64,000 nt of DNA. Source: Escherichia phage EAWsc9. The notes below the pieces were generated by a model. That model made no database searches, had not been told where the DNA came from, and saw only the letters and a program-made list of their open reading frames with translations. Positions 1-64,000 of the stretch are shown one piece after another. How positions within the stretch are numbered: the stretch's first letter is position 1; every line of letters starts with the position of its first letter. The position numbers were made by a program, and so were the translations under genes. The stretch is from the sequence record PQ341120.1; one strand, written 5' to 3'.

Positions 1-1836
<1,836 letters not shown>

Positions 1837-1865
1837 AAGTAAAGCAAACTATTAGAGGACTCAAA

Positions 1866-3845
1866 ATGGCTTTATTATCCCCGGGCATTGAGCTCAAAGA
1901 AACAACGGTACAAAGCACTGTTGTTCGTAACGCGACGGGTCGTGCGGCGCTGGTTGGTAAATTCCAGTGGGGCCCAGCTTTCCAGGTAACTCAAATTACA
2001 AACGAAGTTGAACTTGTTGATTTGTTTGGTGGTCCGAATAATGAAACAGCAGATTACTTTATGAGTGGGATGAACTTCCTGCAATATGGTAACGACCTCC
2101 GTACTGTACGTGTTGTTAACCGTGACGAAGCTAAAAACGCATCCCCTATTGCTGGCAATATTGAAACTACCATCGTAACTGCTGGTACAAACTATGCTGT
2201 CGGTGATGTTATTCAGGTTAAACACAACCAGACTGTTGTTGAACCGGCTGGCCGCGTGACCAAGGTCGATGTTGATGGTAAAATTCAGGCAATCTTTATT
2301 CCTACCGATAAGATTATTGCATTTGCCAAAACTATTAACCAGTATCCTAATTTAGGTAGTGCATGGACTGCAGAAGTTACGACCACTTCTTCCGGTGTAT
2401 CTGGTACCATCACTGTTGGGAAAATTGTTACCGATTCTGGCATTCTGTTGACTGAAGCAGAAAATAGTGAAGAAGCAATTACTTCTCTGGAATTCCAGGC
2501 ATCATTAGCAAAATATGCAATGCCAGGTGTTGTTGCTCTTTATCCAGGCGAAATCGGTTCGACTCTGGAAGTTGAAATCGTATCTAAAGCTGAATTTGAA
2601 AAAGGCGCAGCTGCAAATCTGAATATTTTCCCGGGCGGCGGAACGCGTGCTTCTGTGGCTCGTGCCGTGTTTAACTATGGCCCTCAGTCTGAAAACCAAT
2701 ATGCAATTATCGTTCGCCGCGATGGTGCAATCGTCGAAAACGTTGTTTTGTCTACCAAGCAGGGCGAAAAAGATGTTTACGGTAATAACATTTATCTGGA
2801 TGACTACTTTGCAAAAGGTACTTCCAACTACATCTATGCAACATCTCGCAACTGGCCTGCAGGCTTCAGTGGTATCATCAATCTGTCTGGTGGTATTTCT
2901 GCAAACGATAAGATTACCGCTGGTGATTTGATGCAAGGTTGGGACCTGTTCGCTGACCGTGAAGCACTGCATATTAACCTGCTTATCGCTGGTGCAGTAG
3001 CTGGTGAAGGTGATGCGACTGCTTCCACTGTTCAGAAACACGTGGTTTCTATTGCTGACGAACGTCAGGATTGTCTGGCATTTATTTCCCCGCCGAAAGG
3101 TCTGTTGGTTAACGTTCCTCTGACCCGTGCAGTGGATAACCTGATTGACTGGCGTACAGGTGCTGGCGCATTTGATACTGATAACATGAATATCAGCACG
3201 ACTTATGCAGCGATTGATGGCAACTATAAATATCAGTATGATAAATATAATGACGTTAACCGTTGGGTTCCTCTGGCAGCTGATATGGCTGGTCTGTGTG
3301 CTCGTACTGATGATGTTTCTCAGCCTTGGATGTCTCCGGCTGGTTATAACCGCGGTCAGATTCTGAACGTTCTGAAATTGGCTGTTGAACCACGTCAGAC
3401 CCAACGTGACCGCATGTATCAAGAAGCTATCAACCCGGTTGTTGGTTTCGCAGGTGGTGATGGTTTTGTTCTGTATGGTGATAAGACTGCAACTAAAGTT
3501 CCATCTCCGATGGACCATATTAACGTTCGTCGTCTTACGAATATGTTGAAGAAAAATATCGGTGATGCATCCAAATATAAACTGTTTGAGCTTAACGATA
3601 ACTTCACTCGAGCATCATTCCGTATGGAAACTTCTCAATACTTGGATGGTATTCGTGCACTTGGTGGCATTTATGAAGGTCGTGTAGTTTGTGATACTAC
3701 TAACAACACCCCGTCGGTCATAGACCGAAATGAGTTTGTTGCTAGCATTTATTTTAAACCTGCGCGCAGCATCAACTACATCACTCTTAATTTCGTAGCC
3801 ACTAGCACTGGTGCTGATTTTGATGAGCTGATTGGGCCACAATAA
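1866..3845 (+). CDS. 18: Contractile tail sheath protein, 659 aa
   Basis: Length and sequence match T4 gp18; follows gene 17 with a TATAAATA late promoter overlapping the gp17 stop. Confidence 0.97.
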   Translation: MALLSPGIELKETTVQSTVVRNATGRAALVGKFQWGPAFQVTQITNEVELVDLFGGPNNETADYFMSGMNFLQYGNDLRTVRVVNRDEAKNASPIAGNIETTIVTAGTNYAVGDVIQVKHNQTVVEPAGRVTKVDVDGKIQAIFIPTDKIIAFAKTINQYPNLGSAWTAEVTTTSSGVSGTITVGKIVTDSGILLTEAENSEEAITSLEFQASLAKYAMPGVVALYPGEIGSTLEVEIVSKAEFEKGAAANLNIFPGGGTRASVARAVFNYGPQSENQYAIIVRRDGAIVENVVLSTKQGEKDVYGNNIYLDDYFAKGTSNYIYATSRNWPAGFSGIINLSGGISANDKITAGDLMQGWDLFADREALHINLLIAGAVAGEGDATASTVQKHVVSIADERQDCLAFISPPKGLLVNVPLTRAVDNLIDWRTGAGAFDTDNMNISTTYAAIDGNYKYQYDKYNDVNRWVPLAADMAGLCARTDDVSQPWMSPAGYNRGQILNVLKLAVEPRQTQRDRMYQEAINPVVGFAGGDGFVLYGDKTATKVPSPMDHINVRRLTNMLKKNIGDASKYKLFELNDNFTRASFRMETSQYLDGIRALGGIYEGRVVCDTTNNTPSVIDRNEFVASIYFKPARSINYITLNFVATSTGADFDELIGPQ

Positions 3846-3880
3846 TTATCATCGCTTAGAATGAATTAATCAGTTAGAAA

Positions 3881-3931
3881 CCGTAGAACCATTATACAGT
3901 GTTATAAATAAAAGCATAATCGGTTCTACGG
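3881..3931 (+). terminator. Stem-loop (10-bp inverted repeat CCGTAGAACC / GGTTCTACGG) after gene 18
   Basis: Perfect 10-bp inverted repeat with a 31-nt loop containing TATAAATA; no T-run, so possibly an attenuator or processing site. Confidence 0.4.
3903..3910 (+). promoter_or_regulatory. Late promoter motif TATAAATA between genes 18 and 19
   Basis: Exact motif inside the loop of a 10-bp inverted repeat. Confidence 0.45.
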
Positions 3932-3989
3932 GCTCCTGTGGTTGATTCTGGGAAGCCGTTATCTTGAGATGATGAATCATATTACCTAG

Positions 3990-3997
3990 TATAAATA
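3990..3997 (+). promoter_or_regulatory. Late promoter TATAAATA proximal to gene 19
   Basis: Exact motif about 50 nt upstream of the gene 19 ATG. Confidence 0.55.
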
Positions 3998-4049
3998 CAT
4001 GCATCAGGGACGCGTTCGCGCGACCTGTGTCTATAAAGAGGATTCCTTA

Positions 4050-4541
4050 ATGGAGTTGACCGATATCACACGCGCTTTCGAATCCGGTGACTTTGCTCGC
4101 CCTAACCTGTTCGAAGTCGAAATCCCATTCCTGGGTAAAAACTTTGCTTTCCATTGTAAAGCAGCCCCGATGCCAGCAGGCATTGTAGAAAAAGTTCCTG
4201 TCGGTTACATGAACCGTAAAATCAACGTTGCGGGCGACCGTACATTTGATGACTGGACTATTACGATTTATAACGACGATGCTCATAAAGTTCGTCAAGC
4301 AATTGTTGATTGGCAAAACCTGTGTCACGGTATGACTAACGAAATCACCGGTGCAGCTCCTGCTGATTATAAGAAAACCGCTACTGTCCGCCAGTTCCAT
4401 CGTGATGGCAAGACCGTTACGAAAGAAGTTGTTATTACCGGCATGTGGCCAACCAACGTTGGGGAAGTCCAGATGGATTGGGATTCGAACAACGAAATTG
4501 AAACGTTCGAAGCAACGTTCGCAATTGACTGGTGGGAATAA
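4050..4541 (+). CDS. 19: Tail tube protein, 163 aa
   Basis: Internal ATG of track ORF 3999..4541 preceded by AAAGAGGA; product MELTDITRAFESGDFARPNLF... matches T4 gp19 (163 aa). Confidence 0.93.
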   Translation: MELTDITRAFESGDFARPNLFEVEIPFLGKNFAFHCKAAPMPAGIVEKVPVGYMNRKINVAGDRTFDDWTITIYNDDAHKVRQAIVDWQNLCHGMTNEITGAAPADYKKTATVRQFHRDGKTVTKEVVITGMWPTNVGEVQMDWDSNNEIETFEATFAIDWWE

Positions 4542-4542
4542 G

Positions 4543-4550
4543 TATAAATA
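4543..4550 (+). promoter_or_regulatory. Late promoter TATAAATA for gene 20
   Basis: Exact motif directly after the gene 19 stop. Confidence 0.6.
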
Positions 4551-4560
4551 AAGTTATTAT

Positions 4561-4580
4561 GAGGCTTCGGCCTCATTTCC
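4561..4580 (+). terminator. GC hairpin with UUCG tetraloop after gene 19
   Basis: GAGGC-TTCG-GCCTC followed by ATTTCCC. Confidence 0.4.
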
Positions 4581-4598
4581 CAAACTTCGGAGACTCTA

Positions 4599-6173
4599 AT
4601 GGCAGGTTTTAACACAATACTAAATTTTCTTAAGCCTTGGGCTAAAGAAGATGAACAAGAATATAAGCAACAAGAAAAAAATAATTTAGAGTCAATGACC
4701 GGGCCGAAGTTTGACGATGGGGCTCGCGAAATTGAGTCACAAGAACAAAACGTCCCGTATAATGCATTGATGCAACAGATGTTCGGGAGTAATGAACCTG
4801 AAGTAAAAAATACCAGGGAATTAATTGACACATACCGCAACTTACTAAATAATTATGAAGTTGATAACGCGGTGCAAGAAATTGTGTCTGATGCTATCGT
4901 TTTTGAAGACGGTAAAGATGTTGTAGCTCTTAACCTTGATGCTACCGAATTTAGTCAGAAAATTAAAGACCGAATCCTCGAAGAATTCACGGAAGTTAAT
5001 AACCTCCTTAATTTCGAGCGTAAAGGTTCTGACCACTTTAAACGTTGGTATGTGGATTCTCGAATTTTCTTCCACAAAATTATCAACCCAGCAAAACTTA
5101 AAGATGGAGTTCAAGAACTTCGTCGCCTTGACCCAAGACAAATCCAGTTCATCCGTGAAATCGTTACACGCATGGAAAATGGCACAAAAATTGTCGACGG
5201 TTACAGAGAATATTTTGTATACGATACTGGCCATGAAAGTTATTGTGCCGATGGTCGTATATATGAAGCGGGTACTAAAATAAAAATTCCTCGTGCGGCG
5301 ATTGTATATGCGCATTCTGGATTACTCGATTGCTGTGGTAAGAATATCATCGGATACTTACAACGAGCAATTAAACCTGCAAACCAATTAAAACTATTAG
5401 AAGATGCTTTAGTCATTTATCGTATAACTCGTGCACCAGACCGCCGAGTCTTTTATATCGATACCGGGAATATGCCGTCTCGTAAAGCAGCAGCACACAT
5501 GCAACATATTATGAATACGATGAAAAACCGTGTCGTATATGATGCAACCACGGGTAAAATCAAAAACCAACAGCACAACATGTCTATGACAGAAGACTAT
5601 TGGTTGCAACGTCGTGATGGTAAAGCAGTCACCGAAGTTGATACTCTCCCGGGTGCGCAAGGCATGTCGGATATGGACGATGTTCGCTGGTTTAAGAACA
5701 ACCTATATCAGGCTCTCCGAATTCCATTATCTCGTATCCCTAATGACCAAAACAGCGGCGTTATGTTTGATGCGGGCGCGACAATTACTCGCGATGAATT
5801 GAATTTCTCTAAATGGATTAGGCAGCTACAGAATAAATTTGAAGAAGTTTTCCTCGACCCACTTAAAACCAACCTTATCCTGAAAAAAATTATTTCAGAA
5901 GAGGAATGGGAAAAGGAACTAAATAATATTAAAGTTACGTTCAACCGTGATAGCTATTTCACCGAAATGAAAGACGCAGAAATCATGGAACGCAGAATCA
6001 ATATGCTAACGATGGCTGAACCGTTTATCGGTAAATATATTTCGCATCAAACGGCTATGAAGGACTTCCTCCAGATGTCTGATGAAGAAATTAATCAAGA
6101 AGCTAAGCAAATTGAATTGGAGTCCAAAGAGGCTCGTTTCCAAAACCCTGAAGAAGAAGAAGAGGATTTCTAA
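4599..6173 (+). CDS. 20: Portal vertex protein, 524 aa
   Basis: Same length as T4 gp20 and high similarity (e.g. [19 protein letters not shown]); acidic C-terminus EEEEEDF. Confidence 0.97.
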
Positions 6174-6424
6174 TGGATGATTTATTTGAAGCCATTAAAT
6201 CAAACGACCTCGTAGCCGTTCGCAAATATTTTGCTGAAAACATTGGCCCAGTATGCGGTAGTTTGATTGAAGAACGTAAGATTGAAATTGCACGTTCCAT
6301 CATGATTGAAGGCGAAGAGCCTAAAGAAGATGATGAAGACGGTAAAGCAGAAAAGAAAGACAAAAAAGAATCTGATGACGCTGACGAAGGCGACGATGAT
6401 GAAGATGATGAGGACGATGAATAA
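6173..6424 (+). CDS. 67: Prohead core protein, 83 aa, with polyacidic C-terminal tail
   Basis: Position between 20 and 68; TAATG overlap with gene 20 stop; tail [16 protein letters not shown]. Confidence 0.8.
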
Positions 6425-6852
6425 TGTTTATTATCCCTGATGATTACGAATTAACTCTTGAAAACATTGAAAGTGTTTCCGAAGAAGCTCAGGGACAATT
6501 TGATTCATTATCTGAAGCCTTAGAAAAAGACGATATAAATATTATTGTAGAAAACATGTTTGCAGCCGGTGAATATGAAAAAGCAACGGTTATCGGCGCG
6601 CTGAATGAAGGTGTTCAGCTTAACGAATTTATCGTTAAACATGTATCGTCTCGCGGCGAGTTAACCCGCACAAAAGACCTAGCTACTCGTAAGCGTAATG
6701 CTTTCCAAACAACTGGTCTTTCTAAAGCTAAACGTCGTCAAATTGCCCGTCTGGCTACTAAAACAAAAAGAGCAAACCCATCTACGCAAATCAGAGCAGA
6801 GCGCAAGCGCAAAAAAGCTCGAGCTAAGCGTAAAGCATTCGGACTTGATTAA
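6424..6852 (+). CDS. 68: Prohead core protein, 142 aa
   Basis: Synteny and size (T4 gp68 about 141 aa); basic C-terminal region; stop/start overlap with neighbours. Confidence 0.8.
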
Positions 6853-7490
6853 TGGAACAGAAACCAGAGTTACTAATTGAACACTGGGGTCAACCGGGCG
6901 AAATTAAAGATGGTGTACCGATGTTGGAATCTCATGACGGTTCCAGCAGCGGTTTAAAGCCAGGACTTTATATTGAAGGTATTTTCCTACAAGCTGAAGT
7001 TGTTAACCGTAATAAACGACTTTATCCTAAACATATTTTGGAAAAAGCCGTTGCTGATTATATGGCAGAACAGGTTGCTACTAAACAAGCTTTAGGAGAA
7101 TTAAATCATCCGCCCCGTGCTAACGTCGACCCTATGCAAGCCGCTATTATTATTGAAGATATGTGGTGGAAAGGTAATGATGTATATGGCCGAGCGCGTA
7201 TTATCGAAGGCGACCATGGCCCAGGTGATAAACTTGCTGCAAATATAAGAGCAGGTTGGATTCCAGGTGTATCTAGTCGTGGACTTGGTTCCTTGACTAA
7301 ATCAGCAAAAGGTTATAGCATCGTTAATGAAGGTTTTAAATTGACGGTTGGAGTAGATGCAGTATGGGGGCCAAGTGCTCCGGACGCTTGGGTCAAACCA
7401 AAGCAGATTACAGAATCACAAACGGCAGTTGCCGATACCAGTGCCGATGACGCCTTTATGGCTCTCGCAGAGGCTTTAAAGACGTTATAA
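6852..7490 (+). CDS. 21: Prohead core protease, 212 aa
   Basis: Size and position match T4 gp21 (212 aa); coupled to gene 68 stop. Confidence 0.93.
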   Translation: MEQKPELLIEHWGQPGEIKDGVPMLESHDGSSSGLKPGLYIEGIFLQAEVVNRNKRLYPKHILEKAVADYMAEQVATKQALGELNHPPRANVDPMQAAIIIEDMWWKGNDVYGRARIIEGDHGPGDKLAANIRAGWIPGVSSRGLGSLTKSAKGYSIVNEGFKLTVGVDAVWGPSAPDAWVKPKQITESQTAVADTSADDAFMALAEALKTL

Positions 7491-7493
7491 ATA
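7486..7493 (+). promoter_or_regulatory. Late promoter TATAAATA for gene 22
   Basis: Exact motif about 30 nt upstream of the ATG. Confidence 0.6.
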
Positions 7494-7522
7494 AATGTAT
7501 ATCTTAACAACAGGACTACAAA

Positions 7523-8341
7523 ATGCTTAAAGAACAACTCATTTCTGAAGCTCAGAATATCGATGCTTCCGTTGCTCTCGATAGTATTTTCGAATCAGTT
7601 AATTTGTCCCCGGAAGCGAAAGCTACCTTCGGCACTGTATTCGAAGCTACCGTCAAGCAACACGCCATCAAACTGGCAGAATCTCACATTCACGCCATCG
7701 CTGAAAAAGCTGAAGAAGAAGTCGAAAAGAATAAAGAAGAAGCCGACGAAAAAGCAGAGAAAAAACTGAAAGAATCTGCAGCTAAATTCCTGGACCACGT
7801 TGCTAAAGAATGGCTCGCTGAAAATAAACTGGCTGTCGACCGTGGCATTAAAGCTGACCTGTTCGAATCCATGTTCACCGGCATGAAAGAACTGTTCGTT
7901 GAGCACAACGTTGTTGTTCCAGAAGAATCTGTCGATGTTGTTGCAGAAATGCAGGAAGAACTGGCTGAACAGAAAGAAGAAACCGCTAATCTGTTCGAAG
8001 AAGTTGCTAAGCGTGATGCTTATATCAATTATGTCCAACGTGAAGTTGCGTTGACTGAAGCGACTAAAGACCTGACTGAATCTCAAAAAGAAAAAGTTGG
8101 TTCTCTGGTAGAAGGCATGGAATACTCTGATGCATTCGGTACCAAAATTGGCGCTATCGTTGAAATGGTTAAAGGTCAGGTAGAAGCCACCAACAAACCA
8201 ATCACCGAAGCCGCTATAAATAAAAATGTAGACGATGCTGCGGCACTGAATTACATTTCAGAAGCAGTTGAAGAAAAAGGCGCCAAGCCTACCCTGTCCT
8301 TCGCGGACTTGTCTGCTCTCGCAGCATCACGAATTTCTTAA
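7523..8341 (+). CDS. 22: Prohead core scaffold protein, 272 aa
   Basis: Acidic coiled-coil-like composition typical of gp22; synteny; TATAAATA about 30 nt upstream. Confidence 0.9.
   Translation: MLKEQLISEAQNIDASVALDSIFESVNLSPEAKATFGTVFEATVKQHAIKLAESHIHAIAEKAEEEVEKNKEEADEKAEKKLKESAAKFLDHVAKEWLAENKLAVDRGIKADLFESMFTGMKELFVEHNVVVPEESVDVVAEMQEELAEQKEETANLFEEVAKRDAYINYVQREVALTEATKDLTESQKEKVGSLVEGMEYSDAFGTKIGAIVEMVKGQVEATNKPITEAAINKNVDDAAALNYISEAVEEKGAKPTLSFADLSALAASRIS
8215..8222 (+). promoter_or_regulatory. Late promoter motif TATAAATA for gene 23 (inside 3' end of gene 22)
   Basis: Exact motif about 140 nt upstream of the gene 23 ATG. Confidence 0.45.
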
Positions 8342-8362
8342 TTTAATAAGGTTATACAACAC

Positions 8363-9922
8363 ATGAAAAAGAATGCATTAGTTCAAAAATGGTCCGCTCT
8401 GCTGGAAAACGAAGCTCTTCCGGAAATCGTTGGTGCTTCTAAACAAGCTATCATCGCTAAAATCTTTGAAAACCAGGAACAAGATATTCTGACCGCTCCT
8501 GAATACCGTGACGAAAAAATCTCCGAAGCATTTGGTTCTTTCCTGACCGAAGCTGAAATCGGTGGTGACCATGGTTATGATGCTACCAATATCGCTGCTG
8601 GCCAGACCTCTGGTGCAGTAACTCAGATTGGGCCGGCAGTTATGGGTATGGTTCGTCGTGCTATCCCGCATCTGATTGCGTTTGATATTTGTGGCGTACA
8701 GCCTCTGAACAACCCGACTGGCCAGGTATTTGCCCTGCGTGCAGTTTACGGTAAAGACCCTGTAGCTGCTGGTGCTAAAGAAGCTTTCCACCCGATGTAT
8801 GCTCCAAATGCTATGTTCTCTGGTCAGGGCGCTGCTGAAGCTTTCGAAGCTCTGGCTGCAAGCAAAGTTCTTACCGTTGGTAAAATTTATTCTCACTTCT
8901 TCGAAGCAACCGGTGCCGCGCACTTCCAGGCTGTTGAAGCTGTAACCGTTGATGCTGCTGCTACTGATGCCGCTAAACTTGACGCCGAAGTTACCAAACT
9001 GCTCGAAGCTGGTAAGCTGGCCGAAATCGCTGAAGGTATGGCTACCTCTATCGCCGAATTGCAGGAAGGCTTCAACGGTTCTACTGATAACCCGTGGAAC
9101 GAAATGGGCTTCCGTATCGATAAACAAGTTATCGAAGCTAAATCCCGTCAGCTGAAAGCAAGTTACTCCATCGAACTGGCACAGGACCTGCGCGCTGTTC
9201 ATGGTATGGATGCTGATGCCGAATTGAGTGGTATTCTGGCTACCGAAATTATGCTGGAAATCAACCGCGAAGTTATCGATTGGATTAACTACTCCGCACA
9301 GGTTGGTAAATCTGGTATGACCAACACCGTTGGCGCTAAAGCTGGTGTGTTTGACTTCCAGGACCCGATTGATATCCGTGGCGCTCGTTGGGCTGGTGAA
9401 AGCTTCAAAGCTTTACTGTTCCAGATTGATAAAGAAGCCGCTGAAATCGCTCGTCAGACTGGCCGTGGTGCAGGTAACTTCATCATCGCTTCCCGTAACG
9501 TAGTTAACGTACTGGCTGCAGTTGATACCTCCGTATCTTATGCTGCTCAGGGTCTGGGTAAAGGTTTCAACGTTGACACCACTAAAGCTGTGTTCGCTGG
9601 TGTTCTGGGTGGCAAATACCGTGTATACATCGACCAGTATGCTCGTGCAGACTATTTCACCATCGGTTACAAAGGCGCTAACGAAATGGATGCTGGTATC
9701 TACTACGCACCATATGTTGCACTGACCCCGCTGCGTGGCTCTGACCCGAAAAACTTCCAGCCGGTTATGGGCTTCAAAACCCGTTACGGTATCGGTATTA
9801 ACCCGTTCGCTGACCCGGTAGCTCAGGCTCCGACTAAGCGCATTCAGAACGGCATGCCGGACATCGTTAACAGCCTCGGCTTGAACGGTTACTTCCGCCG
9901 CGTATATGTTAAAGGAATTTAA
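8363..9922 (+). CDS. 23: Major capsid protein, 519 aa
   Basis: Very high similarity to T4 gp23 (e.g. AIIAKIFENQE, GGDHGY.ATNIAAGQTSGAVTQIGPAVMGMVRRAIP); followed by a strong hairpin terminator. Confidence 0.98.
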   Translation: MKKNALVQKWSALLENEALPEIVGASKQAIIAKIFENQEQDILTAPEYRDEKISEAFGSFLTEAEIGGDHGYDATNIAAGQTSGAVTQIGPAVMGMVRRAIPHLIAFDICGVQPLNNPTGQVFALRAVYGKDPVAAGAKEAFHPMYAPNAMFSGQGAAEAFEALAASKVLTVGKIYSHFFEATGAAHFQAVEAVTVDAAATDAAKLDAEVTKLLEAGKLAEIAEGMATSIAELQEGFNGSTDNPWNEMGFRIDKQVIEAKSRQLKASYSIELAQDLRAVHGMDADAELSGILATEIMLEINREVIDWINYSAQVGKSGMTNTVGAKAGVFDFQDPIDIRGARWAGESFKALLFQIDKEAAEIARQTGRGAGNFIIASRNVVNVLAAVDTSVSYAAQGLGKGFNVDTTKAVFAGVLGGKYRVYIDQYARADYFTIGYKGANEMDAGIYYAPYVALTPLRGSDPKNFQPVMGFKTRYGIGINPFADPVAQAPTKRIQNGMPDIVNSLGLNGYFRRVYVKGI

Positions 9923-9945
9923 TCCTAGATTAAGTTAAATAAAAA

Positions 9946-9973
9946 GGGACCCTTGAGGTCCCTTTCTTGTTTT
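9946..9973. terminator. Bidirectional rho-independent terminator after gene 23
   Basis: GGGACC-CTTGA-GGTCCC followed by TTTCTTGTTTT; A/T runs on both sides. Confidence 0.75.
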
Positions 9974-10254
9974 CATACCATACCATTTAAATGAACTTCT
10001 ACCCGGCGCTTGATGAGGTCTCTGAAGTTAACATTGTTTTCTTGAAGTTTCAACCAGTTACCATTTTTATCTTTAGTGTGAGTAGAATAATTACCATTCC
10101 ACCAGAAATCAGTGTCATATGCTAAGTTTTCATATTTTTTAACTAGTTTGTTCAGAGCATTACCATTAACACCATTTGGGTATTTGTTGACCAATGCAAT
10201 AACTTCAATTTCCAATTTTTTAAAGGTGTTCAGAAGGAAAGTTGCTTTGTTCAT
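9973..10254 (-). CDS. Hypothetical protein, 93 aa, antisense-oriented between late genes 23 and 24
   Basis: Minus-strand ORF with GGAG RBS and its own early-type promoter; occupies the locus where T4 carries segD but has no GIY-YIG or HNH motif. Confidence 0.6.
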   Translation of the reverse strand: MNKATFLLNTFKKLEIEVIALVNKYPNGVNGNALNKLVKKYENLAYDTDFWWNGNYSTHTKDKNGNWLKLQENNVNFRDLIKRRVEVHLNGMV

Positions 10255-10293
10255 TTTTAAACTCCAGGTTTTGTTTGTTAACTCAGTATGAAA

Positions 10294-10324
10294 TCATTAT
10301 GTCTTATCTTAATCGGGTTGTAAA
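10294..10324 (-). promoter_or_regulatory. Early (sigma70-type) promoter for the 9973..10254 gene
   Basis: Minus strand reads GTTTACA, 17 nt, CATAAT, then GGAG RBS. Confidence 0.45.
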
Positions 10325-10331
10325 CAACTTT

Positions 10332-10339
10332 TATAAATA
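10332..10339 (+). promoter_or_regulatory. Late promoter TATAAATA for gene 24
   Basis: Exact motif about 27 nt upstream of the ATG. Confidence 0.6.
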
Positions 10340-10365
10340 AAGTATATCACAAAAGGAAAGCGCAA

Positions 10366-11646
10366 ATGGCAAAGATTAACAAATTACTGCGCGAGTCAAC
10401 TATTACTACCAGCAACTCCTTGGGCCGCCCGAATCTTGTTGCTTTGACCCGCGCTACGACTAAATTGATTTACCGCGATATCATCGCTGAACAACGTACT
10501 AACCAGCCTGTTGCTGCACTGTATGGTGTTAAATATCTTACTCCTGATAACGAATTCAGTTTCCAGACGGGCGCTACTTATGGAGGTGAAGTCGGTTCTA
10601 AAGACCGTACAACTATTCCAGAGTTAGCTACAGCCACTCAGCCTGTGGCTAAAGGCGAATATGTAAAATACCAAAATATCGTTTACAAAGCTCTGGTTGA
10701 TAATCCATTTGCATCGACCACAGAAACCGTGTTATCTGATGTTCTGCAAGAAGGTCTTATTGCATCGACTATTCGCCTTGTTCCTGATGCGGCACACACC
10801 GAGAAATTCGAAGCTGGTGATGTTGAAATTAGCAATGCTGTATTCCAGGTTAACAAATGGAATGCTCCGGTTAAAACACGTAAATTGAAAACTGCATTAA
10901 CTGTTGAACTTGCTCAGGATATGGAAGCAAATGGTTTTAACGCTCCTGCATTCTTGGAAGACCTGCTTGCCACTATTATGGCAGATGAAATTAACAAAGA
11001 TGTTCTTCAGTCTCTTATTACCGTTTCCAAGCGTTATAAAGTAACTGGCGTTTCTGACAATGGCACCATCGATTTAACATACGATGCAGCCCCAGAAGGT
11101 GCACGTAAACTGTACGAACTGGTTTGCGAAATGAACTCCGAAATTCAGAAAACTACATCTTATTCCGGTACCTTTGTTGTTGCCTCTAGCCGTGTTGCTG
11201 CTATGTTGGCCGGTTCTGGTTGGTTGAAACACAGGCCAGAAGACGAACAGTGGCTCCCCGAAACAGCGTACGGTTATTTGATTAATGGCCTCCCTGTATT
11301 CTGTGATGTTAACAGTCCATTGGATTATGTAACTGTTGGTGTTAAAGAAAATTACGGCGGAAACGAAGTCGTAGGCTCAATTTTCTATGCTCCTTATACC
11401 GAAGGCCTGGACTTGGATGATGAAGAGCACGTTGGTGCGTTTAAGGTCATTGTGGACCCAGACAGCTTGCAGCCATCTATCTCTCTGATGGTTCGTTACG
11501 CGCTTTCAGCTAACCCGTACACCGTTGCTAAAGACGATAAAGAAGCTCGTATTATCGATGCAACCAATATGGATTTAATGGCCGGTCAGAGCAATATGTC
11601 TTATCTGCTCGGTGTTAAACTTCCGCCAATCATTTATGAGGCGTAA
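10366..11646 (+). CDS. 24: Capsid vertex protein, 426 aa
   Basis: MAKIN.LLREST... matches the T4 gp24 N-terminus and length; TATAAATA at about 10332..10339. Confidence 0.95.
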   Translation: MAKINKLLRESTITTSNSLGRPNLVALTRATTKLIYRDIIAEQRTNQPVAALYGVKYLTPDNEFSFQTGATYGGEVGSKDRTTIPELATATQPVAKGEYVKYQNIVYKALVDNPFASTTETVLSDVLQEGLIASTIRLVPDAAHTEKFEAGDVEISNAVFQVNKWNAPVKTRKLKTALTVELAQDMEANGFNAPAFLEDLLATIMADEINKDVLQSLITVSKRYKVTGVSDNGTIDLTYDAAPEGARKLYELVCEMNSEIQKTTSYSGTFVVASSRVAAMLAGSGWLKHRPEDEQWLPETAYGYLINGLPVFCDVNSPLDYVTVGVKENYGGNEVVGSIFYAPYTEGLDLDDEEHVGAFKVIVDPDSLQPSISLMVRYALSANPYTVAKDDKEARIIDATNMDLMAGQSNMSYLLGVKLPPIIYEA

Positions 11647-12930
11647 ATGCAAAAGATTAATGCACTAATTCACGAATCAACATTAACGGCGGCCAACCAG
11701 GTCGCCCGTCCTAATTTGCTTTCTTATACCCAGGCTACGAATAAACGAATTTTTAAAGCACTCGTGGCCGAACAGAAAACTACCCAGCCTGTTGCAGCCC
11801 TGTATGGTGTTCGTGTTCTGAACCCAGATGATAAAATGACTTATCTCGGTGGAGCAACATTTGCAGGTCAGATTGGTATGTTCGAGCGTAAGAATATTCC
11901 AGAATTTACAAACAAAGACGAAGCTTATGCAGTCGGCGATATGTTCCAGTTTGAAAGTGTTGTGTTCAAAGTTTTGGAAGCATCCCCATTCGCCGGTACA
12001 CTCGAAACTGATTTAGGTGAAGTTATTTCTGAAGCCATTGCTGCTGGGCATATAAGAATGATGTCAGATGCTGCTTTCACTGATAAATTTGAAAAGGGGC
12101 ATCCTGAAATTGCTGAAGCTGGTTTTCGTATCGATAAATGGCAGACTGAAGTTAAATCCAGAAAGCTGAAAACTTCTTTAACTGTCGAGCTTGCACAAGA
12201 CCTGGAAGCAAACGGTTTCGATGCAACAGACTTCATCGATAATATTCTCGGTATTCAAATGGCAGAGGAAATTAATAAGGATGTATTACAATCCCTTATT
12301 ACTGTTAGTTCCCGCTTCAAGGTACAAGGTGTTTCGGAAAAAGGTGTATTGAATCTTACTGACCCGAAATATGATAATGCCCAGGACCGCGCACGAACCC
12401 TGTATTATTATATGTGTGAAATGAATTCTGCAGTTCAACGTCAGACTTCGTTTGCTGGTACATATGCAGTTGCTTCTTCCCGTTGTGCAGCTATTTTAGC
12501 CGCTTCTGGCTGGGTTGAGAAAAAGGAAGACCAGGATGAATTGGCCTATGGTGTTCTGAAGAACGGTTTGCCTCTTTACGCTGATATGAATAGTCCATGC
12601 GATTATGTTATTGTTGGTGTAAATGCAGATATGGGTGAAGGTCAGACGGTCGCATCTTTATATTATGCGCCTTATACGGAAGGACTTAGCGAAGTTGATG
12701 ATGAGGGGGATACCTCGGTTGGGGAATTCAAGGTTATTGTTGACCCTGAAAGTTTACAGCCTACGGTTGCACTGTTAGCTCGTTATGCTTTGACTGCGAA
12801 CCCGTACACCGTTGCTAAAGACGATAAAGAAGCCCGCATTATTGATGGTGCTGATATGGATAAGATGGCTAACCAAAGCCAATTGAGTTCTTATCTTGGT
12901 GTTAAACTTCCACCACTGGAAAAAGAATAA
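11647..12930 (+). CDS. Capsid vertex protein paralog (second gp24-like gene), 427 aa
   Basis: Shares conserved blocks with gene 24 (EINKDVLQSLITVS, ANPYTVAKDDKEARIID, SRKLKT.LTVELAQD); start immediately follows the gene 24 stop. Confidence 0.85.
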   Translation: MQKINALIHESTLTAANQVARPNLLSYTQATNKRIFKALVAEQKTTQPVAALYGVRVLNPDDKMTYLGGATFAGQIGMFERKNIPEFTNKDEAYAVGDMFQFESVVFKVLEASPFAGTLETDLGEVISEAIAAGHIRMMSDAAFTDKFEKGHPEIAEAGFRIDKWQTEVKSRKLKTSLTVELAQDLEANGFDATDFIDNILGIQMAEEINKDVLQSLITVSSRFKVQGVSEKGVLNLTDPKYDNAQDRARTLYYYMCEMNSAVQRQTSFAGTYAVASSRCAAILAASGWVEKKEDQDELAYGVLKNGLPLYADMNSPCDYVIVGVNADMGEGQTVASLYYAPYTEGLSEVDDEGDTSVGEFKVIVDPESLQPTVALLARYALTANPYTVAKDDKEARIIDGADMDKMANQSQLSSYLGVKLPPLEKE

Positions 12931-12956
12931 GGGCCGCAAGGCCCTTTTTTTATTCA
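12931..12956. terminator. Bidirectional terminator between the gp24 paralog and rnlB
   Basis: GGGCCGCAAGGCCC followed by TTTTTTTATT. Confidence 0.75.
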
Positions 12957-13957
12957 TTAATTAATGCAATCCAAACATGTCTTAATGTTTCTCTTACATT
13001 TGTAATAAGTTGCTTTTTAACTTCAACAGGATTTTCTGTCTGGGTCAATTCAAGGCCTTCACGACCAGCTTCTTCCAGAATATCTTGGACTGTTAGCCCC
13101 ATTACCTTCCCAAAATCCTTCGGCGATACTTCCCCAATTTTACTGATAACATTATTGATACGGTTAACGGTCACGTAATCAGTGAACTTCCATAAAATAT
13201 CCAGGTCTTCCTGGGACAACACAACAGCAGCCTTAATAGGCTTATCAGACTTTTTCTTTTCGCTGAATTTAGAATTCTTGCATTTAATCGCCACACGCTC
13301 GCCGTTAGGTAACCAGGCGGGAACATCAGGTTTTAATACAAATCCTTCAGCAGTGAATACTTTACCTTCCACCTTTGCATCAAAATCAGTGGTATTTGCT
13401 GTAGTCAAGCCTGCGTTATCCACTGTAAAATTGTAATCAGGAACAACAGAATCCAGGTCATTAGGGAGCTTAATCAAGTCTTCAAAGCTTCCGGTAGCCA
13501 GTCGCGGAGCAACCTTAAACTTATGGATAATACAGAATGCTTCCATCAAGGTGTCAGTCAGGACAGATTCAGTTCCATCTTCCTTAGTAACGCGGATATC
13601 AAACACATAGAAATCTTTATCGCCGTAATCCACATTCTTCTGGATACCTGTACCAGCAAACTCACCATAAATCTGGTAAGCCTGGTAATTAATATCCTGT
13701 AAAAGTTTCTGCACAGATTTAATAGAATCTGCGTAGTTCTTTAATACAATTTCATAACCATAGAAATCTTCTGCAGGTAGAATAGGTCCAGTGCGTTTCG
13801 CGCATGTCACATTGTCTTGTTCAATGATTAATGAAAAGTTGGTACCATGAATCTTTTCACGAGCTACCCATTCACCGCTGGTGAAGCCTTGCAGGCGAAT
13901 CTTTTCAATGAACTTGTTATTATAGTGATTTTCAAGGCTGTTGTATTTCTTAAACAT
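12950..13957 (-). CDS. rnlB: RNA ligase 2, 335 aa
   Basis: MFKKY.SLENHYN.KFIEK...[13 protein letters not shown] (lysine nucleotidyltransferase motif KxHG) as in T4 Rnl2. Confidence 0.95.
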
Positions 13958-14040
13958 AATCTCTCACTTTTGATGTTATAAATATCATTATAAATTAGAC
14001 CCGCTATACTTTCTTTCTCTGAAAGGAATTAATAGTCACA

Positions 14041-14085
14041 AAGGGTCTAGAACCATTATACCGCATTTTTATTTGAAGCAAAAAG
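14041..14085 (-). promoter_or_regulatory. MotA-box middle promoter upstream of rnlB with conserved downstream element
   Basis: Minus strand reads TTGCTTCA, 12 nt, GTATAAT, GGTTCTAGACCC; 21-nt block identical to the one at the uvsY promoter. Confidence 0.5.
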
Positions 14086-14087
14086 GG

Positions 14088-14351
14088 TCAGAATTTTACA
14101 TACAGCATTGGCTTGGATTCTTGCCAATCATAATTCCAGGTAAAAGATGTAAATTTTTCTGCTCGCAGAAATTCAGATATCTTTGCGCGGTTTCCTTCTT
14201 CATACTCTTTTTCAGAAACTGCCATATTAACAGCATCTTTGCCATTCTCTGCGGCGGCAATAGCCACTTTGCGAAATATAGAGATAAAGTCATTTGCAAC
14301 TTTATCTTGTGACTCTTTGGCTATTTGGCGTAGTTCTTCTGCGAATGTCAT
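14088..14351 (-). CDS. Hypothetical protein, 87 aa
   Basis: Minus-strand ORF with ATGA overlap to the upstream gene; corresponds to the T4 24.2/24.3 region. Confidence 0.6.
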   Translation of the reverse strand: MTFAEELRQIAKESQDKVANDFISIFRKVAIAAAENGKDAVNMAVSEKEYEEGNRAKISEFLRAEKFTSFTWNYDWQESKPMLYVKF

Positions 14352-14551
14352 TTCTTCACCTTTTTGTTATTCAAACGTTTACGATAAACAATCTTTTCTT
14401 TCGCTTTAAATTTAGCTTTGGCTTGTTCTACATCAACCCAGGCCTTTGCCATCTCTTTAGCAGTCCCGCCTAATACCTTGGCGATTTCAATAAATGTCAT
14501 ACCAGATTCATGCAGAAAATGTACTTTAACCTTATCCATAATGATTCTCAT
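14348..14551 (-). CDS. Hypothetical small basic protein, 67 aa, possible helix-turn-helix
   Basis: ATG start; basic C-terminal half; T4 24.x region. Confidence 0.6.
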   Translation of the reverse strand: MRIIMDKVKVHFLHESGMTFIEIAKVLGGTAKEMAKAWVDVEQAKAKFKAKEKIVYRKRLNNKKVKK

Positions 14552-14685
14552 GTTGAGTTAGTGAAGCTATCTTAACATGGAATTTTTAACTTGTAAACAT
14601 GATTTTTATGCCAGATGAACAATTGCATGGTATGGTCACAAAGACTCACTAGAGAAAAGGGCCCAGGCAACGTTTGCCTAGTACC

Positions 14686-14712
14686 ATAAAAATAAAGGGA
14701 CCCGAAGGTCCC
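14686..14712. terminator. Terminator after hoc
   Basis: GGGACC-CGAA-GGTCCC flanked by A-run and T-run. Confidence 0.7.
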
Positions 14713-14719
14713 TTTTTAA

Positions 14720-15568
14720 TTAATAAACGTAATCGTATATAATACCAGTTTCTAAAGCGGTGCGATGAATAACTCGACCATTACGAGATTCTTGTACATC
14801 AACCTCTGGATAGTCGGTAATCATTTTTTGAAGTGTGTATCGGTGCAAATAATACGGGCTATCTGGGTCATCAGTTTTCCAGTCTTGTCCGGCAAGAGTC
14901 ATTTTCTGAATTTCATCCATAACCCACCAACCACACCAGATATAAGCTGAATTACGTACTGGCAATGGATGAACGTAAGGTAATTCGCCGTCTGGAACAG
15001 GTGCGACTTTAGCCGTAACTGTTACATTACCAGTTTTGGTAACGGTTACAGGGTTATAATCTGTAGCAGATACAACAACAGAAACTTCAATTAACTGGGA
15101 ACCTTCGGCGCTTGTATCGATTGCTAAAGTATCCATGGTGCCAACTACAGGAGAACCGTCTTTCTTCCAAGAATAGGCAAAAGTAGCACCAGCAGGCGCA
15201 CCGGCTACAGTAGCTTTAAAAGAAGCCGGAGTATCTTCCGGAACATTAATTGATTCTGGGGTTAATGTCACAGAAACACCAGACATAGTTTTATTCTGGA
15301 TAGTTAAAGTTGTCTCAGCCTCAGCAGTTTCCGGTTCACCGTCTGCCGGAGTGGTAGTTGCAACAACTTTAATAGTCTTACTGCCTGCTGGGCCAACAGC
15401 GACATAATCCATTGCTGCAGTCACAGAAGATTGAGGAACGCCATCAACGGTCCATACAAATGATTCAACACCTTCAGCTGCAGCACCAGAGCCGGTTGCA
15501 GTGAAATTGGTTGTTGCTCCAATAACGGCCGTAGCCGCCAAAGGAGCAATAGCTACGGTATAAGCCAT
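14720..15568 (-). CDS. hoc: Highly immunogenic outer capsid protein Hoc, 282 aa
   Basis: Ig-like domains and conserved C-terminal capsid-binding region (LPYVHPLP...YIWCGWWVMDEIQKMT) as in T4 Hoc; about one Ig domain shorter than T4 Hoc. Confidence 0.9.
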   Translation of the reverse strand: MAYTVAIAPLAATAVIGATTNFTATGSGAAAEGVESFVWTVDGVPQSSVTAAMDYVAVGPAGSKTIKVVATTTPADGEPETAEAETTLTIQNKTMSGVSVTLTPESINVPEDTPASFKATVAGAPAGATFAYSWKKDGSPVVGTMDTLAIDTSAEGSQLIEVSVVVSATDYNPVTVTKTGNVTVTAKVAPVPDGELPYVHPLPVRNSAYIWCGWWVMDEIQKMTLAGQDWKTDDPDSPYYLHRYTLQKMITDYPEVDVQESRNGRVIHRTALETGIIYDYVY

Positions 15569-15577
15569 AATAAACCC

Positions 15578-16243
15578 TTATTTTAAAGTGACAAAAGATG
15601 AGTTACGAGTTTCTCGTACTAGAACAGACCCATTACGATTGATGTAATAAATCAAACTGAATAGGGTTTGATGCGCGGTGGGATGTGGGAAAGCAGTTGG
15701 ACGTTCTTTCCAATCCGGAGTCTCAGAAATCCACTGATAAATCCACCATGGAACAGTACAGAATCCAGGGTTCTTGCCAATAAGCATAAGATTTGGACTA
15801 AAGTTTTTTGGTAGAGCAAATACAGGTTTTTCAGATTCGATAACCTTAGCAACAGCTGCTTCGAACTTTTCTTCGATAAAAGGAACATCTTCTTCGACCA
15901 AAACAACTGGTTCTTCGATTTCAACAACTTCAACCTTTGCTTCGGTTGGAGCATCAAATAAGAGTTTAGCTTCTTCTTTAGCTGACTCATCGCCATCAAA
16001 TTTAGCACCTGACAATTCATCGTCAGCATCAATAAGGTCGGTGATGCTCAGGCCTTCATTATCATCAGGCATAGGCATGTCAGCAAATGCTTTAAGTCCT
16101 GCTTCCAGGTCAGCCAACATATTATCAAAGGTTTTTGTTTTCTTAACATCAACGCCAAGTGATGCTGCATATTCGGCTAATTTTTCTTTGGCTTCTTTTT
16201 TCTCGAGGACACGAATTTCCTCAATGTAGTTCTTGTCAATCAT
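15578..16243 (-). CDS. inh: Inhibitor of prohead protease Inh, 221 aa
   Basis: Synteny next to hoc and size close to T4 Inh; GAGG RBS. Confidence 0.85.
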   Translation of the reverse strand: MIDKNYIEEIRVLEKKEAKEKLAEYAASLGVDVKKTKTFDNMLADLEAGLKAFADMPMPDDNEGLSITDLIDADDELSGAKFDGDESAKEEAKLLFDAPTEAKVEVVEIEEPVVLVEEDVPFIEEKFEAAVAKVIESEKPVFALPKNFSPNLMLIGKNPGFCTVPWWIYQWISETPDWKERPTAFPHPTAHQTLFSLIYYINRNGSVLVRETRNSSFVTLK

Positions 16244-16261
16244 GATGAACCTCGGTTAGTG

Positions 16262-16269
16262 TATAAATA
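16262..16269 (+). promoter_or_regulatory. Late promoter TATAAATA for uvsW
   Basis: Exact motif about 29 nt upstream of the uvsW ATG. Confidence 0.55.
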
Positions 16270-16297
16270 TAGATATATTTATTACCTTGGAATCATC

Positions 16298-17797
16298 ATG
16301 GATATTAAAATCAACTTTCTAAATTTTAGTCACGTGCATGTTGAATGTGAAGATGGAATCTTCTACGAACTCCGTGATTACTTCAGCTTCGAAGCTGAAA
16401 ACTATCGCTTCAATCCAAAATTCAAGCAGGGAGTTTGGGACGGACGAATCCGCCTCCTGGATTACAATCGTAAATTACCATACGGTTTGGTTAATCAAAT
16501 TAAAAAGTTCGCTGACCAGTTTGGCTATTCATTCTGGATTGACCCACAAATCACCGAGAAAGAAGAAATCTCTCGCGAAGAATTCGACAAATGGGTCGAG
16601 TCAAAAGAAATCTATTCAGGCAATACTAAGATAACGCCCCATTGGTATCAATCTGACGCCGTATATGATGGTCTGGTCAACAGAAGAAAGATTCTGAACT
16701 TACCTACGTCTGCAGGTAAAAGTCTCATCCAGGCGCTTCTGGCGCGATATTATCTCGAGAACTATGAAGGCAAGGTACTTATCCTTGTTCCTACAACCGC
16801 GCTTGTTGACCAGATGATTAATGACTTTGTTGATTATCGTCTGTTCCCTCGTGAAGCTTGTCTGGGTATTCGTTCCGGGACTAAACGTGATTCTGATGCG
16901 ATGATTTATGTATCGACTTATCAGACGGCTGTAAAACAACCTAAAGAATGGTTTGAACAGTTTGGTCAGTTTATGAATGACGAATGTCATATGGCGACAG
17001 GTAAATCAATTTCGACGGTTATCGAAGGCCTTACGAATTGTATGTTTAAATTTGGTTTGTCAGGTTCACTCCGTGACGGCAAAGCCAACCTTATGCAATA
17101 TATGGGTCTGTTTGGTGATATCTTTAAACCAGTATCAACATCTAAATTGATGGAAGATGGTCAGGTCACTGACCTTAAAATAAATAGTATTTTCCTTCGT
17201 TATCCTGATGAATTTACCGTTAAAATGAAAGGTAAAACTTATCAGGATGAAATTAAGGTAATTACAAAAGCTACGCGCCGAAATAAATGGGTAACAAATC
17301 TTGCTCTCAAGCTTGCTAAAAAAGATGAAAACGTCTTTTTGATGTTTAAGAATATCGAGCACGGTAAATTGATGTTTGAAATGCTTAAGGAAGCTGGTCA
17401 TGAGAAAGTGTATTATGTTTCCGGGGAAGTTGATACCGAAACCCGTAATGCTCTGAAGGTCATGGCAGAGAATGGAAAGGGAATTATCGTTGTAGCTTCA
17501 TATGGTGTATTCTCGACGGGTATTTCCGTTAAAAACCTCCATCATATTATTTTCGCTCACCCGGTCAAATCAAAGGTAATTGTACTCCAGACAATTGGCC
17601 GTGTACTTCGAAAACATGAATCTAAATCGACCGCAAACGTTTTTGATATCGTTGATGATATGGGTGTTAAACCTAAATCAGCAAATGCTAAAAAGAAATA
17701 TGTTCATTTGAACTTTGCTCTAAAGCATGGTCTTGAACGCATACAACGATATGCAGACGAACAATTCAATTATGTAATTAAACAGGTGGAAATATAA
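16298..17797 (+). CDS. uvsW: UvsW RNA-DNA/DNA-DNA helicase, about 499 aa
   Basis: MDIK..F..FSHV... plus SF2 helicase motifs (LNLPTSAGKS, DECH); track ORF begins at an upstream GTG, the ATG at 16298 fits the T4 N-terminus. Confidence 0.95.
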   Translation: MDIKINFLNFSHVHVECEDGIFYELRDYFSFEAENYRFNPKFKQGVWDGRIRLLDYNRKLPYGLVNQIKKFADQFGYSFWIDPQITEKEEISREEFDKWVESKEIYSGNTKITPHWYQSDAVYDGLVNRRKILNLPTSAGKSLIQALLARYYLENYEGKVLILVPTTALVDQMINDFVDYRLFPREACLGIRSGTKRDSDAMIYVSTYQTAVKQPKEWFEQFGQFMNDECHMATGKSISTVIEGLTNCMFKFGLSGSLRDGKANLMQYMGLFGDIFKPVSTSKLMEDGQVTDLKINSIFLRYPDEFTVKMKGKTYQDEIKVITKATRRNKWVTNLALKLAKKDENVFLMFKNIEHGKLMFEMLKEAGHEKVYYVSGEVDTETRNALKVMAENGKGIIVVASYGVFSTGISVKNLHHIIFAHPVKSKVIVLQTIGRVLRKHESKSTANVFDIVDDMGVKPKSANAKKKYVHLNFALKHGLERIQRYADEQFNYVIKQVEI

Positions 17798-18024
17798 TGA
17801 AATCCTTTGAAGAAATTATGTACGAAGCATCAATTGAAGGCTTTATGGCTAAGATTGGTTCCTGTCAGACCATGGACGGTCTGAAGGAGTTGGAAGGCTA
17901 TTATAAAAAACGCAGCAAAGAAGCTGAACTAAAAGATTCCGATGATATCAGTGTTCGTGATGCTCTTGCCGGTAAACGCGCCGAGCTTGAGGATATGGAC
18001 GACGACGAAGACGAAGATTTCTAA
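17797..18024 (+). CDS. uvsW.1: UvsW.1 small acidic protein, 75 aa
   Basis: TAATG overlap with uvsW; separate small ORF as in T4; acidic C-terminus. Confidence 0.85.
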   Translation: MKSFEEIMYEASIEGFMAKIGSCQTMDGLKELEGYYKKRSKEAELKDSDDISVRDALAGKRAELEDMDDDEDEDF

Positions 18025-18028
18025 ATAA

Positions 18029-18060
18029 AAAGGCCCCAACCAAAAGGAAGGGGCAAAACC
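18029..18060. terminator. Hairpin terminator between uvsW.1 and the small minus-strand ORFs
   Basis: GCCCC ... GGGGC stem with flanking A/T runs. Confidence 0.5.
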
Positions 18061-18081
18061 AAAAATGGTTAACAACACTAG

Positions 18082-18249
18082 CTAAATTAAAAGTTGGGTC
18101 TCGTTCAGTTGCTCTTCTGTATTTTCCGTAACTGGCAAACTCTGAACATAATTATAACAGGCGCCCGGATGTACCGGACCTTGGTCTGTATCCACAACCA
18201 ATGCAGAATCGATTGGAGTTTTACAGACAACACAAATCTTATCTGACAT
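18082..18249 (-). CDS. Hypothetical small Cys-rich protein, about 55 aa, putative zinc ribbon
   Basis: Hand-translated (not in track): MSDKICVVCKTPIDS...HPGACYNYV...; strong GAGGAG RBS; terminator downstream. Confidence 0.4.
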   Translation of the reverse strand: MSDKICVVCKTPIDSALVVDTDQGPVHPGACYNYVQSLPVTENTEEQLNETQLLI

Positions 18250-18277
18250 GATTGTCTCCTCAGTTAAACTTACATAT

Positions 18278-18388
18278 CTATTTAGTGCTCTTCATAATAG
18301 CAGCACGAGCTTTCATCTCATTAACAATTTCAGTTATTCGGTTTGCAGAGATAACCATCTCGTCGAGAATCTTACTAATATTTTTCAT
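18278..18388 (-). CDS. Hypothetical small protein, about 36 aa
   Basis: Hand-translated (MKNISKILDEMVISANRITEIVNEMKARAAIMKSTK); ATG directly after the uvsY.-1 stop. Confidence 0.35.
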   Translation of the reverse strand: MKNISKILDEMVISANRITEIVNEMKARAAIMKSTK

Positions 18389-18622
18389 TTAATTTTCCTT
18401 AAAGTATCTCATACCAGTATCTATCCCCATATTGTGAGAATAGAACGCATCATCGATGTATCCTGCAAATTTACCTTTAACATAGATAACATCTTCACCA
18501 CAAGGGTGGTCAGCGCAGATACGAATATCTGCACGATTCAATTTCCATTCCTTCATCATATACTTAATTTCTTCTTCGAACTCTTCGTCTTGGTTAAACG
18601 CATCGTCGATAGAATATCGCAT
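18389..18622 (-). CDS. Hypothetical protein, 77 aa, uvsY.-1-like
   Basis: Position immediately downstream of uvsY; size matches T4 uvsY.-1. Confidence 0.7.
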   Translation of the reverse strand: MRYSIDDAFNQDEEFEEEIKYMMKEWKLNRADIRICADHPCGEDVIYVKGKFAGYIDDAFYSHNMGIDTGMRYFKEN

Positions 18623-19056
18623 TATTTGCCTGCCTCGAATTGTCTTATTTCTAACATATGTTTAAGTGCGAAACTTCGCGACTTAACACCATCTAATGCA
18701 GCGCTACAGAAGTCCTGGAGTAGTGCCCAATACTGAATTGAAGTATCAATCTTCAGTATGTTTGAATCTGCTGCCATGACTGTTTTCAATTCTGACTTCT
18801 CGTATACATCCATGCATACCTCTTCCCCTGGGTCACCTCTTCCAGTATAATGGTCTAGTCGTTTTTTCAGTGCAGTTTTCTTCTGAATCTCAAGACGCAT
18901 TATTTCTTTCTTGCAGTTGGTATACAATCTCAACCATTTGCTATGCAACAAAACGTTGTTTTGTGTTTCATATTGAAGTTGCGTACCATCAATTTTTAAA
19001 TCTGCATCTAACTCATCCTGAAAGACTTCTAACTTATATTCAATCTCTGTTTTCAT
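18622..19056 (-). CDS. uvsY: UvsY recombination mediator, about 144 aa
   Basis: Matches T4 UvsY (TQLQYE..NNV.L.SKWL, KSRSFALKHM...FEAGK); first ATG of the track ORF lies inside the promoter -10, so the second ATG is used. Confidence 0.92.
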   Translation of the reverse strand: MKTEIEYKLEVFQDELDADLKIDGTQLQYETQNNVLLHSKWLRLYTNCKKEIMRLEIQKKTALKKRLDHYTGRGDPGEEVCMDVYEKSELKTVMAADSNILKIDTSIQYWALLQDFCSAALDGVKSRSFALKHMLEIRQFEAGK

Positions 19057-19070
19057 AATGTATCCAATGT

Positions 19071-19115
19071 AAGGGTCTAGAACCATTATACAGCCATAAA
19101 ATTAAAGCATTAACC
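19071..19115 (-). promoter_or_regulatory. MotA-box middle promoter of uvsY (position of T4 replication origin oriF) with conserved downstream element
   Basis: Minus strand reads AATGCTTTA, 12 nt, GTATAAT, GGTTCTAGACCC. Confidence 0.55.
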
Positions 19116-19499
19116 GTTTTGACTTAGCTGAATCCTAATTTGTTCGAGGGTATCAGGGTCATCAACAATGCTGAACTGAACCGTTACGATAATGGAGTTA
19201 TCATCATACATAGGGACAACTGCAACCTGTAGATTGCTTATTCTTGGTTCGAAGTTCCGCACCGCGGAGACGATGTTGCGTTTAATGGTATCTGTAATTA
19301 ACGGTGTGATATTCTCAAAAAGCTGATTACTTATATCACATCCAAATTCAGGCATAAAAGGCCGCGACCCTTTTCTTGTGGTGATTATTCCCAGAAGACT
19401 GTTCTTAACAGACCTTGCACCAGTTACTTTAGCAACGTCTTTATCCCAACTTGTAGATAAGTCGGGAGATACATCGCTATACATTTTGTTTATATTCAT
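19110..19499 (-). CDS. 25: Baseplate wedge protein, 129 aa
   Basis: MNINK.YSD...TRKGSRPF.PEFGCD matches T4 gp25. Confidence 0.92.
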   Translation of the reverse strand: MNINKMYSDVSPDLSTSWDKDVAKVTGARSVKNSLLGIITTRKGSRPFMPEFGCDISNQLFENITPLITDTIKRNIVSAVRNFEPRISNLQVAVVPMYDDNSIIVTVQFSIVDDPDTLEQIRIQLSQNG

Positions 19500-20123
19500 T
19501 TACATAAACTTAAAGAATTCTTTAAGCCCCTTAATTACATGGACAGAATGCGCTCCGCACTCGCAAGAGATAGGAATAGCCATTTGGACCTGTGGCTTGA
19601 GAAGTTCTTCGGTTAGTGCATTTATATCATCGAGGGTAATTGCGTTGTACAGGTCCTCTATTTCGGCTTCATTTAAGTCATCAACAACGATGCGCTCGCC
19701 ACCTTCCGTGATAATATATTCGATACAACAAGCAATCATTTTACCTTTATCGCCGTCTTCAAACAACCCAGGATAACGGAATTTAATTTTAAATGCCCCG
19801 AAATCACGAATAACTTCAGACTCATCCACGATGCTTGCACGACTTATAGTCACAGGAATATCTTGTTCCTTTCCGCATTCGCATACCCATGTATGCTCGA
19901 CGTTAACGGCTCCGAGACTATTTGCCCAGAGATTAATAAGAAGCAGCTCGGCTTCCTGTTTGTTTAACCCTTTAGCATCAGTGCATTTATTAAGCAGTTC
20001 AATTATTGCAGGTTCCATACGCTTTTCTAATTTTGCCTGAAGCAAATCTTTGTATTCGCGCAAGGTAAAAGCCCTACAATTTATAGTTTTATTTTTAATT
20101 TGGACAATAAATTCATAAGTCAT
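19500..20123 (-). CDS. 26: Baseplate hub protein, about 207 aa
   Basis: Synteny and size (T4 gp26 208 aa); track ORF starts at TTG, the ATG chosen has an AAGGAG RBS. Confidence 0.88.
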   Translation of the reverse strand: MTYEFIVQIKNKTINCRAFTLREYKDLLQAKLEKRMEPAIIELLNKCTDAKGLNKQEAELLLINLWANSLGAVNVEHTWVCECGKEQDIPVTISRASIVDESEVIRDFGAFKIKFRYPGLFEDGDKGKMIACCIEYIITEGGERIVVDDLNEAEIEDLYNAITLDDINALTEELLKPQVQMAIPISCECGAHSVHVIKGLKEFFKFM

Positions 20124-20140
20124 AATTTGCTCCTTTACTG

Positions 20141-20152
20141 TATTTATAAATA
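20141..20152. promoter_or_regulatory. Divergent overlapping late promoters (TATTTATAAATA) for gene 26 (minus) and gene 51 (plus)
   Basis: The 12-mer reads TATAAATA on both strands and sits between the divergent 26 and 51 start codons. Confidence 0.55.
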
Positions 20153-20176
20153 TCAATAAAGATAAAAGGGGATTCT

Positions 20177-20929
20177 ATGGCCAATATCGTAAGATGTGAA
20201 ATGCCAGACGGAGTTCATCGTTTCAAACCGTTTACAGTCGCTGATTACCGTGATTTACTGCTTGTGCGAAACGACATGAACAACAAACCCGTCGAAGAAC
20301 AAAAACAATTATTAGACGAACTGTTGGAAGATTATTTTGGAGAGTATCCAAAAGCATGGAGGCCTTACATATTCCTGAAGGTATTCACTTCCTCTATCGG
20401 TAAGACAAAAGTCCCGGTAGCGTTTGAATGTCAAAAATGTAAAAAGACAAAGCAGACTTTGTTTAATATGAGCCAAGGTCCATTGACAAATCCAACAATG
20501 GAAACCGCGGGGATAAAAATACAATTTAAGTTCCCTGAAGTGGAATATAAAGATAAGTCAGAGCTTGTCTTGAATACCATTCAGACCGTCGAAGACTCGG
20601 AACAAAAATACAATTGGGAAGACCTTCCCGAAGAAACAAAGATGCAAGTTATCGATGCAATTGATATAGAGAGCCTCGAAGAGCTTCTTAAGAAAATGCA
20701 TTCGGTTTATATTCCATTTACATATGGTTGCTGCGAAAAACACAAAACCGAATATACAGACTTGATTGATGTCTTTAAGCTTATCCTTAACCCGGATGAA
20801 GTCTTTGTATTTTATCAAATTAACCACTTACTGGTAAAGAATCAATATACACTGGATAGCATCATGCACATGATTCCTATCGAACGAGGTATTGCTTTAT
20901 CGTTAGTTGAGAAGGACTTGAAGAAATGA
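20177..20929 (+). CDS. 51: Baseplate hub assembly protein, 250 aa
   Basis: Synteny, divergent from gene 26; size as T4 gp51; TATAAATA about 25 nt upstream. Confidence 0.9.
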
Positions 20930-22095
20930 CAGCTAAATCTATGCAGCGTGAAGGCTTTCCTAATATCAGTATACGCCTTTACGAAGATTATGATGCCTGG
21001 CTCGAACACCGTTTTGTAGAACTGGCTGCGACATTTACAACCATGACCATGCGTGATTCCCTTTACGGAAGAAACGAAGGTCTATTGCAATTCTACGACA
21101 CAAAGAACTTACATACAAAAATGAACGGTGAACAAATTATACAAGTCTCCGTTAAGAATGCCAACTCAGACCGAACCCAATCCAGAATATATGGAAGCAA
21201 ACACTTTGCAGTTTCTGTGGATTCAAAAGGCGATAATATAATTACAATTCAGCTGGCTCCTATTCACGAAATTGAAGACCTGAAATTTAGTCGTATGTTT
21301 TACCCGAGTGTACAGGAAACATTAGTCGAAATGACCGGGGTAATTTATCAGGATAGACCGTTGCTTTCTCCACCAATAAACGGCATAAACGTTTATGCTC
21401 CTAACGTTCCATGGTGTGATTCGATGAACCGATATATGGAATTCATAAGGGAAGTTGGTCTGGCAGTAGAAACTGATAAATTTGTTTTTGTATGGGAAGA
21501 TATTGATGGAATAAGTATCCAGGATTATGAATGGTTAACATCACAAGAGCCAATTAATTTCGTGGTGGGTGAACCTCGATTGGTTGGTCAGTTTGTACAA
21601 AACCTCGAGACTCCATTGGCCTTCGATTTTGAATGGTTAACAAAGGCGAACCAACACACAAGAAAACCATACGAAAACGCAACCGTGTATGCACATTCAT
21701 TCCTTGACAAGAACGCAACCAGAATAACTTTTGGGGAAGGACAAAACAGCATTCTGGTATCTCGTTCAGGCGGCTATTCGGATTATACATACCGAAACGG
21801 TTTCGAAGAAGCGCAACGATTAATAACCATGTCTCAATATGATGGTTACGCGCATTGCAAAACATACGGGAACTTTGAATTAACCCCGGGTGATAAGATA
21901 AATTTCTATGACCCGAAGAACCAATTCAAATATGATTTTTACGTAGACGAAGTTATTCATGAAGTGAGTAACAATACATCAATTACAAACCTCTATATGT
22001 TTACCAATGGTAAGCCTATTGAAGTTGAAGAGCCACCAAAGGTTAAAAATGAACTTAAAACTGATTCTGCCGACGAAGAAAATACAGCTGGGTGA
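20926..22095 (+). CDS. 27: Baseplate hub protein, 389 aa
   Basis: Size and position match T4 gp27; ATGA overlap with gene 51. Confidence 0.93.
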
Positions 22096-22567
22096 TAAAG
22101 AGATTCACATTCCTAAGCTGGGTCTTAAACATCACAATCTGATTAAAAACGAACCTAACCCATACGCTGCATTAAGAAAGATTATGCAATCGATATTCCC
22201 TAATCTTACAGCAGCTGAATCCGACTTTGTATCTTTACATCTTCTGGAATTTAATGGTAAGCTAAAAGACAAACGTGAGATTGATGGGTTTACGTATAAG
22301 CTGGATGATGTTTATATCTGTCAGCGCCTTGAATTCTCTTATCAAGGAAAAACATTTAAATTCCGCTCTAATAAACCGTATGAAGAATTCGGACCAGTTG
22401 ACAATCTTCTGGAGACTCTTTATCTCGGGGAAGACGTTCCAGACTTTCTGGATATGCCTGCTTTTGTCGCTAAGTGGGCAGACGATATCACAAGCACATT
22501 GGCAATCCCGGGACCGAATGGTCCTGTTAAGGGGTTACTGAAAATAATGGAACTCCTAAATGAATAA
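22049..22567 (+). CDS. 28: Baseplate hub distal subunit, about 172 aa
   Basis: Internal ATG ([11 protein letters not shown]...) chosen; overlaps the 3' end of gene 27 in another frame. Confidence 0.8.
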
Positions 22568-24305
22568 GAACTCCGAACAAACGAGCTTCAGACGCGGTGG
22601 ACCGAATAAAAAGCTTATCGAAGAATTAGCACCACAAAGGAGGGCGGAAGCCCTCTCTGCTGAACAGAATGATGAATTATCGAATCTGAATACAACTCTT
22701 ACAAATACTCAGGCTGCAACCGAACTTGTGTCGGAAGCTATTGAGGATAAGGGTAATCAGATTATCGAGAATATCCAAACCAATAATGGAGTCCTCCAGG
22801 ATATCAGTGCTGGGGTCGAACTGACGGCCGAAGCCACCGAGAAGACTCAACAAGGGATTAAAAACCTCACGGATATTCTCTCGGATAAACTCGACAAACT
22901 CAGTGCAATGATAAGCGGTAAACTAGGCGTCACGTCTCCTGTGGCTGGTTCTGAAAGCCTTAAACCTGTGGAGGATGCATTACCAGAGCCTGAAGAGAAT
23001 AAGCCCACAGCGAGCGTTCCAGAGCTCATACCACCTGAAGAACAAAAGCCAGACGCAGACTTCATTCCAGAACCAGAACAACCAAAAAACGATGCAGAAG
23101 GCAAAGAGACTAATACCTGGTCACTTGGCGATAAGCTTGACACCCTTTCGAAGATAACCGAAAAAGGATTTAAGGCATCGATTTCTGTTGCTGACCGAAT
23201 CTCCGGGATGTTGTTCAAATACACAATTACGGCCGCTGCTGAAGCAGCCAAGCTTATTGGTGGATTATTGCTGTTGGTATTTGGTATCGATGCGATACGA
23301 GTTTATTTTCAATATTTCATGAAGCAATTCGAAAAAGGATGGGCCGAATTTAATGACAAGTTCAAAGAATGGGGACCGTTACTCGAAGGACTAATGACTT
23401 GGGCTAAGAATGCTGAAGCGATGTTTAGTGAAAGGAACTGGTTGGGATTAGCTGAAGCTATTATCCGTGGGATGGTTAACTTAACGAAGAACATGGCTCA
23501 ACTTCTTATGCTTGGGATTTCGAAACTGATTTCAGCTATCTTAAGCAAAATCCCTGGGATGGGCGATTTAGCGGATAATGTGGAAGCTTCGGCTTTGATG
23601 TCTTATCAGCAAAATACAGGGGCAACTCTGGATGATGAAGACCAAACCAAGATAGCAAAATATCATGACAAACGTTCGGCTGAAGCAATGAAAGCTGCAG
23701 AGAAGATGAATAAGAAGTATAAGGATAAACCTGAACTAATTAATCAAGCCGAAAAATATGGTAACCTTACCAAGGAACAAGCTGACCAACTTCGCGCGGG
23801 TGGTATTGACACAAGCTTCAGAGACCTTCCAGAAGAAGAACGTCTGGACTATTTCAAGAAGCGTGACAAAGCACAGGCTGATATTATTCGTTTGACCCAA
23901 ACTGCTGACAACCTAATGAAGCCGGATGCGACCGATAAAAAGAATGCGCTGGAAATGAGAGCTAACATTGAAAAACAATTAGCTGACCCTGCTATGGCAA
24001 AAGGTGGAGCTCCGAAAGACTTGAATATGCGTGCTCTCCTGGAAAAACTTGATAAGTCTCTTGAGAAGTTCAAAGATGAACCGAAGGTTAAACCGCCAGA
24101 CATTAAGACTTCTCCGGATGCGCAACAAGCCGCGAAGGTTGATGAAGGCATGAAGGCCAAAGAAAATAAATACAAGGATGCACCGGCCCAGGCCCAAATT
24201 AACACAGTCAATAATATTCAGAAGACTTCCAGGACGCAATACAATATGCCTCCCCAAAGTTCAACCCCTGCCCCTGGCATGAGACAGGCTACGAGAATTA
24301 ACTAA
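22560..24305 (+). CDS. 29: Baseplate hub subunit / tail length determinator, 581 aa
   Basis: Size and synteny with T4 gp29. Confidence 0.92.
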   Translation: MNKNSEQTSFRRGGPNKKLIEELAPQRRAEALSAEQNDELSNLNTTLTNTQAATELVSEAIEDKGNQIIENIQTNNGVLQDISAGVELTAEATEKTQQGIKNLTDILSDKLDKLSAMISGKLGVTSPVAGSESLKPVEDALPEPEENKPTASVPELIPPEEQKPDADFIPEPEQPKNDAEGKETNTWSLGDKLDTLSKITEKGFKASISVADRISGMLFKYTITAAAEAAKLIGGLLLLVFGIDAIRVYFQYFMKQFEKGWAEFNDKFKEWGPLLEGLMTWAKNAEAMFSERNWLGLAEAIIRGMVNLTKNMAQLLMLGISKLISAILSKIPGMGDLADNVEASALMSYQQNTGATLDDEDQTKIAKYHDKRSAEAMKAAEKMNKKYKDKPELINQAEKYGNLTKEQADQLRAGGIDTSFRDLPEEERLDYFKKRDKAQADIIRLTQTADNLMKPDATDKKNALEMRANIEKQLADPAMAKGGAPKDLNMRALLEKLDKSLEKFKDEPKVKPPDIKTSPDAQQAAKVDEGMKAKENKYKDAPAQAQINTVNNIQKTSRTQYNMPPQSSTPAPGMRQATRIN

Positions 24306-24313
24306 GGAATAAT

Positions 24314-25408
24314 ATGAAAGTAAAAGAACTCGATATTGATATTGCGGGTTTGTTTAACGGAGGTTCTAAGACCTCCGCGGGGCAGTCAAAAGCTGCCCCG
24401 ACTCAAGCTACTATTGTGGCGCAATATCCAGCAGAACGAGCTTCCGGTAATGATTCTTCAGATGATATGCGAGTTAATGACCTTTATAAAAATGGTCTGT
24501 TATTCACGGCATACAATTTCAGTTCAAGAACATCTCCGGAATTACGCTCAGATAGGTCAAGCCAATTGACTTCATTAAAGAACGTTTCAAATGGTGCTTC
24601 ATTTAACCCGGTTAAAAGTTTAACATCTTTTGCTAAATCGAAATTAACCGGGGCTGGCTCAACAGGTAAAAGTTTTGATTCAAATGCTGTTGCAAATATC
24701 CTGTTGCCTCGTTCGAAGTCTGATGTAGAATCCGTGTCGCATCGATTCAATGATGTTGGTGAATCTCTTATTACGAAAGGGGGTGGCTCAGCCACTGGTA
24801 TTCTTAGTAACATTGCATCGACTGCAGTTTTCGGCGCACTCGAATCAGTTACAAACGGTGTAATGGCCGACCACGGTGAACAGATTTACACAACCGCACG
24901 AAGCATGTATGCTGGTCCGGATAACAGGACAAAAGTTTATACCTGGGAAATGACTCCACGTTCGGCCCAGGACTTAATCCAGATAGTGAAGATATACGAG
25001 ATTTTTAACTATTACTCCTATGGGGAAACCGGTAAAAGTTCGTTTGCTTCCGAGCTGAAAGAAAAAATCGATACATGGTATAAATCCACCTTCAAAAAGG
25101 AAGCAATCGATAACTTTGACGGCAAGTTGCTCGGTGAAGAGATAACAAGCTTCCTAACGAACGTTCTGGTGGTCTCTAACCCTACTATCTGGTATATCCG
25201 CAACTTCGGTGATACAAGCTCGTACGATGGTCGTGGGGAGCTATTTGGGCCATGTCAGATTCAGAGCATAAGATTTGATAAATCTCCGGATGGTCATTTC
25301 GGCGGATTAGCTATTGCTCCTAACCTGCCATCGACTTTTGTACTTGAAATCACTTTCCGTGAAATCATTACGCTTAACCGTGGCTCGTTATATGCGGAGG
25401 GTTTCTAA
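24314..25408 (+). CDS. 48: Baseplate tail tube cap, 364 aa
   Basis: Same length as T4 gp48; synteny. Confidence 0.92.
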   Translation: MKVKELDIDIAGLFNGGSKTSAGQSKAAPTQATIVAQYPAERASGNDSSDDMRVNDLYKNGLLFTAYNFSSRTSPELRSDRSSQLTSLKNVSNGASFNPVKSLTSFAKSKLTGAGSTGKSFDSNAVANILLPRSKSDVESVSHRFNDVGESLITKGGGSATGILSNIASTAVFGALESVTNGVMADHGEQIYTTARSMYAGPDNRTKVYTWEMTPRSAQDLIQIVKIYEIFNYYSYGETGKSSFASELKEKIDTWYKSTFKKEAIDNFDGKLLGEEITSFLTNVLVVSNPTIWYIRNFGDTSSYDGRGELFGPCQIQSIRFDKSPDGHFGGLAIAPNLPSTFVLEITFREIITLNRGSLYAEGF

Positions 25409-26367
25409 TGTTTACTTTACAAGAATTCCAAACGCAGGCGATTAATATCGACTTACAAAGGAATAACCTTTTTAGTGTGGTCTTCGCGACCACACCTTCC
25501 TCCAAATCTCAGAATCTTCTGGACCAGTTTGGTGGCGCATTATTCAGCAACCTTCCTGTTAACTCAGATTGGTTTGGTTTAACGCAAGGCGACTTAACTC
25601 AAGGGATAACAACTCTTGTTACTGCTGGGACACAAAAGCTTATTCGCAAATCAGGGATAAGCAAATATCTTATCGGGGCAATGAGTAACCGTGTTGTGCA
25701 ATCATTATTGGGGGAATTCGAGGTTGGTACTTACCTGCTTGATTTCTTTAATATGGCCTATCCAACGGCTGGTCTATTGGTCCACTCTGTTAAGCTTCCG
25801 GATAACACGTTGAACTACGAAATGGACCTCAACCATAACGCACCAAATATCAAGATAACAGGAAGAGAATATTCTCCATTGGTATTGAGCTTTAGAATGG
25901 ATTCAGAGGCAGGGAACTACAGAGCATTTAACGATTGGGTTAACTCTGTGCAAGACCCAGTTACCCAGCTAAGGGCCTTGCCTGAAGACGTTGAAGCTGA
26001 TATTCAGGTTAACCTTCACTCACGTAATGGATTGCCACATACGGTTGTTATGCTAACTGGTTGTGTTCCTGTAAGTGTATCAGCGCCTGAATTGAGTTAT
26101 GAAGGGGATAATCAGATAGCTACATTTGATGTGACTTTTGCTTATCGCGTTATGTCAACTGGTGCGGTGGGAAGAGCTGCTGCATTGGAATGGTTGGAAG
26201 ATAAGGTCATTAAGGGTGTATCTGGTATTAGTTCAGATAACAACTTGAACGCAGAAGTTGCCAAATTGAGTCGCTTATCTGGTGCTCAATCTGGATTAAC
26301 AAGTCTGTACAATACGTTCACTGGTTCTGGGAGAACAATCTCCGGTGGAAGTCAACGTATATTATAA
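25408..26367 (+). CDS. 54: Baseplate tail tube initiator, 319 aa
   Basis: Size and synteny with T4 gp54; TAATG overlap with gene 48; terminator follows. Confidence 0.92.
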   Translation: MFTLQEFQTQAINIDLQRNNLFSVVFATTPSSKSQNLLDQFGGALFSNLPVNSDWFGLTQGDLTQGITTLVTAGTQKLIRKSGISKYLIGAMSNRVVQSLLGEFEVGTYLLDFFNMAYPTAGLLVHSVKLPDNTLNYEMDLNHNAPNIKITGREYSPLVLSFRMDSEAGNYRAFNDWVNSVQDPVTQLRALPEDVEADIQVNLHSRNGLPHTVVMLTGCVPVSVSAPELSYEGDNQIATFDVTFAYRVMSTGAVGRAAALEWLEDKVIKGVSGISSDNNLNAEVAKLSRLSGAQSGLTSLYNTFTGSGRTISGGSQRIL

Positions 26368-26373
26368 AAAGAA

Positions 26374-26400
26374 AGGGACCCGAAGGTCCCTTTTTTATTT
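26374..26400. terminator. Bidirectional terminator after gene 54
   Basis: GGGACC-CGAA-GGTCCC followed by TTTTTTATTT. Confidence 0.75.
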
Positions 26401-26685
26401 GCGGAATGAAATGAAACCTGCTGCAGTCATTACAGCTTCTTTCTTAGCAAAGACTGTAATTGCAATTGGTGCTTCAGATTCAAGTTGTCCAGTTACTACA
26501 CCATTAAAAATATTTTCTGTTTGTTCAGAATTTACAAAGTTTTCAACAGGGCGAAGGTCAAACTTCTTATCTTCACCAAATACACGGCGCAATTCATTAC
26601 CCACCGCGCTGTCAAACTCTTCTGAAGCCGGGATAACATTCTCAACTACCAGTTCCTGACCGTTAAAGCGAAAAGATGATTTCAT
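26395..26685 (-). CDS. Hypothetical protein, about 96 aa
   Basis: Second ATG used (first ATG overlaps the -10 of its early promoter); GAGGA RBS; T4 alt.-x region. Confidence 0.6.
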   Translation of the reverse strand: MKSSFRFNGQELVVENVIPASEEFDSAVGNELRRVFGEDKKFDLRPVENFVNSEQTENIFNGVVTGQLESEAPIAITVFAKKEAVMTAAGFISFRK

Positions 26686-26716
26686 TTTGTTTTCCTCATG
26701 TGCAATTGATATGAAC

Positions 26717-26745
26717 ATTGTATCGCACTTCCTTGTGCTTGTAAA
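26717..26745 (-). promoter_or_regulatory. Early promoter upstream of the 26395..26685 gene
   Basis: TTTACA, 17 nt, TACAAT; leader ATCAATTGCACATGAGGAAAACAAAATG. Confidence 0.45.
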
Positions 26746-26748
26746 CCC

Positions 26749-28809
26749 CTATGAAAGGAATTTAGGAGGAATAGCTTCCAAATTAATACAATTAGCAAGA
26801 ATACCAAGACCTTGATTGACTTTCTTCGTTACCCCAGAGGATGCAAACGATGCAAAGTCAACAGATTCTACTGGCTCTTCTGTTTCCTCGCCCTGATAAA
26901 CGACAAGCTCACCAGTTTCCATCAACACATCACCATCATAGATAACTGCATTTTCATCCAGTTGGTCCGTAGTCTGGATATCAGCTTCCAGCATTTTGAC
27001 GTTCGCGTTTCCTTGATACGAAGCATCAGTAATTTTGGTAATCTTAACTACAGTCCCACGAGGAAGAATAACTTCCTGCTCGGATGGGTTGCCTGACAAT
27101 TCCCCAGGAACAATTACGTTAATTAAGTCCGCTCCAGAAATTTTCCAACCAACATGCATCATTACGTGTTCGCGGCGTGCTTCCGGCATATCTGGTAAAA
27201 CAATTTCGTCATCAGCCTGGAAAGATGTCCCATCACGATAGTCCTGATGAACTGCAGCCATAGCAACGTTCGCCACCCAGCCACCAAAGATAATCGGTTT
27301 AAACGACGTTGATACATAGTTCCTGAAATAAAATAATTTAGATTTCTTAATTTTATCAAATGTAGGAACGTTTAAATATTGACCACGCCAAAGAGTTGTA
27401 TTAGGTGGCAACTTATGTCCAATTTCAAAGGCCGAATCCAATTCCTTAATTGTTTCGACAACTCTGTCTAGATTTAGGAATTCAGCTTCTTCTTCATAAT
27501 ATTTGCCCATCAAATAATTATTAATATCGGCATAGTTTGCTCCACAATAATCTGCAATTGCTTCTCGCTGACCATAATGGAAACGGTTGTCAGTATACCC
27601 TGCTGTGAAATTAAGAGTATTTTCTGATGCTTCTTCAGCAAAGTCTTTAACTGCAACACGAATGGCGCTTGTGTATTCTTTTTCCCAGAGCGAGGCTGCA
27701 TAAGTGGCTGCATCCACATTAGGAGGAGCATCATTCATTTTTCTTTCGATAAATGCGGCTTTGCGAAGGTTAAGAATCTCTGCGCATGATTCGGCAAAAA
27801 TCTGCATCTGCTTCATACTACCAACTGGAGCACGTTTAAGTTCGCGATGCATACGGTTAAAAATTGGGTCAGAGTCTTCAACACGAATTTCTTCTTTCCA
27901 AACACCATTTGCACGCATAGCCGTATCTGCTGCGCGCATACGAGCCATAGTATTTGTTTCGGAAGGTCGAACAAAAATTTCCAGTTCTTCATAATCATCG
28001 ATAAGTTCTGCCGTAGCCGGTCGACTAAACTTAGCAGCTTCTGCATCGATTTCGTCCCAACCTTCTGGCACGGAATCACTTGGAGCGTACTGGGCTTGTG
28101 CAATAGCTCGGCGACTGATTTTAGTTTTCTGGGCAACAGCAGCATCGGTCTTTTTGTTTGCTGCGTCAATCAGAATCTCGGCTGCAATTTCTTGTTTGGA
28201 TACTTGTGCACCATTATCTTTATTGGTGAATACATCACCAACTTTAGTTTCGACTTTTTTATATTTCTCAGGGACTGGTGGCATACCATCGACTGAAAGC
28301 AGGTCAACACCCCTTTTGTACATAATTACATAAGCGTTCTTTTTACCAAGGCCAGAAGCATTCGGAAGAACATGATAACGTCCGCTGGTTTTCATTTGAA
28401 TCAGTCGATTCATAATACGAATAATAGCTTGGTCTTGTCCTTTCATCTTTTTGGATGGGAAACGGAACAAGACTACATCAGGTTTGCCTAGTTTAATGCT
28501 TTCCCAGACTGTAGTAAAAATCAAGTTAATTGCATCAAGAGGTTTTTCACCTAAACCACCCTTCAGAGGAACAGCATGACCGTGTGAAGTTCCGGATAAC
28601 AGGAATACCTCGGCAATTGCATCGCCGCGTTTATATTGTTTAACTGTTTCTTTGCCCGTGAATTGCATCAAACGAGCCATAAGAGAATTGGTCCCAGGAA
28701 CACCAAATTGCCAAACCTGTGGGACCTTGTATTTTGGATTCATATTAATGACAGGATAACCGAAGGTTTCGATATATTTGTCAAAGAGTTCATTTAATTG
28801 TTCAGACAT
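26749..28809 (-). CDS. alt: Alt ADP-ribosyltransferase (virion-packaged), 686 aa
   Basis: Size and position match T4 Alt (682 aa); minus-strand TATAAATA late promoter about 25 nt upstream; AGGA RBS. Confidence 0.93.
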   Translation of the reverse strand: MSEQLNELFDKYIETFGYPVINMNPKYKVPQVWQFGVPGTNSLMARLMQFTGKETVKQYKRGDAIAEVFLLSGTSHGHAVPLKGGLGEKPLDAINLIFTTVWESIKLGKPDVVLFRFPSKKMKGQDQAIIRIMNRLIQMKTSGRYHVLPNASGLGKKNAYVIMYKRGVDLLSVDGMPPVPEKYKKVETKVGDVFTNKDNGAQVSKQEIAAEILIDAANKKTDAAVAQKTKISRRAIAQAQYAPSDSVPEGWDEIDAEAAKFSRPATAELIDDYEELEIFVRPSETNTMARMRAADTAMRANGVWKEEIRVEDSDPIFNRMHRELKRAPVGSMKQMQIFAESCAEILNLRKAAFIERKMNDAPPNVDAATYAASLWEKEYTSAIRVAVKDFAEEASENTLNFTAGYTDNRFHYGQREAIADYCGANYADINNYLMGKYYEEEAEFLNLDRVVETIKELDSAFEIGHKLPPNTTLWRGQYLNVPTFDKIKKSKLFYFRNYVSTSFKPIIFGGWVANVAMAAVHQDYRDGTSFQADDEIVLPDMPEARREHVMMHVGWKISGADLINVIVPGELSGNPSEQEVILPRGTVVKITKITDASYQGNANVKMLEADIQTTDQLDENAVIYDGDVLMETGELVVYQGEETEEPVESVDFASFASSGVTKKVNQGLGILANCINLEAIPPKFLS

Positions 28810-28834
28810 AATAGGTTCCTTATAAAATATGATG

Positions 28835-28842
28835 TATTTATA
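28835..28842 (-). promoter_or_regulatory. Late promoter TATAAATA (minus strand) for alt
   Basis: Reverse-complement TATAAATA about 25 nt upstream of the alt ATG. Confidence 0.55.
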
Positions 28843-28843
28843 C

Positions 28844-28875
28844 TAAAAAAGGGCCGAAGCCCTTTTGTTATTTTA
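28844..28875 (-). terminator. Terminator after the DNA ligase gene
   Basis: GGGCTTCGGCCC followed by TTTTTT on the minus strand, immediately before the alt late promoter. Confidence 0.65.
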
Positions 28876-30424
28876 ACCCGGTCTTTGACCAGTCGCCAAA
28901 TACATCTTCGAATGTGTCTGCATGGTCTTTATCGAAACGGAACCCTTTAATAATCGGCAGGAACAATGCAACCGTATTATCTTTACGAGTCTCGGAAGTC
29001 AACCAACCATTGCATTCACAGTCGGCAATCATTCCAACCAATTCACCTTTACGTGCTTTAACCATCAAGGCTTCACGGTCCATTTCATGACGCTCCTCAA
29101 TCGGAATAGTAACCCATTTTTTGGTTTTCTTATCTTTGACTTGAGTTGTGTCTTTAAAACCAGAACCACAGTTATTTGTAATCTTACCACAAGAAGAACG
29201 AAGCACCACACCGCCAATCTTATTCGGGTCTTTATCGTGCTCGTAATATCCAATGATTTCCATTGCAATATCAATTACTTCTTTGAACTTATATAGGTTC
29301 TTTGAGCGCTTGTTTTCCCAAATCGATGCCATATTTTTAAGGATAATACCTTCAAGGCCTTCATCTACATATTTCTTATAGATAACCTTCGCTTCATCGA
29401 GATTGTTAACAACATGGTTTTCAATCAGAATCATGCGGTCGAAACCATGCAGCACCACGTTATCTGCAATCATCTTTTCCAGAACAGCAAAACGCACATC
29501 GTATTTCAACGGATTGAGAATCTTAACATCAGAATAGACTTCAATCAGTGGAACATAATCCCAAACCTGGAATTTCATACAAGAAGCTTCTGCTGCAGAA
29601 ATAGTTCCTTTCAATGATTTGTTTGCCATGCCATTTGAAAAGGTTCTTGATTCTGCAAATTCTTTTGCTTTGCTATCGGCAAATTCTTTTGCCTTGCTAA
29701 GCTTAGGCATATCGTCAAAAAGGAAGCCCAAACCGTCATTCTGGGGAGCTACTTTCTGTTCATGGTATACTAACTCGCCATCAATTAAAACGCCCTCAGG
29801 ATGTCTCTCGCGCGCTTCACGGGTAGCTTCAATCAATTCCTTTTTAAGGAGGTCAAGCTTAAGGTATTCGTTACCAGCTCGGGATAGCAATCGAACATCA
29901 TCCAACTCATCGCCACGAACTTCTGCAAAACACCGAGCACCATCGGCTTTCAATTGTGCAAATGCCGGGAACTTAATGTTCTTAGCAATACCAGCTTCAT
30001 CATAAGAAGAAGCGAGCATCTGCGGTTGTTCAGGAATTAAACCTTTCCAAACCTTATTTGCAATTGATACAGACGCACCACATTCCAGGTCACGCATCAT
30101 CACACGCCGCAAGACTTCAACATCGGCCTTTTTGCCATCTGCAATATAACCAGATAATTCCTCGATTGCCGCATTACCTGTTAATTTGCGAGAGGCTAAT
30201 GTGAATTCGATAAAGTCAAGCATATCATCGATATTCAACATGCCAAAGCTTTGAGTCGTTGCCCCAGGTTTTGGCCATTTCTTTATATAGAACTGGATGC
30301 CTTTGGAATATGTCAAACGATACACGCGTTTAAGGGTTTCATTATCAGAATACGATTCCAAGATAGCTTGTTTCTCTTTAGTAGAATCGGTTGCAGCAAT
30401 TTCATTTAAAATATCTAAAATCAT
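28868..30424 (-). CDS. 30: ATP-dependent DNA ligase, 518 aa
   Basis: MIL.ILNEIA...KQKQAILE, FAQLKADGARCF (KxDG adenylation motif) as in T4 ligase; AAGAGGTGA RBS. Confidence 0.96.
   Translation of the reverse strand: MILDILNEIAATDSTKEKQAILESYSDNETLKRVYRLTYSKGIQFYIKKWPKPGATTQSFGMLNIDDMLDFIEFTLASRKLTGNAAIEELSGYIADGKKADVEVLRRVMMRDLECGASVSIANKVWKGLIPEQPQMLASSYDEAGIAKNIKFPAFAQLKADGARCFAEVRGDELDDVRLLSRAGNEYLKLDLLKKELIEATREARERHPEGVLIDGELVYHEQKVAPQNDGLGFLFDDMPKLSKAKEFADSKAKEFAESRTFSNGMANKSLKGTISAAEASCMKFQVWDYVPLIEVYSDVKILNPLKYDVRFAVLEKMIADNVVLHGFDRMILIENHVVNNLDEAKVIYKKYVDEGLEGIILKNMASIWENKRSKNLYKFKEVIDIAMEIIGYYEHDKDPNKIGGVVLRSSCGKITNNCGSGFKDTTQVKDKKTKKWVTIPIEERHEMDREALMVKARKGELVGMIADCECNGWLTSETRKDNTVALFLPIIKGFRFDKDHADTFEDVFGDWSKTGLK
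29641..29690. repeat. Imperfect 24-bp tandem duplication inside the DNA ligase gene
   Basis: GCAAATTCTTTTGC(T/C)TTGCTA repeated; encodes KAKEFADS-KAKEFAES. Confidence 0.6.
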
Positions 30425-30434
30425 TAATCACCTC

Positions 30435-30713
30435 TTAGTCGTTGACTCTATTATATGCCACGTCTTCCAAAAGCAAATCCAGCCGCTTATGATAAGTGAA
30501 CACAAATTTAGTTGCCCCGTCTGGTTTCATTTTGGTCATGAAGTGAATATAGATAAATCCTTGCTCAACGCATTCACGCCAAACGGGGTTATCTTTAGCC
30601 GGATTAATATCAAACGAGTAATTATGATTCACATGACGAATAAACTGATTAACATGACCGTAATCCATCGTGGTAGTTGGACCACGGTCAGAAATAGTAT
30701 GAACGACAAACAT
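30435..30713 (-). CDS. Hypothetical protein, about 92 aa
   Basis: ATG one codon inside the TTG-initiated track ORF; overlaps the upstream stop (TGATG); T4 30.x region. Confidence 0.6.
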   Translation of the reverse strand: MFVVHTISDRGPTTTMDYGHVNQFIRHVNHNYSFDINPAKDNPVWRECVEQGFIYIHFMTKMKPDGATKFVFTYHKRLDLLLEDVAYNRVND

Positions 30714-31537
30714 CAATTACCCCCTTGGCCACCGGTCGGTTGATTGTACCAGTATTCAATACCAGTACCTACACGCTGGCCATATTGATATGGATATGCT
30801 GGATTATATCCAGGAGTCCACGGTTGGCCAGGCTGCCAGCCTTGCTGCATTTGTTGTTGAAGGCGTCGAGTTTCACGAAACAGCTCTTCCAGTTTACGGA
30901 GTTCGTCTGGAGTGAATTCTGGTTTGACCGGTTCATCTTTGTGTTTCAGTTTAAGCTGTCCAGCAACATCGTCCCAATTAAAAACTTTGGAAGCTGTTTT
31001 AGGAATAGCATCACGTTCGCCGCGGGCCATCCAATAAACCGGAACCTCGAGAATTTCACTCGCATGGTCGCAATGGTGTGCAAGGTCATCAATATAACAA
31101 ATGACATTATATTTGTCTTTTGCCTTCTGAAACAAATCCTCTTTAGAGGCTGTATGACCACACATCATCACTTCTTTAAATGCCCCAGGGAACAAAGCAT
31201 TCAGGTTGAATTGACGATTCAGGCGAGCATCAATAGAATCACCCAGGGCTGTAACAGCCACAAAATCATATTGCTCTTTGAGGTTATTAATAACCCTTAA
31301 TGCATCCGCATAAGGAGACAAATAGCGAATAAAGTCTGAACAGTTATATTTTTCAATTAACTGCGCGCCTAACTCTTCATCACAATTGAAAAGTTTACCA
31401 GGGGTCACAAATTTTTCATCCTGAATCATCTTAAGGATATGTTCCAGGGGTAAATTATATTTTTGGGCGAAATAAGGCAAGCCAGACTGCCATGACAAAC
31501 ATACGCCATCAATATCTGTTAAAATAACGGGTTTCAT
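30713..31537 (-). CDS. HAD-superfamily phosphatase-like protein with Q/P/G/Y-rich C-terminal tail, 274 aa
   Basis: N-terminal motif ILTDIDGV (HAD motif I DxDGx) and later YIDD; C-terminal low-complexity tail QQQMQQGWQPGQPWTPGYNPAYPYQYGQ...GGQGGN. Confidence 0.7.
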   Translation of the reverse strand: MKPVILTDIDGVCLSWQSGLPYFAQKYNLPLEHILKMIQDEKFVTPGKLFNCDEELGAQLIEKYNCSDFIRYLSPYADALRVINNLKEQYDFVAVTALGDSIDARLNRQFNLNALFPGAFKEVMMCGHTASKEDLFQKAKDKYNVICYIDDLAHHCDHASEILEVPVYWMARGERDAIPKTASKVFNWDDVAGQLKLKHKDEPVKPEFTPDELRKLEELFRETRRLQQQMQQGWQPGQPWTPGYNPAYPYQYGQRVGTGIEYWYNQPTGGQGGN

Positions 31538-31992
31538 AATGCATCTCTCAATTGGTTAAGTATGTCAATAAATTCTTGTTCAGTCAATATTGTATCATGA
31601 ACAGTAAGGTGGCTCGCCATCGAATGCTTTAAAACTTTGCCTTTTGTAGCTTGTAATGCGTCGCGGAATCCTTTGTTTTGGAGCGCTGCTTCAAAATATG
31701 CATTTGTATACAACTCTTTCCATGCTGCAGAGTATCTTGAAAAGGGAATTCCAAGCCAGAAAAGCGTCCCACGGTCCGCAGCTCTTGCATAAGCTCTTCC
31801 ACTTTGCTGGGCGGCCAATCCGGACATCCCAAATATACGTTTTTGTTGTTCATGATTTCTCACCTTGCACCCTTGTAGGAAGCCTTCAAGACCCCCAAAC
31901 TGGATACCCTCCATAACAAAAGGCCATTTGGCAAAGTTACTTAATGCACATGATGGCCACGGGAAATTGCTTCTTATTTCTAACTCAGACAT
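31534..31992 (-). CDS. Hypothetical protein (start uncertain; track ORF extends to 32067)
   Basis: Internal ATG gives a short overlap with the upstream gene; the longer ORF would add a hydrophobic N-terminus and overlap its neighbour by about 83 nt. Confidence 0.5.
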   Translation of the reverse strand: MSELEIRSNFPWPSCALSNFAKWPFVMEGIQFGGLEGFLQGCKVRNHEQQKRIFGMSGLAAQQSGRAYARAADRGTLFWLGIPFSRYSAAWKELYTNAYFEAALQNKGFRDALQATKGKVLKHSMASHLTVHDTILTEQEFIDILNQLRDAL

Positions 31993-32158
31993 CTTTGACA
32001 CTGATAATATCCACATCAGCCCAATGACCATAACCAGGTAGACGGTCTTTAATAGATAATCCGCCATCAGATTTCAGCATTTTAATTGTTTTAGTATATG
32101 GTTCAATATTTCGGGCCCATGGACTTACATCAGTCACGCGATAAGTAACTTCGACCAT
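31985..32158 (-). CDS. Hypothetical small protein (start uncertain; track ORF begins with GTG at 32197)
   Basis: In-frame ATG with GGGA RBS; the GTG alternative has poor spacing to GAGGA. Confidence 0.4.
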   Translation of the reverse strand: MVEVTYRVTDVSPWARNIEPYTKTIKMLKSDGGLSIKDRLPGYGHWADVDIISVKDV

Positions 32159-32198
32159 TTCTGTTCCCAAAATTTTCTGAATCAGTTTCTTAAACACA

Positions 32199-32393
32199 TT
32201 ATCCTCGCTTTAAACATTTGATTACAGACAACTCACCACCCATGCGAACGTCTTCAGTTCCATCAACCCACAAGACTGCATATGCTTCTTTAATTTGGGT
32301 ATTGCCTAATTTAAACGCAGGCAGGACCTTTGAAATCATTCCAGGAATACCTACGCCTTTTAACTGAACGGTTTGTGATAAGAATAGTTGCAT
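32199..32393 (-). CDS. Hypothetical protein, 64 aa
   Basis: ATG start; tightly packed with neighbours in the early 30.x block. Confidence 0.55.
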   Translation of the reverse strand: MQLFLSQTVQLKGVGIPGMISKVLPAFKLGNTQIKEAYAVLWVDGTEDVRMGGELSVIKCLKRG

Positions 32394-32680
32394 TAGAACC
32401 TCGTTTGGAATCCATGTGATTTAACATTACCGCCATTAATATCAGATGAATTAATTTCACGTGCTGCAATTGGGGCAATATCAATGTCGCGTCTAAGCTT
32501 GGTGATTGCCAGAGTATCGCGTCCATTAACAGTCCGGAATTCTAGTGGGCAAACTACATCAACATAGTTCTTAATGGAATCACGTGTTGGTTCACACCCA
32601 GCAGGAACATTAGGACCTTTTTTAGAGAAAACAACTTCACAGAAATTTTTACGTGTATCAAAGTAAGTAGTCATAAACAT
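32393..32680 (-). CDS. Hypothetical protein, 95 aa
   Basis: ATG with GAGGA RBS; GC-rich hairpin upstream. Confidence 0.6.
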   Translation of the reverse strand: MFMTTYFDTRKNFCEVVFSKKGPNVPAGCEPTRDSIKNYVDVVCPLEFRTVNGRDTLAITKLRRDIDIAPIAAREINSSDINGGNVKSHGFQTRF

Positions 32681-32718
32681 AGTATTTTCCTCAAGGGGGC
32701 TTTCGCCCCCATTTAAGA

Positions 32719-33084
32719 TTAGATATCAAATTCATTAAGAACTACATCAAAGATTGCTTCCAGGTGTTCAGGTTTTGCTTTGTTGCTCAGGATGTGACGA
32801 ATCCAAGTTTTAACCAGAAGCTTGCGATTAACACCATTCCAGCAAGGATGAGTCCCTAAATCACGCTCACGGAAATCATCATCTAATGCGATTTTGAATA
32901 CCGAACCTTCCATCGTGATTGAAAGAGTGATACCATTTTCAAATCGCATATAAACGTAGTTAGGAGTCATATACTGTTCAATTTCACACACTGAACCGTT
33001 TTGATGTTTCCACAAGCAAATAACTTCAGAAGAACCTGGGATGCAGTTAGAAACATATTTGCGTTCAAAGTTGATGTAGTTCAT
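32719..33084 (-). CDS. Hypothetical protein, about 121 aa
   Basis: Track ORF starts at TTG; ATG four codons in with a GGAG RBS; early promoter embedded in an inverted repeat upstream. Confidence 0.65.
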   Translation of the reverse strand: MNYINFERKYVSNCIPGSSEVICLWKHQNGSVCEIEQYMTPNYVYMRFENGITLSITMEGSVFKIALDDDFRERDLGTHPCWNGVNRKLLVKTWIRHILSNKAKPEHLEAIFDVVLNEFDI

Positions 33085-33121
33085 TTTATTCTCCAATTGT
33101 TTTCATTTGTTGGTACAGGTT

Positions 33122-33151
33122 TATAATATCATAACCTGTACCAAAGTAAAC
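33122..33151 (-). promoter_or_regulatory. Early promoter embedded in a 10-bp inverted repeat
   Basis: GTTTAC, 17 nt, TATTAT, flanked by GGTACAGGTT / AACCTGTACC. Confidence 0.4.
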
Positions 33152-33155
33152 TGTT

Positions 33156-33524
33156 TTATGCGACTTTAATCCAATTATCTAAATTTAATTCACCCTTAGC
33201 TTTCATTTTTTCAATCAGAAGGTCTGCAGTGGTGCGACCATTTTGATACCATGTAACATCTTCAGAATAACCAGTTTCTTCATCTTCATAGGTCTTACAA
33301 CGAATCTTACCCAAAATCAAAGTTTTCAGTTCGTATGTATCACCAGTAAAAAAGTTTGTTACCATAATTTTCCAGGAGAAGTCATCAGAAGGACCTTCAG
33401 GAGTCATGCAACCAACAAATTCAAACTGTTCTTTATACAAGTGCCATTGCATCTCTTTAGTTTCAATGGCTTTGTAACCGTCGTGGTCTTTACCTTTGAT
33501 GTATGAGTTAAGATTGATTTTCAT
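33156..33524 (-). CDS. Hypothetical protein, 122 aa
   Basis: ATG with GGAG RBS and early promoter (GTTTACA, 17 nt, CATAAT) upstream. Confidence 0.65.
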   Translation of the reverse strand: MKINLNSYIKGKDHDGYKAIETKEMQWHLYKEQFEFVGCMTPEGPSDDFSWKIMVTNFFTGDTYELKTLILGKIRCKTYEDEETGYSEDVTWYQNGRTTADLLIEKMKAKGELNLDNWIKVA

Positions 33525-33564
33525 TTTATTCTCCAGTGTTTTATTGTGTAACTCAGTATGGAAT

Positions 33565-33595
33565 CATTATGCACTGGACCAACCCTGTTGTAAAC
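33565..33595 (-). promoter_or_regulatory. Early promoter for the 33156..33524 gene
   Basis: TTTACA, 17 nt, CATAAT, then leader GATTCCATACTGAG...GGAGAATAAAATG. Confidence 0.45.
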
Positions 33596-33609
33596 CCCTT
33601 TATGGAAAA

Positions 33610-33635
33610 TAAAAAAGGGACTCCGAAGAGTCCCT
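33610..33635 (-). terminator. Terminator after the 53-aa basic ORF
   Basis: GGGACTC-TTCG-GAGTCCC followed by TTTTTTATTTT on the minus strand. Confidence 0.65.
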
Positions 33636-33639
33636 GAAC

Positions 33640-33801
33640 TTATGCTTTCGGCTTACCAAAGCAAGCTGCATCGGCACGCAATACCGCACGAGCACGAGCC
33701 TGAAGTTTATCAGTCACCTGATTGATTCGCTTGTTGGACGCACGCTTGTAACCAGCGCGTTTGGAGGAGCCATCAACAACTTTAACTTCTTTCTTAGCCA
33801 T
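33640..33801 (-). CDS. Hypothetical small highly basic protein, about 53 aa
   Basis: Hand-translated (MAKKEVKVVDGSSKRAGYKRASNKRINQVTDKLQARARAVLRADAACFGKPKA); AAGAGA RBS; followed by a hairpin plus T-run terminator; coordinates +/-2. Confidence 0.4.
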   Translation of the reverse strand: MAKKEVKVVDGSSKRAGYKRASNKRINQVTDKLQARARAVLRADAACFGKPKA

Positions 33802-34199
33802 ATTAAATTCTCTTTAAAATAGAATGCAGGACTTATTGGCATTGCCTGCGCAAGCCCTCGAAGGGAACATTAGGTTTCGGATATTTAACGACAGGATAAC
33901 CATAAACCTCGTCATCATACCTTATAGCTCTTATCTGTTGCACACCGTTAGCTTAAAGGTTCCGGGTTCGATTTCTCGAGGATAAGATATATACTGATGG
34001 ATATATAGGCCTTGAGGCGTACTCCCGATTGGCCATCACCTCGGGGTAGCATGCACTTGCCGCTATAAGAATAACATTCAAGAGGTACACCGTAAAATTG
34101 CCGGGGTCTTAAAACTATAATGATTCGCAAATCATTAATCAGACGGTTCGACGGCTCCTCGATTTTCTAGCCGCACTAAGGTAGCGAATCACCTACAGC

Positions 34200-34454
34200 T
34201 TACTTCAGGGTTACGACAAAATGGCGAACAGCTTTACGGGCAGCAGATGCCAGCGGCTTAGCAAATTTCAGTTCATCTTTTGCTTCGAGCACTGCGCGAA
34301 GGTCGGTTTGAACCGGGTTAAGATGTTTGAAATACTGCAGAATTTCCAGTGCTTCGGCTTCAACATCAATAGATGCGCCGTAGTTTTCGTGACCGTTATT
34401 CCATGCAGTGCGTTGCAGTTCGAGAGCGTGTTGTAATTGTTTGTTTAAAGACAT
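34200..34454 (-). CDS. Hypothetical protein, about 84 aa, at the position of T4 rIII
   Basis: Internal ATG (MSLNKQLQ...) with GAGG RBS; lies directly downstream of gene 31 as rIII does in T4; identity not confirmed. Confidence 0.55.
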   Translation of the reverse strand: MSLNKQLQHALELQRTAWNNGHENYGASIDVEAEALEILQYFKHLNPVQTDLRAVLEAKDELKFAKPLASAARKAVRHFVVTLK

Positions 34455-34597
34455 TTTAGAAGCCTCAATATGAGGTGAATATTTGGTGGACACGTTCTTC
34501 TGAATTTCACTTCCTTTCGGCAAGTCTCTCAGTTGTAGTCCACCGTTTAGGATTAGCTAACCCCATACACCAGCAAAGCTCTGTATGACATCAACCA

Positions 34598-34605
34598 ATC
34601 CATAT
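34598..34605 (-). promoter_or_regulatory. Possible minus-strand late promoter motif between gene 31 and the rIII-position gene
   Basis: Reverse-complement TATAAATA; could be a chance occurrence in AT-rich DNA. Confidence 0.3.
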
Positions 34606-34625
34606 TATTATTTATAACGCTAATT

Positions 34626-34973
34626 TTACTTATAAAGACAAGGAACGGCTTTATAATGACAGGTCACAAATTTTTGCTTAACTTCTTTAGCCTGCTTAAG
34701 CCCCAGAGCAACCAGAGGATGTGGAACGTTTGCAATCTTGCCAACCGGAAGAGGAGTCAAATCACCTACTTCGCAGAATCCTTCAGGAACATCCGGACCA
34801 ACCGAAAATACTTCACACATCTCCGGGATTTCACCCTGATGGAGTTTTCCGATAACGATGCCTGATGCCGTAGTTTCTTCATCACCAGCTTGCTTTGGCT
34901 CAGAAACCAAAATAATATATTCACCTACTGCTTTAATTGGTAATTCCATATTTAATCCATGTTGTTTGGTCAT
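34626..34973 (-). CDS. 31: Co-chaperonin (GroES-like) for capsid folding, 115 aa (alternative start at 34949)
   Basis: LPI.AVGEY.ILVSEP.QAGDEE...HYKA.PCLYK matches T4 gp31. Confidence 0.9.
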
Positions 34974-35004
34974 GTATTAATAATAACACGCGTTGTTTGA
35001 AGCA

Positions 35005-35304
35005 TTAAAGGACGAGCAGAGTCTCGGTCTGCAGTCCATTCACGGAAATCAATTTATTGAAACAGAATGAACGCCATTCATTAAGCTTGGTATCAAATAC
35101 CCGGATATAGCTAACTGGTTCTTTATTGACTTCTGGGCCAGGGGCCTGGATTTCTTTATATGGAAGCAGGTCCAGGTCGCGAGTACAAGTCATACGACGA
35201 ACACTGCCATCTGCTTTTTCAAACAGAACTTCGTGAAAGCCAACAGACAAAATAGTCTTGACTTTTTCGCGAAGGCGAATTGTTTCTTGTTCAGTTAAAA
35301 TCAT
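35005..35304 (-). CDS. Hypothetical protein, 99 aa (31.1-like position)
   Basis: ATG start; synteny between cd and 31. Confidence 0.6.
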   Translation of the reverse strand: MILTEQETIRLREKVKTILSVGFHEVLFEKADGSVRRMTCTRDLDLLPYKEIQAPGPEVNKEPVSYIRVFDTKLNEWRSFCFNKLISVNGLQTETLLVL

Positions 35305-35306
35305 AA

Positions 35307-35540
35307 TTATTCCAAAACAGTTTTAATAGTGGTTGCATTACGCTCTTTTAAAGCGCTCAGCAGGGATTTGCATTTTTCAAAAACCGGGTCCGTTTTATAC
35401 CGGATGCTTTCGTCAATCCATTCAGATTTATAGTAAGACTTCCAGCGAGAGAAGAAATACTTTTTGTATTCCACCGAAAAAGCGATTATACCCGTCCCCC
35501 GAGGACTAAGACTGGTTATTTTAACCATACGAAATTTCAT
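35307..35540 (-). CDS. Hypothetical protein, 77 aa (31.2-like position)
   Basis: TAATG overlap with the cd stop; synteny. Confidence 0.6.
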   Translation of the reverse strand: MKFRMVKITSLSPRGTGIIAFSVEYKKYFFSRWKSYYKSEWIDESIRYKTDPVFEKCKSLLSALKERNATTIKTVLE

Positions 35541-36121
35541 TATTCACCACAAAATTCGTTAATGTTTTCCCAGTTCAATTTGTCTAAACTACGCTTAGGC
35601 ACATTGAACACCTCAATTCCTGCATTCTTCAGGATATCATCCCAACCAGGAATATTCTTATCATACGTTTCACAGTAAACCAATTTCTTGATTCCTGATT
35701 GAGAAATTGCCTTTGCACAGTCAGGGCAAGGGGAAAGCGTCACATACATAGTAGCGCCTTCAATTGACGAACCCATTCTTGCTGCAAACAGAATTGCATT
35801 AAGCTCAGCATGGATTTCGTTGTTCTTTGACCATGCAGAATGGGCTTCGCGATGGGCTTTCGCCAATACAAAACGGTCAACCTTACTGAATCTCACACAT
35901 TCTGGCTTGTGACCGGGGACGAGAACAGGTTTAGGTTTATTCAGTAACCAACCTTGCTCTTCCGCATGCTCGCAACAGTTGACCCCACCTGCAGGGGAAC
36001 CATTATACCCTGTAGAAATAATGCGTCCATTCTTTTCAATAACAGCTCCCACTTTCCAGGAGCAACATTTGGATTCTTGAGATACAAGGTATGCGATTTG
36101 CAGAACAGTAGTTGGTTTCAT
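35540..36121 (-). CDS. cd: dCMP deaminase, 193 aa
   Basis: Cytidine/deoxycytidylate deaminase zinc motifs (CAE-type HAE...PCxxC: CCEHAE, SPCPDCAKAI); same length as T4 Cd. Confidence 0.93.
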   Translation of the reverse strand: MKPTTVLQIAYLVSQESKCCSWKVGAVIEKNGRIISTGYNGSPAGGVNCCEHAEEQGWLLNKPKPVLVPGHKPECVRFSKVDRFVLAKAHREAHSAWSKNNEIHAELNAILFAARMGSSIEGATMYVTLSPCPDCAKAISQSGIKKLVYCETYDKNIPGWDDILKNAGIEVFNVPKRSLDKLNWENINEFCGE

Positions 36122-36457
36122 TTACATCACCACGAGATAATTGGTTTTAATAGTTTCAACACGATATAATTCATGTCGCAATTTAGTAATGCTCTTAACA
36201 TGTGTTGTAATTATACTATCACCGTCGCTGAAGCGTTTTTTCTTATCGTCAAAAATCACCCCAAACATTCGCTCACCAATTTCTACAGGAGCTTCTGTGA
36301 TAACAATCGCATCATAATTACTTGGGTGAATACTTTTAAACAGAGCATCATTCGCAAGCGTTACTTTGATAAATGCAGTTGTTTCTGGGTCCAACTTACG
36401 ATGGTCACCTAAATCATTTTTAAGTGATTCTTTGAAAATATCCATTAAATTCATCAT
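36122..36457 (-). CDS. Hypothetical protein, 111 aa
   Basis: ATGA overlap with the upstream gene; cd.x block. Confidence 0.6.
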   Translation of the reverse strand: MMNLMDIFKESLKNDLGDHRKLDPETTAFIKVTLANDALFKSIHPSNYDAIVITEAPVEIGERMFGVIFDDKKKRFSDGDSIITTHVKSITKLRHELYRVETIKTNYLVVM

Positions 36458-36699
36458 TGAATATACACTCGCTGCGCTTCAACCAGACCATCAGAACCCA
36501 ATTTCAGTTGGGTAAACTGGTCACCACCTTTTAGAGTAATTTTCGGATTAATGACAATCATAAAACTGCGTGCAGATTCCTGAATAACTTGCAAAGTCGC
36601 AGCAGGGAATCGCTGTGATACGCGGTTAATCATCTCTTGAGCAAATGCCTTCACTTTTTCGTGAAACTCTTCAACAGTAATTGGGGTTTCGCTAAGCAT
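36454..36699 (-). CDS. Hypothetical protein, 81 aa
   Basis: GGAGA RBS; TGATG overlap with the upstream gene. Confidence 0.6.
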   Translation of the reverse strand: MLSETPITVEEFHEKVKAFAQEMINRVSQRFPAATLQVIQESARSFMIVINPKITLKGGDQFTQLKLGSDGLVEAQRVYIQ

Positions 36700-37241
36700 C
36701 AGATTGTCTCCTGTTTAACTTGTTTAACGATAGAAGCTTTTGTGATATCGCCTTTGATAATATAACAATCTTCTGCAGTACCGCGGTTTAACAGGCGCTC
36801 TGCTTCGTCTTCCGCATATTCTTTTGACGTATGACGAGAGTTAATCTCAATCTTGCCATTTTTAACCACGAGCAATTTCCAAACTGATGCAAGTTTTACT
36901 GGCGCAGGTTCAACTTCTGGCTTAACGCCAACTTCTGCCTGAATAAAATATTCGAATTCATCTGACAATGGACCAGCGGAAACAAACATTGCTCCACGAT
37001 GTCTGTTTCCTTCGTCAGATATTTTTGCCAAATCCACAAAATCATTTTCATCAATCAAACGAATCTCACAAACTTTTTTACCGCCGCTAACATTATCAGG
37101 TAAAATCTTAACTTCAAATGGAGTCATACCGATGTATCCGGCAATTTGGTAATTAGCTGCCCAGCCTCCGGCAATAAATTGTTTTTTGGCATTTTCAGAT
37201 ACAAATTTGTAAAACTTACCTTCTTCAAAGAAATCGCTCAT
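36699..37241 (-). CDS. Hypothetical protein, 180 aa
   Basis: GAGGA RBS; early promoter with a leader nearly identical to that of the 26395..26685 gene. Confidence 0.65.
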   Translation of the reverse strand: MSDFFEEGKFYKFVSENAKKQFIAGGWAANYQIAGYIGMTPFEVKILPDNVSGGKKVCEIRLIDENDFVDLAKISDEGNRHRGAMFVSAGPLSDEFEYFIQAEVGVKPEVEPAPVKLASVWKLLVVKNGKIEINSRHTSKEYAEDEAERLLNRGTAEDCYIIKGDITKASIVKQVKQETI

Positions 37242-37270
37242 TTTGTTTTCCTCATGTGTTGATGAAATTC

Positions 37271-37299
37271 ATTATACACCATCCATGGTGAAAGTAAAC
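37271..37299 (-). promoter_or_regulatory. Early promoter for the 36699..37241 gene
   Basis: GTTTAC ... TATAAT with the conserved CACATGAGGAAAACAAAATG leader. Confidence 0.45.
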
Positions 37300-37301
37300 A
37301 C

Positions 37302-37580
37302 TTAAATTGCTTCTGCAATTGCAGTTTGATTCTGGAAGTCAACCTTGCACGAAACGGTCAAAGTGGCTCCATCAATTTTAAACGGAACAATTGCGAATGC
37401 TGCACCAGGCGTGAGTTGAACAGTGATTGCATCAACTGCATCCGGGAACATGATTTCCAGAATAGCAGACAAACGACCGTGCACTTTTAGTTCAGTCGAC
37501 ACGTCGACGCTTTCGTATAGATAATCAGATACAATCTGACTAAAAAGTACTTTAACAATTTCAGAATATGTAGGAAACAT
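37302..37580 (-). CDS. Hypothetical protein, 92 aa
   Basis: ATG start; preceded by a MotA-box-like middle promoter carrying the TATAATGGGGTCTAGG element. Confidence 0.6.
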   Translation of the reverse strand: MFPTYSEIVKVLFSQIVSDYLYESVDVSTELKVHGRLSAILEIMFPDAVDAITVQLTPGAAFAIVPFKIDGATLTVSCKVDFQNQTAIAEAI

Positions 37581-37611
37581 TTCTTTTCTCGCTTAGTTAT
37601 CGGGGTATCCA

Positions 37612-37650
37612 AAGGACCTAGACCCCATTATACCATAAAATTTTTAAAGC
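37612..37650 (-). promoter_or_regulatory. Middle-promoter-like element upstream of the 37302..37580 gene
   Basis: CGCTTTA, 12 nt, TATAAT, GGGGTCTAGGTCC (degenerate copy of the conserved element). Confidence 0.4.
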
Positions 37651-37651
37651 G

Positions 37652-37867
37652 TTAATGGACGGTATGCACCTTGACATTAACGATAAATCGGTCAATGACT
37701 TCAGTCAGCGGAACGAATTCAACATAATATTCGCCCTTGTACCGTTCGTTGATGTCATTACGCAGTGCAGCCAGGTTATTGATAAGAGCAGGAGACATAT
37801 TCTGACCTACCAGTTTCTGAAGCTCTTTATAAGCTTCTTCTTCAACTTCATGGTGTTTGTTATACAT
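37652..37867 (-). CDS. Hypothetical protein, about 71 aa
   Basis: Internal ATG chosen to give a short overlap with the upstream gene. Confidence 0.55.
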   Translation of the reverse strand: MYNKHHEVEEEAYKELQKLVGQNMSPALINNLAALRNDINERYKGEYYVEFVPLTEVIDRFIVNVKVHTVH

Positions 37868-38056
37868 AATGTTCTTCCAAGAAGGCCAAGAGTTCTGGAG
37901 CGGATTTAAAAATACCACCATCGACCTTGTCTTCATCTTTATAGTCCATTACATCCAGGCCAATACGTCCATCAGTTAAAGGCCATACGCTGAAAAAGTA
38001 TTCGTAACGTTTTTCAATTTCTTCGATTGTACGAAAAATCTTTTCGATATTATTCA

Positions 38057-38057
<1 letters not shown>
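37860..38057 (-). CDS. Hypothetical protein, about 65 aa
   Basis: Internal ATG (MNNIEKIF...) with GGGGA RBS; TAATG overlap with the pseT stop. Confidence 0.5.
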
Positions 38058-39275
<1,218 letters not shown>

Positions 39276-39279
<4 letters not shown>

Positions 39280-39758
39280 ACACCAAGCTCCTTATAAAGT
39301 TCTTCGCGACAAGTTTTAAGGATTTTACCAGTTTCATAAGCTGCGCTTTCAGAAACATCACCAAGCGTAGCGGCAGCTTGCATTTGACCATGGCGTTTAG
39401 CCGCATATTCAAAACTTTTTACCAGTTCACGAATACGTTCTTTTTCATTGTATTCTTCAATAAATTCTGGGTATTCCCAAACAGGTCGCATCATACGATA
39501 CCACTGTTGGATAGTAATATAATTACTTCCATCCAGGTTAATAATTTGGGAAGGCTCAATAGCACCAGGAGCATAAAAAGTTACCTGTCTTACTACATCA
39601 ATACCGTCCACAATAGCCCAAGCAAAATCGAAAGTTGCCTTCTTTTCAATTGGTGTACTTGCACAGGACCCTAATTTTAAGAGCTTTTGTAATACAGGAG
39701 ATTTAATACTTGAAATGTATTCAGGCTTAGCCACAAAACTGTTATCACGTAAAGTCAT
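39276..39758 (-). CDS. Hypothetical protein, about 161 aa
   Basis: First ATG of the track ORF lies in the promoter -10 (GAGTATAATG); later ATG with GAGGA RBS chosen. Confidence 0.6.
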
Positions 39759-39791
39759 AGTCATTTCCTCAAATTTTATAATCCGTAGGAG

Positions 39792-39821
39792 CATTATACT
39801 CTGCTCCCATGAGTTTGTACA
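39792..39821 (-). promoter_or_regulatory. Early promoter for the 39276..39758 gene
   Basis: TGTACAAAC -35-like element and GAGTATAAT -10. Confidence 0.4.
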
Positions 39822-39925
39822 CTACTTTCCAAAAAGACCTTGAACACATAAAGTGGCCGCAATTCCAAAACAAAAACAGAATGCACCAAATCTAACAATA
39901 TCCCAACCAAGGCTACAGTTCTCTA

Positions 39926-40216
39926 TCATTTGCAACGTTCCTCTTTTAGTTCAGAACGATAATAACATAACATACCTTTTTGGTCATGTACATATCTTTT
40001 TACATCATTCATCCAAATCCGGAATTCTTGCGATGCTTCAAAAGGCATACCAACCCAGGCTTGACCCTCAATTACCTTAACTTCCCATTGCTGTTTGTAA
40101 TCAGCCAATGCAACAGGCCAATTGGGATGAACTTGGATTGTGGGCTCCACAACGGGCTTCTGGGCGCATGAAACGAGTCCAATAGCCAAACATACTGCCA
40201 TGATAGATTTCATCAT
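39926..40216 (-). CDS. pseT.2: Outer-membrane spanin (o-spanin) lipoprotein, 96 aa
   Basis: Signal peptide with lipobox (AIGLVSC), several Cys; paired with the upstream i-spanin; GGAG RBS. Confidence 0.8.
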   Translation of the reverse strand: MMKSIMAVCLAIGLVSCAQKPVVEPTIQVHPNWPVALADYKQQWEVKVIEGQAWVGMPFEASQEFRIWMNDVKRYVHDQKGMLCYYRSELKEERCK

Positions 40217-40566
40217 TTGGTGAGCTCCTGGAAGTCCTGGACAAACTTATCAAAAGACTGATTAATCTGTTTTTCAACTAATTTAGGCTTCGCTGCCACA
40301 ACCTTAGTACGTTTTGCATCTGCGCGGAGTTTATCATTTTCCTTCTGCAGAAGTTCAACATATTCCTGGCGCTCCTGGTCAAGGAGATTAATTTGATTAA
40401 TCTGGTCTTTTACTGATTGCAGATTTTTCGCGTTATCTTCTGCAACTTTGGTGACCGCAGCCACCTCTGTCTTGAGATTATCTACTTTTGCTTTTAGATA
40501 GAAACCACTACCAGCAGTTACTACCAGGGCGAGCATAAGCCCTGCAGTGAGATTACTTATTTGCAT
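40213..40566 (-). CDS. pseT.3: Inner-membrane spanin (i-spanin), 117 aa
   Basis: N-terminal transmembrane helix (LTAGLMLALVVTAGSGFYL) followed by a coiled-coil-like periplasmic domain; ATGA coupling to the o-spanin. Confidence 0.8.
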   Translation of the reverse strand: MQISNLTAGLMLALVVTAGSGFYLKAKVDNLKTEVAAVTKVAEDNAKNLQSVKDQINQINLLDQERQEYVELLQKENDKLRADAKRTKVVAAKPKLVEKQINQSFDKFVQDFQELTK

Positions 40567-41060
40567 AACTTGATGATTACCTCAACAATATCATCCTGGG
40601 ATAAACCATTCAGGAGGATGTGATTTGTACTGTCAGATGCTGAAATGCGGAACTGATTACCAACTTCATCCGCCATATCATCCTGGGTTAACACTGGATG
40701 TTTAATTCCCAGGCGGTGTTGAAGTGTCAGGGGTTCAACCACAACATAACAAACACATCCATTGATATGTACATTAGGTTGGGTCTGGTTAATGAACACT
40801 TCTGCATCATATTTAACCAAATGGTTCTTTAAGAATTCAACCATTTCAGGAACAGATTCATGCAGTGCTTCTTTCCGCTCTTCTGATTTTTTATCGCGAT
40901 ATTCTTTTTGTTTCGCCTTCAACTTTTTGTTAGAGGCGAGTTTTTTCCGCAGGTCAGTCATAAGACCAATTTTCTTGGTCCCTTTATAGACATAAATTCC
41001 GTCATGACGGTCACCATATTCATTGACAATCATTTCATTTGAAATCAGTTGCATATCCAT
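40557..41060 (-). CDS. alc: Alc, inhibitor of host transcription on cytosine DNA, about 168 aa
   Basis: Internal ATG with GAGGA RBS gives the T4 Alc size (167 aa); synteny between rnlA and the spanins. Confidence 0.85.
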   Translation of the reverse strand: MDMQLISNEMIVNEYGDRHDGIYVYKGTKKIGLMTDLRKKLASNKKLKAKQKEYRDKKSEERKEALHESVPEMVEFLKNHLVKYDAEVFINQTQPNVHINGCVCYVVVEPLTLQHRLGIKHPVLTQDDMADEVGNQFRISASDSTNHILLNGLSQDDIVEVIIKLCK

Positions 41061-41073
41061 AATATTTTCCTCA

Positions 41074-41307
41074 TTAGTAGCGGTTATAACCCCGGGGACC
41101 AAAAGAGTTGGCACCCAGGCGCTCATCTTTCTTTTTGGCTCTTGCTCTAAACCCAGAATCACCTGTTTGAGCTTTCAGTTCTTTTAACAATTTGGCCTTT
41201 AGGTCAGTAATGAAACCAATCCGGCGGTCTCCCTTATAGACATAGATTCCATCATTTCTGTCACCATATGCCTGTGTAACTCTGTCATTTGTAATTAAGT
41301 TTAACAT
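41074..41307 (-). CDS. Hypothetical small protein, about 77 aa, paralog of the Alc N-terminal domain with a basic tail
   Basis: AYGDRNDGIYVYKGDRRIGFITDLKAKL aligns with Alc NEYGDRHDGIYVYKGTKKIGLMTDLRKKL; first ATG of the track ORF is inside the promoter -10. Confidence 0.5.
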   Translation of the reverse strand: MLNLITNDRVTQAYGDRNDGIYVYKGDRRIGFITDLKAKLLKELKAQTGDSGFRARAKKKDERLGANSFGPRGYNRY

Positions 41308-41330
41308 GTTTTGGTCCGCATCAGTAGTTG

Positions 41331-41372
41331 ATGGAACCATTATGTATAGAAAGAAGGGGCTTGTACACCCCT
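41331..41372 (-). promoter_or_regulatory. Early promoter upstream of the Alc-N paralog, overlapping the rnlA terminator hairpin
   Basis: GTGTACAAG -35-like element within the hairpin and CATAATG -10. Confidence 0.35.
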
Positions 41373-41378
41373 TTTTTA
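41352..41378 (-). terminator. Hairpin after rnlA
   Basis: GGGGTGTACAAGCCCC followed by a T-rich tract. Confidence 0.5.
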
Positions 41379-42515
41379 TTATTCAGGAAGGATTACTTCC
41401 GCTTGGTAGTCCGACGGAATGTAAAGTTTATGATTTTTAAGGAAAACCTTATTGATTTGAGCAATCGTTTGTTCAGTTTCCTGTGGGCGTTGATAGGTGT
41501 TCATTAATACGGAGAACAATCCCGGGTATGGTTTACACAACTCTTGGCCTTTAATCGCAAACTCACGACGGTCTTTTCCTGCTAACTGTTTTTGTGCATC
41601 AAGCAACAATCCCAGTGTATTGGACAGATAATCCAGATGCGTTGCAGTAAAGGCAGTAACTTTTTCACGAGCATAAGTATCGCCAGTAAACATGGCAATA
41701 ACATCATCTGCACCGCCAGCAACAACAACTTCAAACAGTCGCTCATTATTATTAATGGAGTCTTTAGTATGATGCAGAGCACAATACCATTCTGTTTTCA
41801 TCTTGAACTTCTGACCGTTAGCCATCTCATAGACGAAGCCTTCAATCTCTTTCATACCACGAACATTCTCAATGGTTGCCGGGTCATATGCTTCAACCAG
41901 GAAAGGACGGAGTGCAGCATCTTTGAACAGTTCCTGATAAGGAACATATTCACCAGTTTCATTATGGCGAACGTTCAGCAAAATCAGGTCACGTTCCTGG
42001 TAAGGCAAAACAATGCGGTTGGTCGGCGCAACATATTCCATGTTGCATGTATAACCAGCTTCAGTGATTTCAGTCACACGAGCCCTGAATGCACTGCGAT
42101 GTTCTTGTTTAAACACCTGCAAGGATTCAGCTGCTTGGGAGCTTTTGATTGACCCCTTTGATTTAAAGGCGATATTAGTCTGGTCCATATAAGTAGAAAC
42201 CAAGCTACCATCAGCTTTTGCAGTAACCAGGACAACCTCATCAAGGTTAAGGTCCATGGTCATTGGATTCTCACCCAGATTAAAGAATTTTTCCATAGGG
42301 CGAGCAGCAATGCGAACTGGACCATTGTCATCCATTTCAAACATAATGCCACGGCACTCCAGCGCATCATCAAGGAGCCAATCACTATAGGAAGCATAGT
42401 TATAGCTAAAGATGCGGAACTTAGTTTCAAATGGAGAAACAAAATCCGTATAGAAAAACTTACCTTTATCAGATTCGGCGCAAAGCTTCATTAAGTTATC
42501 ATATAATTCAATCAT
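41379..42515 (-). CDS. rnlA: RNA ligase 1, 378 aa
   Basis: FRIFSYNYASYSDWLL.DALECRGIMFEMD as in T4 Rnl1; AAGGTGA RBS; ATGA overlap with denA. Confidence 0.95.
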   Translation of the reverse strand: MIELYDNLMKLCAESDKGKFFYTDFVSPFETKFRIFSYNYASYSDWLLDDALECRGIMFEMDDNGPVRIAARPMEKFFNLGENPMTMDLNLDEVVLVTAKADGSLVSTYMDQTNIAFKSKGSIKSSQAAESLQVFKQEHRSAFRARVTEITEAGYTCNMEYVAPTNRIVLPYQERDLILLNVRHNETGEYVPYQELFKDAALRPFLVEAYDPATIENVRGMKEIEGFVYEMANGQKFKMKTEWYCALHHTKDSINNNERLFEVVVAGGADDVIAMFTGDTYAREKVTAFTATHLDYLSNTLGLLLDAQKQLAGKDRREFAIKGQELCKPYPGLFSVLMNTYQRPQETEQTIAQINKVFLKNHKLYIPSDYQAEVILPE

Positions 42516-42922
42516 TTCTTCACCTTATGTTGGTAATTCCACGGGGGATTAAAAAGCTTGATGAACATCGGCTCTTCCAGAGACATCGTTTCGACTGACA
42601 TCGTACCAAGTTCATTGGTCATTGACAGATTGAAACATTGTCGTGCATAGAATACCACCTTTTTGCCTTCTTGTAAAGCTTCATGTATCATCCGGGATTT
42701 GTTTGAATCACTCGTCTGTTCGATTCGGTTAATTGCAGTCCGGTAATAGTTGATACGCTTCTTAAGGTTGTTCGTCTTACCAATATACACTAGTTCATCA
42801 TCAACTGAAATAGCATAGATAACATTTTTCTTGTTTGCGAGAGTAAGGATAGGGATTTTACCATCGACTAACTCTAACTCCGCGTATTTTATAAAACTGT
42901 ATTCGTCAGCGATTTGTTTCAT
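42512..42922 (-). CDS. denA: Endonuclease II (GIY-YIG family), about 136 aa
   Basis: VIYAI...DELVYIGKT.NL.KRINYYR, FYARQCFNLSMTNELGTM as in T4 DenA; ATG two codons inside the TTG-initiated track ORF. Confidence 0.92.
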   Translation of the reverse strand: MKQIADEYSFIKYAELELVDGKIPILTLANKKNVIYAISVDDELVYIGKTNNLKKRINYYRTAINRIEQTSDSNKSRMIHEALQEGKKVVFYARQCFNLSMTNELGTMSVETMSLEEPMFIKLFNPPWNYQHKVKK

Positions 42923-42929
42923 AGACAAA

Positions 42930-42948
42930 AAGGGCCGAAGCCCTTTCC
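42930..42948 (-). terminator. Terminator after nrdB
   Basis: GGGCTTCGGCCC followed by TTTTTG, immediately upstream of the denA start. Confidence 0.6.
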
Positions 42949-44127
42949 TTATAGATATTTACGGAAACCAGCAAGAACGTTCTCATCGACGTCATTGTCA
43001 ATCTGGGCTACCAGGTAAGCAGACAACTCAACTTCTTGTGGTGCTGATTGCACATTATCAGAGTTAAGATATTCGCGAATCCATGGAATCGGGTGCTTAG
43101 TAGATTCTAACACGATTTCACACGGGAGGCCGCATTGCTTCATACGAGAAACCGTCAGGTAATCGATGAACCGGTTAAGAATCTCGACGCTCAACCCAGG
43201 AAGTCCACCATCTTTAAACAGATGCACGGCCCATTCTTTTTCCTGGCGATTAACTTCCATGAAAATGGCTGCGGCTTCTGCTTCGCATTCGTGTGCGATT
43301 TTAACCCATTCGTCACCGTCAACACCAGTCTGCAGCTGACGAAGAATATATTGGGTTCCCTTAAGGTGGAGCTGTTCATCACGGGCGATGAACTTCATTA
43401 TCTTCGCATTACCTTCCATGATTTCCATGTTCTTATGGAAGTTGAAAGTACAGGCAAAAGATACATAAAAACGAATGGCTTCCAGGGCATTAATGACATG
43501 CAGGCAGAGATAAAGAGACTTCATCAATGCTCGTTTGGCGATAGATTCTTGTTTGACAGCTCGTTCCAAACGTTCGTCCGCTTCGGGAGTTTCTTTAGCC
43601 AGTTCAACAAAAGCAATCTGGTTTTGCCATTGACGAGTTTTATTCAGAACATCATCATAGTAATGACCGATGGATTCTGCGCGCTTCATGATTGCATCAT
43701 CTAACAGGATTTCGTCGAATACCTTCGCCGGGTCCGTATAGAGATTTCGCATTATGTGTGTATAAGAACGAGAGTGAATTGTCTCGCTGAATGTCCAAGT
43801 CTGAATCCAGGTATCAAGACTCGGGTCAGAAACTAATGCGGCTAATGCTGCTGCAGGAGCACGACCCTGGATACTATCCAGAAGCGACTGGTATTTCAGG
43901 TTGTTGGTAAAAATATTTTGTTGATGTTCAGGAAGCTTATTAAATTGGGCTCCGTCCATCATCAGGTTTACTTCCTCTGGACGCCAGAAGAATGATAATT
44001 GCTTTTCTGTTAATTCTTCGAAAACTTTATGACGCTGGATATCATAACGGGCAATCCCCAATCCTGAACCGAAGAACATTGGCTCGGCTAAAACATCCAC
44101 CGGAGTGGTATTAAAAACTGTACTCAT
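42949..44127 (-). CDS. nrdB: Ribonucleotide reductase small subunit, 392 aa, uninterrupted
   Basis: Di-iron/tyrosyl radical protein of R2 length; continuous ORF with GAGGAA RBS; no intron. Confidence 0.96.
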   Translation of the reverse strand: MSTVFNTTPVDVLAEPMFFGSGLGIARYDIQRHKVFEELTEKQLSFFWRPEEVNLMMDGAQFNKLPEHQQNIFTNNLKYQSLLDSIQGRAPAAALAALVSDPSLDTWIQTWTFSETIHSRSYTHIMRNLYTDPAKVFDEILLDDAIMKRAESIGHYYDDVLNKTRQWQNQIAFVELAKETPEADERLERAVKQESIAKRALMKSLYLCLHVINALEAIRFYVSFACTFNFHKNMEIMEGNAKIMKFIARDEQLHLKGTQYILRQLQTGVDGDEWVKIAHECEAEAAAIFMEVNRQEKEWAVHLFKDGGLPGLSVEILNRFIDYLTVSRMKQCGLPCEIVLESTKHPIPWIREYLNSDNVQSAPQEVELSAYLVAQIDNDVDENVLAGFRKYL

Positions 44128-44165
44128 TTTATTTCCTCAATAGCTCATCCATGAGCATAATTATA

Positions 44166-46421
44166 TCAAAGTTTACAGGCAGAGCAGTCTTCTGCTTTAG
44201 GAGCTTCGATTTCGTAATCGTCTGTACCAGAACCATCTCTAGTGTTATGATAATAAAGGTTTTTACCACCAAAATACCAGAAGTACATCAAGTCGTCAAG
44301 CATAACTGACATCGGAACTTTTCCTTTCGGATAATTCTGCGGGTCGTAATAGGTATTGGCTGATGCTGACTGGCAAATCCATTTCAACATAATCGCGACT
44401 TGGGTCAGATAAGGTTTGTTACCTTGCTTAGCTAATACCCATGCGTAATCGTACAATCCTTTATTGTGCTCGATATTTGGAACAACCTGGTTAAAAGAAC
44501 CTTCTTTACTTTCCTTGATACTTACTGGACCGCGCGGAGGTTCGATACCGTTTGTAGAGTTGGAAACTTGACTGCTCGACTCGCAAGGCATGAGCGCAGA
44601 TAAGGTGCTATTACGGATGCCGTGTGCAACCAGGTCTTCCCGCAGCTGCGCCCAGTCACAAACGTAGTTTGGAGCTGCGATTTGGTCAATCTTTTTATTG
44701 TACCAGTCGATAGGTAATTCGCCTCGAGCCCAACGAGTGTCTGAATAATATTCGCAAGGTCCTTTTTCTTTGGCGAGCTTAATTGATGCACGGATAAGGC
44801 CATATTGCAATCTCTCAAATAGTTCATGCGTTAAATCGTTTGCATCGGCATAGGAAGCGAAATTGCTTGCCAACCATGCAGCATAGTTAGTAACCCCGAC
44901 ACCCAAGTTGCGGCGTTTTTTGGCTTTCAGAGCTTCTTTAACCGGATAACCCTGGTAGTCCAACAGATTATCAAGAGCACGAACTTGTACTTCGGCCAGC
45001 TCGTTAATTTTATCTTGGTCTTGCCAGTCAAAACTATCCAGAACAAATGCAGACAATGTACACAATCCAATTTCAGCATCTTCGCTGTTCACATCAGCGG
45101 TCGGGATTGCAATTTCGCAGCAAAGGTTTGATTGACGAATTGGAGCCTTATCGCGGATGAACGGAGTGTAGTCATTCACGTTATCAACGAACTGTGGATA
45201 AACGCGGGCTGTACCGGAACGTTCGGTCATGAATAATTCAAATAAATCTTTTGCTTTGATGCGCTTCTTACGAACCGTCGGGTCTTTTTCCAAGGCTTCA
45301 TATAACTCGCGGAATTTATCCGGGTTATCAAAATATGAATAATACAATTCACCGCCAGCTTCGTGCGGACTAAACAGAGTGATGTAATCATTCTTAGCCA
45401 GTCGTTCCATCATCAGGTTATTCAGCTGGACACCATAGTCCATATGTCTGATGCGGTTTTCTTCAACGCCCTTGTTGTTCTTCAGAACGAGTAAATTTTC
45501 AACTTCCAAATGCCAAATAGGATAATAAGCAGTAGCAGCGCCGCCACGGATTCCACCTTGTGAACATGATTTAACAGCCGTTTGGAAATGTTTCCAGAAC
45601 GGAATAACACCAGTATGCTTGACTTCACCCATGCCAATCTTAGAACCTTCGGCACGAATCATGCCAACGTTGATGCCGATACCTGCACGCTTACTGATAT
45701 ATTCGATGATTGAGTTAGCAGTCTTATTGATTGACTTCAGGGAGTCCGCAGCTTCGATAACCACACACGAACTGAACTGTCTTGTAGGTGTTCTGGCGCC
45801 CGCCATGATAGGTGTGGGCAACGAAATCTGCTGCGTAGATACTGCATCATAAAAACGGCAAATGTGCTTCAGACGGTCCGTTGGTTCATCCTGGTGCAGT
45901 GCCATGCCGATGGCCATGATAGCGAACTGTGGAGTCTCATAGATTTTCCCAGTGGTTTTATCTTTAACCAGGTATTTCTCTTTAAGCTGCATCGCGCCTG
46001 CATAAGTCAGGTCAAAATCGCGTTCGTGCTTAATACGAGATTCCAGGTAAGTAATCTCTTCAGCTGAGTAGCTTGACAACAGCTCTGGGTCATATTTACC
46101 TTCATTAACACAATAAGAAATCTGGTCAATAAAAGAACGTGGCTCAAACTGGCCATAAACATCTTTACGCAGAGCAAACATCGTAGCTTTGGCTGCAACA
46201 TATTGGTAATCTGGTTCTTCAACCGAAATAAGCCCAGCGGATACTTTGATGATAACCGTCTGAATATCGCGAGTAGTCATGCCATCGCGCAGATGTGGTT
46301 TGATTGTTTCGTATAATTCATACGGGTCGATATTAGTTCCTTCACATGACCAGGAAAGAACTTTAATAATTTTCTGGCCATCAAAATCTTGAGATACACC
46401 ACTACTTTTTTGTACTTGCAT
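44166..46421 (-). CDS. nrdA: Ribonucleotide reductase large subunit, 751 aa
   Basis: Class I RNR alpha length and motifs (e.g. SNLCCEI); GAGGAA RBS. Confidence 0.97.
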   Translation of the reverse strand: MQVQKSSGVSQDFDGQKIIKVLSWSCEGTNIDPYELYETIKPHLRDGMTTRDIQTVIIKVSAGLISVEEPDYQYVAAKATMFALRKDVYGQFEPRSFIDQISYCVNEGKYDPELLSSYSAEEITYLESRIKHERDFDLTYAGAMQLKEKYLVKDKTTGKIYETPQFAIMAIGMALHQDEPTDRLKHICRFYDAVSTQQISLPTPIMAGARTPTRQFSSCVVIEAADSLKSINKTANSIIEYISKRAGIGINVGMIRAEGSKIGMGEVKHTGVIPFWKHFQTAVKSCSQGGIRGGAATAYYPIWHLEVENLLVLKNNKGVEENRIRHMDYGVQLNNLMMERLAKNDYITLFSPHEAGGELYYSYFDNPDKFRELYEALEKDPTVRKKRIKAKDLFELFMTERSGTARVYPQFVDNVNDYTPFIRDKAPIRQSNLCCEIAIPTADVNSEDAEIGLCTLSAFVLDSFDWQDQDKINELAEVQVRALDNLLDYQGYPVKEALKAKKRRNLGVGVTNYAAWLASNFASYADANDLTHELFERLQYGLIRASIKLAKEKGPCEYYSDTRWARGELPIDWYNKKIDQIAAPNYVCDWAQLREDLVAHGIRNSTLSALMPCESSSQVSNSTNGIEPPRGPVSIKESKEGSFNQVVPNIEHNKGLYDYAWVLAKQGNKPYLTQVAIMLKWICQSASANTYYDPQNYPKGKVPMSVMLDDLMYFWYFGGKNLYYHNTRDGSGTDDYEIEAPKAEDCSACKL

Positions 46422-46454
46422 GTTTTCCTCTATAGTTCAAAAGGGTTGGGAACC

Positions 46455-46700
46455 TTAAATTGTCTCTGGTAGTTCCGAAGTCATTTCATCATTATATTCT
46501 TCTTCTGACTGGACAGTGATGTCAAAATATGACTGGACGTCACCGGCTGAATCATGACAGTAGACACGTTCATGTCGTTTGGCCAGAAATTTGATTCCGT
46601 CAATAGTGATATAAGAATTTGGCGCAGGTAAATCTTGTTCGGTAAATTGTGGCATTTCAAAAATGACTTCGCCTGACTGGCGTTTAAATCGTAAATTCAT
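46455..46700 (-). CDS. Hypothetical protein, 81 aa
   Basis: GAGAGGAA RBS; promoter-like TATAAT upstream. Confidence 0.6.
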   Translation of the reverse strand: MNLRFKRQSGEVIFEMPQFTEQDLPAPNSYITIDGIKFLAKRHERVYCHDSAGDVQSYFDITVQSEEEYNDEMTSELPETI

Positions 46701-46759
46701 AATTTCCTCTCATTAAATTTTAAATAATTATATCACAGTGCCCTGAAGCGGAATCGTAT

Positions 46760-47059
46760 TTATGCGCCCAAATCCTCGAGCGAAAAGGTGTCTTTGAAAA
46801 GTTTGTTAACGACCAGAGCGATAACATCGCCATGACATGCTTTCGGTTTGCATGTACACGCTAATCGCATTCCGCGAAGGGTTTCAAGGTGTTCTCTTTT
46901 GATTTCACCCGATTTAATCTTTGCTATGAAATATTCTTTAAAGTTCTTTATGTTTTCTTCTCGGGTACCATCTTTGTATGGATTTCCCCACATGGTACCC
47001 CGTTGAATATTCACATCAAAGTCGGATTGATATTTGTTAACAACCCGACAGGCTTTCAT
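46760..47059 (-). CDS. Hypothetical Cys/His-containing protein, 99 aa
   Basis: WGNPY ... CTCKPKACHGDVI motif suggests a small metal-binding fold; nrdA-td intergenic block. Confidence 0.6.
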   Translation of the reverse strand: MKACRVVNKYQSDFDVNIQRGTMWGNPYKDGTREENIKNFKEYFIAKIKSGEIKREHLETLRGMRLACTCKPKACHGDVIALVVNKLFKDTFSLEDLGA

Positions 47060-47120
47060 AGTAGGAAGTTAAGCCCAACCATTACGACCAAAAACAAAAT
47101 ACCGGCAATTTGAATTTTCA

Positions 47121-47317
47121 TTAGACCTCGACAATAAACCAGATAGTCCGATTGAAATCATCATATTCATATGATTTAATCACGCGCATAACATAAAGTT
47201 CTTTACCCTGAACAAAAATAGTTGTTTTCTCTTTAGGCAGTTCATCGAGACTTATATTCATTTTTTCAAACAGCACCTCATTGGTGCTGTATCTATTGTT
47301 TACTATACGAATATTCA

Positions 47318-47318
<1 letters not shown>
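47121..47318 (-). CDS. Hypothetical protein, 65 aa
   Basis: TAATG overlap with the td stop. Confidence 0.55.
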
Positions 47319-49094
<1,776 letters not shown>

Positions 49095-49104
49095 TATATT
49101 TTCC

Positions 49105-49344
49105 TCACGCTTTCTTGGCAACTTTCCAGTCAGCTTTAAATTGGTCAACGTCAGAGTGATGAATCCAGAAACCAGATGAGCTACCATCTTCATAAAGAGG
49201 ACAACCATCGCACTCATCTTTCCAACCCATCGCGCATAAAGTTTCTTCAGCTTTTTCCAGAGCTTCTGGATTGTTACCCTGGATTGTAAAGTACCATTTG
49301 CCTTTAACTTCTGAATCTTTGATGCTTTCACGTTGTAATTTCAT
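49105..49344 (-). CDS. Hypothetical protein, 79 aa
   Basis: GGAG RBS and early promoter upstream; Cys-containing (CAMGW.DECDGC). Confidence 0.6.
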   Translation of the reverse strand: MKLQRESIKDSEVKGKWYFTIQGNNPEALEKAEETLCAMGWKDECDGCPLYEDGSSSGFWIHHSDVDQFKADWKVAKKA

Positions 49345-49383
49345 TTTATTCTCCAGTTTTATTTGGTAGCTCAGTATGGGACC

Positions 49384-49412
49384 ATTATGTCATAGCCCCA
49401 TTTGGTTGTACA
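49384..49412 (-). promoter_or_regulatory. Early promoter for the 49105..49344 gene
   Basis: TGTACAA ... CATAAT, leader GGTCCCATACTGAG...GGAGAATAAAATG. Confidence 0.4.
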
Positions 49413-49419
49413 CTACTTT

Positions 49420-49674
49420 TTAAATTTTATCAAGCCATTTGCCAAGTTTAATCATTTCCTTAGTGGCTTTTTCCATACTTCTGAACTTAACTAATAAAGG
49501 ATATGTATCTACACCCATAACAAGATTGGTTGCAAGGCTGTGCTCACCCACAAGCCATAATGAGTAGGTTTGAACATCCAGACCATAATTTCTGTCTTTA
49601 TGCAAACGCACACCCATCACTTCAAATTGTTCACTGGCTTTTTCCACTGCATCCAGGAAATCATCTTTAGTCAT
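49420..49674 (-). CDS. Hypothetical protein, about 84 aa
   Basis: ATG four codons inside the TTG-initiated track ORF; follows the upstream stop. Confidence 0.55.
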   Translation of the reverse strand: MTKDDFLDAVEKASEQFEVMGVRLHKDRNYGLDVQTYSLWLVGEHSLATNLVMGVDTYPLLVKFRSMEKATKEMIKLGKWLDKI

Positions 49675-49675
49675 A

Positions 49676-50107
49676 TTAGACCCCAAAAGTTGCTTTAATC
49701 AGTGCAATGACTTCTGCCGCATTTTTATGATTTACCTGCACATGAATGGTTTGGGTATCAACAGGTGCATCGCCATCAACTTCTGCCGCATTTTTATGAT
49801 TTACCTGCACATGAATGGTTTGGGTATCAACAGGTGCATCGCCATCAACTTCCAGGAAGTGACAGAATTCCCATCCAGCGAGTTCAAAGTACTCATCAGC
49901 ACCACCCATACTATTCAGGATGGTGCCATCTTTCATTTCAACTTTTTCAACAAAATAATCACCTTCAATATAACACATATCCAGGACTTTGAAGGAATTG
50001 CCATGTTGTTCCATCAACCTGACCATGCACGAATTGTCATCAGGACTATCAGCGATGAATTGTTTTTTGGCAGCGGGGTCTAATACGTAAAATTTACCAG
50101 TTTCCAT
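49676..50107 (-). CDS. Hypothetical protein, 143 aa, containing a perfect 23-aa tandem repeat
   Basis: GAGGAA RBS; internal duplication EVDGDAPVDTQTIHVQVNHKNAA x2. Confidence 0.6.
   Translation of the reverse strand: METGKFYVLDPAAKKQFIADSPDDNSCMVRLMEQHGNSFKVLDMCYIEGDYFVEKVEMKDGTILNSMGGADEYFELAGWEFCHFLEVDGDAPVDTQTIHVQVNHKNAAEVDGDAPVDTQTIHVQVNHKNAAEVIALIKATFGV
49712..49849. repeat. Perfect 2 x 69-bp tandem direct repeat inside a CDS
   Basis: Two identical copies of TTCTGCCGCATTTTTATGATTTACCTGCACATGAATGGTTTGGGTATCAACAGGTGCATCGCCATCAAC, in frame. Confidence 0.9.
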
Positions 50108-50166
50108 TTTAATTTCCTCATATTCAATTGAGGGAACATATTATCATGTCCCCGTTTGTTTGTATA

Positions 50167-50394
50167 CTAAGCTTCAATCAAATTCATATAAAATTTAGTG
50201 TCTTCAGGGTACATACCATCACAATATTCATTTTGCATAAAGCGGGTAATGTCTTCAAGAGGACCTTGGACTTCAATTTGAATACCAAAGACTTCAGTAT
50301 CTTTAATGTAAGTCATACACAAAGAAGGATAACGATTGCGGATAACTTCGTAAGTGTATTCAAAATCAACGATATCAATATTAACCTTAGCCAT
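50167..50394 (-). CDS. Hypothetical protein, 75 aa
   Basis: GAGGAAAATAAA-ATG leader. Confidence 0.6.
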
Positions 50395-50456
50395 TTTATT
50401 TTCCTCATGTAGTTGATAGGTCTATAATATCTCAGCCATAGACCTGTTGTAAACTG

Positions 50457-50819
50457 CTATTTGAAAGCTTTTTGTAGAAGTTCAATGATTTGGTCGACGT
50501 TATTAGCATCCACAACACAATTAATAGAAACCGCTCCTGAAGGTGTTTTTGCATAACTAGAGTATTCACGGAAGCAATAAAACTCTTCTTCACTAAGTTC
50601 AAAATAATCATCACCCATGCCATCATCATTATAGATTGCACCATTAGCACAAATGATTTCGGTTACATAATCATAGCCATCTGCGCTTGATATTGATTTA
50701 ACTTCAAACCAACCACCATTTTCTTGGATGATGTCGACCATATTAGCATTTGATGAACTAATATCAATGAAAGATTTAATACGATGCGGGTTGAACTCAT
50801 ATTTTTTGCCGATTTCCAT
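50457..50819 (-). CDS. Hypothetical protein, 120 aa
   Basis: GAGGAA RBS and early promoter upstream; N-terminus resembles that of the 143-aa protein (M..GKKYEF / M.TGKFYVL). Confidence 0.6.
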   Translation of the reverse strand: MEIGKKYEFNPHRIKSFIDISSSNANMVDIIQENGGWFEVKSISSADGYDYVTEIICANGAIYNDDGMGDDYFELSEEEFYCFREYSSYAKTPSGAVSINCVVDANNVDQIIELLQKAFK

Positions 50820-50856
50820 TTTTATTTCCTCAGTTGTTATCAGTAGTTGATGGAAT

Positions 50857-50886
50857 CATTATGCCTTAGCTCAAAGGGCTTGTACA
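50857..50886 (-). promoter_or_regulatory. Early promoter for the 50457..50819 gene
   Basis: GTGTACAAG ... CATAATGATTCCATCAACTACT leader, GAGGAA RBS. Confidence 0.4.
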
Positions 50887-50904
50887 CTACTTTTTGAAAA
50901 TAAA

Positions 50905-50930
50905 AAAAGGGACCCGAAGGTCCCTTTATA
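50905..50930 (-). terminator. Terminator after gene 32
   Basis: GGGACC-TTCG-GGTCCC followed by TTTTTTTATTTT on the minus strand. Confidence 0.75.
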
Positions 50931-51842
50931 TTAAAGGCCAGCCAGGAGGTCGTCAAGACCATCATCGGAAGGCTCTGGAGTGCTTGGAGCAGTCGCAGTG
51001 CGTTCAGACTTAGCAGGTTTGCTGGAAGTGAAGTCTTCCATATCTTTATCGAAATCGTCCAGGTCAGCGCCCAGTTTATCGGCTTGTGCAGCAGCTTTAG
51101 AAGCAGCGCCGCCGAGAGCGGCCGTACCCATTACTTTAGAGAATTTCTTCTGATTCTCTTCAAGGGATTTAAACACCAGCAATTCATTCAGGTCAGACAT
51201 TTCGTCCCAAAGTTTTTTCTGGAATGCTTCATCATTGATACCAGCGATTTCGGACTGGTTCATGAATTTGGAATCATCGTAGTTTTTATAACCGGAAACC
51301 AGTTTAGATTTCAGTACAAAGTTTGCACCTTCAAAAGGACAAGTTACATCAATAGCTGTTTCGCCCATGTCAACATCGACTTCAACCATCTGGTTAATTT
51401 TGTCCATGATTTTCTTGCCGAAGCGATATTTGAATACTTGACCTTCGTTAGACGGAACAGCAGGGTCTTTAATGACCAGGATGTTAGCCCAGTAAGAAGT
51501 ATTACGCTTCAGTTTACGATATTCGGATTCGTTTGTATTGTACAGGTCATTCTTATTCATGTACGCACACACAGGACAGTTTTCATAGTCGCCGTGAGTA
51601 GAAGTACAGTTTTCAATATACCATTGACCGCCATTTTTAAAGCCGTGGTTAACGAGCTTGATGAACGGAGATGGATTTTCTTCATTTTTGGAAGGCAGGA
51701 AACGAATAACCGCAGAGCCGACGCCATCAGTATCTTTCAGTTTCCATTCTTTTTTATCGTCAGAAGAGAAACCGGAACCACCTTTCAGGGCGTTAAGGGA
51801 AGCAGCCAGGTCAGCAGGGTTTTTACGTTTAAACATAGACAT
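50931..51842 (-). CDS. 32: Single-stranded DNA-binding protein, 303 aa
   Basis: FKRK...FSS.DK.EWKLK...AVIRFLPSK, zinc-binding Cys/His region, acidic C-terminus ...LDDLL as in T4 gp32. Confidence 0.96.
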
Positions 51843-51902
51843 ATGATTTTCCTTAGATTATTTGATTTTTAGCAGTTGTTTTGATTACGTATTAATTATA
51901 CT
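51843..51902 (-). promoter_or_regulatory. Gene 32 5' leader / probable translational autoregulation operator
   Basis: AT-rich unstructured leader (AAUAAUACGUAAUCAAAACAACUGCUAAAAAUCAAAUAAUCUAAGGAAAAUCAU) upstream of the gene 32 ATG, as in the T4 gene 32 operator. Confidence 0.4.
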
Positions 51903-52571
51903 TCAAAGTGCTTGAAGCGTTATTTGACAGTTTTTAACGGTCTCGATGAACAATTTACGAGCTTCAAGAGAATCTATATTTAAGATTTTCTTATAGGCAT
52001 TTAGTTTGGTTGAATACTTTTCCCAAACCAAGTCGTTAGTCTGCTCATCATGTTTATTTATAATATCTAAAAATGAATCAAGCAAACAAAACGTTTCAAA
52101 TGAGATAACATTCGATTGGAGAAGTTTGAAAATATAACTTGTGTTTACTTTAGTATTATACTCGAAAATCTCTTGAAGCGATTTGACTTCGACTTTCTTA
52201 CTGAAGTAATAGATATTCTTTATATCATCTTCGTATACTTGTTTAATTCTTTTAAGTCTGCCAATGTATTCTCGATAAAATATCAGAGCATCGGCATCGC
52301 TTATATCACCTATCCATGCATCCTGGTTCGCGACCAGGTTTGACATGAATATTAACGTTAATTCTTTGAGAGTGTACTTATCACTAAGCTTTTCGAAAAA
52401 ATACTTATCGCGACGTTTTTGATAAGCACTGTCGGAGATTCGCATGGTCCAGTTATATTTGATAATATCATAACGACCCGAAAAATGCTGTTTGATGGAT
52501 AAGTATAGTTGATATACTGATTTACCATTTATATATCGGTTGTTATTTGGAGGCATGCGAATCGTAATCAT
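51903..52571 (-). CDS. 59: Helicase loading protein, 222 aa
   Basis: DGKSVY.LYL.IKQH..GKYD.IKYNW, NLVANQDAWIGDISDADAL.FYREYIGRLK as in T4 gp59; ATGA overlap with gene 33. Confidence 0.93.
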   Translation of the reverse strand: MITIRMPPNNNRYINGKSVYQLYLSIKQHFSGRYDIIKYNWTMRISDSAYQKRRDKYFFEKLSDKYTLKELTLIFMSNLVANQDAWIGDISDADALIFYREYIGRLKRIKQVYEDDIKNIYYFSKKVEVKSLQEIFEYNTKVNTSYIFKLLQSNVISFETFCLLDSFLDIINKHDEQTNDLVWEKYSTKLNAYKKILNIDSLEARKLFIETVKNCQITLQAL

Positions 52572-52861
52572 AACAAAAAGTCCAGCGTATTAGTTTTCTG
52601 TGTACGAGACATACTCGGACGAAGCAGGTTATCATCATAGGCTTCGTTCATAATCTTATCAATGATTCCCGCAGGAATGTATCGCGCAAAATTACCTTCA
52701 GGAATTCCACGTTCTTCCAACCAGGCAGTCGCAGCTTCCAGATAAGACATTTCAGTTGACTCAACCATGGCTTCAATATCAAGCCCGTTTTGCTGCTTAC
52801 TAATCGCCCCGGAAGGCGATTCAGTTTTCTGTGTATCGAAATTAACTAAAGAGGACATCAT
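52568..52861 (-). CDS. 33: Late transcription accessory protein, about 97 aa
   Basis: Synteny between dsbA and 59; internal ATG with GGAG RBS chosen (the track ORF extends further into dsbA). Confidence 0.75.
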   Translation of the reverse strand: MMSSLVNFDTQKTESPSGAISKQQNGLDIEAMVESTEMSYLEAATAWLEERGIPEGNFARYIPAGIIDKIMNEAYDDNLLRPSMSRTQKTNTLDFLL

Positions 52862-53111
52862 AGAGCTCCACAGCTTCGGTTTTTTCATCTTCAAAACGTT
52901 CACGAGTGCCTTTATGATACAGGCCGAGCTGTGTATTGAACATCTTACCGTCAACGCCTAATTCAGTTTTTGCCTTATCTTTAAGGTCTTTAATTTCGTC
53001 TGCATATGCTTCCATTTTTAATTTGGTATCGGAAGCAGCTTTAATCAGCTTGGCTAGCTCAGCACCATGAGTATCAGGACAAAATTCAACTTTCACTTTT
53101 TTCTCTTTCAT
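52842..53111 (-). CDS. dsbA: Double-stranded DNA-binding protein, 89 aa
   Basis: Same size as T4 DsbA (89 aa) and same position between rnh and 33. Confidence 0.85.
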   Translation of the reverse strand: MKEKKVKVEFCPDTHGAELAKLIKAASDTKLKMEAYADEIKDLKDKAKTELGVDGKMFNTQLGLYHKGTRERFEDEKTEAVELYDVLFS

Positions 53112-53119
53112 AATATACC

Positions 53120-54064
53120 TTAATAAAATTCAGCAATATTTGCAGTTAGTTTAGACAGACCAGACTTAACAAAGTAAGGATAAACTTTACTTTTGGCTGG
53201 GATAACGTAGTTATTATATCGTTCTAAGATTGAAGCGGATATTTCCGTTGGGATAAAGTCCATATCAATCAACAATTGGTTTTCACAGAATCTATTATAT
53301 TGCTCTTCTGTTAAAAGCGTTTTCAAAACGTCATGGTCGTAATAGTTGAGTGCAATTTGTTCAAGCTCAGCAGCGCGGGTCGGTGGAGTGCGTTCACCTT
53401 CTTCACGAGTGTAATAAAAATCACCGCGAACCTTGATGCTTGACACGTTATCTTTTTTGTCGCCTTTAACAACCTTTGTCACGCAATCCATAAGAGCATC
53501 GCCTGATTTAGTTTTGACATATTTTTTCTGCATCGGTGACCATTGTTTCACCCCAGGGAATTTATGTAACTGGGTAAAGTCGCCATCTGAAGAAACAATC
53601 ATAACCGGATGCCCGAGACCAGTGAGCAACTTCGTTAATACTGCAATATGGTCGTCAGCCTCAATTTTATCCATATTCATCACGATGTAAGGCATATGTT
53701 TTTCCATTTCATCAATGATGATATGCATGGCAGCGTGTAGACCTTCCCAATCAAATTGTGACTCTTCACGAGCTTTTGCACGGTTTTTCTTATAATAATA
53801 AGATTTCGTGCGTCGCCAATAACCATTCTTCGAATTATCAACACAAATAATTGGGACTGTATAACCGAGCTTTTTAAACTGTACAATGTTTTTTCTGATA
53901 GAGTTCAGAACCAGATGTCTGGTCATTGCAGTTGTTACTTTCGGAAAGCCTGCGTCTTTGCCGAATTCCTGGAAGGCTGCTGCCATGATAAGCTGGCTAA
54001 AATCGAGTAACAGAAAACCATCTTTTTGACGGTCTTCTTCAGGGAGTAAAAAATCTAAATTCAT
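53120..54064 (-). CDS. rnh: RNase H (5'-3' exonuclease / flap endonuclease), 314 aa
   Basis: GYWRR...YYYKKNR.KAREES.WDWEG, ADDHIAVL, SSDGDFTQLHK as in T4 RNase H. Confidence 0.95.
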   Translation of the reverse strand: MNLDFLLPEEDRQKDGFLLLDFSQLIMAAAFQEFGKDAGFPKVTTAMTRHLVLNSIRKNIVQFKKLGYTVPIICVDNSKNGYWRRTKSYYYKKNRAKAREESQFDWEGLHAAMHIIIDEMEKHMPYIVMNMDKIEADDHIAVLTKLLTGLGHPVMIVSSDGDFTQLHKFPGVKQWSPMQKKYVKTKSGDALMDCVTKVVKGDKKDNVSSIKVRGDFYYTREEGERTPPTRAAELEQIALNYYDHDVLKTLLTEEQYNRFCENQLLIDMDFIPTEISASILERYNNYVIPAKSKVYPYFVKSGLSKLTANIAEFY

Positions 54065-54121
54065 ATGAACCTCTGTTCAATTAGTTGACTCGATTATATT
54101 AGCATAAAAATTTTAAAGCAA

Positions 54122-54129
54122 TATAAATA
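54122..54129 (+). promoter_or_regulatory. Late promoter TATAAATA for gene 34
   Basis: Exact motif about 32 nt upstream of the ATG. Confidence 0.6.
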
Positions 54130-54160
54130 CACATATACCAAATCAATAAGGATAAAGCAC

Positions 54161-57100
54161 ATGGCCGATATTTTAAAACCAGCATTCAGAGCAACATCCG
54201 GTCTCGATGCTGCTGGTGAGAAAGTCATTAATGTCGCAAAAGCTGATTACTCAGTTTTATCAGACGGCGTTAACGTAGGTTTCTTTATAGAAGAAAACAC
54301 AGTTCAACAATATGATGCAACACGCGGATACAAAAAGAACTTTGCAGTTATTAATGATAACCGTATTTGGGTTGCTCAACGTGATATTCCGGCACCAGCT
54401 GGAGCATTTACCCCTCAGTATTGGTTAGCAACTCGTACTGACCCGAAATGGGAAACTGTTGCATCTCCAACTCGTCAGCTTAGCTCCGGTGAATTTATCG
54501 CAGTCGACTCAGCTGCAAGCTTTACCACATTTACATTGCCTCCGAACCCGACTGATGGTGATACCATCGTTATTAAAGATATCGGCGGTAATACCGGTTA
54601 TAATGAAATTAAAATCCAGTCAAGCAACGTGCCTGGCCAAGGTAACCAAAAGATTGTTCGCTTTGGTAATCAGTATTCAGAAGTTTTAATTACCAAACCA
54701 TTCTCTTATAACATGCTTATCTTTTCAAACCGCTTATGGCAATTTTGGGAAGCAGGTAACGAAGAACGTGGTATCAGAGTAGAACCGTCGACCGGACGTT
54801 TCCATGCACAAGCTGGCGACTTTATTATGCGTCGTTATACAACTGGTGCACCGATTACTTTCATTCTTCCTAAGTATGCAAACCAGGGTGATATTGTCAA
54901 ATCTGTTGATATCGATGGCATGGGGCCAACGTTCCACCTGATGGTTGAAACCTTTGACACCAGTTCCAGTCTTGGGAAAGCTGGCCAGCATCAAATGGAA
55001 TTCCGTACCACAGGTGATGGTTTCTTCGTTTATAATGCTGCCGAAAAACTCTGGTATGTTTGGGACGGTGATTTTAAAACTCGTCTTCGCGTTATTCGCG
55101 ACAGCGTTAAACTTTTACCAAACGAAAGTGTCATTGTATTTGGCGAAGATAACTCAACTCCGGCAACGATTAATATCGATTTGCCAACTAATGTTTTGCA
55201 AGGCGATATTGTTAAGATTGCGCTGAACTATCTCCGTAAATCGCAGACTGTTAATATAAGAGCTGCTGTTGGCGATAAGATTGCAACTGACATTAAATTG
55301 CTGCAATTCCCTAAACGTTCCGAGTATCCACCAGATACAACTTGGGTGATGGTTGATTCATTGACCTTTAATGGCAACATCAGTTATACTCCGGTTATTG
55401 AATTATCATATGCAGAAGATGCAGTGTCTGGAACAAGTTATTGGGTTGTCGCTCAGAACGTCCCGACTGTCGAACGAGTTGACTCATTAAATGATTCCAC
55501 GCGTACACGTCTTGGTGTTATTGCTCTGGCAAACCAGACTCAGGCAAACGTTGACCATGAAAATAACCCAGAAAAAGAACTCGCAATTACCCCTCAGACT
55601 TTAGCCAACCGTGTTGCTAAAGAGAACCAACGAGGCATTGCCAGAATCGCAACGACTGCCCAAGTAAATCAGAACAGTGATTTTGCATTTGTTGATGATG
55701 TAATTATTTCTCCGAAAAAACTCAATGAACGTACGGCAACAGAAACGAGACGTGGGCTCGCAGAACTCGCCACACAGCAAGAAACCAATGCGGGTGTAGA
55801 TGATACCACAATTATAACTCCAAAGAAACTGCAAGCTCGCCAGGGCTCAGAATCGCTATCTGGTATTGTAACTTACGTTTCAACGACTGGTGCAACTCCT
55901 GCCGCTTCGCGTGAATTAAATGGTACAAACGTTTATAATAAAAATACGGTTAATCTGGTTGTTTCTCCGAAAGCTCTTGACCAGTACAAAGCTACTTACA
56001 CTCAGCAAGGCGCGGTTATTCTTGCGGTTGAAAGTGAAGTAATCGCTGGTACTTCTCAATCTGGCTGGGCAAACGCAGTCGTTACTCCAGAAATGTTGCA
56101 TCGCAAAACTGCTCTTGATTCCCGTATCGGTTTAATCGAGATTGCTACTCAGGTTGAAACAGATGCAGGAACCGATTATACCAGAGCTGTGACTCCTAAA
56201 ACGTTAAATGACCGTAAAGCATCAGAAACGTTAACCGGCATAGCCGAGATTGCTACGCAATCAGAATTTGATACTGGAACTGATGATACTCGTATCTCAA
56301 CTCCATTAAAAATTAAAAATAGATTTAATAATACTGCTCGTACTTCTGTTAATGCATTAAGTGGTTTAGTAGAAACAGGGACGCTCTGGGACCATTATAG
56401 CCTGAATATTCTTGAAGCAAATGAGACTCAGCGTGGCACAGCAAGATTAGCAACTCAGGGTGAAGTCAATACTGGCACTGACGATAAAACAATCGTTACT
56501 CCGCTTAAATTGATGTCGAAAAAAGCCACTGAAAACGCCGAAGGTATTGTTCGCATCGCGACAAACGCAGAAGCAACAGCAGGCACATCAAAAGTCTTGG
56601 CCATTAGTCCGTCTGCGCTGAAATATATTGCCCAAACGGAAACAACTTGGGAAGCATCTGAAACACTGCGTGGATTTGTTCGTTTATCTTCCGGTGCAGC
56701 TACTTCGGCCGCAACTACAACGACGGGCGCGGGATTTACATATGAAAATGGTGTGTATACCCCGGACCCAAGTAAACTGGTTAGCTATGCGAAATCTGGA
56801 TATGCAGTTTCGCCTTACGAATTAAACCGCGTATTGCAAAACTTCTTACCGATAAATGCGATGGCTGTTAATGCTGAAAAACTGGATAACCTCGATTCGA
56901 CCCAGTTTATTCGTCGTGATATTGCTCAGACTGTTGAAGGTGTATTAACCCTTACTAAGCAGACAAATATATCTGCTCCGGTTGTATCGACGAGCACTGC
57001 GGTGTTTACTGATGTAACGGCTGGTACTTCGACGTTCGGAACTGTGAATGTTGTTAATGGAACTAACAAGTGGAAAATCACTGCTCCTTCCACCGGAACG

Positions 57101-58117
57101 ACAATGACTATTGGTGATACGACTAACGTATTGACATTAAACACCGCCTCGGGTAATGCTGCAGTATTGAACAACCTTAGCGCCGGAAATGATGTTCAAG
57201 CCAAAAATAATTACGTTCTAAATGGTCGTACTATCGCAACCACGACGGGTGAAGTTTCTGGTGCAACTTTGTCTCTGGGTGATAACTCACAGAATTTAGT
57301 GCTCAAAACTCTTGATGCTGGTAATATCATAGCAAATGGTGGCGGTGCATTTAAAGTTCTGACCGAGAAAAACGCAGTAGAAATTGTTGATAGAAACTTT
57401 GTTAACCAGGCTGGTGATACAATGTCTGGTGTACTCCGTGTGAATGCTCCAGTCCGTGTATTCGGTACGAAACCAAGTCTTATCGCACAAGCTCCGACTG
57501 CGGATACTGTTGGTTTCTGGTCTGTCGATATCAATGATGAACCGACTTATAGCCAGTTCCCTGGTTATTGGACAATGAAGTTAAAACGTCAAGTAAACAT
57601 TGATACGGTTCAAACTAAACCTGCTGGGGTAACTGATGAAGTTTGGAATGCTTCTGGTTGGTTAACTGAAAACGGAACTTTTGCCTCGCCCGCTATTCGT
57701 TATCGTACTGATGATGGTACACTCGGTGATGAAGTATTAGGTAGCTCCGGACAGAAACTGCGCGGAACCTGGTTTGACTATTCAGTTCGTGATAAACAAA
57801 TTAAATATCCTGGTACATTGACTCAGTTTGGTAATACGCTAGATTCGTGCTATCAAGATTGGGTTTGTTATCCAACTGGATTGAACGGTGGTACTATTCG
57901 TTATACTCGTACATGGCAGAAAAATAAATCAGCATGGACGACTTTCGCAATGGTTTACACCGCGGATAACCCTCCGTCTGCAGAGGATGTTGGTGCATTA
58001 CCGGCTGACAACACAACGATGGGGAACTTAACCATTCTTGATTGGTTACGTATCGGTAACGTGCGTATCATCCCAGACCCGACCACTAAATCCGTTAAGT
58101 TTGAATGGATTGAATAA
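54161..58117 (+). CDS. 34: Long tail fibre proximal subunit, 1318 aa
   Basis: Size and position (after rnh, before 35); internal repeated segments typical of gp34; TATAAATA about 30 nt upstream. Confidence 0.95.
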   Translation: MADILKPAFRATSGLDAAGEKVINVAKADYSVLSDGVNVGFFIEENTVQQYDATRGYKKNFAVINDNRIWVAQRDIPAPAGAFTPQYWLATRTDPKWETVASPTRQLSSGEFIAVDSAASFTTFTLPPNPTDGDTIVIKDIGGNTGYNEIKIQSSNVPGQGNQKIVRFGNQYSEVLITKPFSYNMLIFSNRLWQFWEAGNEERGIRVEPSTGRFHAQAGDFIMRRYTTGAPITFILPKYANQGDIVKSVDIDGMGPTFHLMVETFDTSSSLGKAGQHQMEFRTTGDGFFVYNAAEKLWYVWDGDFKTRLRVIRDSVKLLPNESVIVFGEDNSTPATINIDLPTNVLQGDIVKIALNYLRKSQTVNIRAAVGDKIATDIKLLQFPKRSEYPPDTTWVMVDSLTFNGNISYTPVIELSYAEDAVSGTSYWVVAQNVPTVERVDSLNDSTRTRLGVIALANQTQANVDHENNPEKELAITPQTLANRVAKENQRGIARIATTAQVNQNSDFAFVDDVIISPKKLNERTATETRRGLAELATQQETNAGVDDTTIITPKKLQARQGSESLSGIVTYVSTTGATPAASRELNGTNVYNKNTVNLVVSPKALDQYKATYTQQGAVILAVESEVIAGTSQSGWANAVVTPEMLHRKTALDSRIGLIEIATQVETDAGTDYTRAVTPKTLNDRKASETLTGIAEIATQSEFDTGTDDTRISTPLKIKNRFNNTARTSVNALSGLVETGTLWDHYSLNILEANETQRGTARLATQGEVNTGTDDKTIVTPLKLMSKKATENAEGIVRIATNAEATAGTSKVLAISPSALKYIAQTETTWEASETLRGFVRLSSGAATSAATTTTGAGFTYENGVYTPDPSKLVSYAKSGYAVSPYELNRVLQNFLPINAMAVNAEKLDNLDSTQFIRRDIAQTVEGVLTLTKQTNISAPVVSTSTAVFTDVTAGTSTFGTVNVVNGTNKWKITAPSTGTTMTIGDTTNVLTLNTASGNAAVLNNLSAGNDVQAKNNYVLNGRTIATTTGEVSGATLSLGDNSQNLVLKTLDAGNIIANGGGAFKVLTEKNAVEIVDRNFVNQAGDTMSGVLRVNAPVRVFGTKPSLIAQAPTADTVGFWSVDINDEPTYSQFPGYWTMKLKRQVNIDTVQTKPAGVTDEVWNASGWLTENGTFASPAIRYRTDDGTLGDEVLGSSGQKLRGTWFDYSVRDKQIKYPGTLTQFGNTLDSCYQDWVCYPTGLNGGTIRYTRTWQKNKSAWTTFAMVYTADNPPSAEDVGALPADNTTMGNLTILDWLRIGNVRIIPDPTTKSVKFEWIE

Positions 58118-58125
58118 GAGGTAAT

Positions 58126-59256
58126 ATGGAAAAATTTATGGCAGAGTTTGGACAAGGATACGTCCAAACGCCAGTTATATCAGAAAATAATGCCGTTAAA
58201 TTTAAAATGAGTATAGCAGGGAGCTGTACTCTTTCCACGGTGAAATCGTATATCAAATTTCAGGATGAACGAATTGGACCAACTACTTTTGGTAATGGTC
58301 TGACTCTATTGGAAATTGATACAACTACGAATAAAATTGTTAACACGAAAAACTATTCATTAACTAGCACACACGATGCAATCAGTCAGGCATTAATCAC
58401 CTTTGTGGAATCTGTTCCAGCCGGAAGATTGATTGCTTTTATTTCTTCAGGGAAACTAAATGCATCACAGACATTAATTGATTGGTTCCGTAAATGTGGT
58501 TCAAGAGCATTCCCGGAGAAATGGCTGATTGATAAAGTTGATACATCGTACTCGGCCTTTTATATAACCGGCCGGAATGTAATTGTTTCGGAGCATGTTA
58601 AGTATAATGACGGGAAGTTAGTTGAGGATGTTTCGACTCCGCTTGAAGTCATTTATGATACCTTTAGTGATATAGGAGCAACAGGCTATCCTGTACGCAT
58701 AACGGAAGACGAGAGCACGTATTCATCAACAGGTGATGGAACATCAACCACAATTAAAAGGTTCCCCACAGAGGACCTGGTGACTCCTATGGACACCTAT
58801 AACCTTTTACCTTTGGATGTGCTTTACTTGAAGTTTCAGATGTCATTTGACGCTGCACTGAAAGCTGCGGGGACCGTAAGGACTTCGATTCGATTCTTTA
58901 AAAGCCCCAGCACTTCTCCGATATCAAATACGAACATCGATATTGCAGCAAACGTTCCTGCCGGGGCTTGGGCGAGTTTCGAAAGATATGTCGAGATTCC
59001 GCCAGGAGCTGATGGCTTTACAGTAGTAACATCAAGAACTGTAGCTACCGGAACTGGGTCAATACGCAATATTGTTATTGGTGAGATAACCAGAGGTGAC
59101 TCGGCATTCAAACCAGCTGAATTTGGTGTCAACGGCATAAGGATGTCATATGCAAACGATACAACAAATACAGGCAATACAATTGTAACATTCCCGGATG
59201 CACAAGCTCCGAGAGCCGGCAAGATATACGCAGCCGAACTACGAGAAAAACAATAG
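58126..59256 (+). CDS. 35: Long tail fibre hinge (knee) protein, 376 aa
   Basis: Size and synteny with T4 gp35; AAGAGG RBS; terminator follows. Confidence 0.9.
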   Translation: MEKFMAEFGQGYVQTPVISENNAVKFKMSIAGSCTLSTVKSYIKFQDERIGPTTFGNGLTLLEIDTTTNKIVNTKNYSLTSTHDAISQALITFVESVPAGRLIAFISSGKLNASQTLIDWFRKCGSRAFPEKWLIDKVDTSYSAFYITGRNVIVSEHVKYNDGKLVEDVSTPLEVIYDTFSDIGATGYPVRITEDESTYSSTGDGTSTTIKRFPTEDLVTPMDTYNLLPLDVLYLKFQMSFDAALKAAGTVRTSIRFFKSPSTSPISNTNIDIAANVPAGAWASFERYVEIPPGADGFTVVTSRTVATGTGSIRNIVIGEITRGDSAFKPAEFGVNGIRMSYANDTTNTGNTIVTFPDAQAPRAGKIYAAELREKQ

Positions 59257-59279
59257 GACTCTTCGGAGTCCTTTTTTCG
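59256..59279 (+). terminator. Terminator after gene 35
   Basis: GGACTC-TTCG-GAGTCC followed by TTTTTT. Confidence 0.75.
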
Positions 59280-59280
59280 T

Positions 59281-59288
59281 TATAAATA
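59281..59288 (+). promoter_or_regulatory. Late promoter TATAAATA for gene 36
   Basis: Exact motif directly after the terminator that follows gene 35. Confidence 0.6.
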
Positions 59289-59323
59289 CAAAATATCATA
59301 TGCCGGTTGAAGAGGACTTATAA

Positions 59324-59971
59324 ATGGCAGATTTAAAACTAGGCTCAACAGCCGGAGGTTCGGTCCTCTGGCACCAGGGTAATTTCCCATTAACACCAGT
59401 CAGTAATGACTTATATTTCAAAACTTATAAAATTTATTCAGAATATAACAAGCCACAAGCAGTCGATAACGATTTTGTTTCTAAAGCTCTGGGTGGTAAT
59501 TATAAAGCAAACGTATATTTTGAACAAGGTCTAACATTTAACGATTCAAATGGTTACGGGATTAAGTTAGGAGCGAGAACAGGTGGTGCACCATTTACCG
59601 CATCTTTCCGTATTAAAGGACCATTCGGATTTGAGACTGAAACAGGAACACCATTCGTTATTTTTGACCCTGACACTACGACGGGAGCAAAACGTCTTAC
59701 TGTTATGGGTGATACGTTAGCTCGACAAATTTATGATGAAACAGGTCGTGTATTTTCTCCAGGGAATACTCCGTCAAAAGCTCAAGTTGGTCTTGGTAAT
59801 GTAACTAACCAGCAACAGGTAGAACTAAATAATAGTACATTGCAAACAATGACAGGTAACTTGTCAGCACCTAATTTCTTCTCTAGGAACCCAGCATCAG
59901 ACCCGGCCCATGTGCCTCGTTTTGACCAAATCGTTCTTAAAGACTCCGTACAAGATTTTGGATATTATTAA
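59324..59971 (+). CDS. 36: Long tail fibre distal subunit, small, 215 aa
   Basis: Size and synteny with T4 gp36; TATAAATA at about 59281..59288. Confidence 0.9.
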   Translation: MADLKLGSTAGGSVLWHQGNFPLTPVSNDLYFKTYKIYSEYNKPQAVDNDFVSKALGGNYKANVYFEQGLTFNDSNGYGIKLGARTGGAPFTASFRIKGPFGFETETGTPFVIFDPDTTTGAKRLTVMGDTLARQIYDETGRVFSPGNTPSKAQVGLGNVTNQQQVELNNSTLQTMTGNLSAPNFFSRNPASDPAHVPRFDQIVLKDSVQDFGYY

Positions 59972-59979
59972 GAGGCATT

Positions 59980-62900
59980 ATGGCTACTTTAAAACAAATA
60001 CAATTTAAAAGAAGTAAGGTTGCCGGCGTTCGTCCGGCGCCAACAGTTCTTGCTGAAGGTGAACTGGCTATCAACCTGAAAGACCGCTTACTTTTTACTA
60101 AAGATGACACCGGCGCCATTATCGACCTTGGTTTTGCCAAAGGCGGTAATATTGATGGTAATGTTATTCATAACGGTAATTACAATCAAACTGGTGATTA
60201 TACTCTGAATGGTACTTTTACTCAAACTGGTGATTTTAATTTAACCGGCATTGCTCGTGTAACTCGCGATATTATTGCCGCGGGTCAGATAATGACTGAA
60301 GGTGGTGAACTTATTTCTAAGAGTGCATCGACTTCGCATCTTCGTTTTTTTGATGGTGCATCACGCGAACGCGGTATTATCTTTTCTCCTAACAATGCGG
60401 GTTTGACAACTCAGGTAGTTAATATACGAGTGCAAGATTATGCCGCTGGTAGCGAAAGCACTTACGCGTTTTCGGGCAATGGTCAATTTACTTCACCTGA
60501 AGTATCAGCATGGAAATCTATTTCATCCCCACAAATTCTGACTGATAAAGTTATTACAAATGGTAAGAAAGCTGGTGATTACGATATCTATTCATTAGCA
60601 AATAATAATTCTAACACAGATAAAAATAATTTACGTGTTGTACGTACCGACGCAGCCGCCGCAATGCTCCATGAAATTTGTGAAAATAACGGTATCAGTT
60701 GGTATTCCGGTTCAACCCCTACTGATTATATGTTATCTTTTGCTTATTCAGGTGGTTTTCAAGCTGGACATTCGATTGCAGTGGGTATGGAATCAGGGCC
60801 TATGACATATTCAGCCTTAGGTAAAGGTTCTATTGCTCTTGGTGATAATGACACCGGGTTAAAATGGTACCAAGATGGTTATTTCTATGCAGTAAACAAT
60901 GGTACGAGAACTTTCCTTTACAGCCCTGAATCAACTGTAAGCCTTAGAAAAATGGTCATGGGTTATTCTGTAAACGGTAACGATTTAACTACGCCGCCGA
61001 CAGAAAACTATGCGCTTGGTACCGTTGTTACTTATCATGATAATAATGCCTTCGGTGATGGGCAAACTCTTTTAGGATATTATCAAGGTGGAGCATATCA
61101 CCACTATTTTCGTGGTAAAGGCACTACAAACATTAACACCACGGGTGGTTTGTTGGTGACTCCGGGTAATATCGATGTGATTGGCGGTTTAATTAATATC
61201 GACGGCCGCAGTAATGCTTCAACCTTACTGTTTAGTAGCTATACGTCTGGTCAAAGCTCTGTCGATAATATGAATATACGCGTTTGGGGCGATACTTTTA
61301 CCACTGTAGACGGTACTCGCAAAAACGTAATGGAAATATCTGATGCTACTAGCTGGATGCAATATATTCAACGAACAACTGCTGGTAAAGTCGAATCGGT
61401 TCTAAATGGCTCCCAGATTGTTAATGAAAACCTGACCGTAGTAAAAAATGCCACATTTGATGGTACAATCAGCGCACATGGTGAAATTGCAGGTAATGCT
61501 GTTAATGCCCTTAGAATTTGGAACGACGATTACGGTGCTATTTTCCGTCGCTCAGAAAACAGCCTTCATATTATTCCAACTGCCTATGGTGAAGGCAAAA
61601 ATGGCGATATCGGTCTACTTCGTCCGTTTAGTTTGTCTTTAGACACAGGTAAGGTTGTTATTCCTGACCTAGATTTGAGCTATGCTGGATTCCCTGCAAA
61701 CGGGTATATCAGATTTGGCGGTCATGGCGCTGGTGCCGGTGGATACGATATACAGTATTCACAAGCAGCCCCTGTTTTCCAAGAAATTGATGATGACGAG
61801 GTAAGTAAATATTATCCTATTGTTAAGCAGAAATTCTTACAAGGGGAAGCTGTTTGGTCTTTAGGTACTGAAATTAATTCCGGTACTTTTGTTTTACATC
61901 ATTTAAAAGAAGATGGAACACAAAATCATACCTCAAGATTTAATGCTGATGGTACAGTTAATTTCCCGGATAACGTTCAAGTCGGTGGTGGTGAAGCTAC
62001 TATTGCTAAAAATGGTAACATTTTCTCTGATATCTGGAAAACATTTACTTCAGCAGGCGATGTAACTAATATTCGCGATGCCATTGCTACTCGTGTTGCC
62101 AAAGAAGGCGATACAATGACTGGTAAATTGGTCATTGAGGCTCCTGGTGATGCTTTAGTATTAAGAACTAGCGCAGGTAATAGTTCACATATCCGTTCTG
62201 ATGTAAATGGTACCGGCAACTGGTATGTTGGTAAAGGTGGCAGCGATAATGGAATAGGCCTTTACAGCTATGCTACTAACTGTGGCCTGTATATCACCAA
62301 TAACGGTGAATTCAACGTAGACCTTTCTGGTGCTGGTCTGGCAATGCAGATGAATTATTATCGCATGTATGTTAACGGTCGAGCATGGGTTAATACTCAA
62401 GGTCATGGTTACGGAAACCAATGGCAAACAGAAGCTCCTTATTTCGTTGACTTTGGTGAATCCGTTCCTAAAGATAGTTATATGCCAATTATCAAAGGAA
62501 AAAGCACTCTAGCTACTGAAGGATATTCTACTAAAGCAGACTTCGGTATTATTAGATTGGGTGGAGCTGGTACTTGGGGTTCTGCTGTTATTCGTGTGGG
62601 TTCTGCTGAAAGCGGCGATGCAAGCCATCCTAATGCAATATTTGTATTTCAGGCTAATGGTGATTTTGTTGCACCTGCCGGTTTACGAGCCAGCGTTAAC
62701 CTAGGTGTGGGTACAATCCCGGTATGGGGTGGTGCGTCCATTGCTATTGGTGATAATGATACCGGTTTAGTTCATGGCGGCAACAGTCGAATTAATATGT
62801 ATGCTAACGCGCAGCATATTGCGTCATGGGGTACGATGTATCAATCTCATCCCGGCCTTTGGGACTCAAATGGAGCTTTTTGGACAGAAGTCGGCAAAGC

Positions 62901-63309
62901 AATTATTTCTCATGGCCATTTAGTTCAGGCGAATGACAGTTATTCCACATATGTCCGTGATGTTTATGTCCGTTCTGATATTCGCGTTAAAAAAGACCTC
63001 GTTAAATTTGAAAATGCTTCTCAGAAGCTTTCTAAAATTAACGGTTACACTTATATGCAGAAGCGTGGAACGGATGAAGAAGGTAATCAGAAATGGGAAC
63101 CTAACGCTGGTTTAATTGCTCAAGAAGTTCAAGCTATTTTACCTGAATTGGTTGAAGGTGACCCTAATGGTGAAGCTTTACTTCGTTTAAACTATAACGG
63201 TGTAATTGGTTTAAATACAGCTGCAATCAATGAGCACACTGCAGAAATAGCAGAATTGAAATCAGAGATTGAAGAACTTAAAGCATTAATTAAATCATTG
63301 TTAAAATAA
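59980..63309 (+). CDS. 37: Long tail fibre distal subunit, large, 1109 aa, with C-terminal chaperone-like domain
   Basis: Conserved gp37 N-terminus ([16 protein letters not shown]...[11 protein letters not shown]); C-terminal about 120 aa resembles an intramolecular chaperone / autoproteolytic domain with a terminal coiled coil. Confidence 0.93.
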
Positions 63310-63312
63310 TAA

Positions 63313-63330
63313 GAGGGGCTTCGGCCCCTT
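63313..63330 (+). terminator. GC hairpin between genes 37 and 38
   Basis: GGGGC-TTCG-GCCCC followed by the gene 38 RBS GGAGG; no T-run. Confidence 0.4.
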
Positions 63331-63340
63331 GGAGGTTTAT

Positions 63341-64000
63341 ATGGCAGTAGCAGGACCGTGGATAGGAACTTCTGCATTAGCTAATACAGGACAAAATTGG
63401 ATGGGCGGCGCTGCCCAACGATTGAGAATGGGTGCTCCGTTTTGGATGAGTAATATGGTAGGTCGGTCTGTTGAAGTAATTCACACACTTGGGGCCGACC
63501 ATAACTTTAATGGGCAATGGTTTAGAGACCGTTGTTTTGAAGCCGGTGCTGCACCTATTGTGTTTAACATCACCGGTGATTTAGTATCTTATACCAAAGA
63601 TGTTCCGTTGTTCTTTATGTACGGCGATACCCCTAATGAATACGTTACTTTGAATATTCACGGCGGGGTCCATATGTGGGGCCGTGGTGGTAACGGTGGG
63701 ACCCGTGTTTGGGTAGCGGGTACAAATGGTGGTGATGTAATTCAAAACGACATTGGGGGCAGACTCCGTATTTGGAACTATGGTGTTATAGCTTCAGGTG
63801 GCGGTGGTGGTGCCGGGTGTGCTTCAAATAACTCTTGGCTTGAGGCGGGTACAGCCGGTGGCGGCGGTGGTAGACCATATGGATTAGGTGGTACTAATGG
63901 TGCCGTAAACCCAGGTGGCAACGCTAGTTATACCGGGCCAGGTGGCGGTGGCAGCTTTGGTGGACAGTGGGGCGGTGGTAATGGCGGCGACGCGGGCGGT
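63341..64000 (+). CDS. 38: Tail fibre adhesin gp38 (T2/T6 type, glycine-rich motifs), 5' partial, continues past window end
   Basis: Hand-translated: conserved N-terminal gp37-attachment region ([36 protein letters not shown]) followed by poly-Gly motifs ([26 protein letters not shown]). Confidence 0.85.

Follow-up and report, generated by a model that had tools for sequence, protein, structure and literature searches.

A question raised by the end of the long-tail-fibre operon of Escherichia phage EAWsc9 is which of the two proteins at the fibre tip makes the contact with the host. It could be gp37 itself, with gp38 acting only during assembly, as in the T4-type fibre, or it could be gp38, sitting as an adhesin on the end of a gp37 that has cleaved itself, as in the T2-type fibre. 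Based on the analysis of the window, by which we mean the whole stretch of 64,000 nucleotides under study (record PQ341120.1), we consider that the locus encodes the host-range module of a T2-type rather than a T4-type T-even long tail fibre, consisting of a self-cleaving gp37 and a gp38 adhesin, and to this reading we give a probability of about 0.93.

Gene order and expression

The window ends with the T-even long-tail-fibre operon, all genes of which lie on the + strand: the ORFs of gp34 (54161-58117), gp35 (58126-59256), gp36 (59324-59971) and gp37, the distal long-tail-fibre subunit (59980-63309, 1109 residues and the stop codon), followed by gene 38, of which the first 220 codons are present (63341-64000) and which runs past the window end. 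The assignment of the latter to a T2-type adhesin rests on the in-frame ORF and on the Pfam and PDB matches described below. Over its last 24 kb the window is 94-96% identical in nucleotides to the Escherichia phages ECML-359, TH44, MN01 and UPEC07 and the Yersinia phage P8; the records of these and other relatives place them in Dhakavirus or Gaprivervirus, subfamily Tevenvirinae.

An exact-motif scan finds a T4-type late promoter, TATAAATA, upstream of gene 36 at 59281-59288 on the + strand, and in the fibre operon the motif occurs at only two positions, 54122 (before gene 34) and 59281. Since the same scan gives no occurrence from 59289 to 64000, genes 36, 37 and 38 are probably co-transcribed, as far as can be judged from the promoter motif; a late promoter of its own for gene 38 was considered and rejected, the motif being absent after 59281.

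Gene 38 lies directly downstream of gene 37, with a spacer of 31 nt from stop to start. The spacer contains a GGGGC-UUCG-GCCCC tetraloop hairpin (63314-63329, + strand; fold energy -17.8 kcal/mol, z -2.2) and a ribosome-binding site, GGAGG, read from the sequence at 63331-63335 on the + strand, 5 nt 5' of the gene 38 ATG. No U tract follows the hairpin on the + strand, and as the terminator scan reports the stem only on the - strand, the hairpin is not a + strand intrinsic terminator. The possibility that the GGGGCUUCGGCCCC hairpin is a terminator dividing genes 37 and 38 was thus rejected, there being no + strand U tract and the ribosome-binding site standing directly next to it. Stable UUCG tetraloop structures are reportedly typical of the intercistronic regions of T4, and the hairpin between genes 37 and 38 would be one of them. 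In P8, RB51, JS98, RB69, UP19 and T2 the gene directly after gene 38 is the holin gene t.

The C-terminal chaperone of gp37

The phage proteins closest to gp37, those of ECML-359 and TH41, are 87% identical to it over the full length, and an exact-protein look-up finds no record of the identical protein. At its C-terminus, residues 999-1058 match the Pfam family PF13884, Peptidase_S74 ('Chaperone of endosialidase'), with 47.6 bits and an E-value of 2.1e-12 over profile positions 1-57 of 58; with the family cut-off at 22 bits, the match is far above chance. The domain opens with an S-D-x-R-x-K motif, S999-D-I-R-V-K1004, coded from nucleotide 62974. Among 14 homologs, all of which carry PF13884, the serine is invariant and the aspartate, arginine and lysine are each at least 90% conserved, and the equivalent motifs in other proteins are SDRRIK (S16), SDERLK (8JOV), SDERHK at residue 1 (3GUD) and ADLRAK (the MyRF construct 7DC3). 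We take S999 and K1004 to be the putative catalytic pair. For the catalytic residues of this motif, PMC7917993 cites Schulz et al. 2010.

The profile built from the homologs matches the MyRF ICA domain 7DC3 (E 2e-11), the tail fibre 8JOV (E 4e-8) and 3GUD, the GA-1 neck-appendage chaperone, the deposited chain of which begins exactly at the aligned serine. In the AlphaFold model of residues 989-1109 (121 residues, pLDDT 86.4) there are strands at model positions 34-57 and a helix at 84-120. The latter, which corresponds to residues ~1072-1108 (63193-63303, + strand) and has pLDDT of 90-98, would probably form a coiled-coil in the trimer, judging from the model. When the model was searched against the PDB with Foldseek, the top matches were 7DC3 (E 8.5e-6, TM 0.65) and 3GW6, the 'Intramolecular Chaperone' of the K1F endosialidase (probability 0.94-0.99); the next match has a probability of 0.11, and no other is convincing. 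The rmsd of the 3GW6 match is high, 17-19 A, because the long helix is placed differently in the monomer model. It is noted that 3GW6, 3GUD and 7DC3 share with gp37 the Peptidase_S74 family, the Ser/Lys motif at the start of the domain and, by Foldseek, the fold, whereas the cargo is different, being a tailspike, an appendage and a eukaryotic transcription factor, respectively, and the sequence identity is only 11-27%.

Family match, motif conservation, homolog profile and fold together support the assignment of residues 999-1109 (62974-63306, + strand) to an S74-type intramolecular chaperone. The preliminary description had taken its quoted peptide for the C-terminus of gp37, which it is, belonging to the 1109-residue ORF at 59980-63309 on the + strand, and had seen in it a chaperone-like domain of roughly 120 residues; the nature of the domain is borne out, and its length comes to 111 residues.

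The predicted cleavage site

Immediately before the chaperone, residues 916-998 of gp37 (62725-62973, + strand), which end in DVYVR and are assigned to the mature distal tip, align with residues 23-92 of the trimeric tip of phage S16 (6F45_A). For the whole of residues 916-1109 the comparison with this S16 gp37 construct gives 120 bits and an E-value of 5e-42, with the cleavage motif included: DVYVR^SDIRVKK of gp37 falls on DLNVS^SDRRIKK of S16, and the T2 equivalent is NVYIR-SDIRLK. In S16, autocleavage is reported to take place between the two serines of DLNVS^SDRRIKK after trimerisation and to free the last 113 residues, i.e. the intramolecular chaperone, by which the docking surface for gp38 is exposed (PMC7917993). 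For related Yersinia phages, cleavage has been predicted after DVYIR (PMC7917993), and for T2 and T6 proteolytic processing of the gp37 C-terminus was reported in 1986 (Trojet et al. 2011, PMC3157838).

By analogy with these systems, gp37 probably cleaves itself at R998^S999 (62971-62976, + strand), the site being predicted from the alignment with the S16 and T2 motifs; from the S16 and T2/T6 precedents we infer that the chaperone would be released autoproteolytically after trimerisation. The DVYVR end is predicted to serve as the docking surface for gp38, S16 and the fPS phages being the precedent for such a role of the five terminal residues of the tip (PMC7917993).

The resemblance to S16 (PDB 6F45; Dunne et al. 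2018; PMC6851490, PMC7917993) thus covers the trimeric gp37 tip and the S74 chaperone with its cleavage, here predicted, before S-D-x-R-x-K-K. In the pre-cleavage tip the similarity is no more than loose, gp37 of the window having an insertion of ~11 residues, and the host of S16 is Salmonella.

gp38 as a T2/T6/S16-type adhesin

The 220 residues of gp38 in the window are covered by two Pfam families, PF21721 (Gp38_N, residues 1-40, E 3.8e-20) and PF05268 (GP38, residues 45-219, E 1.7e-66). The first of them marks the N-terminal attachment domain (63341-63460, + strand), in which three tryptophans, W7, W20 and W35, do not vary among the 13 adhesins aligned, those of T6, M1 and an S16-like gp38 included. 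In the S16 structure the three tryptophans of gp38 are the prongs that plug into gp37 (PMC6851490). S16 gp38 is monomeric and combines such a three-tryptophan attachment domain with a beta-helix and a polyglycine sandwich, a plan to which gp38 of the window corresponds.

Among solved structures the best match is 9V85, with an E-value of 6e-71 over residues 37-219; S16 gp38 (6F45_D) follows with 3e-44. The entry 9V85 is the sfGFP-fused receptor-binding domain of gp38 of PP01, which binds OmpC (PMC12892980). With gp38 of T2, which has the same two Pfam domains, the identity is 45% (E 9e-33). In T2 and T6 a C-terminally processed gp37 is capped by a gp38 of ~260 residues (Drexler, Riede and Henning 1986; PMC3157838), and the gp38 proteins of both have glycine-rich motifs and hypervariable segments, as has that of the window: glycine accounts for 39% of residues 110-220 vs 13% of residues 1-109, and the conserved motifs GRGGNGG, SGGGGG, GGGGGRPxGxGG and GNGGD, which are also those of PP01, alternate with variable blocks. 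From these matches, the identity of gp38 as a T2/T6/S16-type adhesin, not a T4-type assembly chaperone, is well supported at the level of sequence, as the preliminary description had held for the gene following gene 37 and its glycine-rich motifs.

Complete relatives of gp38 have 260 residues, so only ~40 C-terminal residues lie beyond the window. In P8, TH44 and JS98 the part beyond base 64000 contains a fourth variable segment, the last glycine motif and a conserved end (...W..G.IYG..L); in relatives this end reads ...GAAGRAVFGSSPSWGATGTIYGSWL and is followed by the holin gene t. Of the aligned homologs two, from RZ and Bp7, diverge at the C-terminus, apparently through frameshifts. An exact 38-mer and an exact 29-mer from the 5' end of gene 38 have no match in the IMG/VR and JGI metagenomes.

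Proposed assembly pathway

Based on the features above, we propose that the tip is assembled as follows. Three gp37 chains would form the distal beta-helical fibre, the trimer being nucleated and brought into register by the last 111 residues, S999-K1109, as the intramolecular chaperone. The chaperone would then cut itself off between R998 and S999 by means of Ser999 and Lys1004 of the S-D-x-R-x-K motif, and its release would expose a blunt fibre end terminating in DVYVR. On this end one gp38 monomer would dock via the three helices of its attachment domain, using W7, W20 and W35 as the prongs. The remainder of gp38 would form a short beta-helix with a polyglycine-II sandwich made of the glycine-rich motifs, and the variable loops between these motifs would touch an outer-membrane protein of the host, giving the receptor specificity. 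Note that the cleavage, the 3:1 stoichiometry and the receptor binding in this pathway are carried over from S16, T2 and other homologs.

Variable segments and receptor specificity

The variable blocks were defined by column conservation over 79 full-length gp38 homologs and examined in the alignments. Three of them, all on the + strand, lie in the window: segment 1, residues ~121-129 (63701-63727), which reads TRVWVAGTN and stands between GRGGNGG and NGG; segment 2, residues ~160-172 (63818-63856), between SGGGGGAG and GGGGGRP; and segment 3, residues ~186-212 (63896-63976). The earlier statement that the specificity segments are cut off at the window end thus holds for the fourth segment, which lies beyond 64000, and has to be corrected for segments 1-3, which lie inside. 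In other phages the specificity goes with the C-terminal part of gp38 (PMC3157838; bioRxiv 10.64898/2026.04.02.716166), and in segment 3 a single change, Q206L, switches RB51/RB68 between OmpF and OmpW (bioRxiv 10.64898/2026.04.02.716166).

In segments 1-3 the window does not differ from P8, and it is nearly identical to JS98 and TH44. With the characterised alleles the agreement is lower: identity in the variable regions is 50-70% for the compared alleles of RB51 (OmpF) and the PP01-like PSD2001, with 60-65% for the RB51 segments, and 33-56% for T6, although the beta-helix of T6 gp38 is 86% identical. For the gp38 of the S16-like phage SEA1, taken as a proxy for S16, the identity is 37-61% in the compared segments and the variable loops are unrelated. 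The receptor of T2 is FadL. That of T6 is Tsx (PMC3157838), and because of the divergence in the variable regions neither specificity can be transferred to the window. The same applies to PP01: all three variable segments differ, e.g. WAAGAIGAS vs TRVWVAGTN of the window, so OmpC specificity should not be assumed in spite of the close structural match. In the literature searched, receptors are published for RB51 (OmpF), RB68 (OmpW), PP01 (OmpC), LHE83 (OmpA) and T6-like alleles (Tsx), and none for the allele of the P8/TH44/JS98 type. As the variable loops differ too much, no receptor is transferable from the characterised alleles.

One may speculate that the loops of the P8/TH44/JS98 type recognise an outer-membrane protein outside the set of Tsx, OmpA, OmpC, OmpF, FadL and OmpW, or that they are the basis of the crossing from E. 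coli to Yersinia represented by phage P8; we consider this unlikely. If it were true, the combination of these loops with the attachment module of the UP19 type, described next, would be a natural transplantation of a receptor module at a domain boundary.

Recombinant origin of the fibre tip

The fibre-tip module is a recombinant. Compared over 62900-63500 in steps of 100-nt windows, the Dhakavirus UP19 is 87-99% identical to the window in nucleotides, and residues 1-44 of its gp38 are identical at all 44 positions; the body of its gp38 is different, with 61-66% nucleotide identity. Residues 41-220 of gp38 are instead 99-100% identical to those of P8 and TH44 and 94-100% identical to those of JS98. 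Among the informative sites at 63300-63449, 26 agree with UP19 only vs 0 with P8 only, and at 63496-64000 the proportion is reversed, with 136 agreeing with P8 only vs 9 with UP19 only. This switch places the crossover within 63436-63495 (+ strand), with UP19-like sequence upstream and P8/TH44/JS98-like sequence downstream. The gp37 tip, the chaperone and codons 1-32 of gp38 are accordingly of the UP19 type, and gp38 from 63496 is of the P8/TH44/JS98 type. Along gp37, the nucleotide identity to P8 and TH44 is high at the N-terminus, falls along the shaft and tip to 45-65% (P8) and 48-89% (TH44), and is back above 90% from ~62950, across the chaperone and gp38. In the comparison with the relatives UP19, P8, TH44 and JS98, no single record has the combination of a UP19-type tip and a P8-type gp38 body.

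The crossover falls where the attachment domain of gp38 gives way to the beta-helix. In chimeras of T2 and PP01, the gp38 of PP01 is non-functional on the T2 gp37 unless the N-terminal 113 residues are exchanged (PMC12892980), and the position of the crossover is consistent with such a need for the attachment domain of gp38 to remain with its gp37 tip.

Alternative explanations

It might be supposed that the fibre is of the T4 type, so that the receptor is bound by the tip of gp37 itself and gp38 serves merely as an assembly chaperone, absent from the virion. The only point in favour of this is the inherited annotation 'distal long tail fiber assembly catalyst', which JS98, RB69, wV7 and other homologs carry. 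By contrast, the gp37 of T4 aligns with residues 1-641 only, at 35% identity; it has a Phage_fiber domain and, at its end, a Collar domain and a His-rich needle, but no S74 domain, whereas gp37 of the window has neither a Collar nor a Phage_fiber domain. An alignment of the gp37 C-terminus throughout with the T4 fibre, against which the preliminary description had set its chaperone, is not what is seen, as the T4 match ends at residue 641 and the S74 motif is present. Nor does BLASTP, with E-values as high as 10 allowed, find a match of gp38 to its T4 namesake, which has neither of the two Pfam domains found in T2 gp38 and in the window. The matches of gp38 are with the solved adhesins 6F45_D and 9V85, and the RB69 record itself notes that the unrelated 'gp38' of the T2 subfamily is the adhesin. 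We thus regard a T4-type fibre as extremely improbable. For the Dhakavirus LHE83, blocking of adsorption by anti-gp38 serum has been reported (PMC10987938).

A different arrangement within the T2-like composition would be that the S74-like domain is retained as a permanent C-terminal knob of gp37, with gp38 bound elsewhere or not at all. This is at odds with the intact Ser, Asp, Arg and Lys of the motif, with the residue-for-residue alignment of the site with the experimentally cleaved S16 site, and with the conservation of the attachment tryptophans of gp38, the docking of which, on the S16 model, needs the end exposed by cleavage; we consider a retained knob very improbable. About equally improbable, in our view, is that gene 38 is defective, by a frameshift or truncation past the window, and the module non-functional as read. 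The window does end at codon 220, and the homologs of RZ and Bp7 do have aberrant C-termini; these, however, may result from errors in sequencing or annotation, and in RZ both the DNA and the protein matches end at or near the last base of its record, 170318. Moreover, all 220 codons are open, and those from residue 41 share 99-100% identity with the intact 260-residue genes of P8 and TH44. Nothing in the sequence speaks against the self-cleaving gp37 with its gp38 adhesin, which is retained as the preferred reading of the locus.

Concluding remarks

The fibre-tip module of the window has the standard T2-type architecture, the genetics of which have been known since the 1980s and the structure since 2018. 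What is added here is limited to the coordinates of the predicted cleavage site and of the domains, the recombination junction and the correction on the variable segments, and beyond correct annotation the importance is little. With regard to annotation, homologs of gp38 carry misleading labels such as 'assembly catalyst' and 'tail protein and peptidase'. Since the tip is of the T2 type, gp38, and not gp37, would determine the host range, which is of use for receptor prediction and for the engineering of host range by exchange of the part of gene 38 that begins with the beta-helix domain.

Gp38 homologs in the databases

It is noted that two of the database homologs of the gp38 adhesin, those of phage RZ (P0001) and phage Bp7 (P0005), become wholly unlike all the other gp38s after residue ~215–225 in the alignment of the homologs (A1). 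Judged from the alignment, this C-terminal divergence looks such as a frameshift would produce. It is also noted that in the RZ record both the DNA and the protein matches end at or near its final base, 170318.

Another database protein, P0084 (303 aa), which comes from an E. coli assembly, joins parts of two fibre proteins. Its N-terminal part corresponds to the first ~157 residues of a gp38, with the attachment domain, the beta-helix and the first glycine motifs, and this part is fused to a gp37-like tip that ends with NDVYIR-SDRRLK and is followed by a complete S74 chaperone domain, the C-terminal intramolecular chaperone of gp37. P0084 may be a chimera arising from the assembly or the annotation, or it may be a real recombinant between gene 38 and gene 37.

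The labels of the gp38 adhesin homologs are inconsistent, with 'tail protein and peptidase', 'distal long tail fiber assembly catalyst' and 'hypothetical protein' present among the records of phage P8 (locus L001, 4001–4783), the UFV phages, JS98, RB69 and wV7. As a guess, the 'peptidase' label may have been carried over from the S74 domain of the adjoining gp37. The close relatives of the genome are also split between two genera, with TH44 being filed under Gaprivervirus and both UP19 and JS98 under Dhakavirus, and because of this split the best hits alone do not settle the genus of the phage studied here.

Hairpins and domains of the fibre operon

At the gene ends of the fibre operon two G+C-rich hairpins with the UUCG tetraloop are present. 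Directly after the one 3' of gene 35 (59255–59272) comes a T tract, with the late promoter (59281) next in line, and the one 3' of gene 37 (63314–63329) has no T tract.

The tail-fibre hinge protein gp35 (58126–59256) matches in its residues 57–128 the Pfam domain PF15711 (ILEI), the interleukin-like EMT inducer or FAM3-type domain, with 30.2 bits versus the cut-off of 27 bits, and gp35 of T4 likewise matches PF15711, with 35.9 bits. The match links the phage hinge protein to a domain of eukaryotic secreted proteins.

Inside the shaft of gp37, residues 444–550 (61309–61629) match the Gp34_trimer domain of Pfam (PF21446, E 7e-8), and this region aligns to the solved T4 gp34 fragments 4UXE and 5NXF. 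The Gp34_trimer domain is a module common to the proximal and distal fibre subunits.
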